63,074 nt of DNA from an uncultured virus (IMG/VR IMGVR_UViG_3300026493_000141) (lineage: Duplodnaviria; Heunggongvirae; Uroviricota; Caudoviricetes), in IMG/VR virus record IMGVR_UViG_3300026493_000141, positions 62,001 through 125,074 of that record; one strand, 5' to 3'. A program made the translations under genes and the position numbers. Positions within the stretch are counted from its first letter, which is position 1, and each line of letters begins with the position of its first letter. Below the pieces are notes generated by a model, which saw nothing but the letters and a program-made list of their open reading frames with translations, searched no databases and was not told the origin of the DNA. Positions 1 to 63,074 of the stretch are shown one piece after another.

Positions 1-245
1 CGAGTAACACCTTTTTCAAATGTAGGAATACGTGCAACTTCACGTGCAAAGTACCAGAAGTTTCGTTCCACTTCATTTATAATTTTATTCTGCATAACTT
101 CATCGAGGGTTGGATTAAATGGGTCCACATGGACTAAATCCTTGTCATTTAATTGTAGAATAAATTCTACATTATGTCCTCGTTTCTTCATTTTCTCTAC
201 TAAATCTGTAAATGATTTATTTGAAGTTTCATAATCGTAATACAT
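1..245 (-). CDS. Terminase large subunit-like protein, N-terminal part (runs off the window edge)
   Basis: Manual translation MYYDYETSNKSFTDLVEKMKKRGHNVEFILQLNDKDLVHVDPFNPTLDEVMQNKIINEVERNFWYFAREVARIP, with AGGAGGAG RBS upstream. The T.N.SF...L...DP....WYF.REV.RIP pattern resembles N-termini of phiKZ-like terminases. ATPase motifs are not in the window. Confidence 0.55.
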   Translation of the reverse strand, partial: MYYDYETSNKSFTDLVEKMKKRGHNVEFILQLNDKDLVHVDPFNPTLDEVMQNKIINEVERNFWYFAREVARIPTFEKGVT

Positions 246-291
246 CGTTTCTCCTCCTCATGATAAAAAAATAAAGAGTAAGGCATAAGCC

Positions 292-432
292 CTACTCTTT
301 ATCTTTCAGTAATCCTTGTTTACGTAGCTTTTCTTTTTCTTCATCAGTAAGTTCTGCTACTTTGTTTGGGTCGATACCGACCTCACCCCATGCTACTTCA
401 GTTAGCATTTGCCATTCTCCTTGTTCAGGCAT
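292..432 (-). CDS. Small hypothetical protein (46 aa)
   Basis: MPEQGEWQMLTEVAWGEVGIDPNKVAELTDEEKEKLRKQGLLKDKE*; AAAGGAGGAG RBS; AACA-N6-TA upstream (~464-475); hairpin terminator at 273-300. Below the ORF-track length cutoff. Confidence 0.7.
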   Translation of the reverse strand: MPEQGEWQMLTEVAWGEVGIDPNKVAELTDEEKEKLRKQGLLKDKE

Positions 433-488
433 GTGTTTCTCCTCCTTTCTCTTTATGGTTAGCTATTAAGATGTTACTGCAATAGTAT

Positions 489-1250
489 TTATTTATTGTA
501 CTTCGCAGATATAGAACTTACATCTTTATTTAGATTATTCAATGTGCGAGGTAATGCTAAACCATCTGTAACAAGGTTTGTTTTTAATCCTGCACATGTA
601 AAGAATACATCTAAAGTATTTAATGCTACCTTATCCGTTTTATTAGAAGGGATATCCTCAAGACTCACATACCCGTCATCTTTAATACGTTTCAACATTT
701 CTGTTTTTGCACGAAGGTCGTCGGAACGTGCTCCGATTAATTCCTTCATAGAATCTTTTGCCCCTACCGCAATAAGAGCGATATTCTCAACGTCAGATGC
801 ACGAGCATTCTTATCGTCACCACTAACCATACCAGTCTTCGGATTACGTTGACCAATATGAATAGACATACTATTCTTTTTCGATACCATTTGCTGTACA
901 CGTTTAATATGAATGTATCCTGTTAGTACCGGTTGCTGTGTAACAACTGGGTCACCTTCGGGATTAGCAAATGGCATGATAACATGTTCGAATAAAGGCA
1001 CTTTTAAGAAGTCTGCCGCTTTCTGCGCTTCCTTCATCGATACCTCTACAGCGTATGGTTCAATCTCCAGATAGAAGTAAGCATCTGGATTATTTAAGAA
1101 CTTCTTCATCTCTTTATCAAATTGCTCATTAGACATTTTAGAATAACGTTCTTTATACTTCTGCGTATTCTTTCCTGTCTTGTCTAATATATTAAAAGTC
1201 CCGTAAATCAAGTCTTCCATTTTCTTACGTTTTGCTGGCGTCATTGCCAT
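489..1250 (-). CDS. Multisubunit RNA polymerase beta subunit, C-terminal fragment (probably virion RNAP)
   Basis: GYIHIKRVQQMVSKK...ARASDVENIALIAVGAKDSMKELIGARSDD aligns by eye with the RpoB C-terminus (GYMYMLKL.H.V..K...QRFGEMEVWALEAYGA...LQEMLTVKSDD). Confidence 0.8.
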   Translation of the reverse strand: MAMTPAKRKKMEDLIYGTFNILDKTGKNTQKYKERYSKMSNEQFDKEMKKFLNNPDAYFYLEIEPYAVEVSMKEAQKAADFLKVPLFEHVIMPFANPEGDPVVTQQPVLTGYIHIKRVQQMVSKKNSMSIHIGQRNPKTGMVSGDDKNARASDVENIALIAVGAKDSMKELIGARSDDLRAKTEMLKRIKDDGYVSLEDIPSNKTDKVALNTLDVFFTCAGLKTNLVTDGLALPRTLNNLNKDVSSISAKYNK

Positions 1251-1290
1251 AAATATTCCTCCTTTAGTCTATTATAGTAATGTCGGAATT

Positions 1291-1962
1291 CTATTTCTTA
1301 ACCATGTGTATAGAAAATTTATCAGTTTGATTCTTAATCATATCTAAGGTTTTTATCGTTTGACCATTTACGGTCACATTACCATTAAGATGTTTTACAG
1401 GCTTACCTTTTGATTTGAATGTCTCTATTGAAGTGTTATCAACATCTTGTGAAACCATTTCTAATCCACTATCAGTTACCGCATATAATTTACCATCCAT
1501 ACCAAGTAACTGATACTCGTTTATACTTAAATAAAATTGCATATTCCGTAGGAATACATATGAATCACCTTTTGCAGACTTTAGATTCATGAATAAATAA
1601 TTTGTTTCTATTATTTGTCCTAAATCATATAATCTTGGAGATTCATTTGCTACTGCACTATGTGACCATGTCCCATATGATGTAAACCCATTTGTTAATG
1701 TGAAATTCGGCGCATGATATTCGCTTGTAGCAGGTTCTATCATAATGTGATCGAATTTCATCTTAAATGGTGCCCGTACTTCAACTGTTGCAGAGGTTGA
1801 AGTTATATGATGGAAATATGAACTAGAATCATTTTTAAACATATTTGCTGCAACATAATTCTCATAATGTCCATTGTCAGTTATAGTAAACCCTTGCATA
1901 TCATTTAATAAATTTGGCACCTGAGGTGTCATAGTAAATCTATCGTTACTGTTAATCTCCAT
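1291..1962 (-). CDS. Beta-sandwich (discoidin/galactose-binding-like) protein with shared C-terminal module
   Basis: Beta-rich N-terminal part; C-terminal DGKLYAV...KSKG...DKFSI module shared with 48044 and 49004. Confidence 0.4.
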   Translation of the reverse strand: MEINSNDRFTMTPQVPNLLNDMQGFTITDNGHYENYVAANMFKNDSSSYFHHITSTSATVEVRAPFKMKFDHIMIEPATSEYHAPNFTLTNGFTSYGTWSHSAVANESPRLYDLGQIIETNYLFMNLKSAKGDSYVFLRNMQFYLSINEYQLLGMDGKLYAVTDSGLEMVSQDVDNTSIETFKSKGKPVKHLNGNVTVNGQTIKTLDMIKNQTDKFSIHMVKK

Positions 1963-1973
1963 AATCTAACCTC

Positions 1974-3143
1974 CTAGTAAGATGCACTTTGCTGGATATG
2001 AATAACAAAGTACATAAAGATTGCACGACGGAAGTCCGATAGTGTTGCTTCACGATTTGACTTCGTATATTTGACACTATACTTCTTCAGCCATCTGTCT
2101 AGGATTGCTTTAATTTCTAATACGACTTTATCGTTCGTATTACTCTTCTTGTACAGCTCTGTACACTCCATGAAGAATCGGTCAGAACGAACATCTTCTA
2201 CCTTATTTGCATTGTCAAATAAGAATAACTGTAAGATTAATTCGCACATACGTTTAATCTCATCTGTTTCGTTATTACCTAAATGCGTAATAACGTTTCG
2301 AATCTCACTAATACTCACTTTATTAATACGAGCTGCAAGTTTAGCAAAGTTCATGTCAGGACCATAGGTATTTAATCGGATAACACATCCATCGGCAATA
2401 CGCTGTATTGCATAGGAGCTATTATCAGCTAAATGGAAGTTATCTTCATCGTAGTTATCACTATCGAAGTTTAGATACTGTTTTGCTCTATGGTCATCAT
2501 AATACGCATTTGAGATATGTTTCACCATATCATTTAAACGTACTTTAATAGATTGGATATAAGTGGCTAAGTCACCATCTTCTCCATTGATTAGTCTGTC
2601 TTTGTATGTTTCATGGGATTTCATAACGATATGCTCAATGGATTTAAACAGAGAACCGTATCGTTTTAATAGGTACTTATTCGATAAGTTATTAACCGTA
2701 TATCCCATAACGTTTTCCACTACCCCATACTTAAAGTATTTATTATGTAGAGATGAGTAGAAGTAGAATGAATAGAAGATTAAGAATAAACGTAATTCAT
2801 CATCCATTTTATTCAATGTAAAGTAACGAGCAATCAATGCTGTTGTTACGTTAATCGGTTCCGTCATAATACGCCAGTTATCTTTAATGTAGGCTGATTG
2901 ACGGATTGTAGACTTTACTTCAAGGGCAGTTAAGTTTGCACCCTTCATAATCACTTCTTTATCCTGATTTAGGAATGTAACTTTATACGTTAGTCCTGAG
3001 TCGAAAATCTTATCCGAGTTTCGATCAAGATAATGTCTAGCACCTTTTACTAGCTCGTTTACATGAGCCTTGTTCTTTAGATGTTTGTCAACGGTCGGAT
3101 AGAGAGTCTCTACCAGTAGCTTACTACTTGTGGATTTCGCCAT
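1974..3143 (-). CDS. Hypothetical protein (389 aa), late class
   Basis: Long ORF with GGGGG RBS and minus-strand AACA-N6-TA at 3178-3189. Confidence 0.75.
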   Translation of the reverse strand: MAKSTSSKLLVETLYPTVDKHLKNKAHVNELVKGARHYLDRNSDKIFDSGLTYKVTFLNQDKEVIMKGANLTALEVKSTIRQSAYIKDNWRIMTEPINVTTALIARYFTLNKMDDELRLFLIFYSFYFYSSLHNKYFKYGVVENVMGYTVNNLSNKYLLKRYGSLFKSIEHIVMKSHETYKDRLINGEDGDLATYIQSIKVRLNDMVKHISNAYYDDHRAKQYLNFDSDNYDEDNFHLADNSSYAIQRIADGCVIRLNTYGPDMNFAKLAARINKVSISEIRNVITHLGNNETDEIKRMCELILQLFLFDNANKVEDVRSDRFFMECTELYKKSNTNDKVVLEIKAILDRWLKKYSVKYTKSNREATLSDFRRAIFMYFVIHIQQSASY

Positions 3144-3235
3144 GTAGTACTACCCCCTTTTCTTTATATACTAAGCTTATTTAGATGTTAAACAATTAGA
3201 TAACATGGTTGAATAAAACAAAAGGAGGATTTAAA

Positions 3236-4618
3236 ATGATACATAGTTCCGTCCAAGAGCAAGTTTTATCGGAAGCGTATTTCGGTAAACATCCTGATTT
3301 ATTAAAATGTGAGGAGCATTTAGAGAAGATTCGATTAGAAGCGTTAGCTGGATTTAATGGTACACACGCTAACGTTACGAACTCTATGATAAAGGAAATA
3401 AGAGAAGTAGAGAAGATTTTAGGTAAGCTATTTGGCTTTAAAGAAGCTATCCTTGAGCTGAGAGCTATGGGTTATGCCAATGCTTATACTATCCTCACTC
3501 GATTCAATATCGATGATATTGTAAAAGATTTAACAAAAAAGAATAAAAGAATCAATGATGGAAAGACTATCAAGTTTACCGCTGATTCTAATAAAACACT
3601 ATACTGTGTATGTGGATTAGAAATGTTTACATTAGCCGGATTAACAGCAGGTGAATATCTAGCCGTCATCTTACATGAAATCGGTCATAACTTCTACTAC
3701 GATGATAGAGAGTTATCTGTAGCATATCGTTTAACATCAGGTATTTTTATTATGAAAAGTATCCTATTAGAATTGATGAACGATAAAGGTAAGCTGAAAG
3801 ATAAACTCCTAACAGCACAGGCACTAACAAGTTATATTCCAGGTGGAGATAAATTACGTATTGCGGCGGCTAATTTTATCCGTGAGAATAAATCTTTAGC
3901 TGAATTAGATTTAGCTCTTAATAACCTAAAAGGTGCTGGTATTGCAATGGTAAGTATCTTTGCTCCATTCTTCTATATCTATGAACATATCAGATACTTC
4001 TCTAAATATATGGCGGGTATTGTGACAAAAGCTGCTATGTCATTTGCATCATTACCGATGTTTGCGTTAGCAATGTTTACGAATGGTGATGGATACCAGA
4101 ATGAGAAGTTTGCTGATAACTTTGCAACGTCCTTCGGATATGGTCAAGATATAATATCAGGACAAAAAAAATTTGACATTGGTAGAACAACGGCTGGAAG
4201 CGACATGAAGTACCCGACAAAGGGTTCGACAGCCGCATTCCAGTTATTAACACTACCTACTGATATTATTAATACAACGTCTAAGATTGTAGGGTTCTTA
4301 GGATATGTACATCCTAACTCAATCACACGTTGTAAAGACCAATTAAAATACTTGAAAGCTCATGAGAAGTCCATTAAAGACCCTCGTATGAAAAAGCTAT
4401 TATTAGAAGATATTAAGCAATGTGAAAAAGAGTTAAAAGGTCTAGATGAGTTATATATTAAAACTCAACAAAATAAACGTAGATATGCATCTGCTATGTA
4501 CTATCAAGTATCATCTATAATAGGTGGAGACTTTAAAGAATATCTACCAACTCATATGACGAGAGACAATCATAATTACCGTCAGATGGAAACATCGAAA
4601 TCTTTACAAAAAAAATAA
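3236..4618 (+). CDS. Zincin-like (M48-like) metallopeptidase, possibly a virion protein
   Basis: LHEIGH (HExxH) plus downstream NEKFADNFA and HP motifs; AAAGGAGG RBS before ATG 3236; late promoter at 3191-3202. Confidence 0.6.
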   Translation: MIHSSVQEQVLSEAYFGKHPDLLKCEEHLEKIRLEALAGFNGTHANVTNSMIKEIREVEKILGKLFGFKEAILELRAMGYANAYTILTRFNIDDIVKDLTKKNKRINDGKTIKFTADSNKTLYCVCGLEMFTLAGLTAGEYLAVILHEIGHNFYYDDRELSVAYRLTSGIFIMKSILLELMNDKGKLKDKLLTAQALTSYIPGGDKLRIAAANFIRENKSLAELDLALNNLKGAGIAMVSIFAPFFYIYEHIRYFSKYMAGIVTKAAMSFASLPMFALAMFTNGDGYQNEKFADNFATSFGYGQDIISGQKKFDIGRTTAGSDMKYPTKGSTAAFQLLTLPTDIINTTSKIVGFLGYVHPNSITRCKDQLKYLKAHEKSIKDPRMKKLLLEDIKQCEKELKGLDELYIKTQQNKRRYASAMYYQVSSIIGGDFKEYLPTHMTRDNHNYRQMETSKSLQKK

Positions 4619-4648
4619 GAGATACCCTTTTTGGGTATCTCTCTTTTT
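4612..4648. terminator. Bidirectional intrinsic terminator
   Basis: AGAGATACCC/GGGTATCTCT between convergent genes. Confidence 0.75.
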
Positions 4649-5174
4649 ATCTCACACTTCGTCTTATGATCTTAGTGTCCATTTTACCATAAGAAGAATC
4701 ACGACCTTGACGGTACATCATAGCCATTATTTCATTCCCATTAGCTTTTGCTTCTCTCCATTTTTTATCGAAGAATTCTCTAGCATTATCAATTTCTTCC
4801 TGCTGTTCAAGCTCATAAGTGAATCCAGATACATTCGGATCATTCTTATAAATTACATCGTAAATACTAGGATAAACGATTCTATCAGAAGTTCCGATAT
4901 TATCCTCACTTAATGCACGTTGACGCGGTGGCAGAATCTCACCTTGATCACGAGGCTTTAGCGGTGCACTCGCTAATGGGTCTCCGTCAACAGTTATCTT
5001 CATATACTTTTCTACATCCTCACTAGCAGGTATTGAAAGATCAACCTTCCCTAATAATTCGGGCGGTACTGTTACAGTTCTTTCATTAAAATTCTTTCTT
5101 CCTTTAAGTATATCAAATTTTACCCCATTTGGTCCTGTTACTCTGAATCCATTACTCATTATTGAACTCCCCAT
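4647..5174 (-). CDS. Hypothetical protein
   Basis: ORF coupled to the upstream gene; start may be 5159. Confidence 0.65.
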   Translation of the reverse strand: MGSSIMSNGFRVTGPNGVKFDILKGRKNFNERTVTVPPELLGKVDLSIPASEDVEKYMKITVDGDPLASAPLKPRDQGEILPPRQRALSEDNIGTSDRIVYPSIYDVIYKNDPNVSGFTYELEQQEEIDNAREFFDKKWREAKANGNEIMAMMYRQGRDSSYGKMDTKIIRRSVR

Positions 5175-6097
5175 TTCTTATTAGTCTTAGGATGTGAATA
5201 TCCTCTTAAAGGTCTAGGTTGCTGATACGCACTAATAGAATCCCATATAACTAATTGAGGAACCACCTTATTAGGCTTTAATGCATTACGAACGTTATCC
5301 ATATCTTTTTCTACTTCAGATTTCGTTTTCGGTATGATACTATTATGCTCGATACTGTACCAGAATACTCGTTTTAACATTGGGTCAGCTAGAGCTGTAG
5401 TAAAGCCTAATGTTAATAAGAATAGCATACGAGAGTTACGATATGTTGCAACGTAGTGTAATGGAATCTTTGTTAATGTAATTGCTTCGTAACTCCAGTC
5501 AGCACTTTCGTTAAAGTCATACCCTATAATACGACGGTATCTACCTCTAAGGTCCATCTCCATATCATAGTTAAGCATATCAGTACCATGTATAATATGG
5601 TGCATCATAGTGTATGCTGACATTGTACGTGGCGCATATCTAGGCGTAGAATAATTACCAGCTTTCCCATAGATATCATAGAAGTGTGATGTTTTCATTC
5701 CAGTGTAATGGCTCGCGTGCAATGGTTCAATATATGCTATTTCACCAGGGTTAAATCCTGTAAATTCCATATCATCTATGAATGGAACTTTACCGATACC
5801 TCTTGGTACTTCGAAGTCATCATGGACTCCATGGTCTTTAATTACATCACACAACCCATCAATTAAATCAAATAAAGCGTTTCTTTGAAGATCAATTACT
5901 TCTCCATCTTTATACCCCGTACCATTTTCAAGTTCTTCAGGTTTCTTAAACTCTCGATGCACGTCTTCCATATTTCCGATATCCTGTTTTACATAACGTT
6001 TCTCACCTGCACCTAATCCATATAACTTATTATTTCTTTCACTAACATCTCTTAATGCTTTTAACATATTTTTAGTATTTGTCTCATGTTTTGCCAT
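5159..6097 (-). CDS. Hypothetical protein (312 aa)
   Basis: ORF with AGGGAG RBS. Confidence 0.7.
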   Translation of the reverse strand: MAKHETNTKNMLKALRDVSERNNKLYGLGAGEKRYVKQDIGNMEDVHREFKKPEELENGTGYKDGEVIDLQRNALFDLIDGLCDVIKDHGVHDDFEVPRGIGKVPFIDDMEFTGFNPGEIAYIEPLHASHYTGMKTSHFYDIYGKAGNYSTPRYAPRTMSAYTMMHHIIHGTDMLNYDMEMDLRGRYRRIIGYDFNESADWSYEAITLTKIPLHYVATYRNSRMLFLLTLGFTTALADPMLKRVFWYSIEHNSIIPKTKSEVEKDMDNVRNALKPNKVVPQLVIWDSISAYQQPRPLRGYSHPKTNKKWGVQ

Positions 6098-6139
6098 TTT
6101 AATTACTCCCTTTTTATAGTAGTAGGTTTTGTTTAATAC

Positions 6140-6991
6140 TTATTTATTTTTAAGAATATCTTTAATTTGAGTTGGATACATATTAGATACATCCATTAAA
6201 TCTATTTCATCTGAAGTTAATTGTACTGGAGGTGGTGTTTGTCTTCCTCCTGAATAATGCATTGGATTTGGCATGAACACCTGTCCGTTAGGATATTCTA
6301 CTGCAAGCGGTATTCCGTTTGGATCAGTTTCTTTATGCACGAATACCTTACCATTACGTTCTGAACGAATAGTTCCTGGAATTTCTGTTACTAGTTTTCC
6401 TTGTAATGGCAAGTTTGTCATGTCAATATCCCCTTTTCCTTCTGTAATTAAGATTTCATTTGCATAAGTCTTTTTATTAGTAAACATTTTTCTAGCCTCT
6501 TTCGTAAAGTATTTTGTATATAATTCGTCAACTAAATTATTCATTTCATCTTTGCTTAAAATTCGTTCTTCTTTTAAGCACTGTATAAATACATCGCTTA
6601 TATTATTAGCTATCACAACGCCCATTATATCAATATTCATATTAAAATGATACTTTCGACGAATATGTTTAGCTATAAGATTTATTGCAAAATTAAAATC
6701 GGGGTCATCAACAATCTCCGTTCTAACACATGTTTCGATTCCGTTCAACACGTATTGACCCATATTGTCATTCAGTAATGCTAAGAATTGATGTAGCTTA
6801 TGATCAGCTAATATCTTCTGTATTCCATCATGATATAACTCATATTTAAGCTGATCTAATGAATCATATTTAATGAAAGTATTACCTTCATGTAAAGATT
6901 CTATTAAAAGAACGAAACCTCTTTTTTGAGGTTTCGTTGATTTGTTAACTGTTTTTGTTTGTATTATTGAGACTTCTAAAAGGTTTTTCAT
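6140..6991 (-). CDS. Hypothetical protein (283 aa)
   Basis: ORF with AGGAGG RBS and ATGA overlap. Confidence 0.7.
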   Translation of the reverse strand: MKNLLEVSIIQTKTVNKSTKPQKRGFVLLIESLHEGNTFIKYDSLDQLKYELYHDGIQKILADHKLHQFLALLNDNMGQYVLNGIETCVRTEIVDDPDFNFAINLIAKHIRRKYHFNMNIDIMGVVIANNISDVFIQCLKEERILSKDEMNNLVDELYTKYFTKEARKMFTNKKTYANEILITEGKGDIDMTNLPLQGKLVTEIPGTIRSERNGKVFVHKETDPNGIPLAVEYPNGQVFMPNPMHYSGGRQTPPPVQLTSDEIDLMDVSNMYPTQIKDILKNK

Positions 6992-7299
6992 TCTGCTGTT
7001 TCCTCCTTGGAGTCTCTTGGACTTTTCTCAATCAGATTTTTATTTAAATTTACTGTGATACAAATATTCTCATTAGCGTTCACGAATCCGTACTCGGAAC
7101 ATAGAGTAGTTGTAATGAAGTCCAACATTTCAACTTTATCACCAGTAATACTTTCAGTCATCTTCTTAACTTCTAGAAGATTATCATATTTCTTTTTAAA
7201 TTCTTCCTCTGTAAACTTTTCTTCATGTAATAAGATTACAGGTTCATCCTCACGTGATAATCCTTCATGGATATAGTAAGCGTGTAAATTATTTTTCAT
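6988..7299 (-). CDS. Hypothetical protein, paralog of 8465-8731
   Basis: Shared LH...F.E..FK...LC..(Y/H)GF pattern. Confidence 0.7.
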   Translation of the reverse strand: MKNNLHAYYIHEGLSREDEPVILLHEEKFTEEEFKKKYDNLLEVKKMTESITGDKVEMLDFITTTLCSEYGFVNANENICITVNLNKNLIEKSPRDSKEETAE

Positions 7300-7356
7300 T
7301 TTAGTTTCCTCCTATAATATGGTCTATTAAATTGTTTCATCATCTATAGAAGTTGA

Positions 7357-7782
7357 CTAAATACCGTTCTCATCATTCTGAGCTAACATCATTTGTAGAT
7401 GGTCAATGTGACTCTTAGACCACCCTCCCATACCTTTCTTTGCTTTCTTTCTCATTTTAGGTAACATTACTCGTCTATCAATATGCACCAGTCTATCTAT
7501 AACATGAACCTCACCTTTTGTAAGGAACCAAGCCTGTAGATGGTCATAGAACTCATTACCTTTAGATGCCATATGTAGCATAATCTTTTTCACATCTTTT
7601 TTATCAGCAAGACCTGTAGGAACGAATTCTATATGTAAAGTCTTTACAGATTTAGATATAACTTTATCTTGACTATCTTTAATATATATTACAATAAGAC
7701 CAATATTAGAATATCCTAACTCTATAGTAGTATATTGTATATGCAATGTTTGACCTTGATGTTGCTGATAGAATTCAGTCAT
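7357..7782 (-). CDS. Hypothetical protein
   Basis: ORF with AGGAGG RBS and TAATG overlap. Confidence 0.7.
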   Translation of the reverse strand: MTEFYQQHQGQTLHIQYTTIELGYSNIGLIVIYIKDSQDKVISKSVKTLHIEFVPTGLADKKDVKKIMLHMASKGNEFYDHLQAWFLTKGEVHVIDRLVHIDRRVMLPKMRKKAKKGMGGWSKSHIDHLQMMLAQNDENGI

Positions 7783-8363
7783 TATTGATTACCTCCTACC
7801 AGTTCAGCATTCTTTAATAAATTCCAAGTTGGTAGGAAATGACTTATTGCATATATATCACAATGACATTCAATGGAATTAAAGAATGTAGGTACATTTA
7901 ACCCTTCGGAACGTAGATCATTCATATCTTTTTCTTCAAATCCTAATGATAATGAATGTACTTGAATCTGATTAATCATGAATGCTTCGCGTAATATATC
8001 AAACTCTTGTACAGTCTTTTCAAACTGTACATGACCTACTTCATGTAGGAATAGAAGTACCGTAAACACTTCTTCATTTAATTGAAGTCCTAGTCCTTCT
8101 ATGTAATCTTTAAATCTATTTTCAAATGATTCTAATCTATTCGTTTCTTTACAGTGATGGTAGCAATTCGTAAGCATATGGAATGTAACGTTAAACTGCC
8201 CGTCAGTAGGTTCCATTTCTACCATCCCTTGATTATTATCCATCTCTTCTAAGATAGTGCCTTCAATATCATCATAGGTTTTGATATCCCAAACGATATC
8301 TTTACCCATTAATGCTTTCTGGTTTCTTGCGATTGTTCGTACAATTTGTTCTAAGTTTTTCAT
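7782..8363 (-). CDS. HExxH zincin-like protein, early class
   Basis: FLHEVGH plus IECHCDIYA; early-type promoter at 8424-8441. Confidence 0.5.
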   Translation of the reverse strand: MKNLEQIVRTIARNQKALMGKDIVWDIKTYDDIEGTILEEMDNNQGMVEMEPTDGQFNVTFHMLTNCYHHCKETNRLESFENRFKDYIEGLGLQLNEEVFTVLLFLHEVGHVQFEKTVQEFDILREAFMINQIQVHSLSLGFEEKDMNDLRSEGLNVPTFFNSIECHCDIYAISHFLPTWNLLKNAELVGGNQ

Positions 8364-8464
8364 GCTAGTTCCTCCTCAGTATGTTTTACATACTATATAA
8401 TTTATTGGTATTCTTTTATCATACCACTAAGATAATGTATAGCTCAGGGTATGGTTATTACTAT

Positions 8465-8731
8465 TTATTCTTCATCATTATTCCACTTTCGTTTATCGAT
8501 AGATTGACTAAGTGTTACACCACGTTCTAATGATATAAATCCGTGGTCTTCACATAAAATCTTCTCAATCTCATTTACATCTATCGTTCTATCTTCTAAC
8601 TTAGCAAACTGTATTACACTTGCTAAAATAAGTTTAAAATCTTGCTCACTGAATTCGTTAGGATGTAATATATAGGTATAGTCCCATCCTCCATCCCATA
8701 CATTACCATTTGTAATCTTATAAATGTGCAT
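8465..8731 (-). CDS. Hypothetical protein, paralog of 6988-7299
   Basis: YILHPNEFSEQDFK...LCEDHGF. Confidence 0.7.
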   Translation of the reverse strand: MHIYKITNGNVWDGGWDYTYILHPNEFSEQDFKLILASVIQFAKLEDRTIDVNEIEKILCEDHGFISLERGVTLSQSIDKRKWNNDEE

Positions 8732-8785
8732 ACTATCCTCTCCTTATAAAAAAATAAAAGAAAGAGATGAGGATATCCTCATCTC

Positions 8786-11230
8786 TTAGTTTATATCAAT
8801 AATGTTTTCTCCTTTACGAACTCCCATAAGCTTTTTCATTTTCGCTCTACGAGTTAGTTCAGGTACATCAGTAATGTTAATCTCTACTGTCTTCTCAGAA
8901 GTAAATACATCAATAATTGCATCTTCTTTGACAGGTTTGATTCCCACGATTATTTCATCTTCACGTAAGTCTGACAACTGAACGTTCTCATCTCCACGTT
9001 TCATATCAGTGAAGTTAACCAGTGGTGATTTCTTACCATTACCTTTGTTTGTTAACATGAATAGGTACTTATCTCCTCGCATGATTTGAGTCATACCTTT
9101 TACACCACCCGTTACATGCATTTGTTCTTCTGTTAATCGTGAGCCGATTACACCAGAACTCATACGTAACGTAGCTGGAATTTCTTTTGTATTGTATCTG
9201 ATACCGTGTCCTGAGCGAGTATATAAGACAATGTCTTTATTACCTTTCACCTCAATAACAGATACCAGTCTATCGGTACTCTTTAATACAATACCGACAA
9301 GTCCACCTTTTGTTACTTTACTGTAGTTACCACAATGAGAACGTTTAATCATTCCGTTTGCTGTAGCAAATACATAGAATGGACCTTTATCATCTTTCTT
9401 ATCACAGTCATCATATTTCTTTAGAATAGATACGATACGGTGAGAACCGATACCGATTAATCTATTTAATAATACCCCTGCTTCATCTAATGCTGATTCA
9501 GGTATATCATTGACTGCGATTGAATATACTTTTCCTGTTTCATCAAATACCAATAAAGACTCTTTATTATTCAATTTCATAATCTGAGTTGCTTTATCTT
9601 TAGGTTCGATGAACCCTACCCCGTCTACATTGTTAGGAAGCTTCTTAATAAGCCCTTTCTTTGTGATAACGATAGTATGGTTTGTATCTGGTACGTGAGG
9701 TTCACTAGAAATAGACACTACATCACATAAACGTTTGCGTCCATATTTCTTTTTCCCTTCACGTAACTCTGCTTTGATTTCTTCATCTACGATAGAGTCA
9801 TCTGACATCTTATCATAAACTTCTTTTAATTTTGCTTCAAGGTCTTTCTTCTCTGTTTTAAATGACTCCATGTTATCTATTGATAACTGGTACATTTTCA
9901 TATCAGCGATTGCTTCTGCTTGGATATCAGTAAGCTTAAAGTCCTTGATTAACTTCTCAACCATTTGACCACGGTTACGAGAAGCTTTTGCAAGTTTGGA
10001 TAACTTTGCATCTCCGCCCTTACTAGATAAGATAGAGATTAATGTTTCAAGAATATGAATACGTCTACTAATTGTAGAGTATTGGTTTGCATAGATACGA
10101 CGTTTTGTTTCACGACGTAACTCAATCCAATCTAACAATCCTGATTTTAAACTATAACGATAGTTCTGATAGTCGAATGTTGCTTCTAATCGTACCACAT
10201 GTGTAGACTCCAACGGAGTGGAACGATACAACGCTTCTTTCACTTTCTCAGGATTGAATCCTTTCTTGAGTTTAATACGAGTACGGAATTTGGCAGGCTC
10301 TGTTGAAGCTACACCTTTCCCTTTTTTCTTTCTCTCTTTTCTTGGAGACTCATCATAAATATCTGCAATACCTTCGAACTTCTTATCATTAACAAGTTCT
10401 ACAATCTTTGCAACTAATGGGTCCATTGAAACTCCGTATGGTAATGATGTAATGATTAAATCCCCATCTTCTACAATCAGTTCACCACGAGTACGGAACT
10501 TACCTTCTCCTGTTTCACACATTGTCTTAAAGTCTGTATCGACAATTAGACAACGGTTTGGCATATCAGGTACTAACCATACTTTCTTTAAATCTGGGTT
10601 ATCAATCAGTTTGATTGTTAAGTCAAATAGTTCAATTAAGTTATACGGTGGAATACCTGTCATTAAACCTTTACCAATACCGAAGATACTCTTAATGAAT
10701 AACATTGGGTATTTTGATGGTAGATATTCTGGTTCAATGTATTCCCCTGTATAGGATTCATTGAAGTCTGTTACAGTCTTACTCCATTCAGAGAAGTAAG
10801 CATCTACTGTAAACTCTGTCATTTGTGCTCCAATGTAACGCATAGCCGCTGCTGTGTCACCATATTGAGAACCATAGTTTCCATCTGGTTTAATCATAAG
10901 CGGGAAGATGTTCCAATGTTGCCCTAGTCCTACTAATGTACCATATGGTGAAGAATCACCATGAGGGTGATACTTACCAATAACGGTACCAATAATCTCA
11001 GCAACCTTTTTCTTTTTACCTTTATGGTCAAAGAACATCGCGTATAGTACACGACGTTCTACTACTTTTAACCCATCAAATACATGGGGTACGGAACGTG
11101 CTAAGTTGACGTTCTTATTAAATATCATCATCAGAGCTTTATTGTAATCAAAGATATTAAATTCTTCGACACGTTTTACTCTTGCTACTCTTATTTCATC
11201 GGTTTTCTTTGTTTTCTTTTTTGTAACCAT
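8786..11230 (-). CDS. gyrA: Type IIA topoisomerase subunit A (gyrase/topo IV A)
   Basis: DGLKVVERR, GKYHPHGDSS, catalytic AAAMRY, beta-pinwheel CTD repeats; RBS supports the start at 11230. Confidence 0.95.
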   Translation of the reverse strand: MVTKKKTKKTDEIRVARVKRVEEFNIFDYNKALMMIFNKNVNLARSVPHVFDGLKVVERRVLYAMFFDHKGKKKKVAEIIGTVIGKYHPHGDSSPYGTLVGLGQHWNIFPLMIKPDGNYGSQYGDTAAAMRYIGAQMTEFTVDAYFSEWSKTVTDFNESYTGEYIEPEYLPSKYPMLFIKSIFGIGKGLMTGIPPYNLIELFDLTIKLIDNPDLKKVWLVPDMPNRCLIVDTDFKTMCETGEGKFRTRGELIVEDGDLIITSLPYGVSMDPLVAKIVELVNDKKFEGIADIYDESPRKERKKKGKGVASTEPAKFRTRIKLKKGFNPEKVKEALYRSTPLESTHVVRLEATFDYQNYRYSLKSGLLDWIELRRETKRRIYANQYSTISRRIHILETLISILSSKGGDAKLSKLAKASRNRGQMVEKLIKDFKLTDIQAEAIADMKMYQLSIDNMESFKTEKKDLEAKLKEVYDKMSDDSIVDEEIKAELREGKKKYGRKRLCDVVSISSEPHVPDTNHTIVITKKGLIKKLPNNVDGVGFIEPKDKATQIMKLNNKESLLVFDETGKVYSIAVNDIPESALDEAGVLLNRLIGIGSHRIVSILKKYDDCDKKDDKGPFYVFATANGMIKRSHCGNYSKVTKGGLVGIVLKSTDRLVSVIEVKGNKDIVLYTRSGHGIRYNTKEIPATLRMSSGVIGSRLTEEQMHVTGGVKGMTQIMRGDKYLFMLTNKGNGKKSPLVNFTDMKRGDENVQLSDLREDEIIVGIKPVKEDAIIDVFTSEKTVEINITDVPELTRRAKMKKLMGVRKGENIIDIN

Positions 11231-11278
11231 TCTATTGGCTCCTCCTGTCAAGTATCTTATTATATTGTCCTTCTTCTA

Positions 11279-13615
11279 TTAAGTATCAATATCCTCGAAA
11301 CTAATCTTGAAGGCAGCCATTAATTTCTTACGTTCTTCCGCTGCTGCTTTCTTACCCGAATGTAAGACAGCGAAACGTTTTGTATCATGCTCGATATCTT
11401 CCGATACCAATTGAATCAAGTTACGTTCTTCAGGGTCTAATGTTGTTTCCCATAGTTGGTCTGGAGACATCTGTCCTAAACCTTTATAACGTTCCTTATT
11501 CTCTGGTTCAAACTTCTTAACGATAGCCATTAATTGACCTAATGTCATTAGTTCGCCATTCACTTTGAAGTGAACCATTCCATCATTTACTTTATAGATG
11601 TAATGTAATAATGAGTCTACTTTTTTCATCAGTTTATCATGAAGCTTTAAGTACTGGAACTCACGATCATATACACCTGTGATAATAAGACTTCCATCTT
11701 TAAATTTCTCAGACTTTAAGTATGGAAGAGTCTTCATATATTTCGTTAACTCTCTTGGCTTATCGTAGTAGTAAACCATGTTTTCTAATAACGTAGGATT
11801 TACTGCAAAACGATTACCTAGTTTTGTTAGAGTACGTAAGTACTGACGGTTATTATATAATAACTCAGCTACTTTATCATGTGGAAGCTTCTTGCCTTTT
11901 AAGTCAGCAATCTCTAATTGATTCCCAATAAGACCATCCACATAATTGTAATACTCACGATTATCTTTCAGATATAAATCACCTTTACGTTCTTTAATCT
12001 TATACAGTGGTGGAACCACTTTATAGACCATACCATTGATAACAAGTTCTGGCATATGAACTGTAAAGAATGTAGACGCTAGACTTGTGATGAAGTATCC
12101 ATCGATGTCGGCATCTGTCATAATTATGATGCGTTTGAACTTACATTTCTTAATATCGAAGTTCTTACCGATACCACAGCCTAATACATTGACTAGACCG
12201 CGTATCTCATCATTCTGTAGTGCTGCTGCAATCTTAGCATCATATGTATTTGGTAATACACCTTTCAGGTAGAATAATGCTTGGTTATCGTCACGACCTT
12301 CACGTGCACTACCACCAGCCGATTCCCCTTCAATGATGATTAATTCTAAGTCAACACCTTTTGCTTTATCTAACTTAGCAGGTTTATAGTTCTTAGGAAA
12401 CTCGCTATTGAAGATATTCATTTCAGTCTTAACAATAGACTTACGTAACTTCTGAGTTTCTAAACGTGCCTTTGCAATATCTTTAATGTACTTACCTAAG
12501 CGCTTTGCATCATTTGGTTTATCTTTCAACCATTTCTGTAAAGCTGCTGTTGTTGCTTTTCTCACGAACGGGTTCAGGTCTTCGTTATCAATCTTCTCTT
12601 TAACCTGTCCAATGAAATGAGCTTCGACATGTCGTGCATTGACGATTGCTACAAGACCCATCTTCACATCATCCGTAGAGATATTTAATTTGTCTTTCTC
12701 TGTTTTACTTAATACTTCTTCGCGTACAAACTTACCGACAACGTTTGATAGACCAGTCTTGAATCCTTGTACATGTGTACCATGGTCAACTGTCGTACAG
12801 TAGTTGGCGAAACTAATAATATTTTCTTCTACATGTGGAGAGTATGTTAATGCAACCTCAACAGTTTTATCTTCATCTTCCACATAGAAGTAGACTGGTT
12901 CCATAATCATATCTTTACCAGCTGCTTTTGCTAATAAATCAACGATACCATTCTTCGGTTTAAATTCATGACGAATAACTTTCTTACCTTTCTTTGGTGT
13001 AATCTCTGATACGATTTTTACACCACGTACAAGATAAGCTAGAATCTCACATAAATCCGTTACAGGTCCACCAATTGCTCCATCGTATTTACCAATGATA
13101 TCTTCGTTACATTGGAACGTAACAATTGTACCTGTTTTACTCTTCGGACATTTACCCCATTCTTCTGATACAGGATAACCATTCTCGAATCGTACTTTGA
13201 ATGATTTCCCATTACGGAATGAAGTTACTTCCATAAAGTTTGATAAAGCGTTCGTTGCTGTACCACCGACACCGTTCTCACCTGCCGCGTACTTATATGA
13301 ACTATCTTTACCTTTCTTGAACTTACCACTTGATTGAATATATGTAAATGCTTTTACTATACTTCCATGAGGAATGCCTCGACCATTATCTATGATAGAA
13401 GCGATCTTAGTTGTTTCATCGTATAGTACAGTAATCTCATCACAAGTCGAATCCTCGACCATACTTTCATCCAAACTATTTTGAATAATTTCTTTAATCA
13501 AATGGATGACTGCTTTGGCGTTGGTATAGCCGATGTACATATTAAGGCGTTCTTTAATCCGCTCGACATCGACCTCTATGACTTCGATGGAATCTTCATT
13601 GTATGCTTTAGCCAT
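11279..13615 (-). CDS. gyrB: Type IIA topoisomerase subunit B
   Basis: EIIQNSLDE, DNGRGIP, EGESAGG, MTDADIDG, RYKGLGQM. Confidence 0.95.
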   Translation of the reverse strand: MAKAYNEDSIEVIEVDVERIKERLNMYIGYTNAKAVIHLIKEIIQNSLDESMVEDSTCDEITVLYDETTKIASIIDNGRGIPHGSIVKAFTYIQSSGKFKKGKDSSYKYAAGENGVGGTATNALSNFMEVTSFRNGKSFKVRFENGYPVSEEWGKCPKSKTGTIVTFQCNEDIIGKYDGAIGGPVTDLCEILAYLVRGVKIVSEITPKKGKKVIRHEFKPKNGIVDLLAKAAGKDMIMEPVYFYVEDEDKTVEVALTYSPHVEENIISFANYCTTVDHGTHVQGFKTGLSNVVGKFVREEVLSKTEKDKLNISTDDVKMGLVAIVNARHVEAHFIGQVKEKIDNEDLNPFVRKATTAALQKWLKDKPNDAKRLGKYIKDIAKARLETQKLRKSIVKTEMNIFNSEFPKNYKPAKLDKAKGVDLELIIIEGESAGGSAREGRDDNQALFYLKGVLPNTYDAKIAAALQNDEIRGLVNVLGCGIGKNFDIKKCKFKRIIIMTDADIDGYFITSLASTFFTVHMPELVINGMVYKVVPPLYKIKERKGDLYLKDNREYYNYVDGLIGNQLEIADLKGKKLPHDKVAELLYNNRQYLRTLTKLGNRFAVNPTLLENMVYYYDKPRELTKYMKTLPYLKSEKFKDGSLIITGVYDREFQYLKLHDKLMKKVDSLLHYIYKVNDGMVHFKVNGELMTLGQLMAIVKKFEPENKERYKGLGQMSPDQLWETTLDPEERNLIQLVSEDIEHDTKRFAVLHSGKKAAAEERKKLMAAFKISFEDIDT

Positions 13616-13699
13616 TTGCTATGTTCCTCCTTGAATAATTCTTACAAAAAATAAAAGAGTATAAGCAAATGCTTATACTCTTATGTATACTAAGAGTTC

Positions 13700-14290
13700 T
13701 TAGTATTGTGGGTAGTATCCACGACCACCACGGTTTTTATTTTTGTTCTTACCTTTACCTTTGTTTTTATTCTTCTTACCTTGGTGCTCATAACCCATTG
13801 CGATTAATGGATTGCTAACTGCTGCTCCTAGGCGTGGGTCCATGTAACCCATGTTTGCAATACCATTGTGGTTGAATTGACCAGCGTTGTATTGGTTTTG
13901 GTATGGATCATCATGTAGACGTTCTACAACCAGGCTGTTATAAGACTCTGGAAGTTTTTGTAATAATACTTGTGCAGCACCGAACTGTTGTAATAGCTCG
14001 AAAGGCATATCTTCTTCAGTTACTTTAATTGCATTAATAGCATTCTTAATTAAACGTGCTGCTGCTTTTAATTCATTAGCATCGATTTCTGATAGATCAA
14101 TTTTCTCATGGCAGATTGTGCACTTGAACATAGTGCCAGTTTCACCAACTGGTTTAAGAGCTGAAGCTGTACGATTGTTATTCTTTTCCACACGGTGGTC
14201 ACAAGTAGCTTTCATTTCTTCCAGTTGTAATAAACGTTGGCTCTCCATACGTCCGTAAGCTTTGATCATTTCGATGTGTTTCTTTTTCAT
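13700..14290 (-). CDS. Zn-ribbon protein with basic low-complexity tail, early class
   Basis: CDH...CTIC; C-terminal KN/RGG-rich tail; early promoter at 14333-14350. Confidence 0.6.
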   Translation of the reverse strand: MKKKHIEMIKAYGRMESQRLLQLEEMKATCDHRVEKNNNRTASALKPVGETGTMFKCTICHEKIDLSEIDANELKAAARLIKNAINAIKVTEEDMPFELLQQFGAAQVLLQKLPESYNSLVVERLHDDPYQNQYNAGQFNHNGIANMGYMDPRLGAAVSNPLIAMGYEHQGKKNKNKGKGKNKNKNRGGRGYYPQY

Positions 14291-14332
14291 AATAAATTCC
14301 TCCTAAGGTTTCTTATATAATTTTATTGTTGC

Positions 14333-14350
14333 TCACCTTTATAATGTATA
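14333..14350 (-). promoter_or_regulatory. Early-type phage promoter TATACATTATAAAGGTGA
   Basis: Near-identical motif upstream of at least six minus-strand genes. Confidence 0.75.
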
Positions 14351-14433
14351 GTTATATTTTAAGTTAAATTTTACAACTATCTATTCGGGTGAGTATACGT
14401 CCTCTATAATACTGTTGTACTCAGTATAAAAGT

Positions 14434-14754
14434 TTATTCCGCAGGAATGATAACACCTGGTTCCCGATCTTCATGTTTCTCAATCGGATCACGGTGATCT
14501 GTATCAGGGTCATACTTTCTTTTTGTTTCAAATGAGATACTATCAATTGCATCATACGTGATTGCATGATCAATAACATCTCCTGAACCTGGTTTAAATT
14601 CCTCAAAGATTAATAAGGATAATTTATGGTTCCATTCTTTTAATCTGTTACCTTTACGATGCGTCCACATACGACCATTGTTTAAATGTAATCGGTCAAT
14701 GTTAATAGGACCACCGAATTTCTCGAATGCGTATTCGATTTGTTCTGGACTCAT
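14434..14754 (-). CDS. Hypothetical protein
   Basis: GAGGAG RBS before ATG 14754 (MSPEQIEY). Confidence 0.65.
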   Translation of the reverse strand: MSPEQIEYAFEKFGGPINIDRLHLNNGRMWTHRKGNRLKEWNHKLSLLIFEEFKPGSGDVIDHAITYDAIDSISFETKRKYDPDTDHRDPIEKHEDREPGVIIPAE

Positions 14755-14764
14755 TTGTTTCTCC

Positions 14765-14950
14765 TCACTTTCGTTTCTTCTTTTTCTTTCGTTTACCTTT
14801 ACCATGATACAGGTTAAAAGCATCTTTGAATTCTTTACTCTGTATCAATTGTTGTGTTCGCTCTTTCTTAGAGATGAATACAGGCTTACTATCTGTAAGC
14901 CTGTCATTTCCAAAGAGGTCATTCATCGTTGTATCTTTAGTGACTCTCAT
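14765..14950 (-). CDS. Small basic protein
   Basis: GGAGG RBS, ATGA overlap with the upstream gene, Lys-rich end. Confidence 0.55.
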   Translation of the reverse strand: MRVTKDTTMNDLFGNDRLTDSKPVFISKKERTQQLIQSKEFKDAFNLYHGKGKRKKKKKRK

Positions 14951-15912
14951 ATGTAGAAACCTCCCGGAACATACTTAAATAGGAACTCATAGATAGAGCT
15001 AAAGGACTCTGAGTTTTTCCCATTCTTGAATTTTACTAATACGTCATCTAGTTCTACTTCTAGTGCCGCACCAGTATGTATTAATTCCATGTTAACGAAG
15101 TTAAACTTACTACAATACTCAAAGATTTCTCTAAAGATATCTGTTACACTTGTAGCGATAACTTCTTTCTCATAGTGAACGATGTAATCAGGTTCTCCTT
15201 CTGAATGACTTTGGTCATATTCACGGATTACGTAATTCATCACTACATGAGACATGTTATCTAACTTCTTATAATATTTATAAGGGATTGCTTTAAACAT
15301 TCCGTTTCCTAAGTTAATAAATACTTGGGAACCTTTATAGCGTTTCTTCTTACTTGGAATGTGCTCACCCATATTCATAACAGCAAAGTCTTTCATTACA
15401 AAGTTGAAATCGTCTCTATAGAACTTCTCTACATCAGCTGTACGCATTGTTAAGAGTTCTCTCACTACATCGATTTCATTTGGATCGACAATTGATTTAC
15501 CTTTTAATGTGTATAGGTAATCATGTACAAATAGTAATGTCGATGCAATTAAGTTTACGATATCATATGTACCGCTACGTTTTAATCTATCAATACGAGT
15601 ATCCATAAAATATGTAACGAAGGTATTTAACGTACCTTCGGATACTACATTTAATACATCTTCAATATCAATCTTTTCATTATCATTAATTAACTGCTTT
15701 AAATGAGTTAATCCATTTAAGATATTAAATAAGCTATCTGTCATAGCTGGTACACGTGATACTCGTGCTGTACGAATATCATCTACAGGTTTAGAAGTTT
15801 CTGCATCAATAATGATTGATGGCTTCTTTTCTTCTAATCGTACTGCTTTTACTTTACGTACATTTACCTGTCTAGTGTCTGTGTGTGCTACTACCTTAAT
15901 TTCGTTTGTCAT
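14947..15912 (-). CDS. Hypothetical protein (321 aa)
   Basis: ORF with GGGAG RBS. Confidence 0.7.
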   Translation of the reverse strand: MTNEIKVVAHTDTRQVNVRKVKAVRLEEKKPSIIIDAETSKPVDDIRTARVSRVPAMTDSLFNILNGLTHLKQLINDNEKIDIEDVLNVVSEGTLNTFVTYFMDTRIDRLKRSGTYDIVNLIASTLLFVHDYLYTLKGKSIVDPNEIDVVRELLTMRTADVEKFYRDDFNFVMKDFAVMNMGEHIPSKKKRYKGSQVFINLGNGMFKAIPYKYYKKLDNMSHVVMNYVIREYDQSHSEGEPDYIVHYEKEVIATSVTDIFREIFEYCSKFNFVNMELIHTGAALEVELDDVLVKFKNGKNSESFSSIYEFLFKYVPGGFYI

Positions 15913-15929
15913 TATTTTTCATTCTCCCT

Positions 15930-17183
15930 TCAGCTTTTAGCTGCTATATTATCGTACCACTTAGATGATGTATAACCATTATATGTTTTGGCTTTTTCTT
16001 TTCGCTTCACAATGATTAACGTATGTTGCGCTCTGGTAATAGCTGTGTATAACCACTTACGGTGGAATAATTCATCCCCGATTTTCTCTTCTAATACCAT
16101 AACGGAACCATACTGACTACCTTGTACAAGGTGACATGTGGAAGCATAACCATATTCAAAACGGTTACCATCTCCATATCTATACGTTGCCTTATCTTTC
16201 ATTGGTAATGTTAGGTAATTGTAATCCATTGGAATATGTGCAAAATAATCATCTTCCATAAAGTCTGGCTGGAAGTCGATATGCACTTTGCTACCATTAA
16301 ATGTTTCACGATAGACATATTCCACTGTACCAAATAGACCATTGATTAATGGAATATCATCGACAGTCTCTTTCCAGTTATTCTTACGACATACCATTGT
16401 TTCTCCCACCATTGGGAAGTGTGAACGATATCCTTTGATATCATATCGCACTCTATCGTTAATCTGCTCACGGGTTTTATTCTTCCCACAGATAACGATG
16501 TTAGATTTGTTAAATATCCAGTTATGTTTCATAGCGTCTTCATCAACCACAATACAGCGTGGACCATAGACACCTACTGGGATATCAACACCTTTACGAG
16601 CCATATCAGATAATGTAATGATAGGGTCTCCTTCTTTTTGTCGTACAATTTCCCATAGTACTGCATCAGGATTCTTAATGAAAGAAGACTTACCGAATAC
16701 TGGTGGTAATTGGTCTTCGTCTCCGATTGCAATAATAGGAACACCAAATGATTCCAAGTCACGTTTCATATCATCTGGAACCATACCAGCTTCATCGACT
16801 ACGATAAGCTTAATCTTTGGTCCCAAACTTCCACGTCTACGGAATGTTGGTTTTGTAACATAACGGTCATCTCGTCCAATCTTAAAGTTACCTTTATCAT
16901 CCATTACTCGTTCTACTCCGAAGTCATAAATGGTAGAATGAATTGTTTTTCCTTGTAATCCATTCATACGTAAAGGTATTGTTGCTTTACCTACATAGGT
17001 TGCGAATAATACTTCCGTTCGCACATCTAGACCAACCTCAGCCATCATACTATAGATACAAGTTGTCTTACCTGTACCTGCCGGTCCTTGTAACTTGAAT
17101 GTCTGTTTGAATTTCGTTTTCCACCAGAGTACAAGTTTGGCTCGTGCGTCAGATTGTCCTTGATTTAATGTAATCATTGCCAT
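15930..17183 (-). CDS. SF1B helicase, RecD/Dda-like
   Basis: GPAGTGKT, VVDEAGMV, GDEDQLPPV, YASTCHLVQGSQY, LYTAITRA. Confidence 0.9.
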   Translation of the reverse strand: MAMITLNQGQSDARAKLVLWWKTKFKQTFKLQGPAGTGKTTCIYSMMAEVGLDVRTEVLFATYVGKATIPLRMNGLQGKTIHSTIYDFGVERVMDDKGNFKIGRDDRYVTKPTFRRRGSLGPKIKLIVVDEAGMVPDDMKRDLESFGVPIIAIGDEDQLPPVFGKSSFIKNPDAVLWEIVRQKEGDPIITLSDMARKGVDIPVGVYGPRCIVVDEDAMKHNWIFNKSNIVICGKNKTREQINDRVRYDIKGYRSHFPMVGETMVCRKNNWKETVDDIPLINGLFGTVEYVYRETFNGSKVHIDFQPDFMEDDYFAHIPMDYNYLTLPMKDKATYRYGDGNRFEYGYASTCHLVQGSQYGSVMVLEEKIGDELFHRKWLYTAITRAQHTLIIVKRKEKAKTYNGYTSSKWYDNIAAKS

Positions 17184-17257
17184 ATAGATACTTCCTTCCT
17201 TTTGATTGCGTCCGACGAGTTCAACTATCTATTAATATGATAGAAAGGATGATTCGA

Positions 17258-17611
17258 ATGAACTTCGAAAACCCGACGGATATTGAGTTAGAGATTTGGG
17301 AAAATGGATTTAACTTGGACTATCACAAATACGTTCGTGATGCTTCCCCTATCCATATTAATATCCCAAAACTTATGCCATTCATTCCAATAGCCCCATC
17401 CAAAGATACAGTAAGACAGATCAATACTGCCATGATACAAAATGACGTATCCTGTAGACCTCGAGTCAAAGGAAGTATCGTCACTTGTAACTATATCATT
17501 TCACCTAGAAGTGGGTCTCAATCCTATAACGGTGAAGTTTGGCTGGGTACTCGTTTAAATTGCTTTATAGCAAATAGAAATCCGAAACGAATTGAATTTA
17601 CAACTGTATAG
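17258..17611 (+). CDS. Hypothetical protein, probably baseplate-related
   Basis: AAAGGA RBS; co-oriented with the gp53-like gene. Confidence 0.55.
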   Translation: MNFENPTDIELEIWENGFNLDYHKYVRDASPIHINIPKLMPFIPIAPSKDTVRQINTAMIQNDVSCRPRVKGSIVTCNYIISPRSGSQSYNGEVWLGTRLNCFIANRNPKRIEFTTV

Positions 17612-17622
17612 GAGGTTATCCC

Positions 17623-18063
17623 ATGATTGTAACATCGAATCCAGAATCTACAACAACCCTGTCTGAATTAATAACAGAAGGGTCAACGAGTGAAATCCAA
17701 TTGTCTACGACTCACTATCTATTACGTATCGGAGAGAACATCTTTCCGATATCCAATGCAATTGATAGCTATATGGATTTCTTAATTGATATTTGTATCG
17801 ACGTTAAGTTAGACGACAAAGAATTCGATAAGTATTATCAGAATCCTAAAATATTAAGTCGTGACTTATACGGTACAATGGACTTATGGTATATTCTATT
17901 ACGAGTGAATAGATGCTCTAGCCCATTTAACTTTAAATACAAAACATTAAAGGTTATGCATCCTGATAGACTTGAAGTCATCAATAAGATACTTAACCTA
18001 TGTGAAGAACGTCTATCTAGAACGAAGAACTATGCGTTCCTAGAAGACATACCAAGGGTGTAG
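17623..18063 (+). CDS. Baseplate wedge protein, T4 gp53/LysM-like
   Basis: NPKILSRDLYGTMDLWYILLRVN matches the P..LS..LYG...LW..IL..N pattern. Confidence 0.65.
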   Translation: MIVTSNPESTTTLSELITEGSTSEIQLSTTHYLLRIGENIFPISNAIDSYMDFLIDICIDVKLDDKEFDKYYQNPKILSRDLYGTMDLWYILLRVNRCSSPFNFKYKTLKVMHPDRLEVINKILNLCEERLSRTKNYAFLEDIPRV

Positions 18064-18090
18064 GTAGAGAATCTCTACCTACCCTTTTTT
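18062..18090. terminator. Intrinsic terminator between convergent genes
   Basis: AGGTAGAGA/TCTCTACCT followed by a T-run. Confidence 0.65.
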
Positions 18091-19738
18091 ATATAATATC
18101 TGCAAGCCTTTCCTCACGACTTGGTGTACGTGTGAATGTTAAAGGCTCGCGCTCTTTTGCCGTCATTCGTCCCATCTTACCTGTGTTAATTGGGATTACT
18201 TCGGCTAAGTCTGTTGCTAATGTTTCTTCAGATAACTTCTGACCACCTAAATCAGTTTCAATACGCATTGTATTTGTTTCTGCAAACGGTTGGTTAAAGT
18301 ATGTTAATTCTGATAACGGTTTTCCACGTAACTTAATACGTTTGAATGTTAGATACATTCTTTGAGTTGACTGTTTCAACTCTCGGTTGATGATACATGC
18401 AAAGTCACTATTCTCAATCGTATTCCAAGATTCACCCACGTTAGAGCGTCCTAGTAATTTCGCTAAGTCATTCTGATTGAACTCCATAGCGGAGTCAATT
18501 GTCTTCGCACCATCACGGTTCAGCTGGTTCGCTGATATAACTGGGATATCTTTATCGATAGCTAATGCTTTTAACTCATCGACAATCGCCCCTAATTTTA
18601 AACGTTCTTCTTGCCCGTCTCTTGTTGCGGAACGAATACGTTTAATATAGTCATGAAATAGGCAGATTACTTCATATCCTAAATCTTCATAACCTTCAAT
18701 GATACTATACAGGTCAGTTGTATCAATTGTTTGACCTGCTCGATATTCTACAAGAATATCGATATTATTTTCATCTGTTAACGTTAAGCGACCTTTCTTA
18801 CGTAGAAGTTGAATCGCTTCTTCAGGTGAGTTGAATTTCAACTCATCATCATTTGTATCTGCTACAGCTAAGCTGTATAAACGTTCAATTGTTTCTTCCA
18901 CACTGTTTTCTTGTGTAACCAATAAGATAGCCGGCGTACGGTCTGGGTCTTTGGTTACATAGTTTTTATTAAACAGTCGAATTTGATACATCAGGTTTAA
19001 TAATAGACCTGATTTGAAACCACCTGATAGACCTGCAAACATATAGAAACGTTGTGCTTGGAATCCTCCTGCTAATATTTCATTCAGGTCTTGGATTCCG
19101 GTCTTTAAGATATTACCAGGGTTTTGTAGTTTCTCTACCGTTGATTTAACAACGCGTTCAAATGTACCTTCTCGTAATGAGAATACACCTTCCATATCAT
19201 TATTTGCTTCAGACTTTCTCATGTCTGTCATTAAATGAATAATGGACTTCTTTAACTTCTTCTTAACAGAAGCTAAGTCTTCGAAATCACCTGTATCTAG
19301 TTTACCTAGAGTCTCCATGATTTCATCTTTATGAAGATACATGTAACAGTGAGCTAGTTTGTCACTGATCATGTCATTAACATATTTAATCTCTTTCTTT
19401 GATAAGACGATATGTTTAATATCATCGACAATATCTTCGTATACATCTTCATATCGTTGTACACGGCAGTAGTCTACTAAGACTAATGGATTTTCAATTC
19501 CACTGTCTAATCTGGCATCTAACGCCATCTCTAAGAATCTAAGACGTGCTTTCAAAGCAAAGTCTTGATCGTATGGTTGCTGGTCAATCATACCAACAAC
19601 TTTCTTTATATTCATCAATCCGCTGCGGGTAATTTTCTCATTTTGACTAATCGTATATGCTATCAGCATATTTAGCGTATATAATGGGAACTTTATTGGA
19701 ACTCGATTTCCGGTTCGCTTTACTCTCGCTTTTCTCAT
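18089..19738 (-). CDS. DnaB-like replicative helicase (phiKZ type)
   Basis: KTGIQDLNEILAGG, Walker A GLSGGFKS, HDYI, SANQLNR. Confidence 0.88.
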   Translation of the reverse strand: MRKARVKRTGNRVPIKFPLYTLNMLIAYTISQNEKITRSGLMNIKKVVGMIDQQPYDQDFALKARLRFLEMALDARLDSGIENPLVLVDYCRVQRYEDVYEDIVDDIKHIVLSKKEIKYVNDMISDKLAHCYMYLHKDEIMETLGKLDTGDFEDLASVKKKLKKSIIHLMTDMRKSEANNDMEGVFSLREGTFERVVKSTVEKLQNPGNILKTGIQDLNEILAGGFQAQRFYMFAGLSGGFKSGLLLNLMYQIRLFNKNYVTKDPDRTPAILLVTQENSVEETIERLYSLAVADTNDDELKFNSPEEAIQLLRKKGRLTLTDENNIDILVEYRAGQTIDTTDLYSIIEGYEDLGYEVICLFHDYIKRIRSATRDGQEERLKLGAIVDELKALAIDKDIPVISANQLNRDGAKTIDSAMEFNQNDLAKLLGRSNVGESWNTIENSDFACIINRELKQSTQRMYLTFKRIKLRGKPLSELTYFNQPFAETNTMRIETDLGGQKLSEETLATDLAEVIPINTGKMGRMTAKEREPLTFTRTPSREERLADII

Positions 19739-19850
19739 TATGATAATGGACCCCCTACTATATATTTATTTCATTTTTCGATTCCTCTCATATATTCTTT
19801 TGTTTTAGCTATCATAAAATTAAATTAAGAAGATGGAGTCACCCATCTTC

Positions 19851-21023
19851 TTAGTCGTCTTCATCTATCAAACTATTGAGTAAGGATTCGATATTATTGT
19901 CTCCTGTGAGCAATTCTTTGATTCTCTCCAGAGGCATGTCGTAATCTAACTCTTTTTGAATATAAATTTGAATTTTCTCTTCTACAGACAAATTCTTATC
20001 AAATAGATATTCTTTCTGTGCGACAACTTCTTCTTCTTGTTTCTCAATCGGAACGATGTCCGTCTTTAAATCTAAAGTAATATGTTTATCACCTTGATAA
20101 TGTTTCTTCAATACTGCTAACTTAGCACTATTCAAGTTATTTGGTAAGTATACCGTTTGTAGTCTGAGTTTGTAAATATCGTTCGCGATTCGATACTCAT
20201 CCACCCATCTTACAATATCTTCTACATCCATCTCTTCGACATGCCTGTCAATATGAACGGTTTGATAAATCCGAGCGAGATGATTAAACATCTTCAACAC
20301 AACGAACTTATCTGTGTCTTCATCCATTAAGCAGATATAATACCCTTTCGGTATTTCCTCTCCTTGACACCAGCGTGTTGGAGAACTGCAATAATAGTTA
20401 TGTTTGTAATCTTGCATTGTATGTACATGACCAAAGAAGTTTGGACCTACGCTACAATAGTTTAATTCATTTACATTAAAAGTTGGTGCTCCTGGTCTAT
20501 GTGTAACATGCTCGGTATAAGCGGCAAAGTCCAACATCCCATGACCAAAGATATGTTTATATCGATCTTCTTGACTAAAGTATGGATAATAGAATGCATC
20601 TTTATCCTGCATATATTCTTCAGGAATATATAATACCCAATAGTCTTCAAATAATTCTTCTTCTTGTACTTCACGGATTACTTTAAAGTCGATTGTATCA
20701 TCGTACTCTAAGAACTTGAAGTTCTCTATCTGAGAAGCATCATGTGAATCCGTTCCTTCAATGATTCGAATCTTGGCTTTCTTCTTACGAGCTATCTTAA
20801 TCAATTCTCCCATGAATTGTAAAGCGCGCTTAGAAGCAGAACTATCAAGACCCAATTTACTATCATAATAATCACCTGCAATCACAATACAGTCTATTTT
20901 TGGTAGTTTCGATAATGGCTTCAATATTGTCTCTTTGTACTCATGGTACATTCTTTCTGAATCCATTACTCCCCAGTGTGTATCTGCAAATACTGGAATA
21001 ACTTTTGTTGTCATGCTTCTCAC
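19851..21023 (-). CDS. SbcD/Mre11-like metallophosphoesterase nuclease
   Basis: ADTHWG, AGDYYD, GTDSHD, GHG, GHVH motifs. Confidence 0.85.
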   Translation of the reverse strand: MRSMTTKVIPVFADTHWGVMDSERMYHEYKETILKPLSKLPKIDCIVIAGDYYDSKLGLDSSASKRALQFMGELIKIARKKKAKIRIIEGTDSHDASQIENFKFLEYDDTIDFKVIREVQEEELFEDYWVLYIPEEYMQDKDAFYYPYFSQEDRYKHIFGHGMLDFAAYTEHVTHRPGAPTFNVNELNYCSVGPNFFGHVHTMQDYKHNYYCSSPTRWCQGEEIPKGYYICLMDEDTDKFVVLKMFNHLARIYQTVHIDRHVEEMDVEDIVRWVDEYRIANDIYKLRLQTVYLPNNLNSAKLAVLKKHYQGDKHITLDLKTDIVPIEKQEEEVVAQKEYLFDKNLSVEEKIQIYIQKELDYDMPLERIKELLTGDNNIESLLNSLIDEDD

Positions 21024-21027
21024 CTCC

Positions 21028-21738
21028 CTAATATTTCACATGACCTAATAAGTACCACGTTCGGAATACTGCTAGTAAACTCTGGAACGCTTCATAATAA
21101 ATAAGTGTATCAGTGTAATCCATTTCTTCGAATTCATATTTCTTTTTCTTTTTATCTAATCGAAGAATGGCTACTTTCTCTATCTCATACTGTGGATAGT
21201 TGTGCATAAATAATTGCACATATGCTGATAACTGTAAAAACATTGTTGGATAAATGCTTGAACTTGTCTTAAAGTCAATAATGTATAATACACCATCAAT
21301 CGTACAGATACAATCTATTGTACCTCCATACGTATCACAGCTTAGCTGTAATTCTGAATATAAGAACTTGATTTCTCCACCAGTTCTTTTCCCCGTAAAC
21401 TTACCTACTCGCGGTTTCATATCATCTAACCACTGTAGGAATAAATCAAAACAATGGATAGCTATCTCAGGAGTATCTCTATACTCATAAGGCGTTTTTA
21501 TTTTATTTAGATTCACTTTCCCCTTGGTTATGAATCGTTCTATAAAGTCGTGAGCCATCGTTCCAATCTCGGAACTGAAGTCTAATATGTCATCAACTTT
21601 AGTCTTTTTAAATCCCATCCAATTCGCCCAATTTACAAGCTCTGGCTTGTTGAGCATTTTAATTATAGTCGTCACACTTGGAACCTGTTGGCTCTTTGTA
21701 TTATAGTATTTCGTGTGCTCATTTTCTTTCTTCGCCAT
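21028..21738 (-). CDS. PD-(D/E)XK exonuclease
   Basis: PSVTTI, IGTMAH, GGTIDC, IIDFKTS, LQLSAY. Confidence 0.85.
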   Translation of the reverse strand: MAKKENEHTKYYNTKSQQVPSVTTIIKMLNKPELVNWANWMGFKKTKVDDILDFSSEIGTMAHDFIERFITKGKVNLNKIKTPYEYRDTPEIAIHCFDLFLQWLDDMKPRVGKFTGKRTGGEIKFLYSELQLSCDTYGGTIDCICTIDGVLYIIDFKTSSSIYPTMFLQLSAYVQLFMHNYPQYEIEKVAILRLDKKKKKYEFEEMDYTDTLIYYEAFQSLLAVFRTWYLLGHVKY

Positions 21739-21845
21739 GGTTTCTCCTCCTTTATTGCATATTATATCGTTCAAGACTTATTCATCCATTAAAATAATAT
21801 ATATTTTAACAACTTATTAAATTATTATAGAAAGAAGGGGCTACT

Positions 21846-22811
21846 ATGTCTGACAAGCTAAAAAGTATATCTGATACGTATATATTCAAGTTATACGACA
21901 AACAAATCGAATTACAAAAAACGATGATGCGTATTCTGACAGAAGGTGAATTGATTACGGATGCCCGTCCAGAAATCAAAGATATGATCGGTGAAATAGA
22001 CCGTCGTTATCACTACTCTTCTAAAAACTTCGTATTAGATTGCTTACGTAAAGGAAAGATTAAGTTAGTTATGAATGCGAAACAATATCGCCTTCCAACG
22101 ACTATCCCTTGCTACCTTGCTAATACAGGTAAAGCAATCGTATGTGTAGTAAACATTTCAAACCATGCTACATATGGAAAAGAAAATGAAATTAAAATGG
22201 ATACGAAGAATTTATTCTATCTATTACAATGTGGAGCTACTTTAATTAGCTGCTACGAGAACTATCGTGCTATCTCAATGAGAGCTGAAGTGCAACAATT
22301 ATCTTCATCTATGTTTAGTAAGCTATGCTTGAAGATTTTCAACCGCATGTTCTCTATCAGTATTAACCGTGAACGTCAAGATATCGTAATGTATCTGACT
22401 TCGTACTACTTCTTATATAATGTAATGGGACGCCGTTCTCCAAGTATGCAAGAAATGAATAAGAAGTTTGCAATCGGTAACTGTAAATCATCTGGTGTAT
22501 TACTAGTAAATGATATTGACCGTAATATTAAACCAGAGGAACATTTTAAAGACTTAGATGCATTCATTAAATTTGTAGCTGAGAATGTAGGTGGAATGGG
22601 AGAGTTAACAACTCGACAATTTGTCGATAACTACGTGAATTCTTACGGTGCCGCAATGATGCTAAGCCTAGAATTTTTACCGACATTCTACCATAACTTA
22701 TTTGCAGTTGTTATCGGATCATACACAAACGTTCAGAACGTAATCGAAAATACGTTAGACGCTGACATCGATAAACTGTATAGAACGTTCTTTAGCTCTA
22801 TTAGCCAATAG
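21846..22811 (+). CDS. Late (probably virion) protein, 321 aa
   Basis: AACA-N6-TA at 21808-21819; first gene of the plus-strand module. Confidence 0.65.
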   Translation: MSDKLKSISDTYIFKLYDKQIELQKTMMRILTEGELITDARPEIKDMIGEIDRRYHYSSKNFVLDCLRKGKIKLVMNAKQYRLPTTIPCYLANTGKAIVCVVNISNHATYGKENEIKMDTKNLFYLLQCGATLISCYENYRAISMRAEVQQLSSSMFSKLCLKIFNRMFSISINRERQDIVMYLTSYYFLYNVMGRRSPSMQEMNKKFAIGNCKSSGVLLVNDIDRNIKPEEHFKDLDAFIKFVAENVGGMGELTTRQFVDNYVNSYGAAMMLSLEFLPTFYHNLFAVVIGSYTNVQNVIENTLDADIDKLYRTFFSSISQ

Positions 22812-22821
22812 GAGGTTTAGT

Positions 22822-25500
22822 ATGGAACTTTTAACCCGAGAACGAAAAGCTCAAATTCGTAAAGAAGCTTTAGATGAAACAGTTAAAGAGTTTATTATGA
22901 ATTACAGTTATAGTCTCCTATCAACCGTGCAGGATGCACGTGTTGGTATGGATGTCTATGAAGTAAAGAAAAACGGATTCCAGATTAAAGAGCAAGTGAA
23001 ACATAAAGAACATTATTACTGGAAACCATTTACCCACTTCTTTATTGTCTGCCAAGGTTTAGAGCTTGTAGAAGAGTTTGAACGTAAACAGACGCAAGAA
23101 GATGTATTATTACACAAATTCGATAAGTATCAATTGATTCCATTGAGTGAATTTAATAAATACTACGAGTATACATTTGATATGTATCATAATGGTAAAA
23201 AGATACCAGTTAGTGATATCCAAATTGTATTTACAGATTTCCACACAATTTTATGTGTTCCGTATAAATACGAAGTATTTACAACGATGCATATTATTCG
23301 TCGAAACTATTACTTAGACTTACAGTCTAAGACTACTAACGTATTTAAACTGAGCATGGTGGATCATCCTTATGCTGAAAACTTTGGTTGGTTCTGTTAT
23401 GTGGATGGTTTATTTACAACAGATTTTACCGCCCGCAAAGTAGGCAATGAGTTTGTTATTACCGTCAATGCGGCTATTGGTAAACTTATAGAAATAACCT
23501 GTATGCCGACATTGAAACAGACTCAAACTTTAACAAAAGGTACGAAACATTTCCGTTTACAACGGAAGGTGAAAGGTAAACGTGAATATAAGTTCCCAGT
23601 ACATATTGAGAACGTTATGATATTCGCAAATGGTTTATATACGGACTTAGGTGTAACAGCGATTACGTCTGATGTATTTCGTATTGACCCGCTTCCTGTA
23701 GACAAAGCCTTTGCTATGATATTCTACGAGGAACAGCCTGGTGACGTCCATGATTATCGGGACCATGTTTTATGGTACGATACCGACCATGGAAAAGACC
23801 TCGTTGCAGACTTAGATGGAAACAAAGTTCCAGAATATATCACGAAATTTTCTCTATCTAATGTCGATACTAGTGCTCAAAATTTAGTAGATTCAAAACT
23901 AAATGACACTGAGTGGCGAGCAAAGAAACTAAAAGAAATAACAAATTATGATTATGAATTCTATAATAAATACATTGATACGGTACAAGATAAAACAAGA
24001 ATTACAGAGTCCAAGTTCGCAGATGTTTCTAAAATGGACTACAATAAAGCACTTCGAATGAATAACCGTTCTGATGTATGGGATACAGCAATGCTCAAAG
24101 ATTTTGACCAACAGTATTTTCTTATCAATATCCCAAATCCAGAAAGCTTTGGATTCAATGTATTTGTGGATGGTATTCGTGATGATGAGCCATTGATTTA
24201 TCATCAGAATGATGAAACTTTAGTATACATTCGTTCATCAAGAGTGAATGTAAAATCTATTATCGAATTCGAAATGATGCGTATGAATAGTACAGTAGCA
24301 GTACGAGATGTTACTGTCCCTGCTAATGTCAAAGCATTCGTAATAGGGGATAAAGATTTTCTTGATACGGATTATATTAAATTATTTATGTATAATGCAA
24401 CTAAGAAAAGATATTATCCGTTTTCAGGATATTCGATTTACGCATATCCTGAACGCACAGATGGTATGTTAATTCAAACATTTCCAGATAAGATTATTCT
24501 TAAATGTGTAAACACATTCTGTAATGTCTTTACTCGATACGTTGTACCAGGTAAAACTACTCGTGCAGTAGTGGATGGGACACTTGAGATGGCATATCTT
24601 ACACATGATAAAGAAAATTATCGCATTTATAAAAATGGTCGCACGTTACCTCACTATAGTTGGTCGGTTGAATTCCCAACCTTAATGAATGATTTAACTA
24701 CACCTAAATTTACTATTGATGCAGCTTTTACAATTGGTGAAGTTATTTATATAGAATTTTTACCATTTTGCCAGAAAGCTATTTATGACGAGAAATTAGT
24801 AGAAGAGTATGGGCGTGTACGACCAAATAAAGGCACAATAGAAGCTCCATTCAATGATAATATTATGACATTTTATCTAAATGGTAGAAGAATCTCTCAC
24901 CGTTATCATGAGATTCCTACCAATAACGGATTACAGTTATGGAGTGTAAATTCACGTAAGCATTTTAATACGTATCTAAATCGTTCTAGTTTTGCATTAG
25001 TATCGGAGTTTTCTCCTAACTATAATGTAGGACCAGACTTATACGATGTGTATCTAAAATCTCTCATGATTGGTGAGAAGATTAAAGATGATGAGCCTGA
25101 TGTTACAGGACCAGAAATGGTTGGTATGATTGATATGTACTATGACTTATATCGTGAGTATCTGAAGCATAACGTCGTAGATAGTTCTCAAGAAATGCCG
25201 AAATATGTATCATTCAAGTATAGTGGATTACTTACTAAACCTGAAAATATTATCTACGTGGATATGGAACAGTCACAAACTCGTTACATGCCATTAGATG
25301 CTGAAATGAAACATGATGGTGAGGAATTCCTTACAGTCGGTGATGAATACTATCAAATCCTAACAGATTTCGAAACATTACCATCATTTGACTTAGCAAA
25401 CATTCCGCCAGATTTATATGAAAAGTATAAAGATGTCTTTAATAACAACGTTATTGTATTAGACTTATCTGTAATGGCGGAAGCAATGAAACAACGTTAA
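22822..25500 (+). CDS. Large virion structural protein (baseplate/tail-like)
   Basis: 892 aa with repeated beta-rich YxNG/FxDG units typical of jumbo-phage structural proteins; late operon. Confidence 0.55.
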   Translation: MELLTRERKAQIRKEALDETVKEFIMNYSYSLLSTVQDARVGMDVYEVKKNGFQIKEQVKHKEHYYWKPFTHFFIVCQGLELVEEFERKQTQEDVLLHKFDKYQLIPLSEFNKYYEYTFDMYHNGKKIPVSDIQIVFTDFHTILCVPYKYEVFTTMHIIRRNYYLDLQSKTTNVFKLSMVDHPYAENFGWFCYVDGLFTTDFTARKVGNEFVITVNAAIGKLIEITCMPTLKQTQTLTKGTKHFRLQRKVKGKREYKFPVHIENVMIFANGLYTDLGVTAITSDVFRIDPLPVDKAFAMIFYEEQPGDVHDYRDHVLWYDTDHGKDLVADLDGNKVPEYITKFSLSNVDTSAQNLVDSKLNDTEWRAKKLKEITNYDYEFYNKYIDTVQDKTRITESKFADVSKMDYNKALRMNNRSDVWDTAMLKDFDQQYFLINIPNPESFGFNVFVDGIRDDEPLIYHQNDETLVYIRSSRVNVKSIIEFEMMRMNSTVAVRDVTVPANVKAFVIGDKDFLDTDYIKLFMYNATKKRYYPFSGYSIYAYPERTDGMLIQTFPDKIILKCVNTFCNVFTRYVVPGKTTRAVVDGTLEMAYLTHDKENYRIYKNGRTLPHYSWSVEFPTLMNDLTTPKFTIDAAFTIGEVIYIEFLPFCQKAIYDEKLVEEYGRVRPNKGTIEAPFNDNIMTFYLNGRRISHRYHEIPTNNGLQLWSVNSRKHFNTYLNRSSFALVSEFSPNYNVGPDLYDVYLKSLMIGEKIKDDEPDVTGPEMVGMIDMYYDLYREYLKHNVVDSSQEMPKYVSFKYSGLLTKPENIIYVDMEQSQTRYMPLDAEMKHDGEEFLTVGDEYYQILTDFETLPSFDLANIPPDLYEKYKDVFNNNVIVLDLSVMAEAMKQR

Positions 25501-25503
25501 TAG

Positions 25504-25530
25504 GAGAGAGGGATATCCCTCTCTCTTTTT
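25504..25530 (+). terminator. Intrinsic terminator
   Basis: GAGAGAGGGAT/ATCCCTCTCTC-TTTT. Confidence 0.7.
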
Positions 25531-25593
25531 ACCGCCACTCCCGATTCATATAACAAACAACTAATTAAGATTAAATTATGGAGGTGAAGCTCT

Positions 25594-26820
25594 ATGGCTA
25601 ATGAACCACGGTTTGGATTTATACCTATGCCAATTTCTATGAATGCAAATGCAAAGAATGGCGAATTCATGGTTGACCGTAACACTGGTCATTTCTACGT
25701 AAGATCAAATAATAAGAACTTATCAAAAACAGTAGAAAATGAAAACCGTATTAATGAAATGATTAGCCGATACCCATTCCAAAACCCGCATTTACTTTTG
25801 GGTCATGGTGATTGGGTACGTTATGTATCAACTCCTACAGATGTGACAACCAAATGGGTTGACGCATTAGAAAAAGGGAAAGGTACACAAATCGATATGG
25901 CTGGAACTTCAGCTATGTCAGTACCACTAAACATACCGCTGTCTGTATCACGGACAACGGAATACTATTTTAAAGTCAAAGGCTTCTGTTTAGAAGGTGA
26001 AGGTACTTGCGGTCTACGTGTTGATTTCTTTAAAGATCAAGCAATGACACAATCAGCACAAGACTTTAACGGAAAGACTTCGCAAGTGTTAGGTACAACA
26101 CTTGTAAAACCAAATCAACCATTCGAAATCTCTGGTGTATATAATGACAAAGATAACTTTGCTTATGAGAATAACTACACTACGAATACATTAAAAGAAT
26201 GGGCTAAAACTAATTTTATTCGACCTATATTACAATTAGGTCAAGGGCGTAAAACTGCGGCTAAGTATATCATTACGGAAGTTCAAATTTATCAAGTTCC
26301 AGATTACTTAGTAGAGGATTATCGTCCAGTGTACAGAGGTGTATCAGAATACTTCCCAGGTGATGACTATTACAACGGGAAACATATTGTTGATGACCCT
26401 CTTGCAACAAACGGTAAAGCAATTACAAACTATGCTGTATGTTATACAAAGCCAATGAAGTTTGGGGTATATTCTATTGGCGTACGTTTAAAAGTTTCTG
26501 ATATTGCTGTAACGACTCAGGATATATACATATCCATAAAGAAACTGAAGATGCCTCAGCAATATATTAATACTACCATGGGAACGAATATCACGGTAGA
26601 AGAAATTGGTCGAGTAGCATTTGCTCCAAAAGAGTTAAATACAAAAGACCTATATACAACGATATTTGTAGGGTGTGAATATACAGGGGAACGTTCTTAT
26701 AATGACGTGCTTCGTATTGAAGTTAACACTGTTAATACATCGCCTGCTTACAAATTATCCGTTGACTATATACAAGTAACACCTGTCGGCATTGGTGTAT
26801 ACCATAGACGACAAAAATAG
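25594..26820 (+). CDS. Tail-associated protein with carbohydrate-binding-like domains
   Basis: N-terminal GEFMVDRNTGHFY motif shared with 32042 (GEILRDGKGHFY); beta-sandwich composition; late promoter at 25556-25567. Confidence 0.5.
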   Translation: MANEPRFGFIPMPISMNANAKNGEFMVDRNTGHFYVRSNNKNLSKTVENENRINEMISRYPFQNPHLLLGHGDWVRYVSTPTDVTTKWVDALEKGKGTQIDMAGTSAMSVPLNIPLSVSRTTEYYFKVKGFCLEGEGTCGLRVDFFKDQAMTQSAQDFNGKTSQVLGTTLVKPNQPFEISGVYNDKDNFAYENNYTTNTLKEWAKTNFIRPILQLGQGRKTAAKYIITEVQIYQVPDYLVEDYRPVYRGVSEYFPGDDYYNGKHIVDDPLATNGKAITNYAVCYTKPMKFGVYSIGVRLKVSDIAVTTQDIYISIKKLKMPQQYINTTMGTNITVEEIGRVAFAPKELNTKDLYTTIFVGCEYTGERSYNDVLRIEVNTVNTSPAYKLSVDYIQVTPVGIGVYHRRQK

Positions 26821-26850
26821 ACTTAGCATATACGAAGAGGAGGGAATTAC

Positions 26851-28293
26851 ATGTTTATTTCTGATGAGGATTTCAGAGAACTGAAATTGAGCGTCATGCA
26901 GGAGTTAGGAAGACGTAGTAGAACAAATACAGTCCCTAACTATAAACCTGAAGCTACATCAAGTGAACTTGTAGAAGATGTTCATTATGATGAAATGGCG
27001 GACGCGATTGACCAAGTCAAACACTTCGATAAACCATTAGCAAAAGATCAAGCAGAAATGGTTGAAGTGGATGAAATGGCAGCGACTACGTATAAATTGA
27101 AAAACTCGAAGCAAGACGGCGGTAACTCATGTAACGGTGCATGTACTGGTTTATGTAGTACATCATGCGTTGGTGGGTGCGTAGGTTCTTGTTCAGGTAC
27201 ATGTGGCGGTGGCTGTGCTACTGGTTGTACAAGCTCATGTACTGGTGGATGTTCAGGAAGTTGTTCTGGTGGGTGTTCTACTAGCTGTAGCTCATCTTGT
27301 ACAGGTAACTGTTCTGGTGGATGTTCAGGCGGATGTTCTGGTAGCTGTTCTGCAAACTGTGCGGCTGACTGTTCTTCTGGATGTTCTGGTAACTGTTCTA
27401 GTGGATGTTCTTCATGTTCTGGAACGTGCTCAGGTGGATGTTCAACTGGCTGTGCTGGTGGATGTCAATCAACATGTACAGGTGGATGTTCAGGAACATG
27501 CTCAGGTACATGTGGCGGAGGATGTGCAACAGGTTGCGTAAGTGGATGTTCTGCGGGATGTTCAACAAGCTGTATCGGTGGTTGCGGTGGTTCTTGTTCC
27601 TCAGGTTGTTCCGGTGGATGTACTGGTTGTGGTTCTTCATGTAATAACACATGTCAAGGTGACTGTGGTGGAACATGTCACGGTAACTGTGGTTCTGCTT
27701 GTGGTTCTGGCGTATGTACTGGAGCATGTCACTCAGCTTGTACAGGTGGCTGTGGAGGTTCTTGTTCTGGAGGATGTTCCGCTTATTGTACAAGTTCTTG
27801 TGGTAGTACATGTACAGGCGGATGTGGATCATCTTGTTCTGGTGGATGTACAGGAACGTGCTCTGGAGGTTGTGCGACAAACTGTACTGGCGGATGTACT
27901 GGTTCATGTACAGGTAACTGTGCAAGCACATGTTCTACAGGGTGTGCCGGTAACTGTGCTTCAGGTTGTTCAACAGCATGTAACAGTGGATGTACTGGCG
28001 GATGTAGTACAGGATGTACATCATCATGTACAGGTAGCTGCGTAAGCTCATGTACTGGTGGTTGTGTGGGTACATGTAGTACAGGCTGTAGCACGTCTTG
28101 TTCTTCAACTTGTGGTAGTGATTGTTCTGGTGGTTGTGGTAGCTCTTGTTCTGGCGGATGTACAGGTGGATGTTCTGGAGCATGTTCTTCAGGATGTACA
28201 AGTTGTACAGGTTCTTGCTCAGGTACAGCAATGAGCGTTAACTACTCTAGACCAGTATACAATGTAGGAAGTAGCGGAATCGCTAAATTCTAA
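26851..28293 (+). CDS. Cys-rich Cxxx-repeat protein, putative radical SAM modification target
   Basis: About 93-aa leader, about 90 Cxxx units (C-S/T-G/S-G/S/T) and a short tail; GAGGAGG RBS; upstream of a radical SAM gene. Confidence 0.85.
   Translation: MFISDEDFRELKLSVMQELGRRSRTNTVPNYKPEATSSELVEDVHYDEMADAIDQVKHFDKPLAKDQAEMVEVDEMAATTYKLKNSKQDGGNSCNGACTGLCSTSCVGGCVGSCSGTCGGGCATGCTSSCTGGCSGSCSGGCSTSCSSSCTGNCSGGCSGGCSGSCSANCAADCSSGCSGNCSSGCSSCSGTCSGGCSTGCAGGCQSTCTGGCSGTCSGTCGGGCATGCVSGCSAGCSTSCIGGCGGSCSSGCSGGCTGCGSSCNNTCQGDCGGTCHGNCGSACGSGVCTGACHSACTGGCGGSCSGGCSAYCTSSCGSTCTGGCGSSCSGGCTGTCSGGCATNCTGGCTGSCTGNCASTCSTGCAGNCASGCSTACNSGCTGGCSTGCTSSCTGSCVSSCTGGCVGTCSTGCSTSCSSTCGSDCSGGCGSSCSGGCTGGCSGACSSGCTSCTGSCSGTAMSVNYSRPVYNVGSSGIAKF
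27130..28218 (+). repeat. Degenerate 12-nt tandem coding repeat (TGT-N9)
   Basis: TGTTCTGGTGGA / TGTACAGGTGGA-type units, with occasional 9-nt or 15-nt units. Confidence 0.9.
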
Positions 28294-28310
28294 GAAAGGA
28301 ATGATATTCC

Positions 28311-28853
28311 ATGGAAGAAAACAAAAAACCTTATGAAATTAATGCGACAAAAAAATTAATTAAGAATGCATTAATTACAAAGTATTTACAAGAAAAGAAC
28401 TTAGAAATGTTAGAGAAAACATTGGAGGACTTCCCTCTTGTAAATGATAGCTTACGATTAATGTTAGATGGGGGTGTATTCCAGTATGAGAATAATATCG
28501 CTGATATCTTCCGTATCGTAACATCTAACATCAATAAATGGTTTGCAGATACACCTGACGTTGCAGCATTTGGGGTAACTCATTTCCAAATTAAATACTA
28601 CTTCCGTAAGAGTGACATTGAGAATACAAAACGTATGATTAATGAATCGAAGGATAAAGGTATTAAACCAGAATATATGGGTATCTTCTACCACACTCTA
28701 TTAATGCTGGCTCAGCCTCAAAACGACATGGAAACTGTTGTAGAGTGTGCTGACTTCTTTGAACGTCACAATGTGACGGAATCTATGATTGATAGAGAAA
28801 ATGGAAATGCCTTTGAAGGTGAAGTGCCTGAAGAGGAATATTTAGTATTCTAA
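28311..28853 (+). CDS. Hypothetical helical protein in the rSAM cassette
   Basis: ORF between substrate and maturase; AAAGGA RBS; hairpin at 28857-28886 follows. Confidence 0.7.
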   Translation: MEENKKPYEINATKKLIKNALITKYLQEKNLEMLEKTLEDFPLVNDSLRLMLDGGVFQYENNIADIFRIVTSNINKWFADTPDVAAFGVTHFQIKYYFRKSDIENTKRMINESKDKGIKPEYMGIFYHTLLMLAQPQNDMETVVECADFFERHNVTESMIDRENGNAFEGEVPEEEYLVF

Positions 28854-28902
28854 AACAAGATGGGATAAGCTTCGGCTTATCCTGTCATTTCTTATTATGT
28901 GC

Positions 28903-28914
28903 AACATACTAATA
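28903..28914 (+). promoter_or_regulatory. Late promoter AACA-N6-TA of the rSAM gene
   Basis: AACATACTAATA between the terminator and the RBS. Confidence 0.65.
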
Positions 28915-28939
28915 TTACAGTCAAAAGGGGGAATAATTA

Positions 28940-30277
28940 ATGGGATGCTCTGTAGAACAGACATACGTTAAAACCACATCTGAATTCCAAGATACGTTTG
29001 GAACGATGTATGATGTAGATACACCTGAAAACTTGGAAAAGTATTCGGAAAAAGATTTAGCTACAAAGAACCTTACTTTCGTTATGACGGAAGAGTGTAA
29101 CTTACGTTGCACATACTGTTACCAAGTAGGTAAAAATAGAAAGTTCATGTCAAAAGAAGTTGCTCGTAAAGCAGTAGACTTATTATTTGACACAGAACGT
29201 AATAAAAACTTCGTTAACGATAAGATTCACAAAGCTGTAATCTTAGACTTCATCGGTGGAGAACCATTCATGAACGTTGACGTAATGGACTTTATCGTGG
29301 ATTACTTCCGCTTTAAAGCTACAATGGAAAACTCACCTTGGGCATTAAACTATATGATCAGTGTATCAACTAACGGTACACTAAACCATACAAAACGTGT
29401 AAAACGTTTCATTGAAAAGAACCAAGGTCGTATCTCTGTATCTATCACAATTGATGGAAACAAAGATTTACATGACTCTTGTCGTGTATTCGCTAATGGT
29501 AAAGGTAGTTATGATATCGTAGAACGTAACGTGAAGAATGCAATTGCAGAACACGGTCTATCTTCTACTAAAGTTACCTTTGCTCCAGAAAACATTGATA
29601 AAATCACAACAGCAATTCCACATTTATTCGAAATGGGATTACGTGAAATCAATGCCAATGCAGTATTTGAAAACGTATGGAAGCCAAAAGATGCTTTCGT
29701 ATTCTATGATCAGTTAATTAAACTAGCTGACTGGTATCTAGAAAGTGGATACTACAAATCAGCCGTTATCAGTATCTTTGAAGAATCTATTGGGAAACCG
29801 ATGAAAGAAGAAGAAAATGATAACTGGTGTGGTGGAGATGGTAAGATGTTAACTATCGGTTGTGATGGTAAACTATATCCTTGCCTACGCTTCATGAGCT
29901 ATTCAATGGAAAACAAGGAACGTCGTGAAATCATTATCGGTAACGTTGATGACGGTATGATTGACATTAAAGACGATCCATTAGTAGAAGAACTATTCGG
30001 TATCACTCGTCGTTCTCAATCAACTGACAAGTGCTTTAACTGCCAAGTAACAAGTGGCTGTGGCTGGTGTACAGCTCATAACTACGATGTATTTGGTTCT
30101 TCTAATATTCGTGCAACATTTACTTGTATGATGCACAAAGTTCGTGTTCTTGCGAACTATTACTACTGGAATAAACTTTACAAGAAGTTAGGTAAAGACG
30201 ACTTCTTCGAATGTAACCTAACTGCGGATGAAATCGAATTCATCACACAAGGTAAAGGTATTCCAACTATCGACTAA
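28940..30277 (+). CDS. Radical SAM/SPASM peptide maturase, Cxxx-repeat target family
   Basis: CNLRCTYC, FIGGEP, STNGT, SITIDG; SPASM cysteines WCGG...YPC...CFNC...GCGWC...C. Confidence 0.92.
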   Translation: MGCSVEQTYVKTTSEFQDTFGTMYDVDTPENLEKYSEKDLATKNLTFVMTEECNLRCTYCYQVGKNRKFMSKEVARKAVDLLFDTERNKNFVNDKIHKAVILDFIGGEPFMNVDVMDFIVDYFRFKATMENSPWALNYMISVSTNGTLNHTKRVKRFIEKNQGRISVSITIDGNKDLHDSCRVFANGKGSYDIVERNVKNAIAEHGLSSTKVTFAPENIDKITTAIPHLFEMGLREINANAVFENVWKPKDAFVFYDQLIKLADWYLESGYYKSAVISIFEESIGKPMKEEENDNWCGGDGKMLTIGCDGKLYPCLRFMSYSMENKERREIIIGNVDDGMIDIKDDPLVEELFGITRRSQSTDKCFNCQVTSGCGWCTAHNYDVFGSSNIRATFTCMMHKVRVLANYYYWNKLYKKLGKDDFFECNLTADEIEFITQGKGIPTID

Positions 30278-30299
30278 TATACAATGAGGAGGAATTATC

Positions 30300-30671
30300 A
30301 TGGCATGTGGATGTAGAGTTCGTTATGATGACGATACAGAAAAACACGAATGTTGTGAAGATGGGAAGAAGAAAATTACCTACCCATTAGAGTATGAGGA
30401 TTCATCAGTAGTGCAAAGGGTTCTTTATGAAAAGGATGGTTTACTAGCGTTATGTACACAGTTTACAAGTACATCACCATTTAAACCTGACGAAGAACGC
30501 TATAACCAGATTCTCGATCAATATATTAAATCTTTCGCAGAATATAATCTTGTATTCCAAGTATTGATGGAAAAATATATGCCGAAAGAAGACGCAGAGC
30601 TTATTTCTGGTACAACGTATGAAATTAAAGTAGATTTCCTAACTAATTCTCTTATTGTAGAATATCAATAG
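30300..30671 (+). CDS. Cxxx-repeat modification system accessory protein (putative)
   Basis: Small helical protein after the maturase ending in ..VDF....L; Cys-rich N-terminus; similar to the next gene. Confidence 0.6.
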   Translation: MACGCRVRYDDDTEKHECCEDGKKKITYPLEYEDSSVVQRVLYEKDGLLALCTQFTSTSPFKPDEERYNQILDQYIKSFAEYNLVFQVLMEKYMPKEDAELISGTTYEIKVDFLTNSLIVEYQ

Positions 30672-30710
30672 GGAAACAATTTATTATAACCATATAGAGG
30701 AGGAATTACA

Positions 30711-30998
30711 ATGGCAATTCAAACTAAAATTTTTGAAGTAGACCCAAAAGATGTAAAAGCATTACAGGATGCATTCAACGAAAAATCGGCTCTTATGGAG
30801 CTTATCAATAACAAGGTAATGCATGACGAAGTTATGGCTCGCTATTATGCTGCGCATAACAAATTTACAGAAACAAGTGAAGCTATTATTAATAAAGTAG
30901 CTCCTGAAATTGATATCGTTCTTGATGCTCCAGATTGGAACATGGATTTCAATGAAAAGAAAATCCATCTTACATGGAACAAGAAGAAAAAGAAATAA
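30711..30998 (+). CDS. Cxxx-repeat modification system accessory protein (putative paralog)
   Basis: V...D...LQ..F.EK.AL.EL...W.MDF....I pattern; own late promoter at 30675-30686. Confidence 0.6.
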   Translation: MAIQTKIFEVDPKDVKALQDAFNEKSALMELINNKVMHDEVMARYYAAHNKFTETSEAIINKVAPEIDIVLDAPDWNMDFNEKKIHLTWNKKKKK

Positions 30999-31090
30999 CA
31001 CATAATGAGTGTAGGCATAGAGCCTACACTCGTTTTATTTCAACATTTTATTAGCAATACCATTTTTACAACATGAGGAGGTGATTAAGG

Positions 31091-31639
31091 ATGATTCGTA
31101 AAAGTAACAAGTTCTTCAAGAGCAAAGCTGTGGTCATTCTTAGTTTTATTTTGTTTGGTAGTGCACTGTTACTCGGGATTGGAAGTTCCGTATATTTCAG
31201 TGAACTAAAAGATAGAACTGAGAATTTACAAACTTCATTTGAAGAGATCGATTTCCAAGCGCGCAGCGAGATGTATGACACATATCGTGTACCAGTCCCT
31301 GTTAAGTCTGGAGTTCTAGTTGCACATGCGGAAACAACCGATTATGATCTCATGTCGGCGAATGAAGTCGAATTTGCGATACTTGGATACGTAGATAATA
31401 TCCAGGAAACCACTCACAAGTTAGAATCGATGGTATTACTTATGCTGTCGTTCATATTATTATTATCTTTCCTTCTGATTTGTTCTTGCTTAATCTTGTT
31501 AAACAACAGACGTAAGAATCGCTTCGCTAAAAGGGGAGGTGATGTGAGTGGAAAAACTATTCACAATAGATATCCTTCTGATGATTTCAGTAAGCTTGTT
31601 AACATCATCCATAGTAAGCTTAAATCGGTACGCCACTGA
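31091..31639 (+). CDS. Two-TM membrane protein (possible lysis accessory)
   Basis: Two hydrophobic helices flanking a soluble domain; AGGAGGTG RBS. Confidence 0.55.
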   Translation: MIRKSNKFFKSKAVVILSFILFGSALLLGIGSSVYFSELKDRTENLQTSFEEIDFQARSEMYDTYRVPVPVKSGVLVAHAETTDYDLMSANEVEFAILGYVDNIQETTHKLESMVLLMLSFILLLSFLLICSCLILLNNRRKNRFAKRGGDVSGKTIHNRYPSDDFSKLVNIIHSKLKSVRH

Positions 31640-31973
31640 CTTAGAGTCTGAAGACCCAAAGGTCACCGTGTACTATATCTCGGAAGCGCTTATATCTACA
31701 CTTATCGGAGTTTTCTTAGGTATAATGCTTACCACTTTGATAGACGACATCAAAACATGCATTGTTGCCACTGGATTGGGCGCATATTTTGGTAGATATA
31801 CGTTAAACGTCGTCGCAAAGCTACTATTATTCAATCTCAAGAACTTTAGCATTCCACTGGATGAAGAAGAATTAAAACAAGAAAAGAAGCAATACGATGA
31901 AGAGAATGAGAATAAGCCTAAGAAACGTCAAGATAGGGAAGATAGTAATAAAAGTAATGGAGATAGAGACTAG
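31548..31973 (+). CDS. Putative holin
   Basis: GTG start with GGAGGTG RBS, three hydrophobic segments and a highly charged C-terminal tail. Confidence 0.55.
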   Translation: MEKLFTIDILLMISVSLLTSSIVSLNRYATDLESEDPKVTVYYISEALISTLIGVFLGIMLTTLIDDIKTCIVATGLGAYFGRYTLNVVAKLLLFNLKNFSIPLDEEELKQEKKQYDEENENKPKKRQDREDSNKSNGDRD

Positions 31974-32041
31974 TTCTCTATCTCTGTCTTTTTCGCCGTT
32001 CTCAACAGGTAATTAACTATACCCTAAAGGAGGGACTTATA

Positions 32042-35000
32042 ATGGCTGAAGAACAGTTAGACATTCACCTGATACTAAAGCATGTAGACCAAGTTGATAG
32101 ATATCAACCTGGTGAGATACTTCGAGATGGGAAAGGACATTTTTATACAGCTATCTCTGAAACTGAAGTAGTCAGTCAGACAAAAGTTATTTTAGAAAAC
32201 TTAGCACAATTCCTTACCAATGACCATCTGTTATCCCCTGACCAGCATACACCAGCTACCGAATCGGAAGCAGGTTTTATGAGTGCACAGGATAAACGAA
32301 CATTAGAGGATATTCGTCGATATGTACATCAATTACAGACTGAACCTCAGGCTGATGGTAAACTATTTAACCGTAACGTTCAAGATGGAATCTTGGGACG
32401 ATTACAGTACAGTATAACAAATGAGAATAAGTTACAAGTAAAACCTATCTCATTAATTCTAGACAGCATGTTATTTGATACAGCTGAAATGGAGCTTCCT
32501 TTACTTCCTCGTCCAGAACGTAGTTTTGAAAACGCAATGGGAGAAGAAGGAGTTCGATATGATTTAATATTCTTAGAAATCGGTTACAATCACGATGCTG
32601 TCACAAATACAGATAAAGCGACATATCGATTAGTAAATGTTGCTGATGTGAACTTTAAGCATTTCCCAAAAGGATTGGGAACTCGTATCACAAGTGATGG
32701 AATCTTTACATCATTCGTACCATACCAACAGTATGATTACGAACCATCATTAGATACACGATTCACTTACTTTGAAATCAAGGATGAGCATGATAACCCA
32801 ACGGGTGTATTTAAATGTGGAGATGGTTCTGAATTAGCCGAAGCTCGCTTACAGTCCTCTACAGGATTTAAGTATGCAATTCCATTATTCAAAGTAAAAA
32901 TGCTGAATGAAGAGGAGTTTTCTCCAAAGAATTTAAATGGTAAATTACACACTATAGTTGATGCGGAATTAGAGATATTACCTGTATACAACCGTGTATT
33001 TTTAAGCCACTTAAACCTAGAAGCGCTACTATATGAAGGTGTAGAACTACTATCTAACGATAGTTTGATTACATCGAAACACTCCGACGTAGTGGCAAGC
33101 TACTTTGGTGCTCCGCTATATCCTATCGAACCAACAACTGTTTTATATGTACCATTTAAAGATGATGATACAGATATTGTAACAGGAGGTCGATTAGAAA
33201 AGAAAGCTTCTTACAAGCGTTCTTTATTTGGGTATATGCTAGATCGTTCGTACCATGAAGGGTCTTATATGTATACACAAAACTTACGAACGTTTACATT
33301 AGATTTCATGCTAGATAAAGAGATTAATGATGATACATTAATCGTATTTACTGATACTTCGTTCAATCCGAAATTCTCTATTTCGATTTCTACGAATAAG
33401 TACGGTAAAAAGATGCTAGTATTAAATGATGTGACGAATCGTCGCACTGTTACGACTCGTGAATTGCCAGAGAAGAATGTGACCTTTGTTAAGATTACTC
33501 GTGATTACGATATCTTCAATATTACATTAAACTACGAAGGAAATACAACTTCTCGTTCTTATGAAATCGATACAACACAATTTGAAATGATGCAGATTGC
33601 TACGTTGAACTGTCCAATTGGTAATGTATGTTTACGACATGGTATCCATGAAGCATTCCCAATTGATGTATCAACATTTGATTTCGAAATGAATAATGGT
33701 CTGGTAGACCATCGTGTTATCGGAGGAAAAGTTCCATACTATAAGAGTGTGACACTTCAATCCGATATTGAACCATCTAACATTTCTTACCATCTACGTT
33801 CTGCTGATAGATGGATAGATAAAGATGTAATTACTATCTTGAAAAATGGAAATGAATCTATTATGGGTACCTATCCAGAACCAGAGATTATCATTACAGA
33901 TATCTTATCTTCTAATAAGGTAAAAGTATCTGGTGATTTATCTGATATTACAGAGAAAGATAGTATTAAGATTATACAAGGTATCGAGAATGTTCTTCCT
34001 GAGTACCGTGTCTTACATGTAGACGCTGATGATAATGAGTTAACGTTTGAAGTCCCAGCTGACCATACAATCGACCATTACATTGGATATGGTGTCTATA
34101 AGAATGATTTACCACCATTGGTGCGAATCAAACACGTGGAATCAGGAAAGATACTATCAGCTTCTATATTAGATTCTGTAGACCAATATAACATTCGTCT
34201 AAATCTAGAAGAAGATTTATATGGGGAGTTATTCCTTGAGTACATCTCTGTTATGGATGACCAAGTCGTATTCCCGAAACTAAACTCGGTTGTATACTTG
34301 AACTCAGATAATGTGAAGATGGAAGAGTTAAAAGATTCTATCCTGTTGTCTAACTTAGACCGATTCACATTCCGTCATGAAGATACAGTATATCAACCAA
34401 AAGGTAAGGATTTGAATGACTTACGTTTAGCATTCACATCTAAACAAGATGAAGATATTACAAGTATCGTAGAAGTTGATTTACATCGTTTTATCTTCGA
34501 TACACATAGCTTTACAAGAGAAGATTTACTACGTTCCTTAGATTCGATTACATTACATCTACGATTTGCTACGAATGGTAGAGCATATGCTGAAATCGGA
34601 GGATACAAAGAAGAGGTCTTTAGTAGAGACTTTGATACAGTAGAAATTTCTTTAACTGATTTAGATAGCGTAATTAAAGATGGTAAGTTAAAGATTAAGT
34701 TAGAAAGCTTGAGTGCGACTAACTCTCAAACGTACATCATTATGGGAGTACCTCATATCTACTTACACTTCAATACAGAGGGTGAGCGTTCATTCGCTGA
34801 ACTATATTCTGAATCAGGTAATTTAGGCTTAATGAAACATTTCCGTATCACACCTAATAGTATTGAGAATATGTTACAGACAGAAGTCTCTTCAGTTATG
34901 TTTGTGTATACACAATCACCTGACCAAAGTATGACAAAGTCTTCAACGTATAAGATTCTCACATTACCATACGTGGTAGGGAAGAATACATTCTATTTAG

Positions 35001-35101
35001 TATCTGTAGGAAACGAGTTGAAACTCGCTCGTAAATCAGAACAGAATGAAATGTACATCTACAATCTACCTGATAATCCAATGATGAAAGGAGATGAATA
35101 A
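32042..35101 (+). CDS. Large tail fibre/baseplate protein (1019 aa)
   Basis: ATESEAGFMSAQDK fibre motif and a LamG-like middle region; late promoter at 32004-32015. Confidence 0.55.
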   Translation: MAEEQLDIHLILKHVDQVDRYQPGEILRDGKGHFYTAISETEVVSQTKVILENLAQFLTNDHLLSPDQHTPATESEAGFMSAQDKRTLEDIRRYVHQLQTEPQADGKLFNRNVQDGILGRLQYSITNENKLQVKPISLILDSMLFDTAEMELPLLPRPERSFENAMGEEGVRYDLIFLEIGYNHDAVTNTDKATYRLVNVADVNFKHFPKGLGTRITSDGIFTSFVPYQQYDYEPSLDTRFTYFEIKDEHDNPTGVFKCGDGSELAEARLQSSTGFKYAIPLFKVKMLNEEEFSPKNLNGKLHTIVDAELEILPVYNRVFLSHLNLEALLYEGVELLSNDSLITSKHSDVVASYFGAPLYPIEPTTVLYVPFKDDDTDIVTGGRLEKKASYKRSLFGYMLDRSYHEGSYMYTQNLRTFTLDFMLDKEINDDTLIVFTDTSFNPKFSISISTNKYGKKMLVLNDVTNRRTVTTRELPEKNVTFVKITRDYDIFNITLNYEGNTTSRSYEIDTTQFEMMQIATLNCPIGNVCLRHGIHEAFPIDVSTFDFEMNNGLVDHRVIGGKVPYYKSVTLQSDIEPSNISYHLRSADRWIDKDVITILKNGNESIMGTYPEPEIIITDILSSNKVKVSGDLSDITEKDSIKIIQGIENVLPEYRVLHVDADDNELTFEVPADHTIDHYIGYGVYKNDLPPLVRIKHVESGKILSASILDSVDQYNIRLNLEEDLYGELFLEYISVMDDQVVFPKLNSVVYLNSDNVKMEELKDSILLSNLDRFTFRHEDTVYQPKGKDLNDLRLAFTSKQDEDITSIVEVDLHRFIFDTHSFTREDLLRSLDSITLHLRFATNGRAYAEIGGYKEEVFSRDFDTVEISLTDLDSVIKDGKLKIKLESLSATNSQTYIIMGVPHIYLHFNTEGERSFAELYSESGNLGLMKHFRITPNSIENMLQTEVSSVMFVYTQSPDQSMTKSSTYKILTLPYVVGKNTFYLVSVGNELKLARKSEQNEMYIYNLPDNPMMKGDE

Positions 35102-35909
35102 GATGGCAGATATATACTATGACATTACAACTAATAAGGTGGTCGGACTTAATCTAAAGACTCGTTCATCAGATATTGATATGATTCGAGTGAATGATGA
35201 GTTACTACCGAATATCTCAAAGATTGTAACAAAAAAAGGACAGTATGTGCATAAACGTGATTCTAAAGGTAAGCCATTATATATTCGTGAGAATATAGAC
35301 CCTAAGACTGGAAAGTTGATTGGGTCGGATATCATGGACAAACCTTATATGTATAACATTGTATCTCGTGCTCATATGAATCCAAAACTAACTTACATTC
35401 AAGCAGATATGGATACTATCAATGATATTGTCTATGAAGTAACAGACAAAGAAAAGATAGAGTACAGCCCATATATTGCAAAAGAAGATAAAGATGAGAT
35501 TGTGAATATTGTAGAAGAACCTACATATTTTACAATCGATGAGATTCTATATCAGAAGTATCGTGATACGATTAATACAAGTAACTTAACGTATATCTTG
35601 GCTTTCCATTCCGCTACGGATACCGCTGATATCTCATTATTAGATAGTGAGTTTATGATGGTAAACGCAAAAGGAGTTGTATTACAGCCTGATGATTATA
35701 TTGAGTTACGTGTACCATTGGTACAACCTACGAATAAGTTTAGATTACTTGAGCTAAGTAATAATAACCTGAAGGTATATCTGGAAGGTAACTTACTAAC
35801 AGATTCATCTATTGAATTTACAGGTAATCTGGATAAACTAATCGTTACAGTTAAAAATGAAACGGATCATGTACAAGTACTGCAAAGTATTGCACTTGGT
35901 CATAACTAG
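35094..35909 (+). CDS. Tail-module hypothetical protein
   Basis: Coupled to the upstream gene. Confidence 0.65.
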   Translation: MNKMADIYYDITTNKVVGLNLKTRSSDIDMIRVNDELLPNISKIVTKKGQYVHKRDSKGKPLYIRENIDPKTGKLIGSDIMDKPYMYNIVSRAHMNPKLTYIQADMDTINDIVYEVTDKEKIEYSPYIAKEDKDEIVNIVEEPTYFTIDEILYQKYRDTINTSNLTYILAFHSATDTADISLLDSEFMMVNAKGVVLQPDDYIELRVPLVQPTNKFRLLELSNNNLKVYLEGNLLTDSSIEFTGNLDKLIVTVKNETDHVQVLQSIALGHN

Positions 35910-35920
35910 GAGGAATTGAT

Positions 35921-36091
35921 ATGTTATATATCAAACGAGATGCGCCAAAGTTAGATAAGGCTATCAAAGAACGTGAAGCTCTTTCGTCTAATGATTCTGA
36001 ATTGCATAAAGCTGTACAGGATTTAACAACGAAAGTGGATGCGGTCGATACAATGGTTAAAACAATTGTATTTACGGGGGATGATCAATAA
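35921..36091 (+). CDS. Small coiled-coil protein (56 aa)
   Basis: MLYIKRDAPKLDKAIKERE...FTGDDQ*; AGGAGG RBS; absent from the ORF track. Confidence 0.7.
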   Translation: MLYIKRDAPKLDKAIKEREALSSNDSELHKAVQDLTTKVDAVDTMVKTIVFTGDDQ

Positions 36092-36270
36092 TGTATGAAT
36101 GGTTAGCAAACTGTATCATTGATGGATATGATGGGCTGGGTAACCAGCTCTCATACTCTAGAGCTATTGAGTCAGCTGTTAAGAAGTTTAAGCTAGACGA
36201 AGAAGTGGTAAAGGCAAAAGTTAATCAGATTTTGTTACTAAAAGGTAGAGAAGATTTAATAGGTCAATAG
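36091..36270 (+). CDS. Small protein (59 aa), CD1375/XkdX-like tail chaperone
   Basis: MYEWLANCIIDG...VNQILLLKGREDLIGQ*; TAATG overlap; LA..II.G...V..IL...GREDL pattern. Confidence 0.55.
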   Translation: MYEWLANCIIDGYDGLGNQLSYSRAIESAVKKFKLDEEVVKAKVNQILLLKGREDLIGQ

Positions 36271-36296
36271 ATTTTTATTACCCTTAACATATTAGT

Positions 36297-36394
36297 AACT
36301 ATAAAAAATACACAAAGTTATTAACTCCGTATAGACTAAGCCGCCCTAACTGGCAAAAGGGTTGATGAGTAGGATAATCTCCTACTCATCTTTT
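36297..36394 (+). ncRNA. Putative small RNA 1
   Basis: AACA-N6-TA at 36286-36297; AGACTAAGC at 36333; terminator GATGAGTAGGA/TCCTACTCATC-TTTT at 36364-36394; no RBS-led ORF. Confidence 0.55.
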
Positions 36395-36413
36395 ACATTT
36401 GTAACATAATATT

Positions 36414-36598
36414 AGACCTGCAAAGCCGATAGGCAAGTATAGGTTTAGAGTAAAGCTAATGGCTTATTTTCCTTTGATGAAGACTACGTTTCTGTGATTT
36501 TTTAACTGGCATTTTTGTTAGTCCAACAAAACTATTTCCTTTAAAAAGCGTAGATTATGCATGAGATGACCCCGTTGGTCATCTCTCATTATTTTTTA
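36414..36598 (+). ncRNA. Putative small RNA 2
   Basis: AACA-N6-TA at 36403-36414; motifs at 36481 and 36552; terminator hairpin at 36561-36598. Confidence 0.55.
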
Positions 36599-36619
36599 AT
36601 ATTATAGTAACATACATAT

Positions 36620-36720
36620 AAGAAAGCCTATAGATTTTATCTCTTTACAGAAAGAAGAGACTATGCACATTCACCTTAACAGGAGTAGAACCGTAATTGG
36701 TTCTACTCTAATTATTTTTT
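36620..36720 (+). ncRNA. Putative small RNA 3
   Basis: AACA-N6-TA at 36609-36620; motif at 36658; hairpin GAGTAGAACC/GGTTCTACTC at 36683-36708 followed by a T-run. Confidence 0.55.
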
Positions 36721-36742
36721 ACACATTACATAACAGAATAAT

Positions 36743-37461
36743 AGACGTGGAATAAAAACTAGACTATGCTTAGAAACGCCAGTTTCTACTAAAAACTATA
36801 GCTTATCTTTTACCCAAAAGTAGAGCGCAAAACAATTCCAAATGTTATTCCACGCTCGTCGTATTAGACTACGCAGATTTATGAAAGTCTATATTTTATA
36901 ATATTATTCTGCCCAGAATAATATGTATCACAAGTCCATAAGTACACACCAGACTATGCACTGTCACCGTTTTACGGGAGACGACCAAATTATCGATTTT
37001 AACTGTCGTTGTACTTATAGGGCTAGACTATGCTAATCAAAATAAAAAAGATATGTTGTTATCTTTATTTTGATCACTGGTTCAGAGGGCTTACACTAAC
37101 TACTAATCGTATATTGTATTCTTCAACCCTCTGTAACCTTATTAACTATTAGAGTATATGAATACATTACAATCTTATATGTTTTAATTAACATATACTC
37201 TAATCATATATCTTATACATAGGGGATAAAAAATAACACTAATCTCTAGTCGTTATACCTATTTTATCATCCCTATGGTCAGTTCTCTGGTACCATTATA
37301 ACAAAAAAAATATAATCAAGTATATTCTAACTTATATTTTATTCTCAGTCATCGAGTTAAGACTACGCAATCAACTTACACAATAAGTTACTCGATGCTC
37401 ACCGATCCAGAGAACATTAGACTATGCAACCGACCATACCTTAATTGGTATGGTCATTTTT
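36743..37461 (+). ncRNA. Putative large structured RNA 4 (~720 nt)
   Basis: AACA-N6-TA at 36732-36743; six motifs; at least eight inverted-repeat stems; terminator GACCATACC/GGTATGGTC-ATTTTT at 37432-37461. Confidence 0.6.
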
Positions 37462-37487
37462 ACCGCCATTTTTACTAACATATAATT

Positions 37488-37611
37488 AACCCATTAGTGG
37501 TCATGATTGTTTCTCTAGTTTAATGTAGCATATACAATTTTATTCCTTTAAACTTATTGGTTTAGATTATGCTAGAAGAGTAAGGGCTTAGTCCCTTACT
37601 CTACTTATTTT
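37488..37611 (+). ncRNA. Putative small RNA 5
   Basis: AACA-N6-TA at 37477-37488; AGATTATGC at 37564; hairpin AGAGTAAGGG/CCCTTACTCT at 37577-37602. Confidence 0.55.
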
Positions 37612-37615
37612 GACA

Positions 37616-37660
37616 AAAAAAAAATAAAGGTAGATACCGTAATGGTATCTACCTCTTTTT
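37616..37660 (-). terminator. Intrinsic terminator of ppk
   Basis: AGGTAGATACC/GGTATCTACCT hairpin with an A-run on the left. Confidence 0.75.
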
Positions 37661-39857
37661 ATTCCGCATGTGACGCAAATAAGCGATTCACATTCTTTAC
37701 TTTATTATACTTGATTGCAGACTTACAGAAGTATGTCTGAGTTGCTTCTGATTCATATCCAGGCTTCTTATATTTCTTACCTTTCAGCTCATATGCATGA
37801 GTATCTGTAATATGACGTGTAAGGATATCTGTAATTCTATCTTTAATTGTAGGGTCAAGTACAGGCATTGCAATCTCAAAGCGTTTATCTAAATTGCGCT
37901 CCATTAAATCAGCTGATGCAATATATATTTCAGGTTTCCCATCATTATGAAAATGATATACTCGACTATGCTCTAAGAATCTGCCTACGTTACTAACTAC
38001 GGTAATATTCTCACTTAATCCTTCTATACCTGTAACTAAACAACATGCTCCGCGAACAATCATCGTACAATGAACACCGTTAACAGAAGCTTCATATAGT
38101 TTATCAATGATTGTTTTATCTGTTAAGCTATTTACTTTAAATGTAAGCATTGCAGATTTACCTTTACGAGCATTCTCAATTTCTCTATCAATAAGTTCCA
38201 TGAACTTACTTCTTAGATTATAAGGTGCCGCTACGATACGTCTTAGTTTCGGTTCACTGAATCCAGTTAATGTATTAAATAGATTAAATACATCTTTACA
38301 AATAGCTGGATGTGCTGTGAATACTGACATATCTGTATAGATGTTAGATGTCACATCATTATAGTTCCCTGTACCAATGTGAACGTAGTTCTTTAAGTTT
38401 CCTTTACGAGTACGCTTTGTAATCAATGTCATCTTACAGTGTGTCTTTAAGTTATCTACCCCATAGATAACATGACCGCCAGCCCGTTCTAACTTAGAAG
38501 CCCATTCTAGATTACGCTTCTCATCAAAACGTGCTTTAATCTCTAATAGGACTACGACTTGCTTTCCATTCTCTGCTGCTCGAATTAGACTATCCATGAT
38601 TGGCGAATTGCTACTTAGACGATATAACGTTTGTCTGATAGCTAGTACATCTGGATTGTCCGCAGCCTCTTTCACGAAGTCTACTACCGCGTCAAAGGAC
38701 TCATATGGGTGATGTAGGAATACGTCATTCTTATCAATCACATCTAGGATGTTATGAGTTCCCACTAAATCCTTTCCTACTTGCGGAGTAAACTTCTTGT
38801 ATAATAACTCAGACTTCTCTTCATCGGATAATGTTATATTTAACCCGAATCCCATAGATAAGTCTACAATCTCTTTCATTTCGATTACATGTTTCTTATC
38901 TACTTTTAATGCATTCTGTAAGATACGAGTCATTTCTTTACTTGCTTTCGTAATCTCTAATGCAACAACGTCACCTTTCTCACGTTTCTTCAATGATTCT
39001 TTCATACGGTCTGCTAAGAACGTATGAGTATTATTTTCAACTTCATCATCGAAGTTACGTAGTGCACGATAGAAACAATGTTCTGTAATCTTGCGACTAA
39101 TAAAGATTTTATCTAAATTCATTAAGATTAAGTCTTCTAGTAAAATGAAGTGGCGTTCCCCTTTAGGAACATCTTTAGATTCAATCTCAATCACTCTATC
39201 AATATTCGGTACTTGAATAGTACCAAACATATCAACATTTGGATTACGAGGGTCTTCTAATAATACTCCGATATTCATTACCTTACTTTGAATTAATGGG
39301 AATGGGCGACTGTTATCAAACACAATCGGTACAATCAATCCTTGCACTTTATCCTCGAAGTAATTATCTAACCAACGCTTTCTTTTATTTGATGGTGCCA
39401 TTATTGCTTTAGAAGGACGATATAGTTTATATCCTTTCTCTTCTAATTCCTTACGAATATTACATATTGTCTTTTGTTGACGATGGATGAAACTATTTAA
39501 TTTCTTAAATAAAATCTTATACTCTTGAACCGGTGTCATACCATTAATATTACGAGAAGTTTCTTTCTCTAGAACCTTCTTAATCAATGCACCCATTCGT
39601 ACCATAATAAACTCATCTAGATTACTAGCTGTAATAGATAAGAACTTCATTCTCTCTAATAATGGAGTATCTTTATCCTTTGCTAAATCTAAGATACGTT
39701 CATTAAACGCCATCCAACTTAAATCTCTTGCTTCATATTTATCTTTAGCTGGTACTGCTTTTTCTTTCTTTTCCGGTTGGCTTATTACCGCTGGTAATAG
39801 ATTTGAACTTCCTACCATCTCTGCATTTGTTGTTACTTTAGTTTCTAATTCGCCCAT
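37659..39857 (-). CDS. ppk1: Polyphosphate kinase 1
   Basis: RDLSWMAFNERIL, SNLDEFIMVR, LHHPYESF, ARFDE, KTHCK, GTGNYN, GRFLEHSR, SADLMERNLDKRFE. Confidence 0.96.
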   Translation of the reverse strand: MGELETKVTTNAEMVGSSNLLPAVISQPEKKEKAVPAKDKYEARDLSWMAFNERILDLAKDKDTPLLERMKFLSITASNLDEFIMVRMGALIKKVLEKETSRNINGMTPVQEYKILFKKLNSFIHRQQKTICNIRKELEEKGYKLYRPSKAIMAPSNKRKRWLDNYFEDKVQGLIVPIVFDNSRPFPLIQSKVMNIGVLLEDPRNPNVDMFGTIQVPNIDRVIEIESKDVPKGERHFILLEDLILMNLDKIFISRKITEHCFYRALRNFDDEVENNTHTFLADRMKESLKKREKGDVVALEITKASKEMTRILQNALKVDKKHVIEMKEIVDLSMGFGLNITLSDEEKSELLYKKFTPQVGKDLVGTHNILDVIDKNDVFLHHPYESFDAVVDFVKEAADNPDVLAIRQTLYRLSSNSPIMDSLIRAAENGKQVVVLLEIKARFDEKRNLEWASKLERAGGHVIYGVDNLKTHCKMTLITKRTRKGNLKNYVHIGTGNYNDVTSNIYTDMSVFTAHPAICKDVFNLFNTLTGFSEPKLRRIVAAPYNLRSKFMELIDREIENARKGKSAMLTFKVNSLTDKTIIDKLYEASVNGVHCTMIVRGACCLVTGIEGLSENITVVSNVGRFLEHSRVYHFHNDGKPEIYIASADLMERNLDKRFEIAMPVLDPTIKDRITDILTRHITDTHAYELKGKKYKKPGYESEATQTYFCKSAIKYNKVKNVNRLFASHAE

Positions 39858-39982
39858 TTTTAAGGACCTCCTGATGTTTACTTTGTATTTTTTTATTTTG
39901 ATGTTTCATGTATATAATATATGCTTAAATGGCACTTCAGAATTCAACATAATTATAACCACAAAGAAAGGAGTTGGTAATT

Positions 39983-40351
39983 ATGTTGGCAGATGTATCT
40001 ACATACAATCTAGTTGCATACGTACTAGCTGCGGTAGCTATCGTAATGTCTGGTGTCTCAGTTTTCAAGCGTGTCAAGTTACGAGTAATCCTACCTGAAG
40101 CAAAGGCTAAAACCACTCTCGTTAACATTCTATCGGAACTAGAAAAGTTAGCGGATGAAACCTTCGACCTCAATTATGACGCTAATAAAGAAGCGATCGA
40201 GGAAATTCAGGATAGAGTCGTGCAGTTACTTCACATCCTATTTATGATGGATGGTAAGATAACTCCAGAAGAACAGGCAATCCTTGATAGCATGGATATC
40301 AGAAAATTAAAAGAGTTACTTGTGGAAAAGTTAAAGCTTCATATTAAATAA
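39983..40351 (+). CDS. Single-TM membrane protein, late class
   Basis: N-terminal TM helix; AAAGGAG RBS; AACA-N6-TA at 39946-39957. Confidence 0.65.
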   Translation: MLADVSTYNLVAYVLAAVAIVMSGVSVFKRVKLRVILPEAKAKTTLVNILSELEKLADETFDLNYDANKEAIEEIQDRVVQLLHILFMMDGKITPEEQAILDSMDIRKLKELLVEKLKLHIK

Positions 40352-40374
40352 AGAGCAGAGTAGAGGATTTCCCT

Positions 40375-41715
40375 CTACTCTGTTTCTTTTCCGCCGTTTT
40401 CAGGTTCTTCTGGTTCCTGTCCTAATACAACGTGTGTTTTTGTCGGTACCAAGTCTCGATTATATAACTTATCTTTCAATTCATTAATAAGTTGTAAATC
40501 TTCGTATATCATTAATTGATACTCACTAGACTTTTCAGTACCAGCATTTATTACCGTCAATTCGAAAGTCTTCCAGTCTACAGAGAATTCTTCCTCTGGA
40601 ACTAATTCAGACTCTCGATATAAAATAACCTTATACATTTGACCTAGGTCTATGTAATAAGAACGCATTATTTCATGTAAGTCCTGTGTTGGTAAGTCGA
40701 ATAGACTACTTATAGGAGTTACATCTTTTACAGGGTCGTCCATCTCGAATGAAGTAGAGATGGACAACGTTTTGCCGTCGTCTAAGCGATTATAGACTTC
40801 TGGCATTTGCATTGTTAGTAATGGAATGATATCAGTTGATGATAAGTTTCCTACTAACATTTCTCCTTGTGATTCTTCTATCTTATCATGAGGTAATCCA
40901 GATAGATAGTAGAATGCTGAAGGATAATTGAACTCTACTGTAACGTTATGAGTAATCTTAAAGTCATCAGTAGTTTGTCCTGTACGGTCACCCTCATCCA
41001 TATCAGGACGACCATTGAAATGCATGTACAGGTTAAGCCCTATTAATGCAAAGAAACGATATTGTTTCGTTGCACCTTTAAATCGGTAGGATATAGCCGT
41101 TGAAGAATTCTTATTCATATAATCCACAAACGGTTTTACACTACCATGCTCATCGAATACAGGAATCCCTGAATCTTTTGAGAGTTGGTTAATAACAGAT
41201 GGTGGCAACTCAGCCTCCATAATAATCGAATGATAGAATGGTTGGTCGAATCGCATATTGTTTAACATATACCCCATGGTATTATATTGCATGAAGTTTG
41301 TACTTAATACATATACCAATTCGAACTCCATCTTCATACGCTCTACAGAATAATCGATAAATAAACTTTTCTCGAAATCCTTAAAGAGTTTGATATCATT
41401 AAAGTCAGGACGCGTTGCATCGTATGTCGCTGGCTTTAGATATCTTCTTCGAACGAAGTCAATATTAAACTCCGTTTCCTCTGGAATCATTTTCGGTGTA
41501 ATAGATATGATTGGTTTATTCTTCTTTAATTGTAAGAAGCCAAATCTATCATTTACTTCTTTAAAGTCCTTAATAGCAATACGTGTATTCACGTTACTTG
41601 ATTTAAAGAATCCTTTCGGAAAACTAGACCGGCAATAATCCATTACAATACTTGTGACATTCCCACTAATGTGAGCCATGGAAGTATTGACAGTTGATTG
41701 GAAATAGTTCTTCAT
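40375..41715 (-). CDS. Hypothetical protein (446 aa), possibly structural
   Basis: Long ORF with GGAGGG RBS. Confidence 0.65.
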   Translation of the reverse strand: MKNYFQSTVNTSMAHISGNVTSIVMDYCRSSFPKGFFKSSNVNTRIAIKDFKEVNDRFGFLQLKKNKPIISITPKMIPEETEFNIDFVRRRYLKPATYDATRPDFNDIKLFKDFEKSLFIDYSVERMKMEFELVYVLSTNFMQYNTMGYMLNNMRFDQPFYHSIIMEAELPPSVINQLSKDSGIPVFDEHGSVKPFVDYMNKNSSTAISYRFKGATKQYRFFALIGLNLYMHFNGRPDMDEGDRTGQTTDDFKITHNVTVEFNYPSAFYYLSGLPHDKIEESQGEMLVGNLSSTDIIPLLTMQMPEVYNRLDDGKTLSISTSFEMDDPVKDVTPISSLFDLPTQDLHEIMRSYYIDLGQMYKVILYRESELVPEEEFSVDWKTFELTVINAGTEKSSEYQLMIYEDLQLINELKDKLYNRDLVPTKTHVVLGQEPEEPENGGKETE

Positions 41716-41727
41716 TGTATATCCCTC

Positions 41728-42087
41728 CTATACAATGTACTGTTTCACAAGATCAACTGCTGATTTCTGTTTTGCTAATTGCTGTTGTAATTGAATCATT
41801 TTATGACGTAGCTTTACTTCAATTGTCAGTCCGTACATTTTATCTAAGAAGTTTAGCTTAACACGTTCTTTTAATAATTGCTGCTGATTCTCAACAGGTT
41901 CCATACTATAATAAATAATAGCTAATTCTTTACTCTGAATATCAACGGCTATTACTTGATAACCGTCTTTTGCTTTTTGTACCTTTGCATCAATTGTTTC
42001 CATAATAGTAACCCGTGAAGGTTCCGCTGGAGTTAATTGATCTTGCGCTAGAAATCCAATTGGTCTAGCAGTAATATCAGTTCTCAT
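41728..42087 (-). CDS. Paralog array member
   Basis: YQVI...AIIYY...VKLNFLDKMYGLTIEVKL. Confidence 0.65.
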   Translation of the reverse strand: MRTDITARPIGFLAQDQLTPAEPSRVTIMETIDAKVQKAKDGYQVIAVDIQSKELAIIYYSMEPVENQQQLLKERVKLNFLDKMYGLTIEVKLRHKMIQLQQQLAKQKSAVDLVKQYIV

Positions 42088-42347
42088 ATTATTTCCCCTT
42101 TTCTATGTAATCTTTCTGCTTGTCGAATTTCTTCGTCTATTTCATCTATACGAGTTAAAAGTTTATCAGCTAAAGAGCGACGTAATAGTCGCTCCTTTAA
42201 TGAAAGTTTTACCGTAGCACGTTCAGAATCTTCTATTCGTTCAGTTCCACCTTTGGTATAATAAATTGTAGCCTCTCTCCCATTATCCCTGTAGTCTACA
42301 TATAAAATACTAAATATACGTCTACGATATTCTAATAACTTTCCCAT
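42084..42347 (-). CDS. Paralog array member
   Basis: ATIYY...VKLSLKERLLRRSLADKL. Confidence 0.65.
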   Translation of the reverse strand: MGKLLEYRRRIFSILYVDYRDNGREATIYYTKGGTERIEDSERATVKLSLKERLLRRSLADKLLTRIDEIDEEIRQAERLHRKGEII

Positions 42348-42364
42348 AGTCTAAATATCCCCTT

Positions 42365-42781
42365 TTATTTTATCTTTGGAATAATTTCTTGCTTCTCGCT
42401 TGTTAAATCCATTTCTCTCATTGTAATTTTATGAGGTTGAGATAGATAATGCTCATCAGCCCAATCTCTGACTTTCTCAACTTTAGAATGTCTAAAATAA
42501 GCTTTTTCCAATTTATTATTAATCTTCTCTATCGCTTTAAATACTTTATCTTCAAGCGTAGTACCGATTAATCTATCAAACCAAGTATGTTTCACATCTT
42601 TACTATAGTCGGTAGTCACTCGTGCACCTATTGCATTAATATGAACTACTTTTTCTTTTGTATAGTTAATACGAATCGTCGAGTCGTCAATGACTGTAAA
42701 TGCCGTAATTTGCCAAGACAATGTGTCCCCTAGAATTACTTTAGACATTTTCTCGGTAAAGGTAGTAAAAGTATTAGTCAT
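42365..42781 (-). CDS. Paralog array member
   Basis: Start MTNTF after GGAGGTGG; INY...VKHTWFDRLIGTTLEDKV. Confidence 0.65.
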   Translation of the reverse strand: MTNTFTTFTEKMSKVILGDTLSWQITAFTVIDDSTIRINYTKEKVVHINAIGARVTTDYSKDVKHTWFDRLIGTTLEDKVFKAIEKINNKLEKAYFRHSKVEKVRDWADEHYLSQPHKITMREMDLTSEKQEIIPKIK

Positions 42782-43541
42782 CACTACCACCTCCACCGCA
42801 AGAACCACCATCTGAAGATGGGCTTGGTTCATAGCCACCACGAGATGATCCTGAGTCGCGACATGGGTTAGAAGCATAATCATCTCTAGTAAATAACCCG
42901 CCACTTCTATCATTATCTTCATAAATATCATCATTACGATAGTAGTTAGGATTTTTAGGTTTTGCTACTTTGAATGATGAATCTTGCTGACGCTTAGGTT
43001 GCGGTGCTGGCGGTGCCGGTCTAGGTGATGTTGGCACCTGTTTCTTATTAATTGTAACTTTACCGCTTCTGATTGCTGAAGATAGTTCATCTATATTCTC
43101 ATGAAGCGGTCTATTTTTAAATAATTCAGCACCTTTGTCCGCAGGTCTACCGTGAGCACTTTCACCAATAGACATAATCAACTCTCGTTCCTTTTGCTTA
43201 ATCTCAGCATTCTTCTCTTCTGCGTATGATGTAAGTACAACCCTACGATTTTTACGATTTTCAGTTTCCTTATTTTGCTGTATGCATCGCTGAATATGTT
43301 TCTGTTTCTCCTCTTCTATTTCAGCTTTCAATTTCTCTAATACGATATTAACTTTATCGTCTAACGTTCGTCCACGGAAACTATCCCACCATGTTAATTC
43401 CACAGGTCTCCCATAGTTACTTCCGTTTTTCCTATAGTTGATATAGATAAGTCCATCTCTATTATCATATTCGATTTCCCCGACTTTATAGTCGTTATCA
43501 ATCTTTTCTGACTGTTTTAATGTTAATTTTGATGTTGACAC
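42774..43541 (-). CDS. Paralog array member with Pro-rich and Ser/Gly-rich tail
   Basis: IYINY...VELTWWDSFRGRTLDDKV. Confidence 0.65.
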   Translation of the reverse strand: MSTSKLTLKQSEKIDNDYKVGEIEYDNRDGLIYINYRKNGSNYGRPVELTWWDSFRGRTLDDKVNIVLEKLKAEIEEEKQKHIQRCIQQNKETENRKNRRVVLTSYAEEKNAEIKQKERELIMSIGESAHGRPADKGAELFKNRPLHENIDELSSAIRSGKVTINKKQVPTSPRPAPPAPQPKRQQDSSFKVAKPKNPNYYRNDDIYEDNDRSGGLFTRDDYASNPCRDSGSSRGGYEPSPSSDGGSCGGGGSDD

Positions 43542-43931
43542 TTAGTTTTCCTCCTCATTATTACCAGGCTTTTTAAACTGGTATTTAGCATTTAAATCTT
43601 TTACAAGTTCATTCGTAGTCTTATTCATCCGTTTATTATATTCTTTAGCGGGACGACCTGCTATAATTCGTTTTGAAGCACGGTCACGTTCTTTTTCAAT
43701 TAGTCTATTTACTTTCTCAACTTCTCTTTGAAGTTTATCGTCGAATGATTTATTTCTAATAAGTTCCCACATTGTTAATTGAACTTCTTTATACTCAGGA
43801 TTTCCATTTAATACGTAATAGATATGTCCTTTAAAGCGTTCTTCATCATAAGTAACTTCCCCTATATGGTATCTCTTATCCATTGAAATCTTTTCACCGA
43901 CTGATAATTGAGAATAGTAAGTATTTGTCAT
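43542..43931 (-). CDS. Paralog array member
   Basis: HIYY...VQLTMWELIRNKSFDDKL. Confidence 0.65.
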   Translation of the reverse strand: MTNTYYSQLSVGEKISMDKRYHIGEVTYDEERFKGHIYYVLNGNPEYKEVQLTMWELIRNKSFDDKLQREVEKVNRLIEKERDRASKRIIAGRPAKEYNKRMNKTTNELVKDLNAKYQFKKPGNNEEEN

Positions 43932-44185
43932 TTTAAAAATTCCCCTTTTAGTTGTTTTAGGCGTAGCCTTCTTCTTAGGTCATTTATGACCGCAGATAGT
44001 TTACATTCAAACGATTCTTCTGTAAGAATACGTTCCACTATCCCTAACTTCACATCTTTCTTGTGAAGATTCTTAACCGAACTTGTAGGTTCTTCTGCAT
44101 AGAAAATCGTTGCACGGTTTTTACCGTACCTAATAATCTTAACCACTTGGTATTGGTAAGTGGGTTTGTTGTATCTCTTTTTCAT
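43928..44185 (-). CDS. Paralog array member
   Basis: ATIFY...VKLGIVERILTEESFECKL. Confidence 0.65.
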   Translation of the reverse strand: MKKRYNKPTYQYQVVKIIRYGKNRATIFYAEEPTSSVKNLHKKDVKLGIVERILTEESFECKLSAVINDLRRRLRLKQLKGEFLK

Positions 44186-44255
44186 TTATGTATGTCTCTC
44201 CCTTTGTGTAGTTATTATATAGTTTACAAAAAAATAAAACGCCATTTCTGACGTT

Positions 44256-44810
44256 TTATCCAATCTTCGTCATGTATCTAGCTGGTACATAACAGAATAC
44301 TTCTTTTGTAATCTCTACACTAGATGGAGTTGAGAAGTCGTACTCTGTATTCTTCTTCACGATAACATACATTTCTGTTTCTTTAAATCCTTGTGGTTCT
44401 CTTACTAGACCTTGGATTCCATCTATCATTTCATTGTATCCTAATTTAAGTGATTGTGTATCTGAACTATAATCAATGTGAGCAGATTGTCTAATACCTT
44501 TCTTAGACGCATTAGTCTCTACGTTCACTGTAATGGCTTTGTTAAATGTATCCCAGCTTACATATCTTACAGGTACATTCTCATTGTCTGCAATTTCACT
44601 TGCGCGAGCTACAACTTTTACAACCTGTTTTAATACTTCTGATTCTTCTCTTTTACGAATTGCTCTGAATTCATTAAAGTTATAGATTGTCGCTGGTTCT
44701 GGATTAATAGGAGCATAGTTATTTTCTTCGACTTTCATGTCTACGAAATAATCCATTGCTTTCGTTCCTACTTCTTTTACTTTTGCGAATACCTTAGTTA
44801 ATTTTGTCAT
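44256..44810 (-). CDS. Early hypothetical protein
   Basis: Early promoter at 44858-44875; C-terminal VKK...YVP motif. Confidence 0.7.
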   Translation of the reverse strand: MTKLTKVFAKVKEVGTKAMDYFVDMKVEENNYAPINPEPATIYNFNEFRAIRKREESEVLKQVVKVVARASEIADNENVPVRYVSWDTFNKAITVNVETNASKKGIRQSAHIDYSSDTQSLKLGYNEMIDGIQGLVREPQGFKETEMYVIVKKNTEYDFSTPSSVEITKEVFCYVPARYMTKIG

Positions 44811-44857
44811 TTTTGATGACCTCCAGTGATTTTATAATTAGATAACTTTTTATTATC

Positions 44858-44875
44858 TCACTTATATAATGTGTA
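44858..44875 (-). promoter_or_regulatory. Early-type phage promoter
   Basis: TACACATTATATAAGTGA. Confidence 0.7.
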
Positions 44876-44941
44876 CTTGTAGTATTCGTTATTACGATTT
44901 TAGTAAAAGTGACAAAAAAAAAGAAGTAGACCGATTGTGGT

Positions 44942-45469
44942 CTACTTCCTAATGTTACCTACTGGTAGGTAAATATAAATAATTTCTTTTACATGATGAG
45001 CATTCATAATTGGCTCATACGTATTTCCATCATATGATACTGTCCAGTTATTAATCTCTTTCTTAACTACTAATGGTTTCGTTGGATTAAACTGTGCATT
45101 CGTATGTTGTTTTGATTTGTCTGCTGAATTATCAGCTTTATATTTAAACGTGCTACTATAAGTTCCAAAAGTGCATTCTCCTAATAATACTTGCGACTTA
45201 TCAATAGCTCCGTATTTCTTATTTACGCCAGGTACATATTGCTTATCATATATTGTAGTACGATCAGTTATCATCTTCATCATTTTAGATGGTGTAGTAA
45301 TCGTATGAATATGATAGAATGTACCAGTTCCTACTTTATTAGCAATCATAGCTATTTCTTCTTCAGTTAGCATACCTCTAGAACGTAATCCTAATATTCC
45401 TTTCAGTTTACTTAATCTAGCTTCTGCTTCCATTGCGATATCTGCGAATTCTTCTTTTAAATTAAACAT
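44942..45469 (-). CDS. Early hypothetical protein
   Basis: AGGAGG RBS; C-terminal VKK...IYLP motif. Confidence 0.7.
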   Translation of the reverse strand: MFNLKEEFADIAMEAEARLSKLKGILGLRSRGMLTEEEIAMIANKVGTGTFYHIHTITTPSKMMKMITDRTTIYDKQYVPGVNKKYGAIDKSQVLLGECTFGTYSSTFKYKADNSADKSKQHTNAQFNPTKPLVVKKEINNWTVSYDGNTYEPIMNAHHVKEIIYIYLPVGNIRK

Positions 45470-45513
45470 TTTTATTTCCTCCTGATGTGTATTATTATAA
45501 TTTATTATTAGTA

Positions 45514-46017
45514 TTATTTAGCTGGGTTATATATAATTATTGTATTTTTATGTGATGCTTCACTTTTATTTTTATTATATCTATCACTACCGATCCAATG
45601 CATTCTACGTTTAACAAATATAACGAGTTCGTTTGGATCAGGTACAAAAGCACTTGCGCGCTTATAAATTCCTTTACTTTTATTACCATCGGCTACCATA
45701 GCTTGAAATGCTACACCGAATGCCATATCATCATTACCGATAATTGGTCGAGCCATTTCAATGATACCTTCATCGATACCATTCATATGTTGGATAGATG
45801 AGTTTAATAGGTTCATTTCTCTCAATAAGTCTTTATAGTCTGATGTCTGTTTTAATACAACTTTTTCTCCATCAGTTATCGCTAATGATACTCTCTGTAT
45901 TGTAATATCATCTAATTCAGTATATTCTTGTAATAAGGCTCTCGTATTCTTTTGTACGATAGCTACAAGTTCTCCTGCGTGTATAACTTCCTCATAATTT
46001 AGTTCTAATTGTGCCAT
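45514..46017 (-). CDS. Early hypothetical protein
   Basis: AGGAG RBS before ATG 46017; early promoter at 46044-46061; VKR...IYNP motif. Confidence 0.7.
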   Translation of the reverse strand: MAQLELNYEEVIHAGELVAIVQKNTRALLQEYTELDDITIQRVSLAITDGEKVVLKQTSDYKDLLREMNLLNSSIQHMNGIDEGIIEMARPIIGNDDMAFGVAFQAMVADGNKSKGIYKRASAFVPDPNELVIFVKRRMHWIGSDRYNKNKSEASHKNTIIIYNPAK

Positions 46018-46043
46018 AATAAAATCGCTCCTATCTAATTTAT

Positions 46044-46061
46044 TCACCTATATAATGTATA
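46044..46061 (-). promoter_or_regulatory. Early-type phage promoter
   Basis: TATACATTATATAGGTGA. Confidence 0.75.
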
Positions 46062-46068
46062 GTTATTT

Positions 46069-46323
46069 TCAATCATAACTTTTAATAATATCTATTATAG
46101 AACGCATGATGTTCTTATCTCTAGGTGAGCAATCCTCCTTTAGAACTTCTAATGAATAGTAAGCATAAGCGGCATCTACAACATCCCACATCGTGTGGCG
46201 GTATAGTATCTTATCAAATTTCTTCATACCGTTTGGATACGCTTGCTCCATTTTACTTATAAAATATCCGATTTCCTCGAAATCGTCTTCATACACTTTC
46301 AAAAATTGTCTTGCATTTACCAT
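46069..46323 (-). CDS. Hypothetical protein
   Basis: AGGAGG RBS. Confidence 0.65.
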   Translation of the reverse strand: MVNARQFLKVYEDDFEEIGYFISKMEQAYPNGMKKFDKILYRHTMWDVVDAAYAYYSLEVLKEDCSPRDKNIMRSIIDIIKSYD

Positions 46324-46435
46324 GGGATAATCCTCCTAATATAGTAGATTATCCTCTCCCTTGAATACGTGTTATGTTATTATTAAAAAATAATCAAAAA
46401 AATATAGAGACAGGAATTTATCCTGTCTCCATTTG

Positions 46436-47953
46436 TTAGTCTAGATAGATTGCATCATAGACTGCTTTTTCTTTCGTACGTTTAACTCGTACTTGTCTTA
46501 TAGATGTTTTACCAATTTGATTGAACTGATGTAATGAAATCAATTGGTCTTTAATTAAATTGAAGTCTGAGTTAAACTTACCATCATTGCGGTTGATTAA
46601 CATATTACTTCTTGGATTATAAGCTGCATTGTAGCTGTATGTTAGCTCTCTACCTTTCAGAGAGATAATGTTTAATACGTCACCATCAAAGTCTCCCGCT
46701 AGTACACCTAGTACGTTAATCGGAATAGACATTGTATAGTCATCATATTCTTCCTTTACATCTACTTTCATACAAAGTACGCTACCATAACTGATTGTCG
46801 GGTTACGGTTAATCAGTACTCGTAAACCACCCTTTGTATTATTGATGAGATACTTCATAAACTGTAGCATCTTATTACTAAAGGATATGGTCGCTTTCTG
46901 CCATTTATCAGTTGCTTCACTGATTGTAATTCCTTCTGACTTAATCATCAGATTGATTAACTCTGGTTTAAATAATTCTAAGAATCCGAGGTAAGGTAAT
47001 TTAATCTCATTAATCTTACAGTCCGATAATGGAACGATTACGTTACGTGAACTGAAGTTGAAACGAGAACCTAAGATGTTTCCTCGAATATGTCCTTCTT
47101 TCTTAGATAGTGCTGAGATGATATCATCATGCACATCCATTAGAATCTTTTGTGCTTCTGATAGTAATCGGTATAGACGAATACGTTTCTTATCTGTCGA
47201 TAAGTTATTCTTATTGATACCGAATATCTTAGAAGTTAGTTTTGCATATTTACCATTAATCTGACCGAATCTGAAATTCTCTTCTGTAATTGAGATTGGT
47301 CGTAATAGTAGAGAGTATACAGGAACGAACTTCGTGAATACTTTCTCACGGTTCTCCATAATGAATTGATAATACTCTTCTACGATTGGACGTTTCTTAC
47401 GATGGTAATTATAGTAATAGTCTATAATCTCATCAAATCTATAATAGAACTCTGTCATACCGATACCATAATATTTATCATTATGTGGTTTACCAGTGTC
47501 CACTTTTACTAGTTCATACTGACCTTCTAGGTTCAGGTTATAATCAGCGTCGATGATATTAAAGAACACCTTACGGTTTCCGATAAGTGTTTCAATCATT
47601 CGACATAGTGTAGGATGAATCAGATAATGCTCATTTTCTAGATGTAGCCAACCTGTCATCTGTAGGTTATTGTCTACGAATTTTACAGGTGTATTACATT
47701 CAGGGCAATCTGATCCTTCATAGATACGGCTTGTTAAGTAACCACATTCACAACGATAGCGTTCAGCGAATGCATTCTCATCACCCCATAGGGAACCGTA
47801 TTTGCTAGAATAGATACCTCCGTCTTCTCGGTCACCGTTCGCGGCTAACCCTTCAGGAGTCACGATATCGAAACCGTTTCCGTTTCGCATATCCTCCTTA
47901 TACATTTCTCGATAATCTTTTACGACTAATTTCACTTTTCTGTTCTTTGCCAC
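46436..47953 (-). CDS. RNA polymerase beta-prime N-terminal/catalytic subunit (probably non-virion RNAP)
   Basis: Zn finger CECG...CPEC, GSRFNFSSRNVI, NRNPT, catalytic AGDFDGD; early promoter at 47988-48005. Confidence 0.9.
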   Translation of the reverse strand: MAKNRKVKLVVKDYREMYKEDMRNGNGFDIVTPEGLAANGDREDGGIYSSKYGSLWGDENAFAERYRCECGYLTSRIYEGSDCPECNTPVKFVDNNLQMTGWLHLENEHYLIHPTLCRMIETLIGNRKVFFNIIDADYNLNLEGQYELVKVDTGKPHNDKYYGIGMTEFYYRFDEIIDYYYNYHRKKRPIVEEYYQFIMENREKVFTKFVPVYSLLLRPISITEENFRFGQINGKYAKLTSKIFGINKNNLSTDKKRIRLYRLLSEAQKILMDVHDDIISALSKKEGHIRGNILGSRFNFSSRNVIVPLSDCKINEIKLPYLGFLELFKPELINLMIKSEGITISEATDKWQKATISFSNKMLQFMKYLINNTKGGLRVLINRNPTISYGSVLCMKVDVKEEYDDYTMSIPINVLGVLAGDFDGDVLNIISLKGRELTYSYNAAYNPRSNMLINRNDGKFNSDFNLIKDQLISLHQFNQIGKTSIRQVRVKRTKEKAVYDAIYLD

Positions 47954-47987
47954 GACTAAGCACTCCCTAACATTTTAATTATCATAT

Positions 47988-48005
47988 TCACCTATATAAT
48001 ATATA
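47988..48005 (-). promoter_or_regulatory. Early-type phage promoter
   Basis: TATATATTATATAGGTGA upstream of the catalytic beta-prime gene. Confidence 0.75.
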
Positions 48006-48043
48006 ATTCTTTATTAGATTGTTTTTAGTCGTGTAAAAACTAA

Positions 48044-48991
48044 TTATCCTACAACATCATACATCACTAAACTGAATGACGACATATCCCATGAAGGAGA
48101 CTTCATTAAGTTGATAAGTTGAGTTGTATCTGTAAATCCTTTTGTTTTAATTGCATTCTTGACTTCCGCGTCGGTAGAATCTAATGTGATATTTAAAGTA
48201 ACCAATTCGCCACTTTGGATCGTATATAATTTCTTCTTACTATCACAGATAAGATATATGGCAGGTGCATCTAAATCATAAATTTCCACACTATCAATAT
48301 ATCCATTATACCCATATACTAAACTTGTATCGAATCTACACCCTAATGTAAATCTTCGAGTATGCCCTTTAAATACTTCATTAGCACTCGGTACAGATTC
48401 TTTAAGTAAGTTGTTAAAAGTTCTAACTATAATTTTTTCACCAGTTATTGCATTATTTACAATATCAACCGGAACCCAAGTTAAACCCGTTGAAGGTATA
48501 TTATAGCCTGGATTTACAATAAGATTTCCAGGTGATGATCCATTCGCTTTCCAGTAATAACTAGAATATGCTATCCCGTAATTTCCACCAGAAGTGGCAG
48601 TCGGTATATTTAATCCAATACCATACTCTCCAGAATTGTAAGAGGTGTCTAATGTCTGAAATAAATGCATAATAGAGCCAAATATTGCGGGTCTCAACTT
48701 CATTTTCATATAATGTCGAACCGGGACCACTGATGATTTAAATGTAACATAGCTTGTAGGGGATTCTTTTGGAGTATTATTAAAGTACATTACTTTTCTT
48801 CCAAGACTAACATCCTCCACTATTTCAACATTTTTCATAGTCCCATCGTTACCATTACCTGATAAATCGACTAAAGTGTCACCGACAACACCTCTTGGAT
48901 CATTGACATCATATTTTGCCACTAATCTTTTTCTTGTTGATTCTATATCATTAATAGATTTAATTGGTTCTGTTTTTACTATAGTTCCCAT
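48044..48991 (-). CDS. LamG/concanavalin A-like protein with shared C-terminal module
   Basis: DLSGNGNDGT, FTLG...YNGYIDSVEIYD. Confidence 0.65.
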   Translation of the reverse strand: MGTIVKTEPIKSINDIESTRKRLVAKYDVNDPRGVVGDTLVDLSGNGNDGTMKNVEIVEDVSLGRKVMYFNNTPKESPTSYVTFKSSVVPVRHYMKMKLRPAIFGSIMHLFQTLDTSYNSGEYGIGLNIPTATSGGNYGIAYSSYYWKANGSSPGNLIVNPGYNIPSTGLTWVPVDIVNNAITGEKIIVRTFNNLLKESVPSANEVFKGHTRRFTLGCRFDTSLVYGYNGYIDSVEIYDLDAPAIYLICDSKKKLYTIQSGELVTLNITLDSTDAEVKNAIKTKGFTDTTQLINLMKSPSWDMSSFSLVMYDVVG

Positions 48992-49003
48992 AGTATAGCC
49001 TCC

Positions 49004-49909
49004 TTATATAGCTTTAACTACTATTCTAAATTTATCTTTAAACCATCCAGTCACCAAAGCTTGCGGTAAATCACTTAACTGAGAAGTTGTAAATCCGCTT
49101 TTACTTATAGCTTCTAATAGCTTAGCATCAGTATTATATGAATCTTCAGGAATAATTACGATTCGATTCGTACTATCTATTGTATAATACTTACCGTCAG
49201 TATCCTGTAAGAACATTTTTGTTTCCGTTAACTTATCTAAATCATAGATTTTAATATAAGTTATAGAGCCTTTATAATATAATCGAGAATCTAATGACTG
49301 ACCTCTACCCATACAAATTGTCCGTAATTGTTTAACTTCAGCATTACATTGTACCGTTTTAACTGTAGAGTCATCACTTTTACTTTTAAGTAAAACAGGT
49401 GTATTGAGTTTATTATTATGCATAATTTCAACTCTAAATGCTTTAGAGAATGGTAACTCACCTATAGATATATTATTCATATACGATTTGCCATTATACA
49501 TAAAATGATTAACAGTAGCGCTACTACTATTACCTGATTGATATATTATGGTTCCGTCAGTTTCTCTTGATATAGACCCATCACCATAAAGTGCAGTACC
49601 TAGTATACACCCAGTATCACCAGATATGGGTGTAATTTCCATATCAATATAATACCGTTCAGGTAATAAAATTTTGGTAGAGGCATACGAAGTAGACCCA
49701 TTAAACACACCTTTCCTATTAGGTATATCTGTAGGATTTTCAAGAGTAATGCCATATAATCTAACTTCGTCACTTTTTCCTGTTAAATCTAAGAGATAGT
49801 TTGTAGAACCGCTGGTACGTATCCCATTAGGATGATTAAATGCATAATGTACGTACGGTTCAGCTAATAACGAATATAGTTCTTTAAAATTATTAATTAT
49901 TTTCATCAT
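49004..49909 (-). CDS. LamG/concanavalin A-like protein with shared C-terminal module
   Basis: DLTG, FNGSTSY, MGR...YKGSITYIKIYD; late promoter at 49928-49939. Confidence 0.65.
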   Translation of the reverse strand: MMKIINNFKELYSLLAEPYVHYAFNHPNGIRTSGSTNYLLDLTGKSDEVRLYGITLENPTDIPNRKGVFNGSTSYASTKILLPERYYIDMEITPISGDTGCILGTALYGDGSISRETDGTIIYQSGNSSSATVNHFMYNGKSYMNNISIGELPFSKAFRVEIMHNNKLNTPVLLKSKSDDSTVKTVQCNAEVKQLRTICMGRGQSLDSRLYYKGSITYIKIYDLDKLTETKMFLQDTDGKYYTIDSTNRIVIIPEDSYNTDAKLLEAISKSGFTTSQLSDLPQALVTGWFKDKFRIVVKAI

Positions 49910-49965
49910 AAACCTCCTTACTATTATTATAAAAATGTTGAGGAAGCCCGTATAGGCTTCCTCTG

Positions 49966-51180
49966 TTAATCTATTACGATATCTTCTAATTGAACTGGAT
50001 TTAGTTTAATAGAAGTATCATGGAACTTTTTCAATGAACGCTGCATCACTGATGCTGACATACGTGTAGATGTAATACCAATATTAATAATACCAAGTTT
50101 ATAATATAACTCGCCTGCACATTTATTACAGATACGTTCAGATGCACAGAATAATGGGTCACGCATTTTAACTTTACGTCCAATGTACTTAGACATTGTT
50201 GTATCGTCCAACATAACCAATTTAGCACCGTCAATAATATAACGATATTCAAATAAGAATGCATTCTTCTTCGTTAAGAATATCTCTTGATATGTCTTAG
50301 ATTTACAGTCAGAACCTTTTGGTCCTAATACTAAGGACTGGAAGGCTGCCATGTATTTCTTCGTTAAGTAACCACCAACCTGTGTGCCTACACCTTTTGC
50401 GTAAGCACCTGTAACAAGAGCATCTGCATATAGCTCGATATCATCTTTCTCAATGCCGTCGGCATAGTTACTTGTACTAATCTTATATCCACCATTCGTA
50501 TTATCTTGCATTGGACCTTTCATAACGAATAAGTTTTTATAGTTATTACCGAACTTAGGTTTTGCACCAGAATCATATAATTCCATACCAGCATCTTTCC
50601 CTAGTTCACCTTTTGCAACTTTCAGTAGGTCTTTCTCTATTTTAGCTGCAACTTCAGCATTACCTTTTTGTAATTCTTCTTCATGTTGTTTGATAAGCTT
50701 TTTCTTCTCTCTTGCTACAGAGTCCAATGGAACTGTTGTACGTTGAGACATTGAGCTTACAAAGATATTATTAAAGCTGAATCCGAACCACTGTACATCA
50801 TTCAGATATTGAATGAAGTGTTCTGTTTTAATCTTATCGTCCAATAGTTGTTTTGATAAGACTCTCTCGATATCTTCGAACTTATCAGCATCAATAGGCT
50901 CATTAATATAGCCAAAGATATCGTAGAAATGTGGAGAAATAAAAAATACGTTAAAGAAGTATTTCCCTACCGTAGTAGAAATAGGTGACGTATTATTATG
51001 ATACGTACCTTTTGGAATCACAATCTTGTCTGTACCATTTAACCGGGATTTTACTTGCGCTTTCCCTTTTTCTCCTTTTGTATATTTTTTAGCAAATGTA
51101 TCAATAATCATTTGACGATTGATATTCTTACGTTCCCAACCTAGTACAAACTCTAAGTCAGTGCCTGTAACTGTTGCCAT
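49966..51180 (-). CDS. RNA polymerase beta-prime C-terminal fragment (probably virion RNAP)
   Basis: TTVGK, SGAK, SNYADG, bridge-helix-like TQVGGYLTKK, DC...RDPLFC...ICNKCAG. Confidence 0.85.
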   Translation of the reverse strand: MATVTGTDLEFVLGWERKNINRQMIIDTFAKKYTKGEKGKAQVKSRLNGTDKIVIPKGTYHNNTSPISTTVGKYFFNVFFISPHFYDIFGYINEPIDADKFEDIERVLSKQLLDDKIKTEHFIQYLNDVQWFGFSFNNIFVSSMSQRTTVPLDSVAREKKKLIKQHEEELQKGNAEVAAKIEKDLLKVAKGELGKDAGMELYDSGAKPKFGNNYKNLFVMKGPMQDNTNGGYKISTSNYADGIEKDDIELYADALVTGAYAKGVGTQVGGYLTKKYMAAFQSLVLGPKGSDCKSKTYQEIFLTKKNAFLFEYRYIIDGAKLVMLDDTTMSKYIGRKVKMRDPLFCASERICNKCAGELYYKLGIINIGITSTRMSASVMQRSLKKFHDTSIKLNPVQLEDIVID

Positions 51181-51239
51181 ATTAATTCCTCCTTTTAAAT
51201 AGAAATACTGTAAGACTGCACGTGGCAGCCTTACAGAGA

Positions 51240-52103
51240 TTAAACATAAATTTTATAAATGATTGTAATTTCTTTTGATAGGTTTGCTAGTGGTTCGTTG
51301 TTGAAATTCAGTTTAGAGAATATACGACAAGAACGGTATTCAGAATAACCTAATGAGTTATCAGGATATCCATGAACTAAACCTAACGTATTAATACGAG
51401 CTTTATTTAAGCCTCCACCATTTAATTGAAAGTATTGACGACAGTCATCTTTATCAATCTTCAATACGAACTGAATGTACGTATTCATGATTTTGTTTTC
51501 AGGTTGTGTATCAACATCCCCTGGTACAGATGGGTTACCTGGCTCGTCGAACTCTACGTGAATTACAGGTGGTGTTTCAAATTTCTTTACATAGTATTCA
51601 TAATAAGATGCATCTTGACGACGCATGAAATACTTACCACGTAATGCTGTAGATAAGTCCTTATTAGTAGGAACTTTACGGAATGGTAGAATACCTTCTA
51701 CTTTACGTTCTTTGTACTTGACATCTTTTACAGTATCAAATACATCTCCAGCTCCACCTACACCGACAGCAAATCCGAATAATACGTCTTCACGACGTAG
51801 ACCCGCCTCAGGTGGTTTTACGATTTGCGGAAGAATATTTAAATCCTGGTTTAACGTTGCAATTGTGATAGGTGTATCAACGTTTGCAATCTTTTGTAAT
51901 AAGAATAAACCTCCAGATAATAGAAGTTCATTATGCTCATCGAATAAGACTTCCCCTAATTCATTTTGAGCGATTACTTGTGTTTTAAATGTAGGACCTT
52001 TTGGATTCTGCACCTTTTTCTGAAAGTCATTTAATAAGACTTTATGTGCTTCATCAGTCGATACATGGTCACCGAATAGTAATGTTTTTGCATCAGTAGA
52101 CAT
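51240..52103 (-). CDS. Late structural protein (baseplate-like, tentative)
   Basis: In a late operon; N.LL.SGG and FAVGVGG motifs; ends ITIIYKIYV. Confidence 0.5.
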   Translation of the reverse strand: MSTDAKTLLFGDHVSTDEAHKVLLNDFQKKVQNPKGPTFKTQVIAQNELGEVLFDEHNELLLSGGLFLLQKIANVDTPITIATLNQDLNILPQIVKPPEAGLRREDVLFGFAVGVGGAGDVFDTVKDVKYKERKVEGILPFRKVPTNKDLSTALRGKYFMRRQDASYYEYYVKKFETPPVIHVEFDEPGNPSVPGDVDTQPENKIMNTYIQFVLKIDKDDCRQYFQLNGGGLNKARINTLGLVHGYPDNSLGYSEYRSCRIFSKLNFNNEPLANLSKEITIIYKIYV

Positions 52104-52106
52104 ATG

Positions 52107-54584
52107 TTAATTCTCCTCTCTGATAAAGAACGCTTTATCTTTTACTTTAATCTTAGTACTTTGTTCGACAGATGACTCCATATCGGCTATATCAGCGTAG
52201 TAATCTAAATTCATAGAAGACCCTATTTCCTTCTGAACGTATATTGCATACCAATCTTTCAGTTTGTCTAATAAGTCTTCACGTGTGAAACTAGCCTGTC
52301 CGAATACGTCATGAATCATCTCAATGAATTGATCAATTCCTTGCTCTTGTACAATAGACGTAATAACGTCATTGTAATTATTAAAAGCATTTTCCCCAGA
52401 TTCCCATTTCACTTGGAATATTTCTTCCAATACCACTTTAATATTTTGAAGTCGTTTATCATCTACATGATACGCAACGTTCATGGAAGTTAAATCGACA
52501 GTATAGGACTTAAAGATATCTACTAAATAGAATACGAATTTACGTAAACTATCTACAGATAATGTCGGAATATCTAGGAATAGACTCTCGAATTTATCAG
52601 ATCCAAAGTATAATTCTAGGGCATATAGTATACTATCAAACGTATCAATCATATTCTCCGTGTCTGTTTCGTTAACAACCGTATAGAGGTCAACGTTATG
52701 CTTACGAAGATATTCTAGGTACGTTGGAGGTAAGTTTCCTTTCGTATCACGATACATATTAGTTGTATATTTCGTAATCATACTAGAATCATAAATACGT
52801 TTATATAAATTATACTCTTCAATTGTTGTCGCATCATAACGACGACTGATAATCTCTTCGTGCACATCTTTGTTATCAAAGTATGTATTCACGACATCAG
52901 CAGCATCTTTATATTTAGCTGGTGGTTGTTTAATATCAATCTTTGTATGATCGATAATCTTATCTGGAATATCGACCTTTTCGTTATATTCATTGATAAA
53001 CATCTCGATACGTTTCATCATACGAGCATCAAAGTTAAATCCATAGATACTCATATTCTTTGTCGTTGTATCAATGATGTTTCCAGCTAGGTCAAACTTC
53101 TTACATATCATAGCGAATAACGCTACAATCATATCAAATAACGTAGCTCGTTCTACATACTTCATGGACAGTTCCGGTAGTAAACTTTGGTTTGGAACGG
53201 TATCCATTAACATACGGAAGAAGTAACATAACTCAAACGAGATTTTCATTAAATCATAGTTTGATGTCAAGTTGATATACTTCGTCTCAATATAGTTAAA
53301 TTCTTGTGACATAACTTCTTGCATGAATCTGGCTCTATCACCATCATCACCCCATAGGAAGTCATGGTCTACTACTAACCAATAATCTAAATGGTTGGCA
53401 GGGTTAATAATCTCTTGCCCTAGGTTGACCGTATCATTCGGAACCTGAGCAAACTTCAACTCATAACATTCTTCTACATCTTCAACCCACTCAGTTGAAC
53501 CATCCTCATGTTTCTTTTCTTTGTACTTGAAGATAGGATTATAGTATTGGTCTTTCTTCCGGTCTTTAATTAGGAAATAAGATGTAACGTCAATGTTATC
53601 AATCTCGAATAGTTTAAAGATATCAACGAATACTTTATCCGTTGCTTTAAAGCGTAATAGCTTATTCAAGTTCTTTGCTACTTTACGCATATACGTTAAA
53701 CTGATTTCATTGTAGTACGGTAATCCGTAGGATTCGAATAACTCTTTAATGATATCTTTATCATAAAAGTCTCGGTTAATTCCTTGGTTAAAGTATTGTG
53801 TCATGAAACGTTGACAAGTAATTGTCAAGATAAATAATCCGATAAAAGCATCATAGTACTCCGAGTTCATTTGATAAGCTTTATCGTAGATTCGTTTCAA
53901 TACATAGTTACGACTCTCTTTATAGATTCGTACAAAGACAGATGGCATCCCAGGGTCTTGTAAGTATCGCTTGATATACATTAGCTCATATGGAGCTGTA
54001 CGTCGTGCTACTTCAATAGGCACCTTACCATCATATACATGTCGTAGGTATTTCTTTTCAGGATGCTTCTCAATTAATCGAGAAATATTCTTTGTAATTG
54101 CTAGTAACATCAATTCATGATTATCCATCATATGAATTGGTTTTGTAATGTCAACTCCATCTACTTCATATTCCATATATATGAAGTCATCGAATGTATC
54201 TTCTAATGGAGGTAATCCACTAATCTCACGATAATATTCATTCTGTTCCACGTAGTTCATAATGATATATTCCCGATGATATTGTAGAACGATACCACGT
54301 TTATCAATAGGAATTAAACTACGATTACGCTGTAAATCTTCCCATTCCGATTGAGGGAATCCAGCTTTCTCTAACGCATATTCACTGTATGTCATGTACG
54401 TACCAAAATCATCAATATGTAATTTTGCCGCACAGTACATGTCGCCTAACCGTTTCGATTCGAGTGTTTCATATTTAGAGGCGATATAGTCTAGTTTCAC
54501 TGTGAGTGTTTCATTTATTTCCTTTAACTGATTAAGCACAAAGTCCATCATATTGGTTTGCTTATAATCCGCTCTCATTCTCAC
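52107..54584 (-). CDS. Large late protein (825 aa), probably structural
   Basis: YVEQNEYYR motif; minus-strand AACA-N6-TA at 54601-54612. Confidence 0.55.
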   Translation of the reverse strand: MRMRADYKQTNMMDFVLNQLKEINETLTVKLDYIASKYETLESKRLGDMYCAAKLHIDDFGTYMTYSEYALEKAGFPQSEWEDLQRNRSLIPIDKRGIVLQYHREYIIMNYVEQNEYYREISGLPPLEDTFDDFIYMEYEVDGVDITKPIHMMDNHELMLLAITKNISRLIEKHPEKKYLRHVYDGKVPIEVARRTAPYELMYIKRYLQDPGMPSVFVRIYKESRNYVLKRIYDKAYQMNSEYYDAFIGLFILTITCQRFMTQYFNQGINRDFYDKDIIKELFESYGLPYYNEISLTYMRKVAKNLNKLLRFKATDKVFVDIFKLFEIDNIDVTSYFLIKDRKKDQYYNPIFKYKEKKHEDGSTEWVEDVEECYELKFAQVPNDTVNLGQEIINPANHLDYWLVVDHDFLWGDDGDRARFMQEVMSQEFNYIETKYINLTSNYDLMKISFELCYFFRMLMDTVPNQSLLPELSMKYVERATLFDMIVALFAMICKKFDLAGNIIDTTTKNMSIYGFNFDARMMKRIEMFINEYNEKVDIPDKIIDHTKIDIKQPPAKYKDAADVVNTYFDNKDVHEEIISRRYDATTIEEYNLYKRIYDSSMITKYTTNMYRDTKGNLPPTYLEYLRKHNVDLYTVVNETDTENMIDTFDSILYALELYFGSDKFESLFLDIPTLSVDSLRKFVFYLVDIFKSYTVDLTSMNVAYHVDDKRLQNIKVVLEEIFQVKWESGENAFNNYNDVITSIVQEQGIDQFIEMIHDVFGQASFTREDLLDKLKDWYAIYVQKEIGSSMNLDYYADIADMESSVEQSTKIKVKDKAFFIREEN

Positions 54585-54689
54585 ACTCCCTTTCTGTTTG
54601 TACTAATTTGTTGTTTAAGGGGTTATGTGTGATATATAAGGGATGTAGCGGAAACAACGTATTAAATACAAGTAAAAGGAGGGTTCTTT

Positions 54690-55334
54690 ATGGGAACTGA
54701 AATTGCTAACATAAAGGTAAAGGGTTTAAAGAAGGGTAATCCTAGATTAAAATCTGATACAGGAATGATTCTACCATTCTTCCAGAATAACAAAGAGCTT
54801 TTACACTTAGAGACGATGAATCGTTTCATTAAAGCGACGGAACGTTTAATCCGTACAAGTAAAGAGTATAAGCGTTATAAAGCGTATTTAATGGAAGAAA
54901 TCGGATTAGACCACTGTATGATATTCCCTGATATATCAGATGATGGTGATGCTCCAATTGAGATGCATCATGGTCCCATTCTTACCCTGTATGATATCTG
55001 CGAAATCCTGACAAATTGGATGATAGCAAACGATATCAAAATTACTACGTTCCGAGTTGCCGATTTAGTAATTCGAGAACATTTTGACAATACAATACAA
55101 GTTGTGATGTTATGTGAAATGGCTCATCAACTTGTACATGCCAATGAGATTTATCTTAACCCTAAACAAGCATGGGGTGATATCGGTAAGTTTATCGAGA
55201 AATATCGAGATGGTATTGATGACAAACAGATGTATATCATTCATGAGAATATACGTGTTGCGAATCAATACGGAAGTACTGACGGTGGAGTGTTGGATGT
55301 AAATCCGACAGTTACTGACTGGTCAGAAAAATAA
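54690..55334 (+). CDS. HNH-like nuclease-fold protein
   Basis: C...IEMHHGP...VMLCEMAHQLVH; late promoter at 54653-54664. Confidence 0.55.
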   Translation: MGTEIANIKVKGLKKGNPRLKSDTGMILPFFQNNKELLHLETMNRFIKATERLIRTSKEYKRYKAYLMEEIGLDHCMIFPDISDDGDAPIEMHHGPILTLYDICEILTNWMIANDIKITTFRVADLVIREHFDNTIQVVMLCEMAHQLVHANEIYLNPKQAWGDIGKFIEKYRDGIDDKQMYIIHENIRVANQYGSTDGGVLDVNPTVTDWSEK

Positions 55335-55354
55335 TAAGTGAGAGGAAGTTGTAT

Positions 55355-55807
55355 ATGTTAGTGAATTTTTGGTCAATCTTATTGATTTGTATTGGGTTTG
55401 TTTTATTATGGGCGGTTATGTTATTCTTCCTAATAAAACGATTACTAACAAAAGTAAATGAAAAGGTAGCCGTGCAACCAGTACAAGAAACTACCAAAAA
55501 AATAAACGCACAGGTATATTCGATACCTATTGAAAATGTGCTTGCTGTACTGAATGATGTCGTACAACAGCAATTGAAATACCATTTGGAAATGAATATT
55601 AAGCAATTCGGTCCTGCATACATTAATGATAAAACATTTGAAAAAACTATGCAGGCAATTATTGATGATATATACTTAGTCTTGTCTGATGATTATAAAG
55701 AATTATTACATCAATATTTCTCTCAAGACGGACTAACATTGTATATCTATAAAACGATTCATCCAGTAGTTTTACAGATAAGTTTAGAAAAAAATGAAAT
55801 AAAGTAA
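55355..55807 (+). CDS. Single-TM membrane protein
   Basis: N-terminal hydrophobic helix. Confidence 0.65.
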   Translation: MLVNFWSILLICIGFVLLWAVMLFFLIKRLLTKVNEKVAVQPVQETTKKINAQVYSIPIENVLAVLNDVVQQQLKYHLEMNIKQFGPAYINDKTFEKTMQAIIDDIYLVLSDDYKELLHQYFSQDGLTLYIYKTIHPVVLQISLEKNEIK

Positions 55808-55853
55808 TTTAAATAAAGAAGAGGATAGAGCCTAAGCGCTCTATCCTCCCTTT

Positions 55854-56525
55854 TTATTCGTTGTTATTAGCTTCTGCTAATCTATAACGATCAATTGCTT
55901 TGTACAGTTTTCCAGGTGAATCAAATAACTCTAGTAATACATTACTCGTATCAGGTTTTGCAAATTCTTCTGTAACAAAGAACCAATCAAGTTGTCCTAT
56001 TTTATTACATGTAATAACACTTTCAGTGTACTGTGATTTATTTGTATACTTGATTCGGTTTGCAATGTATATCTGATAACTATCCTCTTCACCTAGATAA
56101 TTCCTCACAAGAGCATTTATCTTTTGAATCATTGGATGGAATCTGATATCAGGATGTAATTCATTTTCCCACGGTGTATAACGAATTACAAATTCATCAC
56201 TTGGTTGAGCCGGTATATTATCTTCCGGCTTATGCTTGATGATTGTTGTAAATAGAATACCTTTCAAGTAAGCATCAACCACTTCCACATGATATGTATC
56301 CATTTGATTGAATACCACGTCATGCATTTTTAAGTTAATTCTGAAGTGGGGGTATGTGTATTTAGAGAAAAGTAAAATACGTTCAGTAATCGTTTTACAT
56401 TCTATCTCTAAACGTTCCTCAGCCCCAATACGTTCAAACTCACTATTTACCATAGCAAGTTGATTAAATAATTCCTCATTAAATTCTTTTGTTAATGGTG
56501 TATAAATCGTTTCTACATTTGTCAT
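55854..56525 (-). CDS. Hypothetical protein
   Basis: ORF with GGGAG RBS. Confidence 0.65.
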   Translation of the reverse strand: MTNVETIYTPLTKEFNEELFNQLAMVNSEFERIGAEERLEIECKTITERILLFSKYTYPHFRINLKMHDVVFNQMDTYHVEVVDAYLKGILFTTIIKHKPEDNIPAQPSDEFVIRYTPWENELHPDIRFHPMIQKINALVRNYLGEEDSYQIYIANRIKYTNKSQYTESVITCNKIGQLDWFFVTEEFAKPDTSNVLLELFDSPGKLYKAIDRYRLAEANNNE

Positions 56526-56548
56526 GTTTCTCGTCTCCCTTTACCTTC

Positions 56549-57124
56549 TTAAAATTGGTAGAATACTTCTTTATTAAAGTTTGTATGTGCTCTGCTAAAT
56601 TCTTTCTTAAATGCAAATACTTCTTTCAAGCTAAGTGGTTCATAGTTATGACAATCCACTCCAACATTCAACCCACCACGTTTGACCATTTGTAATTTAT
56701 GTATATGACCAAATATTGTATAGTTATTCGTTGTAGAATAACTAGGTTCGTGAACTAGTTCGAATGGTTCGCCATCTAATGTGATGAATATTCGTTTGTC
56801 TTCTAAATACACATCCTTGAAACCTAAGCTTAAAAGATATTGCTCATTAATTTTTCCAGCTTCTACATCATCACGTTCATGGTTCCCCGCCAATAACGTG
56901 ATATTACCATTCAACTTACTAACCATGTCATAGTTGCCGAAATCACCGACATGGATAACTTTATCATTCGGTTTTACTTTGTTATTCCAGCGATCAATCA
57001 TTGCTAAGTCCATTGCATTGATATCCCCAAATGGACGACGAGAACGCTTTCGTGTATATTCATCTGAAAAGTGTGTATCAGCTGTTAAGAATATATTAGA
57101 TTCTTCTGTAGTTAATAGTCCCAT
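56549..57124 (-). CDS. Calcineurin-like metallophosphoesterase
   Basis: ADTHF, HVGDF, GNHE, HEP, GHIH, NVGVD. Confidence 0.88.
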   Translation of the reverse strand: MGLLTTEESNIFLTADTHFSDEYTRKRSRRPFGDINAMDLAMIDRWNNKVKPNDKVIHVGDFGNYDMVSKLNGNITLLAGNHERDDVEAGKINEQYLLSLGFKDVYLEDKRIFITLDGEPFELVHEPSYSTTNNYTIFGHIHKLQMVKRGGLNVGVDCHNYEPLSLKEVFAFKKEFSRAHTNFNKEVFYQF

Positions 57125-57126
57125 AA

Positions 57127-57489
57127 TTAGTTCTCCTCCGATAGCTGTTTTATAGTATTAGATATATTAGTAACATGATTTGATATACCCATAGTTACAC
57201 CTGATAGAATCCAATGAATAAGTGTCTTATCAGGTACTGCCGGTGTTGCACTGGCAATAATATTGGTTTCTCTATCATACTCTGCTAATCTATAAAATAT
57301 ATTACTATTATATTCTTCATCCCACCAGACTTCAGCTAATAAAGCATATCGTTTTGGCAAGTTTAATTGATCTACGAATCCATTGATTCGAGAACACGCG
57401 ATATCTTCATCTAACGTCCATCTAGATTTTTCAGCTAATACTTCTACTATCAATTGTTTTCCTTTTAAGTCGATATCTTTGATTTTCAT
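57127..57489 (-). CDS. Hypothetical protein
   Basis: ORF with GGGAG RBS. Confidence 0.6.
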   Translation of the reverse strand: MKIKDIDLKGKQLIVEVLAEKSRWTLDEDIACSRINGFVDQLNLPKRYALLAEVWWDEEYNSNIFYRLAEYDRETNIIASATPAVPDKTLIHWILSGVTMGISNHVTNISNTIKQLSEEN

Positions 57490-57512
57490 TATTATTACTC
57501 CCTTATTATGTA

Positions 57513-57989
57513 TTAGTCTATTTTAATTAACCATTCTTTGTTACCGTATACTCTTATCTCGATATCTGTATCCTGGAAGATATCTATAATGAGTTCCTTA
57601 ACAGTTACCCATCGTAGTTTATCTAATCCGCATCCAAGATGAGGGATGGCAAGCTTATTCCATCCCATCTTAACTGACGCTTCTTTTAGATACACTAATG
57701 CTCGAACTAATCCTGCATAACCGGGCTTATCCCAATAGTCACGTTTCGTAACTAATAGTAAATGTTGCCCGACTGATGCTACAGATGGTACTGTCATAGG
57801 ACATGCTACCATTCCTGTTTCTAAATCATAACGACGTCTAAAATCTTCCACTTCAGGGAATCGTTCACAAGTTTCTTTCGCTAAACCCGCTCCCATTTTA
57901 GCGTCGCCTGAAATACATTGCACCATACGAAATTCCTTAGGTGCTTCAAATAAGCTATTGTATAAATAAGTAGTATCATCTAATTTCAT
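57513..57989 (-). CDS. Macrodomain protein (Poa1p/TARG1-like ADP-ribose hydrolase)
   Basis: CISGDAKMGAGLA, LVTK..YWDKP, LAIPHLGCGLDKLRW. Confidence 0.88.
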   Translation of the reverse strand: MKLDDTTYLYNSLFEAPKEFRMVQCISGDAKMGAGLAKETCERFPEVEDFRRRYDLETGMVACPMTVPSVASVGQHLLLVTKRDYWDKPGYAGLVRALVYLKEASVKMGWNKLAIPHLGCGLDKLRWVTVKELIIDIFQDTDIEIRVYGNKEWLIKID

Positions 57990-58392
57990 TATCTTCTGAC
58001 CCCTTCATGATTATTTCTCCTGGCACTGGAAGTGAACCCAGCCAATATTTATATTCCGTAGTCGGCTGATAAGTAACTTTTATATAGTTTGGCTCCAACT
58101 TTGACTTTGGAATAAAGTATACTTGTATATTTCCAAGTGGCACATGCAATAATGAACTGGATGTTACTCCTGGAATATTACCTATTCGACCATCATGAAA
58201 TCTTTCATCGTCTTTATGATGGAATATCATTAACTTAGGTTCAACTAGATTATCACGATATATGTATCGACAAGCAATACCAATACGCTCTATCTTTGTT
58301 ATAAGAGCTTCCGTTCTAATATCTAAGGTACATCCTGACACACCATTCATAGAGAATGTATGGTCAATATCCCAATCAGTTATACCAAACAT
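57976..58392 (-). CDS. Hypothetical protein
   Basis: Coupled ORF. Confidence 0.6.
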   Translation of the reverse strand: MFGITDWDIDHTFSMNGVSGCTLDIRTEALITKIERIGIACRYIYRDNLVEPKLMIFHHKDDERFHDGRIGNIPGVTSSSLLHVPLGNIQVYFIPKSKLEPNYIKVTYQPTTEYKYWLGSLPVPGEIIMKGSEDNEIR

Positions 58393-58814
58393 TATTGATC
58401 CTCCCAGAATTTTGCGTTTGATACAAATTTCATAATTCGTTCTACATCTTCATTCGTTAATCTTTCACTTTCACGTATCTTTTCTCCTAACTTTTTTGTA
58501 AATTCCTTTTTAGGTATATTTAAACGCCCTACACCCGCTATGAAATTAGCTTTCTCAGTTGGATGTAAAATATATAGCTTATCAAAACTATCTACAGTTT
58601 CATTTAAAAGTCTTGTAGACTCAGTGGCAGGATAGCATATAAATGCATCTACAACCGAGTTATTAATTATGATATCAGGTCTAAATTCATACGTTACCGC
58701 GGAGGGCATACCTGTAAGAGTTAATGTTTTATCTTTTCGTATAATTTCTACATCTTCAATTTTAATATCATCATCTTTATCCGATAGCAATACAAATACT
58801 AATTCTTTACCCAT
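58392..58814 (-). CDS. Hypothetical protein
   Basis: Coupled ORF. Confidence 0.6.
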   Translation of the reverse strand: MGKELVFVLLSDKDDDIKIEDVEIIRKDKTLTLTGMPSAVTYEFRPDIIINNSVVDAFICYPATESTRLLNETVDSFDKLYILHPTEKANFIAGVGRLNIPKKEFTKKLGEKIRESERLTNEDVERIMKFVSNAKFWEDQ

Positions 58815-59187
58815 TCTGTTTTACCATCGCTTTCTCATTATTTTCTTTCTTTTTAGTCATCATTTCATTACGATGGAAAGCAATAATGTAATTCACAATA
58901 GCTTCAGTATCATGAGCTACAAACTCTGGGAATCTAGCAGTATGTATACCATCCTTTACAAATAATTGATATTGAATCTTGCATGGTATAAGTTTGAATC
59001 CTATCTTGTATATGAATAGGCTCAACTTTGTAAATGGGGTGTTAATTACTTTAGATTTTACCTTTAATTCACGGTTTATATCACTCATACTTAAACGTAG
59101 ATTAGAATGGAATAACCAATCCTTAATAATAGGATGGTCCCAATTAATAAATCCTTCTTCATCAATTCTAACTGGTTTGTTAAACAT
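58807..59187 (-). CDS. Hypothetical protein
   Basis: Coupled ORF with GGGAG RBS. Confidence 0.6.
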   Translation of the reverse strand: MFNKPVRIDEEGFINWDHPIIKDWLFHSNLRLSMSDINRELKVKSKVINTPFTKLSLFIYKIGFKLIPCKIQYQLFVKDGIHTARFPEFVAHDTEAIVNYIIAFHRNEMMTKKKENNEKAMVKQNG

Positions 59188-59201
59188 ATTTCTTCTCTCC
59201 C

Positions 59202-59972
59202 TTAGAAAAATATTTTAATTAATGGTACAATATACGTCATGTAGTTATAACGTATATCAATCATTTCTAAATCAGGAGTCCATGGGACTTTATATGAAGT
59301 ACCCATAATACCTCCTGAGTTCAGCATAAACATAGAGTCTGAATTCATCTCTCTGTAATACTCTATATCTAATTTCTTCTTACGATAGTCGTCAGCAAAT
59401 GTACGAACGGCTTGACATATGATACTCATATCCGTTACTTCCTCTGCTTGTCTAAATAACTTACGTAAGAACTTAATCATATATTTACGATGTATCTTTG
59501 GCACATCTTTCCCCAAGCCTTTGATATGTAAATATTCTCTACTATAATAAAACTCGATATCCCCTAAGTTATAATAACTAGAGTATCGATTCTTTAATAC
59601 AAATTCCACATTCCCGAACTTCGTAGAAGTTACAGGTTGATTGATTAAGAAGATTGCATCCTTCTTAATACTTAGAATACTAGCATCACTAATATTATTT
59701 CGTTCCATGAACGTTCTACGATATTCAACGAGATTCTGATTAATAATTTTACCAAGTTCTTTATCCTTTTTAATCATTAACCCAATCTTGATGTTTCGCT
59801 CTTTCTTTGGCATAGCGTTTAACTCATCAATCTTTGTTTGAGGTATCGCTTTTGCTGCAATTAACATATTGAAACCTGCTGACTTAATATCATATTCTTT
59901 GATACTAGCAGATACAATATGATTTAATGATTTATCTAAATAATTATGTTTTACGTAAAGAGTGTTACTCAC
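59202..59972 (-). CDS. Small divergent family-B polymerase palm-like protein
   Basis: EYDIKSAG (motif A-like) and SIKKDAIF (motif C-like). Confidence 0.5.
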   Translation of the reverse strand: MSNTLYVKHNYLDKSLNHIVSASIKEYDIKSAGFNMLIAAKAIPQTKIDELNAMPKKERNIKIGLMIKKDKELGKIINQNLVEYRRTFMERNNISDASILSIKKDAIFLINQPVTSTKFGNVEFVLKNRYSSYYNLGDIEFYYSREYLHIKGLGKDVPKIHRKYMIKFLRKLFRQAEEVTDMSIICQAVRTFADDYRKKKLDIEYYREMNSDSMFMLNSGGIMGTSYKVPWTPDLEMIDIRYNYMTYIVPLIKIFF

Positions 59973-60439
59973 ACCTTATCACCACTTAGTACACCAGAGA
60001 ACTTGTCTAGTAGACTCATGTACTCAAGATATCCTTCTTCTGACATCTTGCTACTTCTCTTCATATCTAGTGTGATATCATTTGTAAACTTATACCCAGG
60101 ATACCCGAAGGTCTTCTCGATATATTTACACAATGCTTTACAGTAATTGAAATTATATGGGTCTCGTTCTTCAGGAATATATACTAAAACGATATGAGCA
60201 CCTCTATTTAATTGCATCAATAATGATACAATATAAGGCATCTTCTTCTTATCTTTAATCGTTTCTTTAATATATAATTTCTTATTACCCGCTTTAAATA
60301 AATGACTATGTGGATCAGGCATAAGTATCTTTAAACTAACCATACCCTCATGATCCACATTTAAAGCATTAGACACCATCATCGTAATATACGATGATGG
60401 TATTTTATCTAATTCAGTGTCACTTGCATAAAATAACAT
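59969..60439 (-). CDS. Hypothetical protein (weakly similar to the next gene)
   Basis: L.P...LF...Y......LV...EE.....L..Y.E...G pattern. Confidence 0.6.
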   Translation of the reverse strand: MLFYASDTELDKIPSSYITMMVSNALNVDHEGMVSLKILMPDPHSHLFKAGNKKLYIKETIKDKKKMPYIVSLLMQLNRGAHIVLVYIPEERDPYNFNYCKALCKYIEKTFGYPGYKFTNDITLDMKRSSKMSEEGYLEYMSLLDKFSGVLSGDKV

Positions 60440-61314
60440 TACTTACCTCTCCTAACTCTATATACTCTAGCTTTACGAATTCGGTTTCCGTATTTATCCT
60501 CAACGAAAGCTTTTCCTTTCTTTGCTGGTTTCTCTCCGATTCCACTCTTATTGAATACATGCTTATCATATATTCCTACTTCTTTTTCCTTTTGTTTCTT
60601 TGCTAGAATCTTACGAGTTTCTTTAGCGTTTTTCTTTCTTGCTTCCATAAGCTCTTTAAAACTCATATCCTCAACTTTTTTCTTCTTATGCTTCTTCTTA
60701 CCTTTCTTTTCTTTATCATTTTTTAATCTAGTAGCTCGACCCATTCGGTCATAGCAATAACGTTTCTCTTTCTTATCTTTCTTCTTAGATTTCTTTTTCT
60801 TCTTTGGTGTATCCATTTCTACATCTTCACCAAAGATATATTCTTTATATTTTTTCGCATCTTTAAATAGCTTTTGGACATTATCATCTTCCATTTCTCC
60901 AGCAATATCATCCAGTCTACCGAATTTCTTTTTATATGTTTTGTATCCCATATATGCGATACCATAACGTCTTTCTAAATAGTCTGCTAAGAATCCTAAA
61001 TATAGATATTGCATTTCTTCAGCAGAGCATACTAAAGCTAACACACGATTCTGTTGATAGCTTAATCCTAAGGCAACAAATGATGCCATAATAGAATCAG
61101 TATTTTTAATATCTTTTACATATTCTTTATAATATTTATCGGCATTAATATTGCCTCCTGCAAATGCACCGAATAATTGCTCCGATGGTATTAAGCCTTT
61201 TGATAGTGTCAAGCAAGTTTTATCAAATGGTCGTACTTGCTGACTTACAATAATTTTAAATACATTCTTGAACGCCTTCTTTTGGGCTTGTTCTTCCGTT
61301 AATAGTAGTATCAT
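60439..61314 (-). CDS. Hypothetical protein with Lys-rich C-terminal half
   Basis: N-terminal domain resembles 59969; very basic tail. Confidence 0.65.
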   Translation of the reverse strand: MILLLTEEQAQKKAFKNVFKIIVSQQVRPFDKTCLTLSKGLIPSEQLFGAFAGGNINADKYYKEYVKDIKNTDSIMASFVALGLSYQQNRVLALVCSAEEMQYLYLGFLADYLERRYGIAYMGYKTYKKKFGRLDDIAGEMEDDNVQKLFKDAKKYKEYIFGEDVEMDTPKKKKKSKKKDKKEKRYCYDRMGRATRLKNDKEKKGKKKHKKKKVEDMSFKELMEARKKNAKETRKILAKKQKEKEVGIYDKHVFNKSGIGEKPAKKGKAFVEDKYGNRIRKARVYRVRRGK

Positions 61315-61366
61315 ATTGATTCCTCCAATAATATAATTTATTTATCAATATGCTGTCGTAAGTATT

Positions 61367-61624
61367 TTAAAACTTCAATCTCGGTGGCAATCTTTCTGCC
61401 TTGACAGCTTGTGATGGTAATGAATGAGGTTGTCTCATATACTTCGTAAATGCTTTCGGTAATGGCTTTGTATCCACTACTGGGACTTTATATTCATCAG
61501 GATCATAGTCTTCACAGAATCCTATACATCCATTCTTATCAGGAATATAACCCCTTACATCAACTGGCTCATCTATTTCAGACATCACCTGTAAACAAGT
61601 TTTACAGTGAATAACTCTATTCAT
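61367..61624 (-). CDS. Small Cys-containing protein
   Basis: CKTC...CIGFC. Confidence 0.55.
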   Translation of the reverse strand: MNRVIHCKTCLQVMSEIDEPVDVRGYIPDKNGCIGFCEDYDPDEYKVPVVDTKPLPKAFTKYMRQPHSLPSQAVKAERLPPRLKF

Positions 61625-61905
61625 TACGCACCATACCTTTCCATTCTAGATTGTCGCTTTGCTTGCTCAATTCTTTTATCTTCTTCTTGTTTAGCAACAG
61701 AGAATAGCATATGGTAAATCAGGTACAGCATTGTATAAAAGAATACTGGTGCCTGAATACCCATATCTTGATCATTGATTGAATAGTACATTGAACTTCC
61801 AATACATACTGGAATAAGTCCTCCAACAAATGTAATTGCTTTCTTTGCTACTTTGCTCTTAATTTCGAAATCTAGAATCATCATTATTATTTCCCCGTTT
61901 CTCAT
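61624..61905 (-). CDS. Small two-TM membrane protein
   Basis: Two hydrophobic segments. Confidence 0.55.
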   Translation of the reverse strand: MRNGEIIMMILDFEIKSKVAKKAITFVGGLIPVCIGSSMYYSINDQDMGIQAPVFFYTMLYLIYHMLFSVAKQEEDKRIEQAKRQSRMERYGA

Positions 61906-61922
61906 AGTCTAATTTATATTTT

Positions 61923-62141
61923 TTATTTAACTTTATTATTTCTGTAGTGACTAATCATATCAATATATAGAACGACTAGTAGAATTGTATCGATTACAAT
62001 AATCTCTTTAATGCTGTATTCTACACTTATCAGCCATGATAGTAATTTACAAAAGATTATTGAACCACCTATAACACTCACTCCAGTTATTACTACATCA
62101 CTTAATATACGTAATGCTTTTTTCATATTTCTCTCTCCCAT
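61923..62141 (-). CDS. Small two-TM membrane protein
   Basis: Two hydrophobic segments; start is probably 62126. Confidence 0.55.
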   Translation of the reverse strand: MGERNMKKALRILSDVVITGVSVIGGSIIFCKLLSWLISVEYSIKEIIVIDTILLVVLYIDMISHYRNNKVK

Positions 62142-62204
62142 AAAAAATAATATATTATATACAAAAGTAAATCAGGAACACCCATTACGGATGTTCCCTA
62201 TTAT

Positions 62205-63011
62205 TTATCTAGACGTATTGAATCCCATGTCATCGTAATCTTCATCACGCTCATAGACTAACTGACTTGAGTCAACTCTTTCTAACTCAGGATAGTTATC
62301 AGGATTAACACCTGTCATATTAAATTCTCTTGTACTCTCACGACCTGGTGTTGCTGCAACATCTCCAATTGCAAACTCAGCATCACAGTGGGTACATACA
62401 AATTTGCTAAAGTCTTTATTGTATTTTAATGGTCCACCGCAACGTTTATGTTTCTTACCTGGGATACGTGCTTTACAGCTAAAGTCCATTTCTTCTGTAA
62501 TCGGAGTTAGGTAAGCGTAATCTAAGATTACAATCTCATTTGTCTCCGGTCTAATACCCCAGTTCTTAAACTCATTTGGTCCAACGTCATTTAAGATATA
62601 ACGAGAACCTACACGGTGTAAAATTTCACTTACCCCATTATAATAATTATCCATGTCACCACTCTTCATTGTGTACACGAACTCTGATGCAGAGATTGTA
62701 CCAATGTTATCATACATTACTGTAACGTATGGTTGTAGTTTAGGTGATAACACTTCTTCTAAATTGTTATCTACGATTCCTCTTTCATCTAATGCAATCT
62801 TGAATACGATAGAATCGTCATCCTCATGTTTTAATGTGATACGGTTTGTACCACATCCTATTTCTCTAAATCCATACTCATTTAGGTATTGCACAATAGC
62901 ATCTGCTCGTAAATTATTATCTGTAATAACTATATTGTGCTTCACGAACTTCGTGATGTAATCTAATACCATTGGATTGAAATATTGACCGATTGTTGAA
63001 TTTGTAAACAT
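62205..63011 (-). CDS. Protein-kinase-like fold protein with C-terminal Zn ribbon, early class
   Basis: IGCGTNR, VFKIA, NNLE, D....FKNWG, ILDYA; C...C...CTHC; early promoter at 63051-63068. Confidence 0.65.
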   Translation of the reverse strand: MFTNSTIGQYFNPMVLDYITKFVKHNIVITDNNLRADAIVQYLNEYGFREIGCGTNRITLKHEDDDSIVFKIALDERGIVDNNLEEVLSPKLQPYVTVMYDNIGTISASEFVYTMKSGDMDNYYNGVSEILHRVGSRYILNDVGPNEFKNWGIRPETNEIVILDYAYLTPITEEMDFSCKARIPGKKHKRCGGPLKYNKDFSKFVCTHCDAEFAIGDVAATPGRESTREFNMTGVNPDNYPELERVDSSQLVYERDEDYDDMGFNTSR

Positions 63012-63050
63012 AATAAAATTCCTCCTAGTGTTGTATAAAGTTTTATTTTC

Positions 63051-63068
63051 TCACCTATATAATGTATA
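63051..63068 (-). promoter_or_regulatory. Early-type phage promoter
   Basis: TATACATTATATAGGTGA. Confidence 0.75.
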
Positions 63069-63074
63069 CTTAAA

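What the first reader, a model, noticed from the sequence alone, without database searches (positions are those of the whole stretch)
36280..37620. Cluster of five late-promoter-driven non-coding RNA units sharing an AGA(C/T)UA(U/C)GC motif
Seen: a 1.35-kb stretch with no RBS-led ORF in an otherwise densely coding genome. It parses into five consecutive units. Each begins with AACA-N6-TA (36286, 36403, 36609, 36732, 37477), the motif that precedes the structural genes here, and each ends in a hairpin plus T-run (36364, 36561, 36683, 37432, 37577). Every unit carries the 9-mer (11 copies, one strand), and in units 2, 4 and 5 a copy directly abuts the terminator. Established: AACA-N6-TA/G is the late promoter of the AR9 non-virion RNAP. 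Inference: a phage-encoded family of sRNAs presenting a common protein-binding or processing signal, for example a decoy for a host defence RNase or toxin (compare pseudo-ToxI repeats), a Csr/Rsm-like sponge, or guide RNAs. I do not recognise it as a described family.
Basis: partly seen in the sequence, partly recalled or inferred. Interest (0 to 1): 0.9.

Follow-up and report, generated by a model that had tools for sequence, protein, structure and literature searches.

The report
Two arrays of tagged phage sRNAs
An uncultured soil jumbo phage carries about nineteen small non-coding RNA genes in two arrays, most ending in the same nine-letter tag beside their terminator hairpin, and a related phage has a different tag at the same places, which points to an unknown partner that reads the tag.

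Summary
Window 36271-37658 is the largest ORF-free gap of the 125-kb record. It holds five units, each with an AACA-N6-TA promoter and a hairpin/T-run terminator, and 9 exact AGAYTAYGC copies on one strand (1.75 expected in the whole window). The phage is an uncultured relative of AR9/PBS1 with split multisubunit RNA polymerases.

New here:
- The complete 233-kb map has a second array outside the window. It holds 13 tidier units plus a 329-nt GC-rich structured RNA, with 12 more exact tags.
- In 13 of the 19 units the tag lies 1-4 nt before the terminator hairpin.
- A diverged relative (64% identity in the neighbouring protein) keeps the syntenic array, with compensatory stem changes. At four firmly anchored homologous positions it carries TTACTACAK instead, so the tag changed in concert.

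Neither array has an SD-led ORF, an Rfam match, tandem repeats or cas/toxN neighbours. The genome has no tRNA genes.

Best reading: a new family of nvRNAP-transcribed small RNAs whose tag plus terminator hairpin is a common handle read by one co-evolving trans-acting partner. The partner was not identified and expression was not shown.

The parts
36286..36400 (+). Unit A1: promoter AACA-N6-TA at 36286-36297 (predicted start 36297), body of about 100 nt, terminator hairpin 36364-36390 plus T-run. It has only a one-mismatch tag (AGACTAAGC, 36333-36341).
   Evidence: It is 75% identical to L007:14247-14362 (z 14.3 against shuffles). The internal hairpin GCCCU/AGGGU becomes CGUCC/GGACG around a conserved CUGGCAA loop; the two were folded independently.
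36403..36598 (+). Unit A2: promoter 36403-36414, body of about 180 nt, tag 36552-36560, terminator 36563-36585 plus T-run. A one-mismatch tag lies at 36481-36489.
   Evidence: It is the ortholog of L007:14364-14507 (65% identity, z 9.6), with an identical terminator core. L007 has TTACTACAG at the tag position.
36609..36718 (+). Unit A3: promoter 36609-36620, tag 36658-36666, terminator 36682-36709 (15 nt after the tag) plus T-run.
   Evidence: In L007 this terminator and the next promoter are absent, so units 3 and 4 are fused there.
36732..37462 (+). Unit A4: promoter 36732-36743, body of about 720 nt, six tags (starting at 36761, 36866, 36951, 37025, 37360, 37419), terminator 37432-37455 plus T-run. 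Most tags are followed by a local hairpin.
   Evidence: The tags at 36761 and 37419 are anchored to the L007 tags at 14611 and 15145 by conserved flanks.
37477..37612 (+). Unit A5: promoter 37477-37488, tag 37564-37572, terminator 37577-37602 plus T-run.
   Evidence: It is the ortholog of L007:15199-15325, where the tag is TTACTACAT and the terminator stem has changed in a compensatory way.
37626..37656 (.). Bidirectional terminator that closes the array on the + strand and the convergent polyphosphate kinase gene on the - strand.
   Evidence: It is conserved in L007 at 15338-15365.

Best explanation
The region is one of two arrays of small non-coding RNA genes in an uncultured AR9-like jumbo phage. 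The arrays hold 5 and 14 units, about 19 genes in all.

How each unit works (inferred from sequence): the phage's non-virion multisubunit RNA polymerase starts at an AACA-N6-TA/G promoter and stops at an intrinsic terminator. The next promoter lies 13-24 nt beyond the previous terminator stem in the window's array.

What the tag does (inferred): in most units the RNA ends with a 9-nt tag (AGAYUAYGC), 1-4 nt of spacer, the terminator hairpin and a U-tail. I propose that this 3' module is a common handle that one trans-acting partner binds. The partner is most likely a fast-evolving RNA-binding protein of the phage, or of a host defence system.

What the bodies do (inferred): the variable 60-700-nt 5' bodies are individually conserved, so each probably carries its own function, as target, decoy or scaffold.

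Shown here: the anatomy, the two arrays, the lack of coding capacity, conservation above synonymous-site level, compensatory stem changes, and the concerted tag change between two phages.

Inferred only: transcription, binding, and the nature of the partner.
For: 1. The anatomy is far beyond chance.
- 9 tags in the window against 1.75 expected.
- 31 exact copies in the 233,172-nt map, 21 of them in the two arrays.
- Terminator-like sites: 7 against 1.1 expected in the window region, and 12 against 1.1 around the second array, all 12 on the tag strand.
- 19 promoters of AR9 late type (consensus from passages of PMC5312081).

2. The tag's place is fixed relative to the transcript. It lies 1-4 nt before the terminator hairpin in 13 of 19 units: 11 exact and 2 one-mismatch copies. 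The two arrays are inverted in the genome, yet in both the tag is on the promoter-to-terminator strand.

3. The arrays are non-coding. There are no SD-led ORFs, and A1's small ORFs are not shared with L007.

4. There is purifying selection. Fourfold-degenerate sites of the flanking genes are 23-55% identical between the window and L007, whereas A1 is 75% identical (z 14.3) and A2 65% (z 9.6). Stems change in a compensatory way: the A1 hairpin and terminators T4 and T5. Paralogous terminators also covary: GAGTA[G/T/C]AACC...GGTT[C/A/G]TACTC.

5. The tag changed in concert. L007 has no AGAYTAYGC in its 23 kb. It has 7 TTACTACAK against 0.93 expected, 6 of them in the syntenic array. Four of those six are anchored by conserved flanks to the window tags at 36552, 36761, 37419 and 37564.

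6. No complementary sequence is enriched in the phage. This favours a protein partner, or a host RNA, over a phage RNA partner.
Against: - No partner was found. Pfam, PHROGs and PADLOC scans of the window, the rest of the genome and the array neighbours gave no recognisable RNA-binding protein. Seven ORFs that straddle locus boundaries were not scanned.
- Five of 19 units (A1, B0, B9, B10, B12) have no tag next to the terminator, and A3's tag lies 15 nt away.
- The tag is not predicted to be notably single-stranded. Its mean unpaired probability is 0.51 for 21 tags, against 0.45 for the units overall, and only 11 of 21 exceed 0.5.
- C/U variation occurs at every C position of the tag. That would also fit pairing to G residues in an RNA partner.
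- Transcription is not shown. The metatranscriptome contigs could be carried-over DNA.
- The concerted change rests on one diverged relative, and on array A only.
Confidence: 0.45

Rival explanations
1. Sibling base-pairing sRNAs. The tag is a shared seed that pairs with one common target sequence in a host or phage RNA (GCRUARUCU in this phage, MUGUAGUAA in the relative). Many gene copies raise the dose.
For: - A 9-nt specificity that changes at 5-6 positions is most easily explained by a complementary RNA.
- The variable tag positions are C/U at positions 4 and 7, and C to U at position 9 in two one-mismatch copies. All would still pair with G.
- One perfect complement, GCGTAGTCT, lies in an intergenic leader downstream of an AACA-N6-TA site at G001:1265-1315.
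Against: - The complement is not enriched in the phage: there is a single perfect site where my own estimate is roughly 0.75 by chance.
- B0 carries no complement; its best duplex of -5.5 kcal/mol is weaker than the shuffle mean of -8.3.
- No A-to-G variants are seen, although pairing logic would also allow them.
- The host is unknown, so host targets could not be searched.
Confidence: 0.2
2. Processing or decoy site. The tag next to a hairpin is the recognition site of a sequence-specific endoribonuclease, either a phage or host maturation enzyme or a host toxin or defence RNase. The enzyme would cut long precursors such as A4 into hairpin RNAs, or be titrated by them.
For: - The 720-nt unit A4 holds six tags, most followed by a hairpin, as would be expected of a precursor.
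- Lineage-specific tags would fit different host nucleases.
- Three of the 6 array tags in L007 contain UACAU, which I recall as the Bacillus/Staphylococcus MazF site. This is recalled, not tested.
Against: - The phage's mRNAs do not avoid the tag core. GAYTAYG occurs 104 times in sense strands against 98.9 expected from codon shuffles, and GACTAT is enriched (z 3.2).
- No nuclease gene flanks either array, apart from an RNase H two genes downstream of array B.
- There are no tandem identical repeats as in ToxI.
Confidence: 0.15
3. DNA-level repeats. The 9-mers are double-stranded binding sites (iterons) of a replication, packaging or partition protein, and the hairpins and promoters are incidental.
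For: - The sites are direct repeats clustered in the two largest non-coding regions.
- Co-evolution of iterons with their initiator protein is well known and would also give a concerted change.
- Array A has an AT-rich stretch at about 37130-37340.
Against: - The tag is always on the transcribed strand and 1-4 nt from an RNA terminator hairpin in 13 of 19 units.
- The arrays are inverted relative to each other but keep the tag-to-transcript relation.
- Each unit is bounded by a promoter and a terminator that are conserved in the relative.
- GC skew follows the direction of transcription and shows no origin signal.
Confidence: 0.07
4. Non-functional remains. The arrays are decayed genes between mobile terminator-promoter cassettes (like the T4 PeSL elements), and the tag is an inherited part of the cassette.
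For: - In array A the next promoter follows the previous terminator stem by 13-24 nt, cassette-like.
- Terminator stems are paralogous.
- Unit number differs between the phages: window units 3 and 4 are one unit in L007.
Against: - Units A1 and A2 are conserved well above synonymous sites.
- Stems show compensatory changes.
- Simple inheritance cannot turn all anchored tags into the same new 9-mer.
- The cassettes flank no ORFs.
Confidence: 0.05

Closest known systems
Sibling sRNA families of bacteria (for example Listeria LhrC1-5, Vibrio Qrr1-5; recalled, not tested here)
   Same: Several paralogous small RNA genes, some in tandem. Each has its own promoter and intrinsic terminator, and all share a short conserved motif.
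   Different: This family has about 19 genes, lies in a virulent jumbo phage and uses a phage RNA polymerase promoter. The motif sits against the terminator hairpin. The bodies are unrelated in sequence. No chaperone or target is known.
3' protein-binding modules of sRNAs and snRNAs (the Hfq module of enterobacterial sRNAs; the Sm site next to the 3' stem-loop of snRNAs; recalled)
   Same: A short motif directly 5' of a terminal hairpin (here followed by a U-tail), shared by RNAs with different bodies.
   Different: The tag is not A/U-rich or U-rich, it is 9 nt long and sequence-specific, and it differs between two related phages. This argues against a conserved Hfq/Sm-type reader.
ToxI and phage pseudo-ToxI (type III antitoxin RNA)
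   Same: A phage-borne repetitive non-coding RNA that a sequence-specific RNase could read.
   Different: There are no tandem identical repeats of about 36 nt. Only 9-12 nt are shared. No ToxN/AbiQ-type gene lies nearby. Each unit has its own promoter and terminator.
CRISPR arrays, mini-arrays and solitary-repeat RNA anti-CRISPRs of phages
   Same: A constant short element joined to variable segments, repeated many times on one strand of a phage.
   Different: The constant part is 9 nt, not 24-40 nt. The hairpins differ between units. No cas gene was found in the genome scans. The units are separately transcribed.
T4-type promoter/stem-loop (PeSL) cassettes
   Same: A terminator stem-loop directly followed by a phage promoter, repeated along a plastic region.
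   Different: PeSLs flank small ORFs. Here the segments between cassettes have no SD-led ORFs, and they carry a tag that changed in concert.
Known non-coding RNAs of AR9-group phages
   Same: Same phage group and same promoter type. phiR1-37 has one reported intergenic sRNA (passages of PMC4848604).
   Different: No array is reported there. The AR9 transcription paper reports no non-coding units in the passages searched. The largest gaps of PBS1 look like group I introns by eye (not scanned against Rfam), not sRNA arrays.

Membership tests
AR9-type nvRNAP transcription unit | AACA-N6-TA/G upstream, with the last base as the start site | tested here: met
   19 sites head the units. The motif is enriched in intergenic DNA upstream of genes (36 of 91 sites lie in 7.7% of the record). 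Consensus taken from passages of PMC5312081.
AR9-type nvRNAP transcription unit | The phage encodes split beta/beta' multisubunit RNA polymerase subunits | tested here: met
   Matches to phrog_2987, phrog_2962 and phrog_3233, and to Pfam Rpb1_2 and Rpb2_6. Best relatives are phiR1-37, BpSp, AR9 and PBS1 at 32-36% identity.
AR9-type nvRNAP transcription unit | Transcripts start at these sites in infected cells | not testable with these tools
   Only assembled contigs of RNA libraries could be laid, and they cannot show starts, ends or strand.
Intrinsic terminator | G+C-rich hairpin followed by a T-run on the transcribed strand | tested here: met
   7 found against 1.1 expected; 12 against 1.1; 8 against 1.3 in L007.
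ToxI-like type III antitoxin / pseudo-ToxI | Tandem, nearly identical repeats of about 34-40 nt | tested here: not met
   TRF finds only two trivial rows of 12-13 nt. Shared direct repeats are 10-21 nt.
ToxI-like type III antitoxin / pseudo-ToxI | Cognate ToxN/AbiQ-type endoribonuclease | tested here: not met
   No such PADLOC match in the 28 proteins scanned (27 flanking the two arrays, plus P0006). A host-encoded toxin could not be tested.
CsrB/Rsm-type protein sponge | Many GGA motifs presented in hairpin loops | tested here: not met
   The shared motif has no GGA. No Rfam match at E up to 10.
CRISPR array / solitary-repeat anti-CRISPR RNA | Conserved direct repeat of 24-40 nt; cas genes or a host repeat to mimic | tested here: not met
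   Only 9-12 nt are constant. No cas family was found in the Pfam scans of 235 ORFs. Host repeats could not be tested.
Sibling sRNA family | Several independently transcribed paralogous sRNA genes with a shared motif | tested here: met
   19 predicted units, 21 exact tags, paralogous terminators. This is by prediction only.
Sibling sRNA family | The shared motif pairs with target RNAs | tested here: inconclusive
   No enrichment of the complement in the phage. The bodies show no complementarity above shuffles. The host is unknown.
Iteron-type origin or packaging site | Repeated double-stranded binding sites with an adjacent unwinding element and initiator gene, independent of transcription | tested here: inconclusive
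   The tag position is tied to the transcript. There are two inverted arrays. No skew signal. Binding itself cannot be tested here.
Any Rfam 15 family | Score at or above the family's gathering threshold | tested here: not met
   No hit in either array. The only hit in 78 kb is a group I intron elsewhere.

The most novel reading that the evidence does not exclude
The tag plus hairpin is the handle of a so-far unknown phage ribonucleoprotein system. About nineteen different late RNAs would be loaded onto one phage-encoded effector, which would use their conserved variable bodies as guides, decoys or scaffolds. This would be a programmable RNA-protein system of jumbo phages, unrelated to CRISPR or Hfq networks, whose handle and reader co-evolve.
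Probability: 0.15. Interest if true: 0.95.

Novelty: new variant of a known kind. Interest (0 to 1): 0.78.

Why it matters
Phage-encoded small RNAs are known mostly as single genes of temperate phages. My four full-text searches and the passages read from the AR9 and phiR1-37 transcriptome papers turned up no report of an array of this kind.

This virulent jumbo phage spends about 4 kb on some 19 separately transcribed RNAs and has no tRNA gene. The lineage-specific tag next to the terminator gives a direct experimental handle. The two natural tag versions are a ready-made specificity swap.

If it is a host nuclease or RNA, it would be a new kind of RNA-based counter-defence or host control.

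Tried and rejected
- Rfam at E up to 10 on array A, at E up to 5 on array B, and at gathering thresholds on 78 kb: nothing in the arrays.
- Coding reading of the tag. The two Y positions are the wobble positions of GAY-TAY (Asp-Tyr). I rejected this because TAA or TAG precedes GAC in several units, there are no SD-led ORFs, and L007's tag has no such pattern.
- Tag as a promoter. It contains TATG, the phiKZ late motif. I rejected this because L007's tag lacks TATG, and only 3 exact copies lie in intergenic DNA outside the arrays.
- Tag as a general termination signal. Rejected because terminators outside the family lack it.
- Unit bodies against the rest of the phage genome, sense and antisense: nothing above 10 shuffle sets except another terminator of the same type.
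- A complement of the tag in B0 or elsewhere in the genome: none enriched.
- A 5'-end-to-tag panhandle: mean z of -0.59 over 13 units.
- Avoidance of the tag core in mRNAs: none.
- Predicted accessibility of the tag: not distinctive.
- GC skew: it follows transcription only.
- PBS1: the only DNA match is a terminator between genes 258 and 259. Its largest gaps look like group I introns by eye; I did not scan them against Rfam.
- IMG/VR scan for two tags 95-125 nt apart: 25 loci. Three belong to this phage, and the other 22 have only 2-3 copies. I read only L013, which is a coding Asp-Tyr-Ala repeat.
- IMG/VR scan for the T2 hairpin: only this phage.
- Protein-based searches for relatives: IMG/VR gave only this phage plus one weak match (35% identity over 47 residues, L004, not followed up). 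GTDB genomes gave none.
- Metatranscriptomes. 20 of the 24 listed runs are RNA libraries that hold 81% or more of the sampled words. In the four runs laid, the phage appears in contigs up to 116 kb (run X2), so carried-over DNA cannot be excluded. One 751-nt contig of run X16 spans 36714-37464, which is almost exactly unit A4. I treat that as a weak hint only.
- P0006, the 320-aa ORF whose ribosome-binding site directly follows a stray tag, as a possible self-regulated reader: no family match. Left open.
Full report
**What the window is.** The window is part of a 125,074-nt virus record. Identical sequence lies in a 223,016-nt IMG/VR contig, G001. A third contig, G002, overlaps both ends of G001 at 100% identity. 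This closes a circular map of 233,172 nt, on which window position x equals 64442 minus x.

The phage encodes split beta/beta' RNA polymerase subunits, gyrase, a DnaB-like helicase, a tubulin and a polyphosphate kinase. Its polymerase subunit is 32-36% identical to those of phiR1-37, BpSp, AR9 and PBS1. Its 1019-aa structural protein and the DNA of array A match nothing in the GenBank phage collection; array B matches only a 39-nt terminator-like stretch in PBS1. It is therefore an uncultured, distant member of the AR9 group. The runs that hold it are labelled soil metagenome.

**Check of the observation.** All parts of the description hold.
- The gap 36271-37658 is the largest ORF-free stretch of the record (1388 nt; the next is 426 nt).
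- AGAYTAYGC occurs 12 times in the window against 1.75 expected, and 9 copies lie at 36552-37572 on the + strand.
- AACA-N6-TA heads each of the five units. In the whole record it is concentrated in intergenic DNA, 28-55 nt upstream of start codons (36 of 91 sites lie in 7.7% of the sequence).
- The AR9 transcription paper gives AACA-(6N)-TA/G as the late promoter, with the last base as the start site (passages read).
- In this array the next promoter starts 13-24 nt after the previous terminator stem.
- Predicted RNA lengths are about 100, 180, 100, 720 and 125 nt.

**The family is four times larger.** A search of G001 found 28 exact tags. Nine are the array in the window, and nine more form a second cluster at the far end of the contig, on the other strand. 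With the bridging contig, the second array (B) runs over about 2.8 kb and holds 12 exact tags.

Array B is tidier than array A. It has thirteen units, B1-B13, of 94-259 nt. Each has a TAACA-N6-TA promoter and a variable body. In most, (T/A)AGACTATGC is followed after 1-4 nt by a terminator hairpin and a T-run. In the part of the array held in G001 there are 12 terminator-like sites against 1.1 expected, all on that strand.

The array is headed by B0. This is a 329-nt, GC- and purine-rich RNA with its own promoter, no tag, several GNRA-type loops and a folding z-score of -4.57.

Over both arrays, 13 of 19 units have a tag 1-4 nt before the terminator (11 exact, 2 with one mismatch). A3 has a 15-nt spacer. 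A1, B0, B9, B10 and B12 have none adjacent.

Of the 10 exact copies outside the arrays, 7 lie inside ORFs and 3 are intergenic. This is about what chance gives.

Neither array has a Shine-Dalgarno-led ORF. The whole genome has no tRNA gene.

**Comparative evidence.** One diverged relative could be fetched: L007, from a 230-kb metagenome contig. Its neighbouring proteins are 64-80% identical to the window's. Gene order is the same, and a 1.1-kb non-coding region lies at the same place. That region has four promoter-terminator units.

Fourfold-degenerate sites of the flanking genes are only 23-55% identical. Unit A1 is 75% identical (z 14.3) and A2 is 65% (z 9.6). The RNAs are therefore under selection.

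Stems change in a compensatory way.
- The A1 hairpin GCCCU/AGGGU becomes CGUCC/GGACG around a conserved CUGGCAA loop. The two sequences were folded independently.
- Terminators T4 and T5 have entirely different but complementary arms.
- Further double changes are counted.

The main finding concerns the tag. L007 has no AGAYTAYGC at all. Instead it has TTACTACAK 7 times against 0.93 expected, with 0 of 100 shuffles reaching 7. Six copies lie in the array on the transcribed strand; the seventh lies inside a conserved coding stretch.

Four of the six are tied to window tags by conserved flanks:
- before the identical T2 hairpin (36552 with 14457);
- before the AGAAACGYCAGTTTCT hairpin (36761 with 14611);
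- before T4 and the next promoter (37419 with 15145);
- before T5 and the poly-A/bidirectional terminator (37564 with 15279).

The two tags share only an AYUAY core. Independent drift cannot turn several homologous sites into the same new 9-mer. The tag must therefore be read by something that changed. This rests on a single relative and on array A only. The rest of that contig could not be reached.

**What reads the tag.** I tested the readings that sequence alone can test.
- A phage RNA partner is unlikely. The complement is not enriched, and B0 does not carry it. One perfect complement does lie in an intergenic leader.
- The unit bodies have no complementarity to the phage genome above shuffled controls.
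- The tag does not pair consistently with the 5' end of its own RNA. It is not predicted to be unusually open.
- The phage's mRNAs do not avoid the tag core. This argues against a short-motif nuclease that the phage must escape.
- No RNA-binding protein, cas gene or toxN-type gene was recognised. The scans covered 235 ORFs against Pfam, 70 window ORFs and 15 array-neighbour or candidate ORFs against PHROGs, and 28 against PADLOC. Most proteins of this phage match no family, so this is weak evidence.
- A DNA-level role fits poorly with the fixed relation of the tag to promoters and RNA hairpins in two inverted arrays. GC skew is uninformative.

I therefore favour a protein reader of the 3' module formed by the tag, the hairpin and the U-tail. 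A shared base-pairing seed and an RNase site are the main rivals.

**Expression.** Twenty of the 24 listed runs are RNA libraries that hold 81% or more of the sampled words of the stretch. In the four runs laid, however, the phage appears in contigs up to 116 kb, so DNA in the libraries cannot be excluded. One 751-nt contig of run X16 spans 36714-37464, almost exactly unit A4. That is a weak hint and no more.

**Comparison with what is known.** The units look like sibling sRNA genes, and the 3' module resembles the protein-binding ends of Hfq-type sRNAs or snRNAs. Both comparisons are recalled, not tested.
- The family is not ToxI-like: there are no tandem repeats.
- It is not a CRISPR-type array: only 9-12 nt are constant.
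- It is not a Csr-type sponge: the tag has no GGA.
- It matches no Rfam family.
- PBS1 has no such array.
- The AR9 paper (passages) and the phiR1-37 paper (passages) report none. Four full-text searches listed nothing similar. I did not read supplementary tables of those papers; AR9's tables of start sites could list orphan starts.

**Verdict.** The feature is real and is under selection. It is a previously undescribed two-array family of small RNA genes with a lineage-specific tag. Its function and its partner are unknown, and transcription has not been shown.

Noticed in passing
L009:7011-7339 (G001:221010-221338), + strand, outside the window: B0, a 329-nt GC- and purine-rich RNA-like element at the head of the second array. 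It has its own AACA-N6-TG promoter, several GAAA-type loops and SD-like GGAGG/GAGG runs. MFE is -113 kcal/mol and z is -4.57. It matches no Rfam family.
   Followed up: partly
L009:1017-1209 and L009:1465-2217: A group I intron (Rfam RF00028, 98 bits), with a NUMOD4/HNH homing-endonuclease ORF just downstream.
   Followed up: no
window 37659-39857, - strand: A full-length polyphosphate kinase 1 gene (four PPK domains) in a jumbo phage, convergent with the RNA array. It is 80% identical to the L007 ortholog.
   Followed up: partly
whole 233-kb map (loci L036-L048): ARAGORN finds no tRNA or tmRNA gene in the whole genome, which I recall as unusual for a phage of this size.
   Followed up: yes
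L040:9941-11053: A tubulin/FtsZ-family protein (PhuZ-like). AR9/PBS1-type phages are, as I recall, not described as forming a phage nucleus.
   Followed up: no
window 28940-30274: A radical SAM/SPASM protein encoded among + strand, late-promoter-driven genes next to virion proteins.
   Followed up: no
G001:162061-162778 and G001:143167-143991: Two further ORF-poor stretches of 718 and 825 nt. The first looks like structured RNA. The second looks like a broken or interrupted gene. Neither carries the tag family.
   Followed up: partly
G001:98481-98489, before L041:18486-19445: A stray exact tag (TTAGACTATGC) lies directly before the ribosome-binding site of a 320-aa ORF with no known family (P0006). 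It could be chance, or a site of translational control by the tag reader.
   Followed up: partly
window 28065-28158: Contigs of three RNA-library runs skip 92 nt here, inside the 480-aa ORF 26851-28293. This looks like a length variant in a repetitive Cys/Gly-coding stretch.
   Followed up: no
window 31640-31975 and L007:9607-9932: This stretch is well conserved between the two phages on the + strand, although my ORF picking assigned it a 59-aa minus-strand ORF. It is probably a + strand membrane-protein gene or an extension of the preceding gene.
   Followed up: no
L009:5226-6923: The 566-aa protein just upstream of array B carries a dATP/dGTP diphosphohydrolase N-terminal domain. This may hint at non-canonical DNA nucleotide metabolism.
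   Followed up: no
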